This document shows positions 1 to 60,005 of a stretch of DNA of 60,005 bases, piece by piece. Each line of letters opens with the position of its first letter. Position 1 is the stretch's first letter. A model generated the notes under the pieces. The model was given only the letters and a program-made list of their open reading frames with translations. It was not told where the DNA came from and made no database searches. The translations under genes were made by a program, and so were the position numbers. Source of the DNA: Aplysia californica (taxonomy: Eukaryota); contig NW_004798067.1 in NCBI RefSeq assembly GCF_000002075.1, positions 92,087-152,091 of the forward strand, in the 5' to 3' direction.

Positions 1-245
1 GTGTGGCCTAAATAAGGTAAAGGAGGGGGGTTTAGCTTATTTAGGCCATATGTGGCCTAAATAAGGTCACCCATAGAATTAACACCAAAATCTTAAAACT
101 TTTTCCTATTAGACCAAGATGCAACCCAATTTTTTTTTTTCATTCCATCCTTTTAATTAATTTATGGTTTAAGAAAATGCGACCCGGTCAGCAAAACCAA
201 CCTGTAGCATACGTACATTAAAGGGTGACCGCATTTAGGCTACAC
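1..245. mobile_element. End of a DNA transposon/MITE with subterminal repeats
   Basis: GGCCTAAATAAG occurs three times in both orientations. 52-73 (gtggcctaaataaggtcaccc) is inverted relative to ~223-245, which is followed by TA. Confidence 0.45.
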
Positions 246-509
246 TATATTTATATTATTGTAACCCACATAAGTACGCCCAGTATACATGTAGATATAT
301 GACTATGTATCCCAAACAATCTATAGTACATACACTGGCACACACTGTCATCAAGCACAGTGACAAAACTGAGCTGAATTAGAAAGGCGCCAAACTGGGA
401 CAGGAAAGTTTTAACTCTTTCAATTCAAGAGAACAATTACTGTCACAAGGAACGGATAGCCCAAATAAGGCTTTGGGAGGCTGGTTTTGTTATTGAGCTA
501 TATTTAATA

Positions 510-1311
510 CAGTGGAATCCACTTATAACGAGTCCTGAAATAATGAGAAGTCTGTTATAAAGACACTACTCTAAAACCCTGTTTTTTCCCTTCTTTATCT
601 TTGTAAATATAATACTGCCATAACGCAATCAGACAAACACACGAGTGGGTTATAACGGAATATTGCTGCTGCTGTGCACAGCGCATAGGCCATTTATTAA
701 TAAATATGTAAAACTTCACCAGTTGAGAAACTTGTTGGTTATCTTGCGAAACAAAGAATGGGAGAGCCCACGGGTGCCAACAATAAAGGCCGGAGCAAAT
801 GAGTGGGGAGAGTGTGGCATGCACACGCATCGTGTGACAGGCCAGCCTAGTCTAGATTATCTAGGCCTATCATGCCTCTCACTTCTCCGATGCGGAGATG
901 AAGAGGCCACAGTGCTGTGAGGGACGGAGCGAAAGTGTGGCGTGGGCTGGGTGTGGTATGTTCCCATAATGCGCAAGCAGACGGAACGCACCACAGGGTC
1001 TGGTGGGGTGAGGGACAACATAGCGGGTGAGTTAGCCAAAAAAACTTTTTTTCTGATCACTGATCATCAACATTGCTAGTGTTAGAGAAAGAAACCTGAT
1101 TCGACTTTAGATCAAGTAAGACTTAAAGGTCATGTTGAGCGAAATCATCAGAGGAGATTACAAAAAGAAATAAACCGAAAACCAGACTCATAGATTAGGA
1201 CTACTTTATTATTTCCCTTGAATTTATTGCTGGATCCCTTTTACCGAGAATCTTGCTATAACGGACATTTGGCACCGGTCCCCTCCCTCTCATTATAACA
1301 GGATTCCATTG
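510..1311. mobile_element. Tc1/mariner-pogo-type MITE
   Basis: ~23-bp TIRs cagtggaatccacttataacgag / ctcattataacaggattccattg, flanked by TA at 508-509 and 1312-1313; no coding capacity. Confidence 0.8.
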
Positions 1312-2722
1312 TACTAATTAACAATATGTAGCCTAAATAAATGCTTCTCACATTTATATGAAAAAATCCAGTGAAAAAATAAAATTTCCCAGACACTTTG
1401 TGGAGATACAACAACAGTTTTCATCTATAATTCTTTTGAAAACAATCGATCACAAAAGCAAATATTATTCATTATTTTACAGAAATGAACCGCTTATTTA
1501 GTTTACAATATCAACAGAAAGCCACCACAATTATCCGTCATGCTATACAGAATATAATATCCTTGCCAGAGAAAGAAGAAAAACGAAGTCAGCAACAAAT
1601 CGTTCTGCTTTGATTATATTAATTCTGTTTAATTATCTTGTCCATTAAACCATGATACAGATAGATACACCCTAAAACATTGAGAAATATTCTCAGCTTT
1701 CTCAAAAGTGTAAATTCAAGCTTCCATTTCACAGGTGCTCAAACATGAAATAACTGGTGAAATATTTTACTCTTATTGTCACAGTAGGCTACATTTTCAC
1801 CAGGATACAATAAAACAGGGAAAATTGAACAGAGTGCCGTTCTCACAGACTTACGGTTGTGCCTAAAACTAAAACTGGGATTCAAACCAACAAACTTACT
1901 GTTCTTAGTCCGGAATCCCACGTACTATGCTGTCAACATCACACGTTGACATTGAAAATGAAAAACTATATATATACCAGTAGCTTCTTTTCGTATCCAA
2001 AGCTAAAAATTTTCTTAAAAAATAAAGAACCACCAGTACTCAAATAATTTAACAGCACCAGTAATAATGCACTAAAAACACTTTCAGATGGTGGGTAACT
2101 GAAACAGACCGAAACAGAATATGGCACACAAAAAAATGTAGTTGAAAGTATTAAAAAGAACAAACCCACAAAGAATGAATATATTCAGAAAAATATTATT
2201 AGATAATATGTAAATTGCACATACATGTATACTGAGTAGTATCAATCGTAACAAAAAATGAAACGGTTAAGTTTTATCTCCACAGAGGTAAATAGTGTAC
2301 CGGTACAATTTGATGTACAGAGTAGAGACATACATATATTATAGGCCTTTCTTGATGATGTACAAAAGTAGAAGTGAGGAAAAAATGAAAGGCTGTATGT
2401 CACACTTTGCTCCAGCACCCTGGCAACAACACAGCATATGTTGCATTTCAGGAATAACAGATGCAATCTTTTAGGCCCCCGGTGCAACGCGCATAAGGCC
2501 ATATTATGTTCATATTTAGACAAAAGTCTTAAATGAAGGAAAGACTTTAGGCCTACTACTTTTGCACATTTATCAAAAAAAGGCTGAATTACTCCCAAAG
2601 CAAGAATGAACCATCTTACTCCCAAAACAATGACGAACCATCCTACCCGCAAAGCAAACAAGATGTTTCACTCCAAACAATACATCATATTATATACTGA
2701 AAAAAACCCAAACAGTTCTTAA

Positions 2723-3333
2723 CTCTTTCCCGACGTATTGCCGATATATCTCAGTTTTGTTTAGTTTAAACTTGATCCATTGTTTATAAGTACTTTTAAT
2801 TGTTACTGAAAACTTGGAAAGGGTTTAGGAAACGAAAAATCTAGTTTCACTTTGTCAAAGTGTCGGTCTGGCGAAAAACGAGCGAATTAGTTCTCGCGGT
2901 CTTGCATCAACAAAACGATCTAACCGGACTTAGTATAAATATCATAACTCAAACAAAAATTGGAATATTGCATTCAAATAAAAAGCTGCACATTCAGAAA
3001 TTTATGGAGTCTGCTCTTGGTCTGTATATGATAAGATAGCCATGCTGATTCGCTTTCACGAGTTGAGTGTGTGTAATTTTTTCCATCAAAATGTATTTTT
3101 CTCACCACCATTGCCATTTCTGACCCTTGTAATGCATACTTGTTTTCAAAATTAATCATTGTTTCATGTTGGAATGTATTCCTTATTCAATTTCCTTCAA
3201 TTTGATATATCACATGTTACGTTTTGAGCAATGGTTATGCTTAAATGAAGTTATTTTGTATATCACCTGAGTAGCCGAAATGAGTCACAAGTTAATTACG
3301 TCTAGACCCCAAAACAACTACTTCCGGAAAGAG
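2723..3333. mobile_element. TTAA-flanked (piggyBac-like) MITE
   Basis: TTAA|CTCTTTCC ... GGAAAGAG|TTAA terminal inverted repeats. Confidence 0.7.
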
Positions 3334-4144
3334 TTAAGAAAGTAGTCGTACTTTTTGATTGAGTCAAAAAGAAGCATACTGACATGATAAATGTCATTAA
3401 GTGCTGGGTAAAAATATAGGAAGTATACACACCCTATCCATCATAAATACCACATCACAGTACCATTTGCCTTTGAGATAGAGTGCATCAGTGCCTTGTT
3501 ATTTGGGAACATAAACCAATTAGGGGCCAACTAGAGTAGATTCAAGGAACTTCGCCACCTGGTCTCCCTGTTGTACTTTACAATGGAATAACCCACCTGA
3601 CCTATTTTCAGACCAGTTCAAGTGTCACTAAATTCCATAGTTGATCGGGCAATTAAGAGCTTCCAAAGCTGGGTTCCCACTCACTAAACCACAGTTTTTA
3701 AAGAAAGTGGGGAGGGTACCGGTAGTTGAGAGACTGGGCCTGAAAACCCAGGTGAACCAGGTAAGGATTCCTGATACAACCTAATTAAAAGGCGTCCAGA
3801 CCTAACCAAAAGGAACCCCCAGAATTGTGCCTCTACCAGGATCACAATATGACTACACGCCCAGTCATCAGCGGATTCTTTTTTTATCTTCTTCTTCTTC
3901 TTCTCCATCGCATCACATTTGAAGTCTGGTATCTGTTATAAATTGGGCCGTCCTGCTTAGTTCATCTGTCTGCCCATATAGCTTCTCTTGTAGTGTCAGT
4001 GGGGTTGGCCACGTTTCCTGTCTCAGGGCCCTGTGTGTCTTGCAGTGCTGAAGGATGTGTTCAACAGTTTGGTCTGCCTCTCCACACTAGCATTTTGGTG
4101 ATTGTACTAGTTTAAAACATCTGTACATATGTTGTCTCAGTCTT

Positions 4145-4935
4145 GTGTGTTGTGTTCTTAGTCGGAAGATAATCACTTGTTCAGGGTTCTTTGATGATTT
4201 AGAATCATTATTTCAGAAGCAGCAACTCAAAGACAAGCCTGCTCAGGTGTGGAACTGCAATGAGACTGGGCTGCAGTTCTCACCAAATGCTTTTATTAGG
4301 GTAGTGTCCGAAAAAGGGTCACAGAATGTACTAGCCAGATGCAGCCCCTCCAAGGAAAGCGCCTTAGAGCCGATCTCAGGTTACTCAAGGCCTACTGCGG
4401 CCCGAATTAAGGCGAGGGTGGATGACTGCCAGCTCGATTTTGGAAAATTCTCTCAACCGCGGAAAATCGTGGATCCACCAACGGAAAACTGTGATCCTTG
4501 GTGGATAGACGATGAAATCGGAGTGCAGTGGTTTTCATGTGTTTTTCTTCAACACTACAGGGACTCAAGACCCCAGCTGCTCATACTCGACTCTCACCAC
4601 AGTCACTAAGTGTTAGAGCTATTGGAAATTGCCCAAGAGGAGAACATACATATTCTGGCCCTGCCTCCTCACACCACCCACATCCTCCAGCCTCTTGACA
4701 AAGTCGTATAATTGAAACCATTCAAGACTGATACAGAAAGCATTGTACAGAGTTTCTTTCAACTTTTCCTAATCTGACCATCAACGAGGCGACATGGCCA
4801 AGAATTTTGAAGCAGATCTGGGACTCCACCTTGAGACCACCCCTGATAAAGACAGCATTCCAGGCCACCGGAATCGTGCCCTTGGACAGGAGACAGATCC
4901 CCCAATCTGTGTACATGCCCTCTGACACCATTAGA
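4145..4935 (+). pseudogene. Degenerate pogo/Tigger-type DDE transposase relic
   Basis: Motifs VWNCNETG (DETG), PQLLILDSHHSH, ILALPPHTTHILQPLDKVV and AFQATGIVPL, with an in-frame stop at 4607-4609, a frameshift and a non-homologous patch near 4363-4495. Confidence 0.85.
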
Positions 4936-5483
4936 GGGATTTCCCCAAGAGCCCTACGATGTTGAGGCTGAAGTTTCCTTCCACAGTGTAGAGGCTCTTC
5001 AATTCCTCGGAGGTAGGCCTATGAACATCCACCTAATCATGGGTCTCAACTAAGAATTTTTTAAAAGGAGGACAAAAGACCATTTTCGCGAGACACCCAT
5101 TATTATTATACTGTTTAACAAGAGTAAAGTGTGTTTACGAAGAGACCAGCTTTAAAGTGACAAAGTTACCCGAATCTTCTCTACCTGTTATGAAAACAGG
5201 TAAATAAAAATAAAAAGGAAAGTGAAAATATTCAGCATCCAAAAACAAATCTTGCAGTCACATTTCCAGCATTGGATGTTGAAAAAGTTGTAAGTATCTC
5301 AATTAAGTAAACGATAAAGAGAAACAAAGGACAGATGTGAGAAGCCCTTCCTTGGGGAAAAGAGGAGAGGTGGAAGTGTCAGCAAGTTCTCAGAACTTCA
5401 TTTTCCTTAGAACAGAGAACTTCTCAGATCCTAAGAGACAACTCAGTCACACCAGAACAAGATTTTACCTCGCGTCACTTGTC

Positions 5484-5497
5484 GTTTCCATGGTTAC
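5484..5497. promoter_or_regulatory. RFX X-box
   Basis: GTTTCCATGGTTAC (reverse complement GTAACCATGGAAAC) fits the X-box consensus GTHNYY-AT-RRNAAC. It lies in a local CpG patch next to a minus-strand donor GAG|GTAAAA at 5469/5468. Confidence 0.5.
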
Positions 5498-5945
5498 CGA
5501 GACGGAAAGTAGAGCAGCTGCTACACTGATCCACAAACTGTAAACTCAAAATTTCAACTGAATAAATATCGTCACACAGAAGACAGATATGTGAACCTTT
5601 TGATTAAGAGTCAAGATTTTAAAAGATTTAGAGAAAACTATTCTGATGAGACTGCATTGTACAGCTCACAATGATGAAGAGAAAAGCCCACACAAAACAA
5701 AAGTGTAATTTTACGGTTACACATCTCTCGAAATAAAAACGGATCACAGTACTACATCCAACAAAGCCATAAACAATAAAAGTTGAATGTTGTTATACTC
5801 GTACCTTGAGTGCAAAAACTAACAAAACATAAAATTGGTCATTTCAAAAGAAACATTCTTGGTCTCTTGCATCCTGGAGAGGTGAAAGAAGAAGAAAAAA
5901 AAAGATGTAGACTTGAGATTTTTCACAAAATAATTATATCACACC

Positions 5946-6013
5946 TCGTCGCCTCAGAAGTATTTTGTCCAAAGTGTACTTAAGTTTTGGGCAAAATAGT
6001 TCTGAGGCGACGA
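5946..6013. mobile_element. Short palindromic (fold-back) MITE, copy 1
   Basis: 28-bp arms tcgtcgcctcagaagtattttgtccaaa / tttgggcaaaatagttctgaggcgacga with 2 mismatches; a related copy is at 30004-30097. Confidence 0.65.
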
Positions 6014-6317
6014 CCTGTATGTGCGAGCACCAATAACCATACGTGTTCTCTTATTGTTGGCAGGGTCGTGCATCCTGCTAGAGTGCAATGGGTCTATCTC
6101 TCACTTTCCCAAAACACTGGCAGGAAGGTGGGGAGAGGGTTCAAAATAAAACCTTATACAGTAAGACGAGTGAAGTCTAACAGAAACTAACAAATTTAAA
6201 CCACATCTTGAGCATTTGTGAAAGCACTTTGTACCTCACGATTCCGTTCAAATTTTGCACGTAGCAGTCTCAACATATTTCAGCATAACATATCTTCAAA
6301 GCACTTATCTAAACAAT

Positions 6318-9300
6318 TCAGACAGTTGGCGCTGTCGTTGGCCAGTTTCTGTACAACATGATAGTTGTGGCAATCAATCCAAACACTCCGTTGGTCGCAG
6401 GCGACAACTTTTGTGACCACAGAATACCAGGCGGCATCCAGGACACAGCGTTGACCAGGTCACAACACGAGTGTGCCAACAGCAGCAGGACGTCTCTGCG
6501 CTCGCTGGCCAGCTTCTTCAAGTTGTCCTTTATCTCCGCATTTTGGCTGGAACCTTGCCCAGAACTGAAGCAGAAGAAAGGAAACAAATGTCAGCAGGAA
6601 AGGGGAGAAAAACACAGAAACAAGAAGGAGCAATCAGTAGCCCTTTCCAACATGTAATGCACACTCTCTGACTTCAATTCATTCACAATATGGTAATCAG
6701 TTGAAAGCAGCATGTATAATATTGTTGAGAAAAAAGACTTTCAAAATGTCACTTTAAGATGTATGATACAATTGTCAATTTTGATTTGAAACAAGCAAGA
6801 AATATAAGCAAATCTTATAGTACTGACTTACAAATAAAACTCATCCATACAATACTGTAACACTCATAAGACTAACTGGGCTGCATGTAGCCACATTTCT
6901 AAATTACTTTTGACATCAGGGAAGTTTCATTACCTATTTTTCCTACTCCGAAGATGTATTTTATAAAATAAAACAATTTCTGGGTACCAGTCGTGAAGAG
7001 ACATGACGATAAAAATAATTTCTCCTCCTCATCCAAATCAAGATATCTAGTGAGAATCAGTGTCAAGCTTTAAAAGATCAACTTCCAATATTTTGCATCT
7101 TCCTAAGAATGTACAAATCAAAAATTTATTTACACAACAAACAGATCTAAGATCTAAGACAAAAACCGAATTTGATTTTTTTCAAACTTCAGATTTTTCA
7201 GCGTCTTATCCTTAAATCATTCGTATTTTTATTACCCAGTTCATAGGGAATAACCCCCCCCCCCCAAAAGCATCAGTTTTACACTAAACTCACCCATCTT
7301 TGTCAAGTTGTCTCTGCTTTTTTAGTTTCAAGGCTAACATTGCCAGACCTCGGAGTTTCAGCAGTCCTCTGAAAGAAACATAATTTGAATATATATATAT
7401 ATAAGAGTTTGAAAGCTTTACCCTCACAGTCCAATTTTAACTTCTCCCGTCAAAGCTATTTTTAACCACTTCAAAAAAAGATAAGACAAAATTTGAAGTG
7501 AGTGAAGCACTCATTTCTACAAAAAAAAAAGCGCCCAAAACAACTTGAATTTAGTGCAAAATTACCTTCTTCATGTTGTTGGTAGTCATTTGCACTGTTG
7601 GTTTTGATATAATTTTTCTGCACCTTCAAGTTGGAAAGTATTACCAGCGGATGAAACCGTCCACATTGCACATTTAGTGTGAGGATTGAATTGTTCTCAT
7701 CAAACTCAAGTGGTTAACACTTTGGCGTCGCATCTCACCGATATCTACCACCTAGTTTCTTTGGATTTTCCCCAAAATGCCTTTGCCTTTGATGGCACGA
7801 GTTTTTACTATATGAGCCTTGTCACAGCAAAGTGTTAAACAATCACCTCAACTTATATATACCATTCTTTGGTTCTAAGCTTAGAAGCTAAAGCTGCCAT
7901 TTTCTAGATAGGCAATAACAGCACACTATATCATGTTACATTATAAAAATGAATATATTATATATATATATTATATACAGTAAAATAAAAATCTCTATAA
8001 CAAAAACTTAATAGGAGCAGAGAATTCCTTCATATTAAGCAGATTTCCAGTTGAGGAAAGCTGCGATGCAAATAATGCTGAGGAGAAAAAAGAAACAGGG
8101 ATTCAAAATCCCTTTCTGGTAACAGGAATCTCGTACTTAAACAAATCCAACTGTATACAAATCATGTTTACTTGATAATCTCAAGTTAAACAAAGAGAAC
8201 TGTACACAAATCATGTTTACTTGATAATCTCATGTTAAACAAAGCCAACTTTATACAAATCATGCTTACTTGATAATCTCATGTTAAACATACCCAACTG
8301 TATACAAATCATGTTTACTTGATAATCTCATGTTAAACAAAGCCAACTTTATACAAATCATGCTTACTTGATAATCTCATGTTAAACACACCCAACTGTA
8401 TACAAATCATGCTTACTTGATGATCTCCACCAGCAATGAAACTGCCCAGATGAAGAGACCAACCAACAGCATTGGGGTTGGAAGCCCATCCAGAATTTTC
8501 TTCTGTCTCAACCAGGCAATATGCTCTGATGGGTAGAACGCCTGGTTCAGCAAAGAGCTTAACACCTCCAGAATCTGCATTATGCCTTTTTCCTTTTATA
8601 AATGGAGACAAAACATGTTTTCATCAGTTGGTTTCACCTAAAGAATTTAATGTAACTTATTCAAGCAAAAAAATATTTTTCAAATATATGTGAATAGGCG
8701 AAAATATAGTGAGATACATGTGCCAGCTTTGATCTCTACAGAAACTGTTATTATAATCTTTACTAAGAATTATTATACCCTGAACAACTAAAATGAATCA
8801 TAATTCAATGAAAACAAATCTGAACCTTGAACAAAATAGCCAAATTTTAAGCTTTGAGCCCCCTTTCAACGCTGTGACGTTATTTAAGAGGTTGCTGATC
8901 TTGAAGCAGAAAGTTTTTCACAACATTATTTCAGTATACAGTATAACACGGACAGGTCAAACACAAAATACTTGAAATCATGCGTCCGTCAAACTGTACC
9001 CGCGGTTCTGTTTAATTTTTTCTTCTTTATCTCTGTAAGTTACCCCTCGAACTACTGATCCCTCGAACTATCGAGGTCGGTCCTGATGAATTTGAGCTCT
9101 CCGCGTTATACTGTCAGTGGATATTTTTAAGACAAGCTTTTGACCTGAAAAACTTATGAAACCTCCTGGGAAATGGTATTTGCACTATGACTGTGGACTC
9201 ATGCCCACACATATGTTTGGATACAGCGGTAACCAAACTATCCTAGGCAGGAAATATGGTAAGTTATTGATGGTTATTTCACAACTTTCTATCCTGTGGC

Positions 9301-9650
9301 AAAGTAAACTTGTCCGCATATATATATATATATATATATATAAATTTAAAAATAGATGGGCCAAGCAAAAATATCTTCAGCTCCCAGGTATACAAGAGAA
9401 AAGTACGTACCTTGAACCCAAAACCTTTCGATAGATTAAACAAGAACATAGGCAAGTCATCAAATAGTCTGAGAATGACACGGCATGCTCCCATCTCCGC
9501 AGAGAGAGTCCTCCACTTGACTTGAGCAGGAGTCTTGCCATCTCCACCCATATACATTCCTGCGTAGGTGATCCATCGTATAAAGCGATCCCGTCCTCTG
9601 TAGGTCTCCAGGACATTGACAAGACTGACTAAACTTTTAACAAGAGCCAT
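6318..9650 (-). CDS. PEX11G: Peroxisomal membrane protein 11 gamma-like (PEX11G/PEX11C), 245 aa; join of 9650-9411, 8592-8417, 7368-7294, 6564-6318
   Basis: Four GT-AG exons (240+176+75+247 = 738 nt, intron phases 0,2,2) give one open frame. Recognisable PEX11-gamma motifs: LETYRGRDRFIR, CRVILRLFDDL, NQAFYPSEHIAW, DLVNAVSWMPPGILW. An acceptor at 9668-9669, 17 nt upstream of the ATG, implies a non-coding first exon further upstream. Confidence 0.92.
7466..7834. mobile_element. Two abutting TTAA-flanked MITEs (7466-7713 and 7718-7834)
   Basis: TTAA|CCACTT...AAGTGG|TTAA|CACTTTG...CAAAGTG|TTAA. Confidence 0.55.
8128..8427. repeat. 49-bp minisatellite, ~6 copies, overlapping the PEX11G exon donor
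   Basis: Unit aaacaaagccaactttatacaaatcatgcttacttgataatctcatgtt; donor GT recurs at 8416, 8367, 8318, 8269, 8220, 8171. Confidence 0.92.
8939..9113. mobile_element. Small Tigger-like MITE
   Basis: TIRs cagtataacacgga / tccgcgttatactg, with TA on the left flank. Confidence 0.6.
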
Positions 9651-9916
9651 CCTCTTGTTTCCAGGAACTGTAGAATGAATAGAAGGTAATTATAACTCTT
9701 TACCAAACTTTTATCAAGTCATTAAACGAGGCAAAGAAAATAAAATCAAAGAAATATAATTTGACTAGGGCAAAGAATGCAGATGGGATTAGATTAGCAG
9801 AAGAGGATGGACATGATTTTTGGGTAAACAGTTTGCCAACCCCAGTCCAAAGAACAGAATTTTAGGGTTTATCTAATGGAAAAAGAAACAGGACGATGTG
9901 TTCACAGGTCATGTGA

Positions 9917-9923
9917 GGTGTGT

Positions 9924-9960
<37 letters not shown>

Positions 9961-9982
9961 CATGTGTGTGTGCGTGCGTGCG
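9917..9982. repeat. (GT)n microsatellite
   Basis: Visible imperfect GT/GC dinucleotide run. Confidence 0.9.
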
Positions 9983-11161
9983 TTATGGTTATAAGAGGGG
10001 GCAGGAGGGGGAGGAAGCCTCCACAAGTAAATCTAGAATTTAAGACCAATGAAGACCTGGTGGCAACAAATTTTAGGCAACCTTTTATTTCGGGGGGGGG
10101 GGGGGGAGGGAGGGGGAGAGGGCAGATCTGCTAACCAAAACCACTTTTATGACAAAAAAAATTAATTAGACTTTTCCTCAGCAGGATCCTCCCTAAAAAC
10201 TGGAATTTAGTGGAAAAAATTGGAATCTCCAGAACCCCAGTAGATCAAAATATAAACTAACCATGACAAATTAAGGTGAATTGTAAATAAACGCAAATAA
10301 AAGTGCATATTTTCACGTCACTTATTATGATATATAAGTGGCGCAAATGTTGCATATAAACCTGTGTAATTTCACTTCAAGTACAACAAAAGATAAATTA
10401 CTGAAAGAAATGGAATTTAAAAGAAAAAAGAATTTATGCAAATCTGATCAGGGTTCTTTGACAGGCCACAGAAAATCGGAAAGCTTCGATTTTATCTGAG
10501 TAGGCCTACTTGTCAGGTCTCGGAGTTCTTTGAGGGACTTAAATTTTAAGTTATCAGTATTAGTAAGTCGCTTTTTAGCTTTTCGGGCATAATGCCATGA
10601 GCCAGGGGTTGAACAATCATGTATTATACATGCGTTGAACAGACCTGCACATAATTGAAAATATAATGGTGTGTGTGTTTGAGTGTGATAGTGTTTGGGT
10701 CTGTGTGTATGAGTGGGAAAACGGGTTGTGAGGGGGGAGGTGTAGTCTCAGACAGTAGGGTTGCGCGAGATCTCGATCCACAAAGATTGGAGATTGGCGA
10801 GCCGATCATGATCGGGATCGATCCAATCTCGATCTCTAGTCGCTCACCGAGTTCTTATCGCTCACTAACTCTGATCTCTTCCACAAGGGGAGACAACTCA
10901 AACTTGCAGAAGTGCTTTGTTCTTCTAAGGTCAAAGACCCCAACTCCTAGACCCCTAGCCTAGTGATTGCGCAGGGGGAGAGAGGCAGCGGTGACAGAGC
11001 GGTGGTGTGGGGCTGTTGCAGTCTTCCCTTCCGGTGTCGATGAATACGGTACAGTACTTAAAACCCCCATGAATAAACTGCTTTTGTGAGTGCTATGTTT
11101 TCGACCGTAACAGAAATAAAATGGTATAAGTTTAACGCCCCTATCAACACTATTAGGTTAT

Positions 11162-11345
11162 TTAAGAGGCGGGGCCTCCGAGTTTAACGTCCATCTCCGA
11201 AAGGACCGAGCCACATGGGAAATTCGTGCAAAGTGCCTTTCCCAAGAACACAACGTCGGACCGAGCTGAGGCTCGAACCCCCAAACCCGCAATCTCACAA
11301 TTACGAGTCCGGTAGCCTAACCACGCTACCGACGCCACGACCATA
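11162..11345 (-). mobile_element. tRNA-derived SINE
   Basis: Minus strand shows A-box-like tagcgtggtt, B-box ggttcgagcc, then gtgttcttgggaaaggcactt, which is shared with the SINE at 51243-51596. Confidence 0.7.
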
Positions 11346-12002
11346 ACAGGCATCACCTAGCTTATATATTGGTAAATCAATTGATAAACAACGCACAAAG
11401 GTTTAGACATTTAAAGAATTGAACCAAACAAGGAAGATTACACGGCACAATGAGTTATAATATATTTATATTACACTGCCCATGCGTATTTTTTTCATGG
11501 AATAAAGGAGTAAAACCACTGGCTCTGCTCGATCACGATCAGTGGGTCCACAGCTCTTTGTCTTTCTTGTTTTTGTTTGTTTTCCCACGCTTGCGTCTGA
11601 AAATAATATTCTATTTTATGGAGCTATGCATCTTTAATACTGTAGATGCCGTGTTAATGGCGTTATCATGCTATGTTTGGAGACAGATCTCAACATATTA
11701 ATTATTTCAAGCATAATAAGGCTACTCATACTGTATGCAGTTGCGCGCGCCATTAAATACTCTTTAAAAAGTGAATAATAACAGACTACGTCTAGATCTA
11801 CGGCACGGTACTAGATCTACTGTATGTCTGTGTTATTTATAGTTTAGTTCAATAGCAGATCTAGTTGTTGTAGCCTAACGACATCTGAGTTTAGACTTGT
11901 TATTTATGCCGTGCCGTGCATGACTGCTAAATAAGCAGCCGGCTAGCTGTTACAGTAAGCAGGTTCTCTTAACAAATCCAGGTTTGATACAAAACTAAAT
12001 AC

Positions 12003-12506
12003 CTCTTGGCTACACAAGTTGAGCTCAGTACCACCAGATGCAAGGCCTGTCGAGCGTTCACCGCACGATCAAGTAGGGCAAACACACGCAAAGTTGATGA
12101 GTGAAGGGAGAATAGAGGCAAGAGAATCTAAGAAGACAGTGAGTGAAGGCAACAACACAGGAGGTCAAGGTTCAAAGTGCAATGGCATTGGTGTATAAAA
12201 AAGCTGCTATAATCCCCAATCGACATATTACAAAACAAATAAATAATTACAAATTTCAGAAAAAAAAGATAATGCTGTTAGATTTTGTTCACATTGCCTA
12301 TAATATGCTTCTTTTGGACGGTTTATTTCTTAATTAAATTAAATATTCTTCAACATATTGCTCATCAAGCAGAAATACCCTAAATGCTGACACATTCATT
12401 TTAGCCTTGTGGTCTTTAAAAATACCTGGCCAGTGAGTAGAAACAAACGAAGCTGTCTGTTCCACGCGGAAACAGCAGTCGAAAATTGAAAATCAGTTTA
12501 TAAACA
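12003..12506. promoter_or_regulatory. Probable bidirectional promoter PEX11G/UPRT, including a candidate non-coding PEX11G exon 1 (~12070-12003, minus)
   Basis: The genes are divergent. A minus-strand donor GAG|GTATTT at 12003/12002 could pair with the 5' UTR acceptor at 9668-9669. The UPRT ATG is at 12507. Confidence 0.4.
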
Positions 12507-15500
12507 ATGGAGCCTGATGTTATTCCTCTGTCCGAGCAATCTGCCGAGAATAAAGTGATGCCATTGGAATCTAATACAAATGATGAAGAGGACTTCGATT
12601 TAGGAGCAAACGTTGTCCAGCTGCGTGTTACAGATGGCATTAGAGAACTTCAAACAGTTATACGCGACAAGTAAGTGTAATGAAATAGTGGGGCTCGTTA
12701 TGTCACTGATTCACTGATGACTGATGGTGATTTCAGCAGTATGTTACGTGTTAGACCTTGTGTTTTTTATTATTAATATTGCAGCCAGGAACAAGACCTC
12801 CATGTTTTCCCCTTCTGTACTTTGGGGACGTTCTGTTGTGGAATTAATTAATTGAATTTTGTGATTGCCCATGCCAGATGATGCCATGCCATATGTCTAG
12901 AACTCTACTCTACTTTAGAGATATATTATATTATTATAGATCTATAGAAGAGAATCTAGATTCTAGGGATAGAATCTAATCTAGACTAGATTTTCTAGAT
13001 CTAGAGAAGATCAGAAGATCTCTGTACTCTAACTCTAAACCAATCCCTCCGGTTACAAGTCAATTTAGTAGGTGGTAGATAGAGTCTAGAATCTAGGTCC
13101 AATTATGGCCCCGGCATGGTTCATCGGATGATGACAATCTGACTTTGTCGACTGAAAGACCAAATCAACAGAGAACGTTCGGAGAAATAGTGCCGATCGT
13201 TATTTTTATTGACAATTGAATGTAGAATAAAGATATCTAGATCTAGATCTATATCTAGATTGAAAGTGGCTATTCTCACCCGCCCGGAAGTTCTCGCAAG
13301 ATCAACTCCTCCCCTCTTCTCTCTCTCTCCGTCTCTTTCTGAATACTGTCTATCGGTGTGGACGATCAAATTGACCAAAACAAAGTTTAAAAATGATGTT
13401 AGAACACAAAAGTAAATAAATTTGGTTGTCTACAAAGATGCTACGGCTATTTAACTTTTCGAATCGAGCCGAACTACGCGGGTCACCATTTTGTTTTGCC
13501 CGGAAATTCTTGCGGTACTCCTCTCTCTCTTTCTCTCTCTCTCTCCACTGCCCACAGACAAAATTGTACGCTTTTAGTAGGCTACAATTGTAATGGAACG
13601 TTTGTTCATGGCACAGAATTCTACAATTTTTCTGTTATCACAGTGTAAAATTCTGTGGTTTAGGGTGAACGCGCACCGGGTGAGAATAGCCACAAGACTC
13701 GCCTGCACTATTCTCACTCCGGGTGAGAATAGAGGTGGCCATCTAGATTATAGATCTAGTGGAATTATAATTATTGTTCAATTGTAATTTTTTTGTTCAT
13801 CTTTAAAAAGGCTTAGCCTGTAGCCTTGCAGGCCTTGCCTGTAGTTACTAAAGCTAAACCACTATCTCTATGACTATGAATATGAGATACTGTACAGAAG
13901 AAGTAGGAGGCTAGAATCTAGATTCTAGTTTTTAGAGTTCCCAAAAACCCTCGTCCTGTAATTTTTATTTTTTCCCCATGACATGACCCATATGTGAAGC
14001 AAAAAGGCAGAGGAGTAGGATGACCCTGTGACAAATGACCTCTTCAAGTGTGTAGTGTAGTACCCGCTGTAAACCCGGCCGCTGTTTTATATAAAGGAGT
14101 CCATCCCTCATTTTTAAGGCCTTTTGCCCTCTCCGAAAAATGTAGTTAAATTGGTTTTGGGATTTTTATTACTATTACGAAGTGATTATTTCTCTGAACG
14201 CTGGGGAAAATATACTTGACCTCTATTTCTCCGAACGATTTTCGTATTTTTGGTTATTTGCGAGAGTTCGGCCCTGCCATTCTGCAAGGACTGGTAAGAA
14301 ACATTTTTTGCATCAAATTCAAACATAGAGCTGCTTATATAAACGGAGTAAGGAAGGGGGAGATATAGAGAATCAGAAAGACAGAGAGAGAGAGAGCAAA
14401 ACAAAGATATAGAGAAGTGTACAGTGGACGGCTTAAGTTGACAGGAGCAAGGAAAAGGGGGATGAAGAAATAAAGACATAGAATGAGAGAAAAACAGGGA
14501 AAGAAAGACAGACAGAGAGAAAGAGAGAGAGGGAATGGGAGGGAAAGAGAGAGAAAGAGAGGGAGTGGGAGGGAGAGAGACAGAGACGAGAGAGAAAACG
14601 ACAGTGAGTGAGAAAGAGAGAAAATAGGAGAGAGGAGACAGATAGGCAGACAGATCTATTGGAAACAGCCGGGTAGTAGTGCTGGGCGGTACCGGCGAAA
14701 CCCAGTGTCGGTACTTTCTCGGCACTGCCGAGAACCGCGGTACCGGTACTGGGAATGACACCAGGAGGTGACGTCACAGACTGCATCTCGCGTCGCCACG
14801 ATCAGCGCCGCCCGCATCCCCTACCAAACACACACACACACATAAGAATTGGAGAGACGTACTATGATGCAAAACACCTTTGAAGTTTGCTGCCGCGCGG
14901 GATTAAACTTAGCATGCAGAATTTTTTAAATGATTATTGCTGCTAAAAATTGATTTCATTTTCGGAATCAGCGTATCAAAATATGCAAAGTGGCTCGCGT
15001 AAAACCTGATTTGATGCCGTATTTAAATTTTATATTAAAGTAAGTACACTTTTTTTAAATTGTCAATTTTGAATCTGAAGTCATGTATCAAGGTCACCTG
15101 CTGCGTTGTGCATCTGATGTCACAGCTGCCAGGCCTAGGCCTACACACTGCACACTTCCCGTGGCCCAGTAAAAAACCGTTGGTGTCTGCTCCTTCCCAG
15201 AGCCGCTACTAACTGTTGGTGTCTTCTCCTTCCCAGAGGCGGTACTGGAGGTCAGGTGTTGGTACTGACCCCTCCTTCGGTAGAACTGGGAATTCCGGTA
15301 CTGGGTACCGGTACCTGCCCACCCCTACCAGATAGAGAAACACAGAGAAGGAACCAGCAGAGACAGAGAAAGAAATAAAAGCTGCCAGAGACAAGCAGGC
15401 ATAATAAGCCCCCTTGAGTATCGCTTGACCCACCTATAAATAAGCTTTTATATTTATGGCGCTCGACTGGTTCTTGTAGGAATTATTCCCACTTCCCGCC

Positions 15501-18024
15501 TGTTTCCACTGGCTCTTCGCAGTTTTTTTTAATGTGCGTGTGCCTTTACCCCCTACATGTTTTCAAACAAGAAACAAGCTGAAGATTCCCCCCCCCCCCC
15601 GATCTCGCAGCCCACTTCCCCTTTCCCCCAGGCTTTATTTTACAGAGCATTCAAAGAATAGAGTTCAAGTTTATTTTTACTGAGTGTTCGAAGAAAAATA
15701 GAGTGAATGTTTATTTTCTCGAGCATTCGGAGAAATAGAGCCGGCCTTTTTATCAAAGCAAGGTTGAAATGGAGGGAGGGGAGTGAAGGCAGGTGTGCTA
15801 GCTAGTGACAGCCTTAGAGGATATATTCAGTTGATTTTTGTTGTATGTATGTTCGTCCACACCTGTTATTCGTGTGTCCTCAAGTACCTATGTTGTTCAC
15901 GTATTCACAGGTATACCTGTGTCAAGCGTGACTTTGTATTGTTATTGAAATAAAAGACATAATAAATTCGAAACAAAGACTGTGAAAGTTATTTAAGCCT
16001 AATATCTACCCGCGGCTCTGACCATTTTTTCACTACCCCTTGTTTCTTTCGAGTGGATCTATGGGTACTTTCATAACTGGTGCACCTTGTATATTTCCTC
16101 ACACAACTGAATTTTAAAGAAAAATAAATTGTATATTATTTTTCTCTCACAGGTCGACACCGCGGAATGACTTCATTTTCTATGCTGACCGCCTTGTGAG
16201 TTTCATTTTGATTCCGGTATTTTTATCATCCAAAAAGGAAGAACTTCAGTAACAAACGACCTCCCCAACAAAAACGCAATAAAGAGGAGACCTAGCCCTC
16301 TGTTCTACTCTGTCTCTTAGTGGTTGCTCGTTACGGAAGTCCTCCCTCCAAAATAAAATAAAATGTAGAAGAATCTAGTTCAAATTTTACTGTATAAAAA
16401 TTGATGTCTATGTGATGGGAAATGGATATTGGTTGTTGGTATAATTCTTTAAAAGGTCTGGTCCAACAATCATAAATGTCTTGTGTTGTCGCATTCATTG
16501 TTTAAAATTATTTATATTTTATATATTAATATGAAAATTGAATTCAAAATTTGTTACATGATATTATAACAATAAAGATACAAGCTATATAGATATAGAA
16601 TATATAAGATATAGTATCCCACAGAAAGTAAGATGATTGATGGAATCCAACTTGAATCATGATGGTCTTTTGTATGTTACTTAATTTCTTGAGCATTACC
16701 GTTATGCCACAGATGGCTTTGAGGTAACATACTCTGACGCTGATTTCACCTGGGATGTTTGCACTGAGAGGGGCAGATGTGTTTATATATTAATTAATTA
16801 TATAATACGATTATGAGATTGTTGAAGTATTTCTTGTCTCCACAGATAAGACTTGTTGTAGAAGAGGGTTTGAACAAGCTTCCTTACAGAGAATGTTCAG
16901 TGACAACTCCCACAGGTTAGTTAGACTAAAAGCCTTACCACTTGTACTACTTATTTTTGTTGAGATTCATGGAATCACCCCTCTGTGTTCTCTGCTTGAC
17001 AGTGTAATTATAGGTTCGTTGGAAAACTGTAAGTTCTCCCAGATTATTTTGAACAAATACAACAATAGAGTCAAAAAGGGAAGAAATGGGATGCAGTGTG
17101 TATCGATGGTGTTCTGCTCAACAGGAGGAAATGATTCAACCTGTATTTTGTTTTAAAACCATTGCCAAAGTCATTCTGTGGATCCTTTAAAAAATTTCAA
17201 AATTCACCAAACACTTAATAGTTGTTATTCAAAGACTGATGGAAGTTGGACTTTTCTGGTACCCTTCTCTTGAAGCTGGGGTTCATTTCAAGTTCATGAG
17301 GAATTCATTTGAAAAATCGTTTCTCTAAGCTCTTGACCAGTTTTCCTGGTGTGATCCCATAGTGACACTGTGTGTCCCGAAGCATTGAGTTCCAGTATAT
17401 CTCATTAGGTTCTCAAGTGAAGTTGTTGAAAATTTTATAAATATCAGAGTTTGATTTTTATATATTTGTTTTTATGATAAATTGAAACTTACTTTCCTGT
17501 TCTTATAGAAATAGCAATGTAAAACTGAAGCTGAAAGGAAATAGGAACCTTAAATTTATTTATGTGGCTTGCAGTTCATGTCCAATTATAACATATGGTT
17601 TCATTCAATTAAAACTTAGGTGTTTTATGATAAACTTTGTCTGCTTGATCCTTGAAGAACACCTGCGTGCTTTCAGGGTTGTTGTTTTTTTTTCAATTGT
17701 TTGAATTCAATTTTCAGCTGGTCTTGACTCAACTTTTTTATTCTGTATATCAGGTCATACCTATGACGGTCTTCGGTATGAGAAAGGAAATTGTGGTGTC
17801 AGCATCGTTCGAAGTGGTGAGTTGTGTTTTGCATTTTCCATATGGTCCTTTTTCCAGAAATGTTCAGGTTACCTTTGTAATGAAACCTGTTCTTAAATAT
17901 CAATCAATACTGAGACAGGTTGAAATATCAAGTTAACATGATTTGTTACTAACAGTTGAAACGTGTTTGATATAGGAACCTGTTTGTTTCTCCTGACTTG
18001 AGTTGGTCAAAAGTGATGTCAGTG

Positions 18025-18063
<39 letters not shown>

Positions 18064-20812
18064 AATATAGATGGCCACCTGTGTCAATGGGCTTGTATGT
18101 GTATGTGCACAAGGTGTGTATAGTTATAGTAAAACAAATGTGCTGTGTATGTGTGTAAATGTCTGAAATGTGGCTTACAGTTCATGTCCAATTATAACAT
18201 ATGGTTTCATTCAATTAAAACTTAGGTGTTTTATGATAAACTTTGCTTGATCCTTGAAAAACACCTGCATGCTTTCAGGGGTTGGTTTTTTTTGGTGCTT
18301 TATTAGTCTATGATGAAAGTATAATGTACTCATTGTACACTTGTTTCTATCTATTCCTAATGGCAATATAAATAAAACTGCTTGTGTGCCACAGGGGAAG
18401 CCATGGAGCAAGGGCTGCGCGACTGTTGCCGGTCAATACGGATAGGGAAAATATTGATCCAGAGTGACGAGGATACTCACGATGCCAAAGTGGTCTACGC
18501 AAATCTCCCAAAGGACATTCACCAACGCAAAGTTTTGCTGATGTATCCCATCATGTGTAAGTTTCTGATCCAGCTGCTGATCTCAAGGCTGCTGGATGGG
18601 AAGATAGATCTTCAACATGACTGTTTTGTTATTATGATGATGGGTGGTCGGCGGGTGCTCTGGTATGGTTTGCTCCTTCTTTCCTATCAAAATATCTGTC
18701 ATCCTTATCTCCCCTCTTTCTTTTTTGTGTATGTTACTCTCTTGTAACACATAATCTATTCTTCAGCGCTTATATGACCTTATTGTGTTGCAAGTGCGGT
18801 AAAGCTCTTACTAAAACTTTTTTAATGGTCTCTTCAACAGGGTTATTTTATTATTATAATGATTATGGTCTCTTCAACACTGCTATTTTATTGTTATGAT
18901 GATGATCATCTCTTCAACATGGCTATTTTATTGTTATGATGGTCTGTTCTATTGGGGCTCTGGTGCCTCTGGTGTAACAGTGAGGCTTGTCGCCATTTTG
19001 TAGAAAAAAATGTAAGTCAGATTTCCAAATGGGGAAGTCTATTTTATCTAGTGTCTTCATCTTTTTGTTCAGATACTCATTGTAAGCAGCTGTGTCACTA
19101 AATTAATGTTTTTCAAGGTGGGCGAGATATTGAGAGAAAGCCTTGTGCAGGCCGGATGACTGTTTTCTTGAGTACAGTACACTGATGTGTTCAATGGAAT
19201 ATTGGTCTTCATAAAGCTGGGCAAGAGTGTGATGAGTTTGGAAGTCTATAAAATCACGTTTAATTTTCACGGTAGATTAGATGAAAGGATTCAATTATTT
19301 TGTTGACCAAGTCCTAAGCACGCTACAATCTTATCTTCCATGTTGGTTGGGATTTTTTTCCTTGCTTGGTAGCATGGCGATGGGCTAGACGAACTGAGCT
19401 TGTTGGCTGTAGTTTGTTGACTCCTGTCCTACTGGCAGGGTACATTCTGTCAACTCCTGTCTTGCAGGAAGGAAAAAACAGGCTGCCTCCTAAATGCTGT
19501 AAATTATATCGTGTGGGGGCATTAAACATTTACTGTTATCGTTATTTTATTGTCACCGATAAATAGCGTTGCTTTTTTAGTTCCTGATACTCTGAAGGGA
19601 TCTAGCTTACTGTCTGTCAATTTGGTCTTCAACTGCATTTCCCTAGGTTCTATGGATGACAGTATGAGCTGAGATTTTAACCTACGGTGTATATTCGCCG
19701 TTTTTTTTATCTGTTGAAAGTGTCATTGTGTTTACAAAATGATCCCTGGAGCACTGAGTTGAAGAAATCTCGTTGTACTTTCCTCAGGCACAGGCAACAC
19801 AGTGGTGAAAGCTGTCAGGATCCTGGCCATGCACAACGTCAAGCAGGAGAACATCATCTTGTTAAATCTCTTCTGCACCCCTCATGGTAATTATACTTGT
19901 GCTTGTTTCTAAAAGAAAACTTGTGTCCTTGTTTTTTTCTTTGTGTCTCCTGCGTGTCCATTAACACAGAGACATTAGTAAACTGTCCTGGGTAACTAGC
20001 TCAGCTGAAAATCAGTGCTGACAGAAGGAATGCATTATACCCCCTGGCAATGAAAAAGTTAAGGAAAGTAGATAAGGTGTGGGATTTTGTACAAATTGTC
20101 TTGAAATGTTCAGTTGTGTGGCCCAAATTGATGGTTGCTCTGTCAATAGTTGGATGTTTACAGGGCAGAGTTGCTGTCAGCTGTGGGTCTGACCATGTGA
20201 CTGGGGACAGATGTGTGCTCTGTGCGCTGTGTGGGTGGAAAGTGTTACGCCTACCTCAAATTTAATTCCACAGAGCTTTGTATTTAATTTGATGGGACAT
20301 AAGTTGTTGCTACTTATTTGTACCCATGCATTGTCCCTGCACAGAACAGTCCTTATTGCATCATCGGGGAGTGCCTGTAAAGAAGTAAATGACAAAAAGA
20401 GAAGCAGCTGTCATGAATCGTTTTAAATACCTTACTGTGATGTCAAATGTTAAGATCTTAAATTTGTGACCGTGTTTCTTTCACTTTGTTTATTTGTGAA
20501 TTAACATGTATATCTTTGCTTCATAGTTTGAAGCTCACCCATCCAAAGCCACAATGTTAGGATTAGTGTTTTTTACACAATTCTGTCTATGTCATTCTTA
20601 TGATATTACTGCTAGCTGTTTTTTTAACTGATCTTATGCTTGAAATGATGATTCCTGTGACTTTACTGATGCTGACTGATGCACTTTGTCTGTTTTATAT
20701 TTCAGGGGCCAAAAAAATCATCGCCGAGTTCCCTGGCTTGAGAATTTTGACTTCAGAAATTCATCCTATTTCACCGAGTCATTTCGGACAGAAATATTTT
20801 GGCACGGACTAA
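12507..20812 (+). CDS. UPRT: Uracil phosphoribosyltransferase homolog, 235 aa; join of 12507-12670, 16153-16195, 16846-16915, 17754-17816, 18395-18556, 19788-19886, 20706-20812
   Basis: Seven GT-AG exons (708 nt) in a continuous frame: [78 protein letters not shown], and C-terminal HFGQKYFGTD as in animal UPRT. Confidence 0.96.
13262..13742. mobile_element. Dispersed non-autonomous DNA element with tattctcacc/ggtgagaata inverted motifs
   Basis: Nearly identical to 47436-47930. Confidence 0.8.
14060..15745. mobile_element. Probable non-autonomous DNA transposon with subterminal inverted repeats and an internal GA-rich tract
   Basis: ctctatttctccgaacg (~14221) is inverted relative to cattcggagaaatagag (~15724); repeated ggtaccggtac motifs; purine tract ~14350-14650. 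Boundaries approximate. Confidence 0.45.
17562..17693 (+). repeat. ~125-bp intronic duplication, copy 1 (UPRT intron 3)
   Basis: Near-identical to 18168-18292. Confidence 0.85.
18168..18292 (+). repeat. ~125-bp intronic duplication, copy 2 (UPRT intron 4)
   Basis: Near-identical to 17562-17693. Confidence 0.85.
18641..18816 (+). mobile_element. ~175-bp dispersed retroposon 3' end (SINE/LINE tail)
   Basis: tgggtggt...tggtttgct...cttactaaaac; homologous copies in the opposite orientation at 31851-32018, 32025-32196 and 39552-39735, plus a fragment near 53512-53555. Confidence 0.65.
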
Positions 20813-21681
20813 AGATCTGCTTCAAGATTCATCTCATTGCAGCCAGCAGGCAGTGGGAGGTCTAGACACGGGTCTGCAGTGTTAAACATCCCCTGAAGCT
20901 ATCGGACAGCGGACAAGCAGTCAGGGGGACTCGAGTGTGTTCAAAGCAATTGCAGAATCATTTGTTTGGAAATTACGATTTGGTCCTTAGATTTAAAACA
21001 GCCTTGTCAAAGAGCCTGCTTCACCAGACCCGGACTTGTCAAGCGTGTGTGCATCAGGCACTGGTTGAATCGTGCTGTTGTTTATTTACAATTGATATTC
21101 CCTTCTAGTAATGGATGATTCTGATCATATGTTGTGTTCCACTTTGAAAATTTGTCTAAAATTCTCTATCAGCAATGTTTGTGTTTTCAATCAAATTTTT
21201 TAGTTTGTCTTCTGTCCTTTTCTGTAAAATGAGATATATCAGCCATCTTGAGATTCTATTTTTATGTAACCAAGCGACGAAAGAAATCTCTCCACATGTC
21301 ATAGAGTGAGGAAAGTTCCGAATGTCTGGACAAGATAGATCAGGAACTGCCAGACTCAAATTTGGCAGCTTCTTGTTTCCTAGCACAGTGCAGACATGGT
21401 TTTGTTTTAAATGATTTACAACATAAAGATCTCATTTGTCAAGTATCGTAGAATTAGGATGTACCCGTGTCAAGTTTGAAGTGGTGTGGATAATTCGGAG
21501 CGGTGTGTGAATGGAGAGACGTCGGCTACTCAGCCTCAAATATTTTCAGCATCCGTCTTGTTTACTCAAATCAAGATTCACTAGTAAAGATATTGTGACA
21601 GGAGAAACTGTTTTTGTTCGTTAGAGTTTTACAAAAATTTAGATGTTAGTGGAGAGTTAACAAATAACTCGCTGTTGTCCT

Positions 21682-21890
21682 GTGGTTGGCTCTCATGTAC
21701 TTTCTGTATAGTGGTTGGCTCCTGTAGTTTCTGTATAGTGGCTGGCTCCTGTACTTTCTGTATAGTGGTTGGCTGTATAGTGGCTGGCTCTCCTGTACTT
21801 TCTGTATAGTGGTTGGCTCTCCTGTACTTTCTGTATAGTGGCTGGCTCTCCTGTACTTTCTGTATAGTGGCTGGCTCCTGCACTTTCTGT
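21682..21890. repeat. 27-29-bp minisatellite, ~8 copies
   Basis: Unit gtggctggctctcctgtactttctgtata. Confidence 0.9.
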
Positions 21891-24218
21891 GTGTCACGAC
21901 AATCTATCTCAAAGGCTCCACTGAAATAAGGAGGAATGGTTTATTTTTACTTTCAGCTGCTTTTCCTGCAACCACTCTAGCACTTTGACCGTAATTTTCA
22001 CGTTGGGGGCAGGGTAACTCATGTTGTCCAAATATGTTTGGTTTTACAGCTTTCCCTCTCCAAAGCTCTATTCTCAAAGACAAAGTATGTTTTCTTCTTC
22101 TATCCTTACCACAAGTGGACATAGGCCAAAAACAGCTGGACTTGACTGTGTCTGTTTTTGATGAATTTGAAAATTTTGCTAGTATTATGTTTCTTCCTTT
22201 GCAGGTCTAGGTGACTGCTTTTCTTTAGATTTGGACAATTTTGGTGCTATCAATGTTTTTGGGATAAACTGATCTTTTCATTTTATCTTGCACGATTCTA
22301 CCTTCCTGGAGGGTTCCTCTTTTCTTGTGTAAAAAAAACTGGTGCATGAAAAAAAAAACCTACTTATTTTTGTAGTATGAGGGGGGGGGGGTAGGGTAGT
22401 GATAAATAGGAATTTTTGGTCAGGGGTTGGGTTGTGCCCTCTGACCTCTAGGGGGAAAAATTAAACAATAGAATTGTGGGTTCAATGAGATGAATACATG
22501 TATGAATGTTGAAATTACAAAAGTGTCAACTTGACACATATGTTATGTTATACTTTGTGTGTCCCTGTGGGTCGATGGAATTTATAAGAGCAGATGCACA
22601 AAACTTGAACTGACACCAGTGAATAAAGATTCTAGATATGTTGCTGTCCCAGAATGTCATATGGTGTCCGAGTCCAAGCAAGTTATTGAAATGAAAACCA
22701 TACTGCTGTTTTATTTATAGCCATACCTTTAATTTTTAAAGAAAACGCTTTTTTTGTTTTGGTCATAGCCATTTTTTTTTTTTACAAAAATGTTATGTAC
22801 TTGATACAGCCTTCTACTGGCAAGAGAATAATATTTTTTTCCTCCACTCTATGAGTTCAGAACGGCAATAAATAGAGTCAGCAGTGTCAAAGAATACATT
22901 TATAAAAGGACGTTATGCTGAAAGGGGCGTGAGGCTCGATCCCCGTGGCGACCAGTTGTTCTTTCATGGCGTTCTCACTCTGTATCATGTTTGCTGCTGT
23001 TGTGACGTCATTTACAAGCAAGCTGTCTGTGTAATTCATTCCAACATGATAGGTGTTTTGGAACCGGAATAGATTTTCTTAATTTCTGTTCGAGTTTGTT
23101 ATTGTTGAGCTTTGAAACAGGAAGGTCAGATGAAAATGATCTTGGGAGGGGGTGTCTTGATTTCCTGACATTACAATGTATTATTGAAGGTGTCGGGGCA
23201 TTCATCTATTTTTTAATTTATTTTTAGCTTATTTTTGTTGTTTTAGTTGTATCCTTGTGATTATTGTGAAGTTACGTTTACATTGTCAGTGCATTGTACT
23301 TGCATGTTGTTAGGTTTTTATTTTTGCTGAGGTTATCTTTGTGTTCATTTTGTATCAGTTTTGTTCACCATACTTCCTTCTTTGTTGCAATGTTTGTTTA
23401 TTGATGCTTTGAGTAAATTGAATGATGGCTGCTTTTTTTTTTTGATAACTATGATCATACATGAATGTTACAAATCTTCCCTGATATGGTAGGTCAATGT
23501 TTTGCCTTGTAAAAATATTGTGGAGGGTGAAGGACTATTGCTGAACATTACGTAGTTCATTACGAGTAATCTTTCATGCTTGTACTTCTTCTGCAGCTTA
23601 GGCATCCAAAGTATCTCCGAACTGGCAAGAAGAAAGTGCAATTTGCATTAGTTACTACTTGGTTGCATTTTGAGTTTGGTTCTAAATTTAATTTATATGC
23701 ATTTGATTGAAAGCCAGGAGAATGTGTGCAATACTGGTTTTAGTTACTGTTCCTGGCTCATCTCTCTCTCTTTTTTATACCAGTCTTTAACTTACTAGTT
23801 GGAATGTGGCATTGATATTGTGCACCCACTCTGTAAAACCCCTCTGAACTCTTCTCTGTGTGAGCGCCCGTGATCACACACGGGGCTGAGCTGCCAGAGG
23901 AAGATGATATCATGGGAACATGGAGTGGAAGGCATCATGTATAGAGGAGTTGATTAATCTAACTTTTTAGACCGCTCATTCTTTGAGACCCGGGGGTCTA
24001 CAAACTATGGCCTGGGGATCGTATTTAGTCAGCGTGGTCGGTTGGTTTGGACCTGATCATCGTTATGTAACAGAATCTTTTCATTGAACTCTCTACAATG
24101 CAAATTAAACATGCTTTTATATAGACTTATAGACTCTGTAACTTTTGGCCAGTGCATTTACTATTTAGTCCGTGTATTGTATTCAACAAAATAGCTATCT
24201 GGCTCATGCCCGGCATTT

Positions 24219-24473
24219 TCTCTCAGTGATTTGACACACTCTAACCAAAGGTTGGTGGCCTCTCTGTTATTTGACACACTTTGACCAAAGTTTGGTGGCC
24301 TCTCTGTCATTTGACACACTCTAACCAAAGGTTGGTGGCCTCTCTCAGTTATTTGACACACTTTGACCAAAGTTTGGTGGCCTCTCTCAGTCATTTGACA
24401 CACTTTGACCAAAGTTTGGTGGCGTCTCTCAGTCATTTAACAGACACGCTTTGACCAAAGTTTGGTTGCCTCT
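24219..24473. repeat. 39-bp minisatellite, ~6 copies
   Basis: Unit ~ctctcagtcatttgacacactttgaccaaagtttggtggc. Confidence 0.9.
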
Positions 24474-25054
24474 GGCCCGGACAACCATCAAGGGGTGTGA
24501 GATGAGACCCCGGCTAGCGTGAGTGTGAGGAAGATAGTAAAGTAGGCTCTTGTGGAATAACTCATCATCTTTTTTTGTGATGGTATTTTATGCTTATTAG
24601 AAATTTAATCAGTTGCTGAGGAAAAGGGGAGGGGGGAGGGTGTTACTGGTATTCTGAAGGTAATAAGTGTTGGTTCAGTTAACTGACTGGAGGTACAGGA
24701 GATAGAAAAGTACGAAAAGCATTGACTCTTGCTTAAAGTTAAAGTGTTTATTTTCTCATCATGTGCGTTTGTTTGTTTAATGCTTTTATACATATCTGAT
24801 TCCAGATGCTCAAAAGGAGAGATGGAGCTCAAAATTCATATCTCGCATGAATGTGACAAGTGTTCAAAGTCATGCTCAAAGTACACTGCAAACCAACTGG
24901 ATATCAATTCTATCCTGACAGAATACTAATCATTGCTGCTGTAAGGAGCTTAAAGTTAGAGAAATGTGTCTTGCAGTTTGCTTTGTGGACTTGTCCCACT
25001 GTCAGCAGGTACAAAGTTCACCTGCGGGATGGCTCCACGTGGTGGTCTCCGCCA

Positions 25055-25510
25055 AGTGGATGGTTTCGTCTCCGTTCAAGACTCCACTGAGTGGATGGTT
25101 TCGTCTCTGTTCAAGACTCCACTTCGTGGATGGTTTCATCTCCGTTCAGTCTCCACTCTGTGGATGGTTTCATCTCCGTTCAGTCTCCACTCCGTGGATG
25201 GTTTCGCCTCCGTTCAGACTCCACTCTGTGGGTGGTTTCATCTCCGTTCAGTCTCCACTCTGTGGATGGTTTCATCTCCGTTCAGTCCCCACTTTGTGGA
25301 TGGTTTCATCTCCGTTCGGTCTCCACTCTGTGGATGGTTTCATCTCCGTTCGGTCTCCACTCTGTGGATGGTTTCATCTCCGTTCAGTCTCCACTCTGTG
25401 GATGGTTTCGCCTCCGTTCAGACTCCACTCTGTGGATGGTTTCATCTCCGTTCAGTCTCCACTCTGTGGATGGTTTCGTCTCCGTGCAGACTCCACTCTG
25501 TGGATCGTTT
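25055..25510. repeat. 34-bp minisatellite, ~13 copies
   Basis: Unit gtggatggtttcatctccgttcagtctccactct; explains the three overlapping plus-strand ORFs with 34-aa periodicity. Confidence 0.93.
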
Positions 25511-26919
25511 CCCTCCAGCCCGGTGTCTTGTATTGGGACCAACTTCCCTACCATCAAAACAACCAATGTTTTTGTGAAGTTTACCGTTGAAAGTCTTACA
25601 GAAGTGGATAAACAAAACAAAACACACCCCCAAAAAAACCCTAAAAAGCTTACCTTTTTTATTCTTAGTAGGATATAGCATGTGAGGCATGTGTACAGCT
25701 TTACTTGAATGTTTGAAGAACATAGCTCGACAACTGTTGGAACAGGAACCGGAATCATTTGTATGTCGTTATGATGTAATTACTGCCTTGTCCTTATGTT
25801 GCTACTTACTCTTGTTATGTTTTCAGCGTTCTATCTTCATTTGGGGGGGGGGGGGGGGGGGCTTTTCGGTTTTCTATTCTTGTTTATACTATCAATTATA
25901 AATTTGTCAATGAGACTCGGGACTGCACTTTCAGCTGTGGGAGGTTGGAGTCCTGCTGTGGATCTCTCTTGTCATTTTTAGTGGAATTGTTGGAAGAGTT
26001 GATGTGACTGTGAGTGAAACAAGACTATGTCATACTTCTGTCCATTCTGTGAATGACATAAGACTGTCATATGGTGTCTTTGGTACACTTGTTGGTATGG
26101 TACCTTATTTTGAAAGAAGTTCTATGAAGAAAGCTCTTGATATTAAGTCTAAAATTTATTCCTTATATTTTCTCCAATCTTGATCTGTGCTTTTGCTAAC
26201 CACTTTTATATTTGGTTCCGTTTTTATTTTTATTTTTACAATGAGACGTTCTTGAGAAAATTAAAAGAAGCTTTTTTTAAAAATTGTTCTAGATGTTGAC
26301 TACACTGCACATTATCTACTGATATACTGGCACAAATTGTGATTAAAGTAAAAATCTATCAAGTAATCCTACCTTTTTGGGAAAGACTTTATGTACCAAT
26401 GGGAATTTGGTTCCAATTGAGAAGACTTGACATTTTTGTCGGAAAAGGAAATAGTTGGATGCTGATGTACACAAAAACAATTTCTGCTTGCCGTCTTACA
26501 GTTTTGACTGGTGCTTTTTCTCTTCTGTACTCCCAGTTTTAGTATTTTGGTATTCTCATTTCCTTTTTGTTTATTACATCAACTTTGCCTAACACCCGCT
26601 TGAAATGATCTGATCCTTGTCATAGAAGATAGAATTTTGTTTTATTTTACTTTTGGGTCAAGACTTTGTCTTTTCCTTTTGTATCAGTGGCCTGAAATGA
26701 AACAACTGCAATGAGATTAAAGAAAGGAAAGTAATTTATTATTGCTAGAAAGAACCAAGCCCACCCACCACATTGTCTTCGTCTGGCAGCTTTCGATACT
26801 GTGTAACGGTGGGTTTGAGGATATTATTATTATATATATTAAAGCATATGTGTGTATATATATAGTATATACCATAGTATCTCTACTTGAGAGTACTCCA
26901 AAGTGAAGATACACAAGGG

Positions 26920-27163
26920 CATCTGTAGTGTAATGGCTAGTTAAGTCTGGCCATTGACCATCTGTAGACACTGTAGTGTAACAGCTAGTTGGGTCCGCCC
27001 CTTCACCATCTGTAGTGTAACGGCAAGTTGGGTCCGCCCCTTCACCATCTGTAGTGTAACAGCTAGTTGGGTCCGCCCCTTCACCATCTGTAGTGTAACA
27101 GCTAGTTGGGTCCGCCCCTTCACCGTCTGTGTGTAACGGCAAGTTGGGTCCGGCCCTTCACCA
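26920..27163. repeat. 39-bp minisatellite, ~5 copies
   Basis: Unit catctgtagtgtaacagctagttgggtccgccccttcac. Confidence 0.9.
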
Positions 27164-30003
27164 TAGCACGCTGTGCGCACGACTTCCGGCCTGGAGCGAG
27201 ACGTGTTGTTGTCTAATATCTGTGCCTGCTTTGATGCCATAGCCACTGTCTGTTTGGATTGACTTTGACTGACTGGCATGGTTGAAGCAGCCAGTCTCAT
27301 CAATGTCCTGATAGGGAAGTAAAACTGCGACTTCGTAGTACAGATGATAGTTAAGGCTGTGGCTCCCCTGAGCTGGCCCATTCTCTGGAGTAGTAGCCTA
27401 CTGTTGTAGAAGACAGACTTTTTTTTTTTTTAAACATAGTTTTTTTTACTCCCCTTCATAGAGCAAGAAATAGCAGACTTTTCGTTAAATGTTGAACTGA
27501 TTTATTTTTTGGGTTTTCGCCCTAATGACAAAGATGTTTCTGTTAATGACAACAATGGTGTTTTACTTTTAGTCAATGTTTCTGCTACAAACGTCCGATT
27601 TTCCTCTGACAGTATTAAGTGCTGGTGTGAAGTGCGTAACTGATCTCTCTATGTCTCTGTGTCATTGTCATAGAATTAAATTATAAATATTGGAATATAT
27701 GGTTGCTTATGTTTGTGTGAATGGAGCTTTGGAACCCAGGGGCTTGCACCGTGCAGCTCATCTTGCAGGGGGGTGGGGGGGGGCAGAAGAGTTTAAAAAT
27801 TACCGATTATGAATGAAATACTAGTTAGGACTTACAGTCACAGCAAAACAAAATGAAAAGATTTGTGACTTTTGCCCATACCATCCATGCATTTCTCTTT
27901 TCCATAAATCTTCAATTGTACTTGCTCCAGGTAGAGCGTATGTAAAAAAAGTAATAGATCTATGGTTTTTAAAAATTGATATTGATATATTGTGGGGAAA
28001 GTTGGTTCACAACATACAATGCTACATGCAATAATTTGTCAACATTTCATAACCCACATTATGGCATCAGCTCAAGATCACAATGTTGCTGGCTGGCCAG
28101 GTGTCGCCGTGTCTTGCTCAAGGACTGCCCACCTACATCACGTTGTGTTTGACCTTGTGGCCGGCCTGGTGTTTCCGTGTCTTGCTCAAGGACGTCCCAC
28201 CTAAACGACATTCATCATGTTAGACCTTGTGGCCGGCCTGAGATCACTTATCACTCGGCCACTGGAGCCCTCTTAGGACATGCGGCGTTACGTGGCATGG
28301 GGCTACAGAGAAAAGAGAAAAGTACACATTTTTTTTTTTACCAAGGTAGCCTTCCTGGTTTGGCATGGCTTCCCTTGTGTATTTCAACCATGATTTATCC
28401 CAAGCCGACGTACTGGCTGTCCGGAAGAGAGTTTGTTATGTCTAGGTTTTTCCCTGTCCCTCACTCTTCATCGACATGATTTGTTTTGGCAGTCGTGCAC
28501 ATTCCTGCAGTCACATGTTTGCATTCCCCTGACTCGGAGACTGACTCGATGACTCAACGACAATCGGATTATTCCCCGGTTCACCGCGTCGGTTGTAAAC
28601 AAAGCCTGGTCAAGTTTCTTCTCAAACTTCAGTGCCTGTGCAGAACATCATCTCTCACCTTTTCTTGTGCTGTAAAACATTATTTTTTTCTCTTTCTTTT
28701 TTGTTTTTTGTTGTTTGTTTGGGTTTTTTTGGATCCGAGGTGGTGTTTGTTTATCATCAGGTCATGACTCGTTGTTTGTGTTATTCATGATATTGGGCAC
28801 CCTCTTGCCACCACTGAAATTTTTCAAAAGTTATCGTTTTTAAAATAAATCTTTGAGCAATAAACTTGGTGTTATGAATAGATGAATGACTTCCCATAAG
28901 TAGTTGAAAAAGTGCTGTAAAAAGACTCTTGAATGGGAGCATTGAAGTGTGTAATGCCTCCCGTTGTTTTCTACCATCCGCACGTGTAGATTTGTCTAGG
29001 ACTTGGACATGATCGTGTTTTCCTGGGCTGTCTACGACATCACCACTTTGTACCCACCGTCCTCATTCTTGTTTATGTCTTTTTCCCCTGTGTATGTCTC
29101 AGTTGGGAACGTTCACAGCACGTCTTTCCTACGCCCTTGTTGAGCATATATCAATTAAGCTCCCTGACATTGGTCTCATGTGTCATACACTGGACAATCA
29201 TCAATGTGTGAATACTGCGGGGTGTAGAAATGCTACAATCATACTTATTCTTGAAGGATTAAGTGACAATGCTGTCATGACATTCGCAGCCAAGAGCTTT
29301 TGACTTTTCTTTATTTGGAAATGAAAAATTTTTAGTCGGAAATTTGAATCAGATAGATCTAGTTAATAAGATGGATCTTATAAATATATTTCCTTTCATA
29401 GTTGATAAGGTGAAACCATTTCACCTAAGTGTGCAGTGTGATTAATGGATGTTCATTTCTAGTTTGGTGATTTTGATGATGTTTCTGCTGACACTGTTAA
29501 CCATCTTCATTGAGGTTTGTAATGTAAGCCCTCTTTCTTTGTCAGCGAGCAGCGAGTTGTGAAGAACTTGTTTTGAACATGATGATAAGGGCAGCTTAGA
29601 CTTACGGTCTTCTCAAAGTTCAGGCTTCAACTCAAACTTTACTGTGCTCTGAGGTGGTGTGAGGACGCAAGCACTGTAGCTTCTCTTGTTGTGAAGGAGA
29701 AAGTTTTTAATTTTTAGTGTAAGCTGGGGGGTTTTTCTTTTTCTTTTTTTAAAAATTGGTTTTTATTCCGTTGAAGTGTAAAACACACTTCTGATTCAGC
29801 TGAGGGATTTGGTGTTTGTTGATGCCAGACCCTTCTATCACTGTTGAACCGTTTGAAAACTTTACCATCCCATATGTATACATGTGCCATTGTGTTCCCA
29901 GCACGTGAGACACCCGTCTCTTCATGTGTGCGTTGATCCCATTTGTTTCATCGTCAGGGTCGTTATGTTTTGACAACGTTTTTCAAGATTTCTGTAACGT
30001 ATA

Positions 30004-30097
30004 TTCAACAATTGTCGCCCCAGAACTATTTTGTCCACAGTGCCTTCTTTACTTAAGTACACTTTGGACAAAATAGATCTGAAACGATTGGTTGAAA
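30004..30097. mobile_element. Short palindromic MITE, copy 2
   Basis: gtcgccccagaactattttgtcca...acttaagtacactttggacaaaatag; reverse-orientation relative of 5946-6013. Confidence 0.6.
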
Positions 30098-31727
30098 TAA
30101 GGTAGATGTTGTATGAAATGTGGTCATTTTCAGCTTGTGTTCACGTGTATGTTAGTGCAACCACTATTTGTGTATGTAGTGCAACCGTTGTTGTTTTGAT
30201 ATATATATTATATGAATTGTTACAGTTACAGTAGCGGTTCTTTGAATCTTGCAATTTGGCTTGTTGGTGACTTTTTACAATTTCTGAAATGTAACTTTTA
30301 ATGTTTACTCAGTTTGTGAATGGTAACTGTGGGACTGAAATATGAGCATACTCCACTTTGGTACATTATCTATCAAAATATTTGGCATTATTCATTGTGC
30401 AGTCAGTTAATTGTCTGTCTTTGAGCTAAAGATAGTCGGTAAGCATCCTCCACCAACCTTGTACTTGTAGTCTACTGTTGTTGGAATGACAACACTCTCT
30501 GACTCGGAAGGAATTAGTGAAGACCACACTCAGACTCAGATGGGAATTAGTGAGCAGTGAGTCTCACATGCTACTTTTCACAACTGACCAAAATTCTTGT
30601 TTTTTTTATAAACGCTTGTTTGTGTAGCCACACAGTTAACTGAACCTCATGATATATATATAAATAAATAAGTTTGACTCTGAGAAGTGGAACGTATATT
30701 ATGTTTAAAACAGTATGTTTTCAGGCATGCCTTTTTGTCAAGATTGAAAAAGGTAACAAGGAATACATGAAATTGAGAAAAAAATTACATGTAGAGACTC
30801 CAGTCAATGGGCATTGTGGTATATACCTCACAAAACACTAAGAAGTTGCTGAAAGTTAAGTATGGTCCATAGATTTTACTGAAAATGTGGTCTGTGGATG
30901 TTACTGACTTAAAACTCTTGCCATCTTTGTTTACTGCTTCTATGGTTCACCTCACTTTGTACGCGTATATTGTATTATAGCCTCCTACTATATATAACTC
31001 TTCTAAGACAGTGCCTTGCAAACCAGGACGGATGAAGTCCCTCATTTTTATCTTCTTACACGATAGTCCCTGGTTTCCCCTGAAAGTCAAGTGTCGTGCA
31101 TGTGCATGTTGAAGTTTACTATCTTTTTATTTAGTATCAGGGAAAGTATTTCTCTCAGCCAGGGGGGTCAAAGTCAAACTACTAGTTGTCATGAATCATT
31201 CACTTCTTCCCCCCCCCCCCCCCCCCCCCCCCCATATACTCTGAGGGAATTTTGCAACTAATACTAGATCTACCTCAAGTAGCGTGTCTGGTTGGTCATT
31301 TGAAATCTTCTTAACAACAGGTCTGTTTTGACCTCATGGCTGGGATAAGTACTTGTACTGTAGTCCGCATTTTGTAACTTGTTATTTAAAGGAAACATTT
31401 ACATTTAATCAAAGTTAATGAATATGATGAAATTTATGCTGGTATAAAATGCCTTCCTTTCCATTTATGCTGCTACTGCTACGGATAATAAGTTTCAAGG
31501 TCTTGGGTTCATTGACAGACCCATGAAGAGTATGTGGGAGCATGATCTGTTCATTTATTATATATGTTATCATTTATGATCTATTCATTCATTATGTGTA
31601 TCATTTATGATGAAGTGCATACATACATGTATGTGAAATAATGTTACAGTGCATACTTGGTTAAGATGATCATTGTTGTCCGTCAGTTGCTCCGTGTACT
31701 CTTTGTGTTCCTGTTACCATAGAGAGG

Positions 31728-31733
31728 AATAAA
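31728..31733 (+). terminator. Candidate distal polyadenylation signal of UPRT
   Basis: AATAAA followed ~20-35 nt later by GT/T-rich sequence, at the point where the T-rich plus-strand skew ends. Confidence 0.35.
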
Positions 31734-31831
31734 GCATGCATATCCTACCGTGGTTATTCTGTGTCCTTTCTATTATTAATTATTATTAGTGAAAAAGATG
31801 AACTGTCTTTTGTTTATGTCAGTTGTAAACC

Positions 31832-32196
31832 TTAGTTCTTGTTTTTGTTTGTTTTAGTAGAGGTTTTACGGCGCTCGCAACTGTAAATGAGCGCCAGAAG
31901 ATTAGAGGTGTTACAAGAGAGTAACAAACATAAAAAAGAAGAAGGGAAGATAAGGACGATAGATGTTTCAATGGAAAGAAGAAGCAAACCACACCAGAGC
32001 ACCTGCCAACAGCCCACATTCTTGTTTTTAGTAAGCATTTAAGTAATGGCACTCGCAACACAATAAGATCATATGAGTGCCGAAGAATATAGGGGTGTTA
32101 CATCAGAGTAACACACACAAAAAAGGAGAGATGAATATGACAGATGTTTGATAGGAAAGGAGCAAACCACACCAGAGGCACCCATCAACCACCCAC
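31832..32196 (-). mobile_element. Two tandem copies of the ~175-bp retroposon 3' end
   Basis: Homologous to 18641-18816 and 39552-39735; A-rich tail on the minus strand at 31832-31858. Confidence 0.65.
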
Positions 32197-32208
32197 CTAT
32201 ATAAGGAG

Positions 32209-32210
<2 letters not shown>

Positions 32211-32278
<68 letters not shown>
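32211..32278. repeat. (TA)n microsatellite
   Basis: Perfect TA run of about 33 units. Confidence 0.95.
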
Positions 32279-32286
<8 letters not shown>

Positions 32287-35200
32287 AGATGTTGACACCA
32301 CAAAAATGCTGATATGGAAGAACAACAGGACAAAGGGATTGGTTTGATCACAGGTGTCTATTCAGAATAAAAATGTCGACCTACAAACAAATCAAAAGTG
32401 AGCATTGTAAAAAGGACATGAACAAAACAAGATATTTCTATCATCGAAATGATACGGGTTCAGAAACTTCCAATTGGTTATTGAGTACAGTACCACATGT
32501 GCAGTAACAACACGTGTGCCGCTCCATGCAATAACAACACTCCGAATGTGTGGAAATTTGTGTAAAAACAAACAGGATAAGTAAGAGAGGAAAATTGTTT
32601 GCTGATAGTGATACTATTTGTGACACTGATCGCACTGACAGGGCATGTGGTATTTAATTTGAACACAGCCAAACTGCAAACACATGATACACACTGCTAG
32701 TAACAAGAGCCTGAAAGCAAAAGGAATCACTATGCATTTATTCAGACTAATAGATTCTACAACACTGATATCTTTATTTTTATACCAGCAGTCTCTGGTC
32801 AGCAGTATACCTCCCTCGCCATTCTCATCATCCCGTGAAAAGAATTTATCACAAGATCTATTTGATATTAATTCAGTATAACAAGCAAACAGGTTGCACA
32901 ATGCAGCGAACCAAAAACATGGCAATCCTGAAAAGGGAGCACAAGAAAAATTGCTGAAACACTCAAACTCAAACATCTCATTCAGGTCAGGGCAGCTAGG
33001 AGGTATGCACCTGGAGCAAACACAACACTCACCTGGTGACTGCACGAGGCGACAGTAAACTGACCGCACGAGGTAACAATCAACTGACCGCACAAGATGA
33101 GAGTCAACCGACTGCACAAGGTCACACGATGACAGTCAACTGACTGCACAAGGTCAAATAAATCAACTACACTCTCAGGGAACTTCACACGCAGAATATT
33201 TTTGTTTTTTTATCTCGAGCACACCACAAAATTAGTTTTAGTCGACTACAAACAAGCACATAAAAGCTTAGCCTTTATCAGCACACACCACGATGAATGA
33301 AGGAAGGAGAAAAAAAAGAAAAGGTTGCAGACAGAGGTCCACAAGTCCCATGTGCAGTTCTCAGCTCCCGGCAAGAACTAAGCAACGTAACTCGACATTT
33401 CACATCCCCTGCTGTGAAGGCACAGACAGTAAATAATACAGGATAAGTATTTTGTGTTGTGTGGTTGGGCAAGAACACATCTTTAAGTAAGTAGTGGTAG
33501 AAGAACAAGCAAAGATAGAAATGGCTAGGTATCAACAAAAAAAAGAAAAAGATATTTCATATACAGATATCGACTGCTTAGTGTAAGACAAGAAGACTCC
33601 CCCATACGACATTTTAAAAAGTGATGTCTTGACATTTACAAAGTGACGTATGAGTGACTGGGTCTTACACTAAGCAGCTCATATGTGCTTATATATATAT
33701 AATTATATTTACACTTTATACATGGGTAAGAGGTCTATCACACAATTCATATTTTAATATTATAACAAATAATGCAAGCAATGAAAGAAGGGTAATAAAA
33801 CACCTCTCTAAATCTCAGCTCCTTCTCCAGATTAGTGTATTTAAAAACTGAGGAACATCCGCCAACAGAGCTGAGTCGGAAAATTTCGCTGATTTAGCAA
33901 CAGTGGAACACCCTGTACCCTGTACTTCAAAGTTCTGTTCCAAAACTTCTTCAACTTCCATCTTCAGTTTGGCAATATGCCATGGGCTGTTAACAGCTAA
34001 GAGGATACTTGTCATGACGAAGAGAAGAATGAACTATTCTGTTACACTTGAAGACTTAAATCAGTCTCACTTAAATCAATACTATATAGGCTATGTATTC
34101 TATATACCGGTATATATAAAATGGAAGATGTATTTTGATATTGTTATTAATCTACTACTACATAACCATCGCAGAAGTCACAGCAAAGTCAACTCAGTTA
34201 TACTGTTTACAAACGGTAGGCAATGAACTTTTATGTACTATAATTTGTCATGTAGTCACCACAAAGAAAAGGTTGCACTCAACCCAGTAGTAATCTATCA
34301 ATGTGTATTCGTGTATTTCTCCTCAATAAAAATTCTTTACTCAGCTGAGTAAAACTGCAGAACATGGCAAACACATGACAAAAGTCATTCACAGCTTCAG
34401 TTTAGAGGCATCGTACCTGAGACCAACATCCTACCATTTTGATATATAAAGATTACAAACACTACTTTGGGACAATTCAATGCTTCAAAATCAACAGACA
34501 TTAATCTCAAAGGATTTCACTGCATTCTTTAATCAGCTGGAGGCTTGAGGTTGACCCATCATAACTGGCTCAGGATTGTGTCACAACTCCGCACAGAATG
34601 TCCGGTGTTATCCTACAGACGTTCAAAGACTTACACGATGAGCCACATCACTGAACTTTTTTTAGCCCGACCAGTTCTACACAACACAGTAAAGAATTTT
34701 AAAGAGAGAAATTTTATCAGCACCAAGTGCGAAAGTTAAAAATCCCCTACAGCGTGAAAAATAAAATGAAAGGTGGGACCTTTTGACACACAGCACACCA
34801 CTAACACATGGCTGGTATGTTGTCATTCGTGTGCTTCGTTCAACAAAAACTAAAATCACACCCAGCATTTGCCTTCATTCACATGTTGGGCCAAGTTCCC
34901 ACTGGTTGGGACTCCTCAGCTCACATGGACAATAAATACAGTCTAGGGTTCACACATCCATGCAATACAACCATGTTTTCTCACCAGCAATGATATGAAA
35001 ATATAAACCAAAAGGAAAAAAACAAAACAACAAAAAATCCAACAAAAAAAACAAAACAAACAAACATTTTTAAAAACTGAACTGACAGTCTTTCACTGTA
35101 GTGTAACTTTTGCCTCATCTTGAACGTGACGTGGAGATCAAGGTATGATATGACTATGGCAGAACTATACCATTCAAGTATAATAATTTGTGACTTTTTG

Positions 35201-38200
35201 AACTCCATAGGAGTGATGAACAAAGCAGCAAAATACAGCTGAGCTGGCACCCCAAGCAAGATAAACCCAGTGCCAGTACTTGGGGCGCTCAAAGACAAAT
35301 TACAAACTGGAAGTTTTGCCGTGCACTTCAAACTGCCAACTATATGTTGTAGAGAAGGCGTCAAGTGAGCGCCACCATTACGCTCAAGGTGTCAACCGAG
35401 CGCCACTATGTTCAAAACAGATTGCAACATTATTGCTTTGTTTTCATGGCCATTGTATAAGAAACAAAAGGTCTCCACCCCACAGAGATTTTGTACCTCG
35501 CACAAAACGTGCAGGAGTCAAAAACATACAAATTCATTCTACAACTCTACAATTGCACAGGGTGCATATATTGCTATCAGCATGGACAAAACATAAGGTA
35601 GTGACTTGTTCAATGGAAAAAAGGGGGGAATAAAAGTTTAAACAAAAAAACAAAGGTAAATTAAAACAACAAATTGAACACTAGGGAGAAGGATCCAAAG
35701 GGACTTACTGGTAACTTATCAAACACAAGAATCTTACAGCCACCACTGCTGGTTCCCTATGACAAAAAAGTCCACAACTTCAACCATGATAAACTCAAAG
35801 TTTTTGTTAGAGATGAAACACCACTGACAAATCCCAACATGTTAGGACCGATTTTTCAACCAAAACTTCATTGTAAATTGAAAACAAAACGGCATAAAAC
35901 GCAAAATGAATGTTAGACTGAAACTTATTTTTAAGCGGACATAATAAAACAAAAGAAAAAAATGTCTGAACAGTGTCATAACTTAGAACAAGCACCGCTG
36001 ACGACAGCTCAAATTCTGACTTTTGTTGAAAAACTTGATTGAGATCTTTAGCACTACAGGTTGCAGCAGGGAACATGGTTGACAACAGAACACTAGTCGA
36101 AACGGGAGATCATTCCTCGAAATCTGAGGAGAAAAAAAAACAAAATTAGATCAAATGGACGTGGTGGGGGAGTGTTAAGATAGCAACCCTACTTATATTT
36201 AAGTCAATACAGATAGTAGACAGAATGGTTTTTGTCTATTCACTTATTATTTCACACACACAAAAAAAAGAACATTTTCTTGGCTGTGCACACACAAAAC
36301 GGATTGCATATCAATGTAAAACAAAAAAAAATCCCCCCCCCCCCCCTATCAATTTCATGCTCTAACACCCCCCCCCCCCCTTCCCCCCAATTTTTTCTCT
36401 TCCCATTTCACAAGTCTACATCTCCTAACTTTCTACTGAGGAACTAATAAAAAACAGAACAAGGCTTTACTTCACTGAAACAAACAAATCCTAGGGCTTT
36501 TATTCACAGAGACAGTATAATATGTCACTCACCACTGCAAGAAACGTGGGAGCTACTCAGTATATTGCACCTCATTGGATCCCTGCAATGTAACAAACAA
36601 TACAATCAAATCTTTCAAACAAATATGCGGTTACAGACAGAAATGCAAGAAATTAGTAAACATCTAACATCTCCAAAAGTGAAACCTCGTGTTGTAGAGC
36701 ATTTTTCAGTTTCAAGTGTATAGAAATAAAAGGACTAGTCCACTCTGTGTGCTATCACATGCGAGTGCTCGAGAAATATTTTATCCAAATTCCAAATCAA
36801 AATGTTTTTTAAAAAAATATTTTAAAAAAACCCAACCCCCCAACCAAAGAGATACTTTATGTCGACATAATTGTTTTAAAAAATAAAGTTTTATTTCTCT
36901 CCCCAGAAACTATTTGCTTTCTCGGCTAAAAAGAGTTGAAGAGCCTGTCAACAATTTATCCATTGAGTTGACACCTTCATGACCTGCCCTCCAGTCACTG
37001 GCTAATCAGTCAGGACCATGGCAGACGAAACAATTCTGTGCTCTGAACCGAAAAACCCAAACGTTTCATGCATTACTTAATATAGTACAAATTTCGAGGA
37101 ACCATAAGAAAGTAGACTCTAAATGATTGCAAACAATCTCAATGATAACCTCAGAAAGCGATCATTATGCAAATACCGAACTGCATTGAAAGAAAGATAG
37201 AATTTCGTAAAGGAATAAATATGCATGAGTACCAAACAAGAAAAAGAAAAAAAAAGAACATAAACCAACAACCAATATTTGAAAATATAACCCCCCTCTC
37301 TCCCAACAAAAAATAAAACCAAAATCCACAAAGACAGAACAGATGCAGGGGGAAATTTTGGTGCAACATTTAACTTAAACAATAATTTTGTTAATAGAAG
37401 AGTAGCAATTTACAGAACAGACCCTGAAATTAAACATCTAAAGACCATACACAAAAAAAGTCAGGAAAGTCAAGACTGTGGCACAGAAACTGTGACAATA
37501 TTGTGTATAAAATGTGCTACTTTGAACACAGGAGAAGTTACGGAGTTATTACTTTCAACAAAAGTGAACGCAAAATCTTGAAAGACACAGACATTTCAGT
37601 CTACAGTGAAGATTGAGGTAACATTGGAAAAAAAAAAAAGCTCAAAAGGAGATACTCAAAGTACTTCTTTTTAGATTTAAAGGTAAGTTGTTTGCTGTTT
37701 TTCTTAACTTCGATCGGGAACTGCGGCTTACTGCACAAGAACTTCAAGATGATGGAATCTATAAAATGTATTTTCTCGTTGTTTTTCCTTAGTGAAGTGA
37801 TATTCTCCTCTTTCACGAGTACCCCTGCCACTCTCTTCGGTTAAACTGTTCTCAAACCGACAGACAGAAAAACACATGGGAAAAACGATTGACTTACTGA
37901 CCTACTGACCTGCTTCAAAGTTATGAAGAGAAAACAAAAGACAATTTTGGCTATTTTTTGAAGCGTTGAAAAATTAATAAAGAAAATTACATTGGCATAA
38001 ATTTAATCCCTACAACCTCTTAAAAGAAACAATGAAATGGAGCTCATTTCTCATTAAAAAAATAAACAAACAAACAAACAACAAAACCCCCACCAGAACC
38101 TCTATCCCCAGCACAAAATACAAACTATAAACCAGTTTCAGGCAACTGGCATTGAAGTAAGACTCAATGAACATGTGACACGAAAGAAACACTACCGAAA

Positions 38201-39551
38201 CTGAAGATTTGACCATGCAATCCATAACAATAACACTTCTCATGCACAGAAAGTAATCTAGGAAACTACAAGTCTGGGAAAAATTGCCCCAAAAACGAAA
38301 TGAAAGATTAAAAAAAAAAAGAATGTTACAACAGCCGTATCAGTCAAAAGGAAGACATTGCTTTAGTACCTGTATGGTTCTAGTCTTCAACAACAGGTTT
38401 TCCCTGGGGATGACAAACGGACAGAAAAAAAACCCTCACTTCAGTTTCACTTTAAGACAGAGACAAACGGAGAGAAAAAAACCCTCACTTTAGTTTCACT
38501 TTAAGACAGAACAAAAACTGAAGAAACAGTAAGCACGAATTCCGAGAGTAGTCTGAAGTGGAAGGACCCTACCCCTATCCCTCTGTGTTCTGAGGCAGGT
38601 ACTTGAGGTACATTCATCACATGTCATATGTCTCCAAACCAAACTTTCAAGTGGTAAGTCTACTCATTTTTTAAAAATGTTCCCCCAGAAAAGATAAACA
38701 TCAATAAAAAAACTGCACCTGTTTTCCTGGCTTAAACTGTGTAAATATCTTTACTTTGTATCTATCAGGTACAGAACAAATTATTCCTTATGTATATAGT
38801 AGAATATTTCAGTATTTTACTAAGAAGGCCAACCTGCAACCATGGATAAATATTGACACGCATTAAAAAGGAACACGACTTACCTTTCGACATCTCCCCC
38901 AAAAAAAAGTTTTAAAATTAATTTATTTTAAAAACTGTTGCACTGCATACATAGAAACGTAGTAACACTCACAAATACTTTTTCAAAACCTGTTATTTCA
39001 GCATCAATATTTGGGGTACAGACAGCCATACAGAATATCAGTGTGGTTAACCAATGTGCTCGCTTTGCAAATAATCTGCTTTGGATTCAGCCCAAGAAGC
39101 CGAATCGCTCAGAAAAGTTTACAAGTACAAGTATAGGAATAGTGATCTAATACAAATATTATTTCAAATTTTCATAAAATTTCCTCGTGTCATTTCAATT
39201 CAATAATGTCATCTGGAGGCAAAGATAACTTTTTTAACATAAAAAGTTAGTAATAACATCATGCTGTCCTGGAAAAGAAATTTAAAAAAAAAAAAAAAAT
39301 TTTTTCAATCCGTGAAACAAAAAACAAAAAAGCCCCGGTCAAAAGTGTATCTTAACCTCAGTTGCAATCAACAAACAAGGCAGACCAGTGGTGAATGCCA
39401 GAGCTGTACAAATGCATGAGTTAGATGTGCTAGGGAGGCTCTCATTGTCCGTGTGTTTGTTGGGGGGAGGGGGGGGGGGGGGGGGGGTGAGAGGGGGGTG
39501 AGGGGGTTTATCGTTTGGGAGATTCAGTGTGCACCTCACAAGCCAGTGCAA

Positions 39552-39735
39552 ACTCTTTAGTTTTAGTAAGAGTTTTACTGCACTTGCAACACAATAAGGT
39601 CATACAGGTGCCAAAGATCAGAGGTGTTACAAGAGGGTAACAAATACAAAAAAAGAAGGAGGAGAGATTAGGGCGATAGATGTTTGATAGGAAAGAAGTA
39701 GCAAACCACACTAAACACCACCCGCCAACCACCCA
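39552..39735 (-). mobile_element. ~175-bp retroposon 3' end copy
   Basis: Homologous to 18641-18816 (inverted) and 31851-32196. Confidence 0.65.
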
Positions 39736-40851
39736 CGTGCAAACTCTACATTACATTGGCAGGTTTTTGCCTAACCGGGCGCAAGTCATTGCCAATCAGG
39801 CAGGCAGGCAAACAAGTGACATTATTATTCTGGCTGACTCAACGAACCTGGCTGTAAAAGATGACATACGGTAGTAACACAATTTCTTTACACAAGTGTA
39901 ACGGTTTTTGCAAACAGGAACCCAGCGTTTCGCAAGCATCTAATTTTCATAAACTCTGAACAATCTTCTACGATGATGGTTTATAGCTGCTGGTAATATA
40001 CGTAAATGATTTAATGATCACCTTACAAAAATTAAGGAAACTAGATGCTGGCAAAATCCCCCATTCCTTACCCCCCCCCCCCCCCCCAACTAAAAAAAAA
40101 ATTCCCAAAAAATCAACCCAAAAACCCCAGCAATACATGACAAATAAATACACCACATCATTCTAAAAGATGACACGTACATACTAAAAAAAATGATAGA
40201 ATAGTATTAAACACCATAATAAGTACACTCTGGTTACTTTGAAGAGACGGGAAATGAAAGGACACAAGACGAGTAAAGTAGTGGTGCTGGTGATGGCATC
40301 GATATAATATTATATATCAATATTAACATCTGTCAAGTGGTGGCCCAGCATCTTGTTGAAAGCCACTGGCAAAATCTCATGCAAGTCTGCTTGATCAACA
40401 TTAGTAAGTGCATTCATTTCTCAACTGGCCATTCATTCCTTCATACAGGGTTAAAAAAAAAAATAACATAAACAAAACTGTTGTCAGTTCGGCAAACGAA
40501 ACAAAAAAGTTGAAAAACCAAACATGATGAAATGAACACTCTATAAAAATATAAAAAAACATAAATGAAAACGTATGCGCTGTCATGACAAACTCAAGAA
40601 ATTCTCGATCTATCCTGGAAATAAGAAAAAAGTCTGGTTAATGGGAAAAAAAACAATCGAATCAAACCAAAACAAAACAATCCATGATGTTACAAAAGGC
40701 TGCAAATCATAAAGGAACTTATTATAATGAAGGATGAGAAATGCACCACCATGCCAGGGGGGGCGGGGGGGAAACCACTGCAAAAAGCCGCGCAGTCATC
40801 TGCCCATGCCGCACACGCCAATCCGTTACCTCGTGGGAGGTGGCTCCCTCT

Positions 40852-43800
40852 CTACTCATCCCCTCCTCTACGGCGGCGAGCTCTCCTTGCTGCCCGGTCC
40901 TCGCTGTCGTCAGTCGTGCTGGCTGCCGCAGCCTCTCGCTCCTCTCTCCGCCTCCTCCTCCTCTCCTCTCTGTCGTCCGTCTCCGTGCTTTCCTTCGCGG
41001 CCTCTCTCTCCCTCTCCTCCCGGCGTCTGCGACGTCTCGCCTCTCTCTCGTCTTCCTCTGGCTCTTCTGCTGCGGGAGCGGCCGCGGGTTTCTCTTCTTC
41101 TTCTTCCTTCTTTTCTTCGCTTTTCTTCTTGGGTGTCGCGTCATCATCAAACAGAGGGGTCTCCTCCTCGTCCTGATTCCTCCTTCGAAATCTCGTAAAA
41201 CTCGATGCTGCATCTTCTTCTTCAGCCTTTGGTTTGTCTTCCTCCTTTTCTTCTTTTGGTTTTTCTTCCTCCTTTTCTTCTTTTGGTTTTTCTTCCTCTT
41301 TTTCTTCTTTTGGTTTTTCTTCCTCTTTTTCTTCTTTTGGTTTCTCTTCCTCTTTTGGTGTCTCTTCTTCTTTTGGTTTCTCTTCCTCTTTTGGTGCCTC
41401 TTTCTCTTTTGGTTTTTCTTCCTCCTCCTCTTCTTTTGGTTTCTCTTCCTCTTTTGGTGTCTCTTCTTCTTTTGGTTTCTCTTCCTCTTTTGGTTTTTCT
41501 TCTTCTTTCTCCTCTTTGGGCTCCTCTTTAGCCTCATCTTTCACCTCCGCTTTCTTGTCCTCCTCTGACTCCTTTGGTTCGTCATCTTTTGCTTCCTCCT
41601 TGCTCTCCCCAAGGTCCAATTCTTCTTCATCGTCATCATAGGGCTTCTTGAAACGGCTTTTGAAAGCAGAAGCAGGGTCATCTTTTTTGGGCTCATCTTT
41701 CTCCTCTTCTTTCTTACTATCAGCAACCTTTTCCTCATCCTTCGACGTCTCCTCTTCATTTTCCTTATCAGCATCAGCCGCTTCTTTCTTATCCTCTTTC
41801 TCCTCACCTTTGTCCTCTGCCTCCTTTTCATCACCTTCCTTCTTGTCATCTTTTTCTTCAAACTCACTTAAATCCAAACCTTCTTCCTCCTCATCATATG
41901 CTTTCTTAAATCGATTCTTAAATGCACCAGCTAGATCATCCTTCTTTTCCTCTTTCACTTCTTTCTTTTCCTCTTTCTCTTCTTTCTTTTCTTCTTTCTC
42001 TTCTGTCTTTTCCTCCTCTTTCTCTTCCTCCTTGTCTTCTTTTTTCTCCTCTTCTTTTTCTTCAAAAGCACTTAAATCAAGACCCTCTTCTTCATCATCG
42101 TACGCTTTCTTAAAACGATTTTTGAATGCTGAAGCAGGATCATCTTTCTTTTCCTCTTCCTTCTTTTCTTCCTTCTCTTCTTCTTTCTTTTCCTCTTCTT
42201 TTTCTTCAAATGCACTTAAATCAAGACCCTCTTCTTCATCATCATCATAAGCTTTCTTAAAACGATTTTTGAATGCTGCAGCAGGATCATCTTTCTTTTC
42301 CTCTTTTTCTTCCTCTTTCTTTTCTTCTTCCTTCTTTTCCTCAATCTCACTTAAATCAAAGCCCTCTTCCTCATCATCATCATAAGCTTTCTTGAAACGG
42401 TTCTTAAACGCGGCAGCAGGATCCTCTTTCTTTTCCTCCTCTTTTTCCTCTTCTTTCTTCTCCTCTTCTTTCTCCTCAAAAGCGCTCAGATCAAGCCCCT
42501 CTTCCTCGTCATCATCATAGGCTTTCTTGAACCTGTTTTTAAAAGCAGCAGCCGGGTCATCCTTTTTCCCCTCTTCTTTTTCCTCGTCCTTCTTTTTCTC
42601 TTCCTCCTTATCCTTCTTTTTCTCTTTCTCCTCACCTTCTCCTTTACCCTCTTCCTCTTCTTCTGCAGCCTTGTCTGGCTCATCCTTTCCTTCCTCCTTT
42701 TCAGGCTGAATAACAAAATAAACAAATATGATGGAGAACAGGGTCACTTTAAAATATTGAATACAACGCGTTAACGACACAGACCAAAAGGTGAGGGGAA
42801 TCCTAAATTTTAAAAAGTCATGCGTCTACCAGAATGACACAAAACAATATTTAGAGGTTGGAATGGAAAGTCTTTAACTAGAATTTTACAGTCTAATCAC
42901 AGCAAAGCTAGACCATAAACCACTCTACTTCAAAAACAAAAAAACGGCAGTAAACCTAAAGGGTTACTGCCTTAGGAAGATTACACCTCAGTGGTACTCT
43001 CCAGGACCATATATGTGAAGTTTGGGGGGGGGGGAAAAATGTGTTGAGAACATCAACAACCTCCATTGCTTCACCAAACATGACGCACTGGGAGAATAAA
43101 CCAAACATATGTGACGTTCTGGGGGTGATAAAACAAATATATATAATAAATGTATTTGGGGTGATAAAACAAACATATGATGTACTTGGGGTGGCAAAAG
43201 CAAACATATTAACCACAATCAATTCTATTACTAGACCAGACAACATACACAATAGGACAAAGAAACCACAGACAGTTATACAGCAACGAGGTGGGTTCAA
43301 AATATTACACCTATCTCTACCAACACATTATTAACGAGAGGCTATAAATTTTCTGCATCTTTTCAATATGAGGAAAAGATATACACAGGAGGTGCAGTTA
43401 AAAACTTCCATGGGAAGAACACAAAAAACACACAGAGAGGTGTAACAGTTGAAACAGTGAGAACCCTCAAAAGGTGATGTGCCATGTTGAAAAAGAAAAA
43501 CTTATACCCTAACTGTACCATTAAGTTATCTCCTTCGATATGTGGACGTCATCATGGCTGACGACTTAGAAAAACAAGTGTCCTTAAAGAGTTTGAAAGC
43601 AAACCGGTATTATAATCTGAGTATGAAACAGATTGGAAAGAACCGACTACAAGTTTTAAAAAAAAACATGTTTACAACTTGGGTGACTGATTTCTTTTAT
43701 AGACCACAGAAAGGAATGTACTGTGAGGAATTAGTATGGTAATAGACATATATTTTAGAAAGTAACAAGTAATCACTGAGTACTGTGTGTTGTAGTGATC

Positions 43801-46800
43801 GTGTAAGAAGACAACAAGTTCACACCATGCCACAGCAAACCAAACTACCTGATCTTCCTTCTCCTTGCCTTCTTCCTCTTCCTCCTTAAACAACAAAACA
43901 GTATAACAAAGTTCAACATGGAAATATGTCACTTGAAAAGAATAAATAGGAAATAAAACAAAGTGGTCAGACAGCAAATGCTGTATAAGTACCGGAATAA
44001 CAATCACAAAAATATACACGTTTTGTCGTAAAAATGTTTGACAGGGTGGAAGCACTATAAAAGAATACAGTAGAGTCTGCTTAAAGCAAAGACGGTTAAT
44101 CCGAAAACAGTCGTAAACCAAAAGAAAAGAAAATCCTGGGGTTTTCTTTTCTGTCTAAGCAACCTCTCTAAACCATAAACCCGTCGAAAACAAAGAAAAT
44201 CAGGTGATCTCGCAGGATTTGATTCCAGAGGACTCCAGTGTATTTATTCTATGTCTAGGACATAATATAACACTGTGTGTAGACGTATATAGTCAAAATT
44301 TGAGAACAAAAAAAGTCATACAGAATTTCAAGTTGAAAGCAAAATGACAAGATAAACATCAATACATACCCCTGTTATCACTACTTGAGCCTTTGAGGTT
44401 TTGTCTGGATTTTCAAGCTTCAGGAATTCGTAAAGTTGGTCCCATTCAAGTGACTCTTGAAACTTCTCATAATCCTGCAGAGTTGAAATATGATGTGCAA
44501 TTATTTCTATTTTAAACAGAACCGTGTCCAAATAATATCGTGAAGTCAATTATTAGAAAGACAAAAAACTGAACAGTCTATATATATAGGAAACCATAGC
44601 AGCAAAAACAAAAAAACAAAACTGAAGTCTGAAAGATTACATAATGCCATTATGGAGTCACTCTCAGTAGTGGAATTTAAAAATTGATCACCCACCCACA
44701 CAAGAACTACATTTCACTGTTTTAAAACTTTGAAAATCAGAGAACAAAAATGCCGGTATAAATTAAGTTAGAAAAGCATAAAAACTAATGGTTTGAAAAT
44801 TTGAGCTGTTGCAACATATCTAAGCTGACCTTTAAAGAAAACCCTTAGATAATACAAAAAAACAATGAGAATGTTTTATATCGTAAACTTAAATATTAAA
44901 AATGTTAAACGAGAAATCTCATCAGAGAGACGACATAAACCAAGGTAGGACAAATACATCACTACTAAAAGAAATCCTCCTACCCCACAGTAATCGTCTC
45001 CATTGAAGATCTGAGGGGGCTGGGCCTTCTGATTGGCTTTCTTGGGCTTGCTGTGAGCGTGCATGAACTTCAATGCCTCATCATTGCGAGGGTCAAGGAC
45101 GTCAACGATTTCATGATCTATTTTTAATGAGCTCAAGATATCTTTCACATGCTGCTGTTTCTTTCGAATCTGAGGAAAAAGCAAAATTAATCCTTCACAA
45201 TTCACCTCTCAAGCTTTACAGAATATGCTGGAGTCAGTCAACTGTCTGCTACAATGAATGATAATGACAAAAAGCAAGAATTCCATCAGTATGATTCCTG
45301 CAGGACAGTAGAGGGAGGAAACCCTGGTTGCTGTTACAATACACAACAAGAAGCTAATCGAACTAAAAAGAACAATGTTCAAAGTCCAAGACACATACCT
45401 GTACAAATGGCCACTTCCAACTTGCATTTAATTTATTCAGTACTAGCTGGGTACCCGTTCGATGAACGGACTTTAAAAAAATGATCGTCAAGTCATTGTG
45501 GAATCAGTACCCACTACTTGTGAACGGAAGCCTCACTTGTTTACAATGGTATCTTAGAAGGACTTTCCCAAGATTAGATCTAAACCAAACAAATGAAAAA
45601 CTGAAAACTAAACTACAGTGACTTCAGACTCCTTTAATATAACTGTTCACCCTTTGAATGATTCTTAACCACCGTTAATTTTTTCAAATTCGAAAGTTAA
45701 GCGGTTTAGAAGTATTAGGCCACCAAAGTGATGAACTTTCACATTATAAAAATATATAACAGCATTGCCCAAAATGAAACCTGTCCAACTTGGCCACAGC
45801 CACAATATTTCCAATTACTCCAAAAACCTGTCCAAGATGGCCACGCAAATCTTTCATCATCTTGACTCGTAAAATATTATATATTCAGACCCTGGCATAG
45901 TGTAAGGAACATTATGAACCCATTCACCTGTCATTATTGTCAGACCCCCTTAGAGCCAGCAGAGAGTGGGTGCTATAGAAGTAAGTGATCTTTGATATCA
46001 TTATGATTATAATGAACAACTCTTTGATCAACACCACACGGGGCAGAGCACAAATGTCCAAACCACCACCTCTGTGAAACCACTTGTTGAGCTTTTGTGT
46101 GTGTTTGTGAACAACTTTCAGGAGAAGGTAAATTTAAGGAATGAGAATTGCTGAGATTGTAAATAAAAGATAACACAAATTAATACAAAAATATAACAAA
46201 CACGGCAAGTTCTAGATCTAGATCGAGTCAACAGTCACTGGCGAGGGAACCCCAAGAGTCTTGGGGGAAACCCCGGAAGACTACAAAAATAGATGGTGGA
46301 AATACGTCATCTATATTTGGGCTAATCACAGAGGGGTGCTAGGTGCTCGCTGTAGCTTCAGGTAGAATAAAATGATTTCTTTACGCCGAGTTTGGACTAA
46401 GAAAGTCTCAGACTTGGTCGGTCATCATAAAGTACAGTAAGGTCATAGAGGTGGGAAGGCGGGGCAGTATAGGTTACTTTTGTACATTTGCAGCACTACA
46501 TGAATCTGTCGAAGTTGCCTCAACCTACCCTGATTATAGATACTCTTGCCATGTATGCAAAGCGAGAGGAATTCCGTAACTAGTATGATATGAAACAGTA
46601 AAAGGTTAGGGTTACAAGTTCAGTGAGGTTAGGGTTTGGGAAGGATTTTCATTTACGCACAATGACCCCAGCAAACCTGAGAATATTCAATAACCCACCC
46701 AGCCAGGCCATCAAACTTGCTAGAAACACGAAGCTCTTTCTCCCCTTGATGCCCTAGAGGTACAAGAGGATGGATAAAGTAAGTAAGACTCCAGCAAACA

Positions 46801-48662
46801 CAATAGAAGAGACCTCCTAGAGCTAACCCTAACCCCGACCCAAACCCTACCCTTTTAATCTAACCCTCGCTATACTATTCTACTCTATAGTCTACTCTAG
46901 TAGTGGTCGCTCTTTACTCTTTCGAAGTGACTATCTTCACCTGGGGTGAGAATAAAAATATGATCGACCTCTCACCCCTGGTGAGATTTGGCAGCTTTGG
47001 CTATGCTCAACCGGTGAGAAACAATACCTGTTTTTCTAATTTCGGAATACTGTCTATCGGTGAGGATGATCAAATTGACAAAAGCAAAGAAAAAAATGAT
47101 GTTATAGCACAAAAGTAAGCTAATTTTACCACAATTTAATGTTTTGCTGTTGTTAGGTTTGATATCTTAGCTCACCGCGATTCAAACGTATAGATCTAGA
47201 TCTAGAAGTAGGTCAGGCTCAAATAAGGGGGGTGGGAACTACCGAAAAAGCACCCAAAGATGCTCTAAGTAGGCTATTTCACTTTTCGAATCGAGCCGAA
47301 CTACGGGGGTCGCCATTTTGTTTTGCACAGAAGTTCTCGCAAGATCTACTCCTCCCCTCTCTGTCTCTTACTGAATACTGTCTATCGGTGTGGACGATCA
47401 AATTGAACAAAACAAAGTTTAAAAATGATGTTAAAGAAAGTGGCTATTCTCACCCGCCCGGAAGTTCTCGCAAGATCAACTCCTCCCCTCTTCTCTCTCT
47501 CTCTGTCTCTTTCTGAATACTGTCTATCGGTGTTGACAATGAAATTGACCAAAACAAAGTTAAAAAATGATGTTAAAACACAAAAGTAAATAAATTTGGT
47601 TGTCTACAAAGATGCTACGGCTATTTAACTTTTCGAATCGAGCCGAACTACGCGGGTCGCCATTTTGTTTTGCCCGGAAATTCTCGCGCTACTCCTCTCT
47701 CTCTTTCTCTCTCTCTCCACTGCCCACAGACAAAATTGTACGCTTTTAGTAGGCTACAATTGTAATGGAACGTTTGTTCACGGCACAGAATTCTACAATT
47801 TTTCTCTTATCACAGTGTAGAATTCTGTAGTTTAGGGTGAACGCAAAATTTGGAGAACGTGCACCGGGTGAGAATAGCCACAAGACTCGCCTGCACTATT
47901 CTCACTCCGGGTGAGAATAGAGGTGGCCATGTTAAAACACAAAAGTAAATAAATTTGGTCATATCTACAAAGATGCTACGGCTATTTAACATTTCGAATC
48001 GAGCTGAACTACGCGGGTCGCCATTTTGTTTTACCCGAAGTTCTCGCGCTCCGCCTCTCTCTCTCTCTCTACTTGCCCACAGACAAAATTGCACGCTTTT
48101 AGGCTAACAGTAGTAACACAAGAGCGCTGGAAGAACGTTTGTTTACGGCACAGAATTCTACAATTGTTATCACAGCGTAGAATTATGTGGTTAAGAGTGA
48201 ACACGACACTGGTTGGCCTAGGCCTAGGCTATAATGGTGAACGCACACCTGGTGAGAATAGCCAAAAGGCTCGCCTGCGCTATTCTCACCCGGGAGGTGG
48301 CCTTACTCTACAGAATTCCTTCGAAAAGCCAAAGCCAAGGCACAAGGGGGTTGCATGTTCAGGGTTCTAAAGGTTTATTGGTTACCCTTTTCTTTACCAT
48401 TATGTTTGTTGTTCAGTGTCAGTCACCAAGCAGTTAAGTCAGCAGCAATGCGTTGTTGAGATTTGATTAGGCTTCAAGACTAATCAAGAGCTTGTTGGGC
48501 TTGAGACCGAGTTAGATGAGACCGAGCCGAGAGTGAGAGTGAGACAGACAAGACAGTGCCAGAGAGCAACCGTTTGTTTTTGTAATGGGACAAGGCGAGG
48601 AGCAAAAGAATACATACCTCACTGCTGACAGTTGCATTACTTAAGTAGACCTTGAGACTCAT
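40852..48662 (-). CDS. SH3BGR: SH3BGR-family (SH3 domain-binding glutamic acid-rich, thioredoxin-like fold) protein with long Glu/Lys-rich repetitive C-terminal extension, 741 aa; join of 48662-48618, 45169-44984, 44474-44370, 43884-43849, 42705-40852
   Basis: Exons 1-3 encode MSLKVYLSNATVSSE / IRKKQQHVKDIL...QPPQIFNGDDYCG / DYEKFQESLEWDQLYEFLKL, the SH3BGR domain with the family's phase-0 exon layout. A 36-nt exon (EEEEEGKEKEDQ) and a 1854-nt last exon follow, both phase 0 with polypyrimidine-AG acceptors. Joining the long exon is inferred from phase and position. Confidence 0.85.
43526..43564 (-). CDS. Candidate alternative stop-containing exon of the SH3BGR gene (SSAMMTSTYRRR*)
   Basis: Minus-strand acceptor cttgtttttctaAG (AG at 43566-43565) in phase 0, then 12 codons, TAA, and a donor-like ATG|GTACAG 7 nt later. 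Confidence 0.35.
   Translation of the reverse strand, partial: SSAMMTSTYRRR
45443..45758 (-). mobile_element. Non-autonomous Helitron-like element
   Basis: Minus-strand 3' end reads hairpin ccgttcatcgaacgg + 9 nt + CTAG followed by T, a canonical Helitron 3' terminus. The AT-rich 5' end is approximate. Confidence 0.6.
46903..48302. mobile_element. Array of ~3 tandem/nested copies of the tattctcacc DNA element in SH3BGR intron 1
   Basis: Blocks gaatactgtctatcggtg, ttcgaatcgagc(c/t)gaactacg and ggtgagaatagcca each recur 2-3 times; 47436-47930 matches 13262-13742. Confidence 0.8.
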
Positions 48663-48699
48663 TGTTGAGAAGGTTCGAAAGCACCCTTGAGCTTCCAAA

Positions 48700-48960
48700 A
48701 CTAGTGAAAACGAAAGTTTGGACTTGATATCAGTCTGGAAGACGTTCTTCCCGATAAGGAAGTTTCCACAGATTTCTGCTGTATGTGCAATACGTCACCA
48801 ATTGTTGTGCTGAAGAGCTACTTCCTTTTCCATTGTACGCACAGAACGATGACGCAGATCACATATTGGGGACAGTTTCGAGCCTGTTGCTGGGGCAAGT
48901 AAACAATCTCACAGCATACCGAAGCTCGCTATTTTCGACTTCCGTGGATATGTCGAAAGG
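48700..48960. promoter_or_regulatory. Probable bidirectional promoter (SH3BGR gene / downstream plus-strand gene) with X-box-like site at 48886-48899
   Basis: Directly upstream of the SH3BGR ATG (48662). CpG-enriched, with a CRE-like TACGTCA (48791), CCAAT (48798) and GTTGCTGGGGCAAG resembling GTTGCCATGGCAAC. Confidence 0.45.
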
Positions 48961-49229
48961 TCCATTTTCAATTCATTTTAAAAACCAATTGATCTTCTTT
49001 ATCTGTTGATTTGTGTGCACTTCATAGTTGAATTGTTAACGGGTGTCCATTGCCTTTCATTTTGAACTGAAAAAGCACTTGGCTAAGTGATGATTGTGAT
49101 TGACAAATTCTTTGAAATTGTGTCTCTCTTTTTTTTTTTTTACCGGTACGCGCATAAAGTGTTTTCGGTTACTATGCTAGTTTTACGGAAAGTGAAGTTT
49201 ATTATATTTTTGTCCATTGATTTCTCTCT

Positions 49230-50765
49230 TACTTACTTATTTGGTTGGAGAATAGGCATCGTTGCAGGTGGTACAATGCCTGCAAAGCTTCTCCTCGACT
49301 CCTCTCCAGGATGCATTCATCATGAAAGGGTCTGCTTGCTGAATTGTGCCATCAGCTGATTGGATATTGTTCTGGCTTTTCTCCTAGAAGGTTGCTGTCT
49401 CTCCCCGACCAACTTCCCTCAATCTTTCCATTGTGTGTGATGTGGTGCCTTCATCTTCTTTGGGGTCATTGAACCATACTAACTGTCAATGCTGCCATGA
49501 CTGTTGGTGGATCTAATTGCATGGTGCCACCAACCTCAGCCTGGCCGACTAGCTTATCAGCACGTTCATTGCTTCAAACTCCTGCATGACCAGGGCTAAA
49601 GATCCATACCATCTTTGTGAGTCTGCTGCTTATTGTATCACCTCCCACCAGCCTGCATACATCATGTGTTTCTTCACCTTTTCGAGGGTACTCATTGCAT
49701 CAGTGATGAGGATGGCAGTCCGATGCCCGTCGCCTAAATCCAGTTTACGGCTTCTGTGATGGCCTTCATCTCCATATGTGAGGCAGCGTTGTAGAATCAG
49801 GCTGTCGTCAATTTTTGGGCATGTAGAGTTATTGGTATCATCTAAAAGCTTATTCACCTGTCTTTATTTGGATGAAAAAAATATACATTTATCTTGAATA
49901 CAAGTCAAGATATTTGCAAAAGAAGGAGGTGGGGGTCACCTGTTTTCAGAGGTAAAATTAGTGAGAAAATGGCCATCAAAGATTACTTTTTAAATTTCCT
50001 TAGCTTAAGAGTCCATGGTAACTGAAAATTTACATTTTTATGCCTTTAATCAACGCTTTTCTCTTAAAAATCCATACAGAAATTAGTTCTTTTATGGGCA
50101 AGACAGGTGTTGAGCCAAAAAACAAAAAATTGATAAAAATTCACAAACCTACGGAAAAATGCAAGTTTCTTCACTTTGATTATTTTGACGAGAGCGTGAT
50201 TCCACCACGCTGCATCACATATGCAGATGCTGGACGTGGTTACACTAGTGGTGTCTGACAGCTCTCTCTGTATAAAACCCCATTTACAAGGGCGCTGAAA
50301 GCCCATTCGGAGTTTACCCCATGCTGTACTGATCCATTTGTTAAGATGACTACATCGCCCTGTTCACTTTCTCCTCTATCAACGTCTCTACCTCGGCATT
50401 GGCTGCTCCTTCTGGCCACTTACGACATTCTCTACCTAAGGTTACTCTACCACTCGAGTATACTACCCAAGTGTGTCAGTGACGCGTTGACCCATGCGCT
50501 GCCCTGTCAGATGTCTTGCATTCACAGCATTTAGCCAAAATCGTGGCTGCCTCATTCATCCATTCAGTCCCTCTAAGCAGACACTTGCGTACAGTTCTAC
50601 TCACTTAATTATGCAACGGGTGCGGATTAACGGCGCTGACTCTCAAAAATACACTCTAACCTGAGCTATCTTCTGACATTCTACCATAACTGGGAGGTTC
50701 AGGAGATAACGCATAGAGGATATGTCTTATGTGCACCCGAGAACAGTCCACATACCTCTTCATTC
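49230..50765 (-). mobile_element. Non-LTR retrotransposon relic (RNase H region), interrupted by a MITE
   Basis: Minus-strand fragments DVVILTNGSV, TTSSICMEMKAITEAVNW, ILITDAMSTLEKV and VWIFSPGHAGV*SNERADKL are the RNase H1 motifs in order, with stops and frameshifts. Confidence 0.8.
49776..50220. mobile_element. ~445-bp MITE inserted into the LINE RNase H
   Basis: ~35-bp TIRs atgtgaggcagcgttgtagaatcaggctgtcgtcaa / ttgacgagagcgtgattccaccacgctgcatcacat; diverged inverted relative at ~55261-55735. Confidence 0.75.
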
Positions 50766-51242
50766 TGAATTCTTTCAAGCTAATCGTTTCATTTCTGCTC
50801 TTTCAAAATTAGTATCATTACATTGCTCTACGTCTATTGTTTTCTTTCTCATTATTAATTTTAAAGAATATTTTATAGTACAGTAAGCCTTTTGGTGTAC
50901 GCCGAAAGCTTTGACAACTTGTTTTCTTTTCAAAACTTGGAGCAAATATTCTCATCAGTTCTTTGTCAGTAATAGTTTATTTAATGCCTATATAAATTCA
51001 AAGGTATTGGTTGGATGCAAGACAGGAGTTTCTACACCCAAAAAATACAAATGAGTCAATTTGAAAAGGGTTTGATAGGTTTTATTAGTCTGTATGTTTT
51101 TCTTGCTGTATACTTGGTTCGAGTAATAGCCTCACTGGAAAACACGCTGCCCAAAGGATATTTCCCTTAACCGTAACCAAACTGTAAAATTGAATCATAT
51201 TAATCATTTTTTAAAAAATACTTGATATAAGATATTAATAGA

Positions 51243-51596
51243 AATAATAATAATAACAATAATTGCCTAAATTTTCTATAGCACATATATGCTTTACAGC
51301 ATGCTCATACTTTACAACCATTATTTACCGAGCAGACGGTAGAACACTCAGAAACGTTCTCAGCTTCCAGGGAAGCACACAATGCAAGCTTCGGATTGCT
51401 CCTGCTCAAACACTACAAATTGACAAGATCTTTCACTGTCTATAGCCGGGTATCCATTCCCACCTTGGCTAAAGGAGGAAAATTTGTGTTAAGTGTCTTT
51501 CCCAAGGATATGTCGGGTCCCTGACGGGTTTCGAACCCATGACCTTATGTGTGCGAGTTAGAGAGCCTTCGCAACGTAGACCATCAACGCCACGCA
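51243..51596 (-). mobile_element. Near full-length tRNA-derived SINE
   Basis: B-box ggttcgaaaccc, central ccttgggaaagacacttaac, and a 3' (TTA)n tail at 51243-51262. Confidence 0.75.

Positions 51597-60005: not shown

Follow-up and report, generated by a model that had tools for sequence, protein, structure and literature searches.

The closest described relatives of the gene analysed here are the human proteins SH3BGRL, SH3BGRL2 and SH3BGRL3 (TPECs). According to the excerpted text of a 2026 study, these proteins do not bind G-actin and nucleate weakly, block growth at an actin filament's pointed end at nanomolar concentrations, need micromolar concentrations to slow subunit loss, and cooperate with tropomodulin (PMC12827327). 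The same excerpts describe the family head as nucleating without a WH2 motif, place SH3BGRL C-termini next to tropomodulin, and report the family in spectrin-actin complexes; pointed-end capping is established there for the three human proteins, the muscle SH3BGR having been left out (PMC12827327). The long-tailed vertebrate SH3BGR is confined to striated muscle, where it lies at the sarcomere, in the excerpted part of another report (PMC8541172), and the excerpts of two bivalve papers name an SH3BGR-like protein only as an entry of a table or a list of genes (PMC6641155, PMC11622493). A further point of comparison is yeast Aip5, a pointed-end binder whose thioredoxin fold lies within a larger protein and, in Aip5, at its C-terminus, according to the excerpted 2026 study (PMC12827327).

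The locus described here produces one protein of the human type and one that departs from it. The 131-aa short isoform is such a protein, with a homologous domain, no CXXC and the PPQIF motif, whereas the long isoform carries a further 617 aa, in which a motif recurs six to seven times, in a family given as 10–20 kDa in the excerpted study (PMC12827327), and some actin-contact residues also differ. Vertebrate muscle SH3BGR likewise joins an SH3BGR domain to a long Glu-rich tail, but there the tail is plain and belongs to a gene of its own; here both forms come from one gene by splicing, with a tail several times the length. To our knowledge, Aip5 has no repeat homology to the motif. Tropomodulin and leiomodin, pointed-end binders that are aided by short helical arms within disordered sequence, offer the long form a functional analogy only, a sequence match not having been found in the searches made.

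The window (the whole stretch of DNA analysed, 60,005 nucleotides of Aplysia californica, contig NW_004798067.1) carries this gene on its minus strand, and its membership of the SH3BGR family is confirmed (Table 1). The domain scores 49 bits against a Pfam PF04908 cut-off of 21 (E 6e-13) and contains a single Cys and no CXXC. A profile of the orthologous domain recovered seven SH3BGRL chains from the PDB (E 1e-19 to 5e-17), the top one being 8iah_Z (E 1.6e-19), so that the closest solved chain is an SH3BGRL protein in the spectrin-actin entry 8IAH. Among the zone 1 actin-contact residues of that chain (8–17, 39, 40 and 46), Ile16 and a basic residue at 17 are kept, positions 8–15 are alike in kind only, and Arg46 faces Leu. 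Exons 1–4 have canonical splice ends and are in phase. The repeat exon, 1854 nt and open throughout, lies inside a 657-codon frame ending at 40852, with an AG acceptor at 42705, and the tail that it encodes is 71% charged, with a net charge of about −113. Within intron 1, several copies of a repeated element occupy window positions 47000–48300, and a similar copy lies near 13100–13650.

Table 1. Features of the SH3BGR-family gene and its repeat exon (positions in the window).
Feature	Position	Strand	Evidence
Exon 1: start codon and SH3BGR domain N-terminus	48618..48662	-	ATG, GT donor; loose end of contig record 3, run X12, equals exon 1 sequence
Exon 2: SH3BGR/thioredoxin-fold core	44984..45169	-	Pfam PF04908 E 6e-13; AG/GT; spliced contig
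Exon 3: SH3BGR domain end	44370..44474	-	Pfam positions 79–98, E 0.014; RNA joints on both sides
Exon 4: 12-aa acidic linker; one donor serving both isoforms	43849..43884	-	RNA joints 43883–44369 and 42705–43849; kept in P0001 and P0004
Repeat exon: alternative terminal exon, 617 aa	40852..42705	-	Open frame; 9+5+3 junction reads
Motif copy 1	42484..42558	-	Sequence; RNA reads
Motif copy 2	42349..42423	-	Sequence
Motif copy 3	42214..42288	-	Sequence
Motif copy 4	42070..42141	-	Sequence
Motif copy 5	41866..41937	-	Sequence
Motif copy 6	41608..41679	-	Sequence
Young Pro-Lys-Glu-rich minisatellite spacer	41228..41528	-	Periods 18–99 nt, matches up to 95%
Degenerate copy 7	41149..41214	-	1/499 scored shuffles does as well or better
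C-terminal acidic-then-Arg-run units, two clear and a weaker third	40855..41058	-	Sequence; no match in Pfam and none of meaning in the PDB
Downstream alternative exon: seven codons plus a stop	38370..38403	-	Exact X12 contig loose-end match; AG/GT

Transcripts from this locus were examined over positions 42480–45400, an interval containing copy 1 alone of the motif copies, in three polyA raw-read runs of one study and in a fourth run, X12, which is a contig set. The joint from exon 4 to the repeat exon (43849 to 42705) was crossed by 17 reads with GT-AG ends, divided 9, 5 and 3 among the polyA runs, and by none in the contig set. The exon 3–4 joint was seen in 1, 2 and 2 reads and in one contig, and the exon 2–3 joint in three reads of one run and in a contig that also holds the exon 3–4 joint; because the reads are 101 nt long, a single read never spans both the SH3BGR domain and the repeats. 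Copy 1 is covered by RNA reads. Two differences from the assembly are fixed in all three polyA runs (42569 and 42609); both precede copy 1, in its spacer, whereas copy 1 itself has none listed. Loose polyT ends at 42577 suggest that priming was internal, and read depth therefore does not gauge how abundant each isoform is.

A contig of run X12 leaves exon 4 in another direction, running into an exact match to 38403–38380 (reached by chance in 0 of 100 shuffles), with AG before it and GT after it. Since this contig joins exon 4 to the downstream exon, the gene yields two proteins, a short form of 131 aa and a long form of 741 aa. The repeat exon is thus optional and hence not the sole last exon of the gene, and the short isoform is newly recognised. 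X12 shows the short junction without the long one and the three raw-read runs show the reverse; this opposite use hints at regulated splicing, with the proviso that contigs drop variants. X12 contigs also lie at low depth over parts of the intron after exon 4 (43060–43877), and may derive from pre-mRNA, DNA or a retained-intron form.

The initial annotation had described six copies of a motif of about 28 aa in the last exon. All six are found, on the minus strand and in one open exon (42705–40852); their placement in a terminal exon stands, while each measures 24–25 aa when counted from its initial Asp through its final Ser or Gly, and the short form ends elsewhere. The copies are separated by Glu/Lys spacers of 20, 20, 24, 44 and 62 aa, and the seven copies follow one another at 45, 45, 49, 68, 86 and 155 aa. 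An exact 10-mer recurs five times in the array, and not one of 1000 shuffles produced it even twice. The five codings that had been quoted for FKKAY are correct, copy 6 reading FKKPY instead. Phe, Arg and Ala positions are invariant across the six copies and two organisms, and an acidic run and a hydrophobic-Asp-hydrophobic end are present in all copies. The seventh, degenerate copy, which had been placed near 41150–41215, is the top match downstream of copy 6 for a profile built without it, and appears to be genuine, a weak but real member of the array. AlphaFold2 predicts one helix over residues 6–19 of the unit (pLDDT about 68), FKK falling within it; the hydrophobic moment of the full copies is 0.32–0.42.

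Towards the C-terminus, the acidic-then-Arg-run units form a second repeated motif of the long isoform. Their layout recalls, as we see it, the N-terminus of caldesmon. Identity with a disputed molluscan caldesmon-like protein was considered for these units, and nothing was found in its support; caldesmon is absent from catch muscle in the excerpted text of a review (PMC12040844).

Comparison of the six copies over 23 codons (15 pairs, which are not independent of one another) gave pS 0.80 and pN 0.08. When the minimum number of changes was counted for each codon column, over the 18 codons outside the acidic run, 20 were synonymous and 14 were replacements, where 21% synonymous changes would be expected (p 1e-6), and the excess persists under a generous expectation of 40% (p 0.02). 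The motif copies are thus under purifying selection, a conclusion supported by these codon counts. This upholds half of an earlier proposal, that the copies reflect selection rather than recent slippage. The other half fares less well, as copies 1–4 make up a 135-nt tandem array with 81% identity and copies 3 and 4 are set apart by merely two synonymous differences, which together indicate that duplication is partly recent and still going on.

Conservation beyond this genome comes from P0001, a protein of another organism that is 89% identical over exon 2 and carries the SH3BGR domain, the exon-4 linker and two in-frame motif copies, 41 and 40 aa being its copy spacings, in a single chain. Its odd tail would also fit a third copy read in another frame (25 of 26 residues, against 12 in the best of 300 shuffles). 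The helix is nearly unchanged between the two organisms, in which the spacers drift, and the P0001 model places a helix at both motif copies, with low confidence. The agreement between the RNA reads and this orthologue leads us to reject mis-assembly or artefact. The initial annotation had proposed that the motif array is fused to an SH3BGR domain, and would have given way had no transcript joined the two, had orthologues lacked or not conserved the motif, or had it matched a described repeat family; the transcript joint exists, the orthologue keeps the motif in one chain with the domain, and no described repeat is matched in the searches made. The suggestion that the Tyr-acidic segment is a kinase site is weakened, since neither of the two in-frame copies of P0001 keeps the Tyr, which is replaced by Phe or missing. 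In a further relative, P0004, the linker is joined to a long exon as it is here, and the sequence stops before any motif copy; P0004 lacks the final residues of exon 3, ahead of the linker, which suggests an alternative donor in its organism.

The motif is documented in these two organisms and occurs in one of the 15 SH3BGR proteins retrieved (P0001); the vertebrate SH3BGR proteins P0012–P0015 are among those without it. When the genome was searched with a single copy, all six matches were this locus and the motif was found nowhere else; the two off-locus matches of another search (E 0.04 and 2.1) contain stops. The second SH3BGR gene of the genome (G000:C960:44663-44833) yielded no motif in the surrounding 40 kb, gaps included; after that gene comes a long stretch of degenerate repeats whose frames are broken, which is likely satellite DNA. 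A profile search of 1.84 billion representative sequences gave no matches at E 0.001, in a design in which relatives clustered under short SH3BGR forms stay hidden; P0001 itself was missed because it is not a representative, and would have scored 7e-19. Longer relatives of P0001 were absent from 7987 scored candidates, which is a weak test. In metagenome scans, 0 of 591 pattern matches were confirmed, and a degenerate motif pattern hit two contigs, neither of which scored with the motif profile. Three long SH3BGR proteins (P0007, P0008 and P0009; 295–317 aa, about 40% identical in the domain) have acidic tails that end in a common Asn-Cys-x-x-Phe-Trp motif of their own, unrelated to the repeat described here. 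Long tails with short conserved motifs may therefore be a recurring theme of the SH3BGR family.

Comparison with known families places the motif in none of them, as had been claimed. Pfam gave no match for any of the seven copies up to E 10; the PDB returned only AcrIIA4, a glucosidase, a cysteine protease and myosin light chain (E 0.25–3), which we take as chance; and the ESM Atlas held no usable match for the array, P0001 finding SH3BGR clusters only. Neither motif nor long isoform was described in the literature covered, a body from which subscription journals are largely missing. The initial annotation had seen in the unit a likeness to WH2, beta-thymosin and acidic actin modules, with which it has in common a short amphipathic helix, basic residues and tandem arrangement, and, for the WASP/WAVE C+acidic region, an acidic run. 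This likeness did not hold up. The locus is absent from the seven WH2 (PF02205) matches in the genome, and 0 of 7 copies match WH2 in Pfam; against the genome's own WH2, 99 of 300 shuffles score at least as high as the copies (hhalign 0.09%), and the LKK that follows the WH2 helix was not found in them. The locus is equally absent from 22 beta-thymosin (PF01290) matches, with 51 of 300 shuffles scoring at least as high against the genome's own thymosin (hhalign 0.18%), which itself, as a positive control, finds WH2 at E 0.001. That thymosin family includes a multi-repeat gene with at least seven repeat-bearing exons (G000:C30:702724-718088), and the genome also holds four divergent actin genes whose whole 382-aa frame lies in one exon, one of them 81% identical to conventional actins (L014–L017, the last being that one).

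The C helix of this genome's WASP is no closer, 410 of 2000 shuffles scoring at least as high as the motif helix (hhalign 0.3%), and the likeness of the motif's acidic part to the WASP C+acidic region is compositional. A Trp in the acidic run defines the WASP/WAVE C+acidic region; it is present in this genome's WASP, whereas the 617-aa tail has no Trp at all. Such no-match results are soft, since the genome's own WASP C helix misses N-WASP in the PDB at E 10. For the tropomyosin-binding site of tropomodulin and for troponin I (PF03250, PF00992), there was no Pfam match and no PDB match, in a PDB search that misses such short motifs; the motif is absent within 40 kb around the genome's tropomodulin and troponin I genes, an interval in which the relevant exons, including the tropomodulin N-terminal exon, were not located. 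The repeat is real, expressed, under selection and so far undescribed, and it is carried by an alternative isoform in a known family of actin cappers.

What might such a tail do? In our judgement it is probably a docking array of some kind, a string of putative fold-on-binding motifs, as suggested by the short conserved helix with its invariant Phe, Arg and Ala inside a tail so densely charged. The multivalent docking scaffold proposed in the initial annotation fits the data in this sense, its partner being putative. Our tentative choice, held with somewhat less than even confidence, is that the long form is a pointed-end capper whose acidic-tail helices putatively grip actin or tropomyosin and so raise avidity. 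The SH3BGR head would likely cap the pointed end, and the six helix-plus-acidic motifs of the predicted disordered tail would grip repeated sites on the same filament, each forming, once bound, a short helix along which Phe, Phe and Tyr, four residues apart, make up an aromatic stripe. Spacings of 40–49 aa would let neighbouring copies reach successive filament subunits, and the extra avidity would make a weak cap tight and anchored wherever cells splice in the repeat exon, with parallels in the Glu-rich tail of vertebrate muscle SH3BGR and the extra arms of tropomodulin. Actin or tropomyosin would be the most likely partner because the head is likely to sit at the filament end and the spacing could reach successive subunits. 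Against a grip on the filament, none of the tests run linked the motif to a known family of actin or tropomyosin binders, the later spacings (68, 86 and 155 aa) break the regular period, and the strongly acidic tail argues against broad contact with acidic actin; against pointed-end capping by this protein, the actin-contact residues appear only partly kept, Leu standing where 8iah_Z has Arg46. We consider it unlikely that the unit is a new filament-binding repeat by which splicing makes a multivalent cap-and-clamp, or else a tandem nucleator, out of a weak thioredoxin-fold capper, setting thin-filament stability or length in the muscle or neurons of this lineage, convergent with tropomodulin and leiomodin.

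The evidence of selection and conservation would serve equally well if the copies docked a partner other than the filament, perhaps as a scaffold tying capped pointed ends to spectrin, tropomodulin or another membrane-skeleton or adhesion protein, to a basic motor surface, or to an adaptor reading acidic-hydrophobic motifs. A hydrophobic-Asp-hydrophobic and acidic layout, kept here in all copies, is typical of adaptor-binding linear motifs, and the net negative charge suits a basic partner. The position of SH3BGRL C-termini by tropomodulin and the presence of the family in spectrin-actin complexes, as excerpted from the 2026 study (PMC12827327), point the same way. Yet no specific motif consensus is matched, and for six or seven copies on one chain a repeating lattice is the simpler partner than one adaptor, so that we regard non-filament docking as possible, though on the doubtful side. 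Still less probable, in our view distinctly so, is that the unit is a divergent WH2-like or C+acidic-like module that binds monomeric actin or Arp2/3, in which case the long form would nucleate from tandem monomers or modulate Arp2/3: the unit's helix, its conserved Arg, a hydrophobic residue and the acidic run do parallel the C+acidic region of this genome's WASP, the searches are insensitive to short motifs, and the head is a weak nucleator without WH2 in the excerpted study (PMC12827327), but the chance-level scores, the missing Trp and the absence of the locus from the WH2 and thymosin matches all tell against it. The tail might instead be a physical element such as a polyelectrolyte spacer, cation buffer or brush, the motif being kept for local structure, self-association or phosphorylation and not for a partner protein, including fold-back on the SH3BGR head. 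Its high charge, the plain, motif-free acidic tails of other long SH3BGR proteins and the continuing duplication of part of the array would all suit this idea, which we nonetheless think rather improbable, as a spacer has no need of Phe, Arg and Ala positions that stay invariant in six copies and in both organisms, and the low-confidence P0001 model gives no sign of the motif packing on the head (pTM 0.23, a weak indication).

Whichever reading holds, the tail carries a discrete, selected, repeated peptide that is open to synthesis and direct test, and the two products of one gene, with the tail and without it, form a natural pair for comparison. Should the peptide bind actin or tropomyosin, it would constitute a new filament-binding motif; should it bind another partner, that partner would tell us to what these animals tether their pointed ends.

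Elsewhere in the window lie a weak DDE_1 transposase remnant at 4091–4606 on the plus strand (E 0.004, below the cut-off), the exons of a PEX11 gene at 6321–9689 on the minus strand (Pfam PF05648), and, at 18376–18744 on the plus strand, an exon with a uracil phosphoribosyltransferase domain (PF14681), possibly from a uridine-cytidine kinase-like gene.
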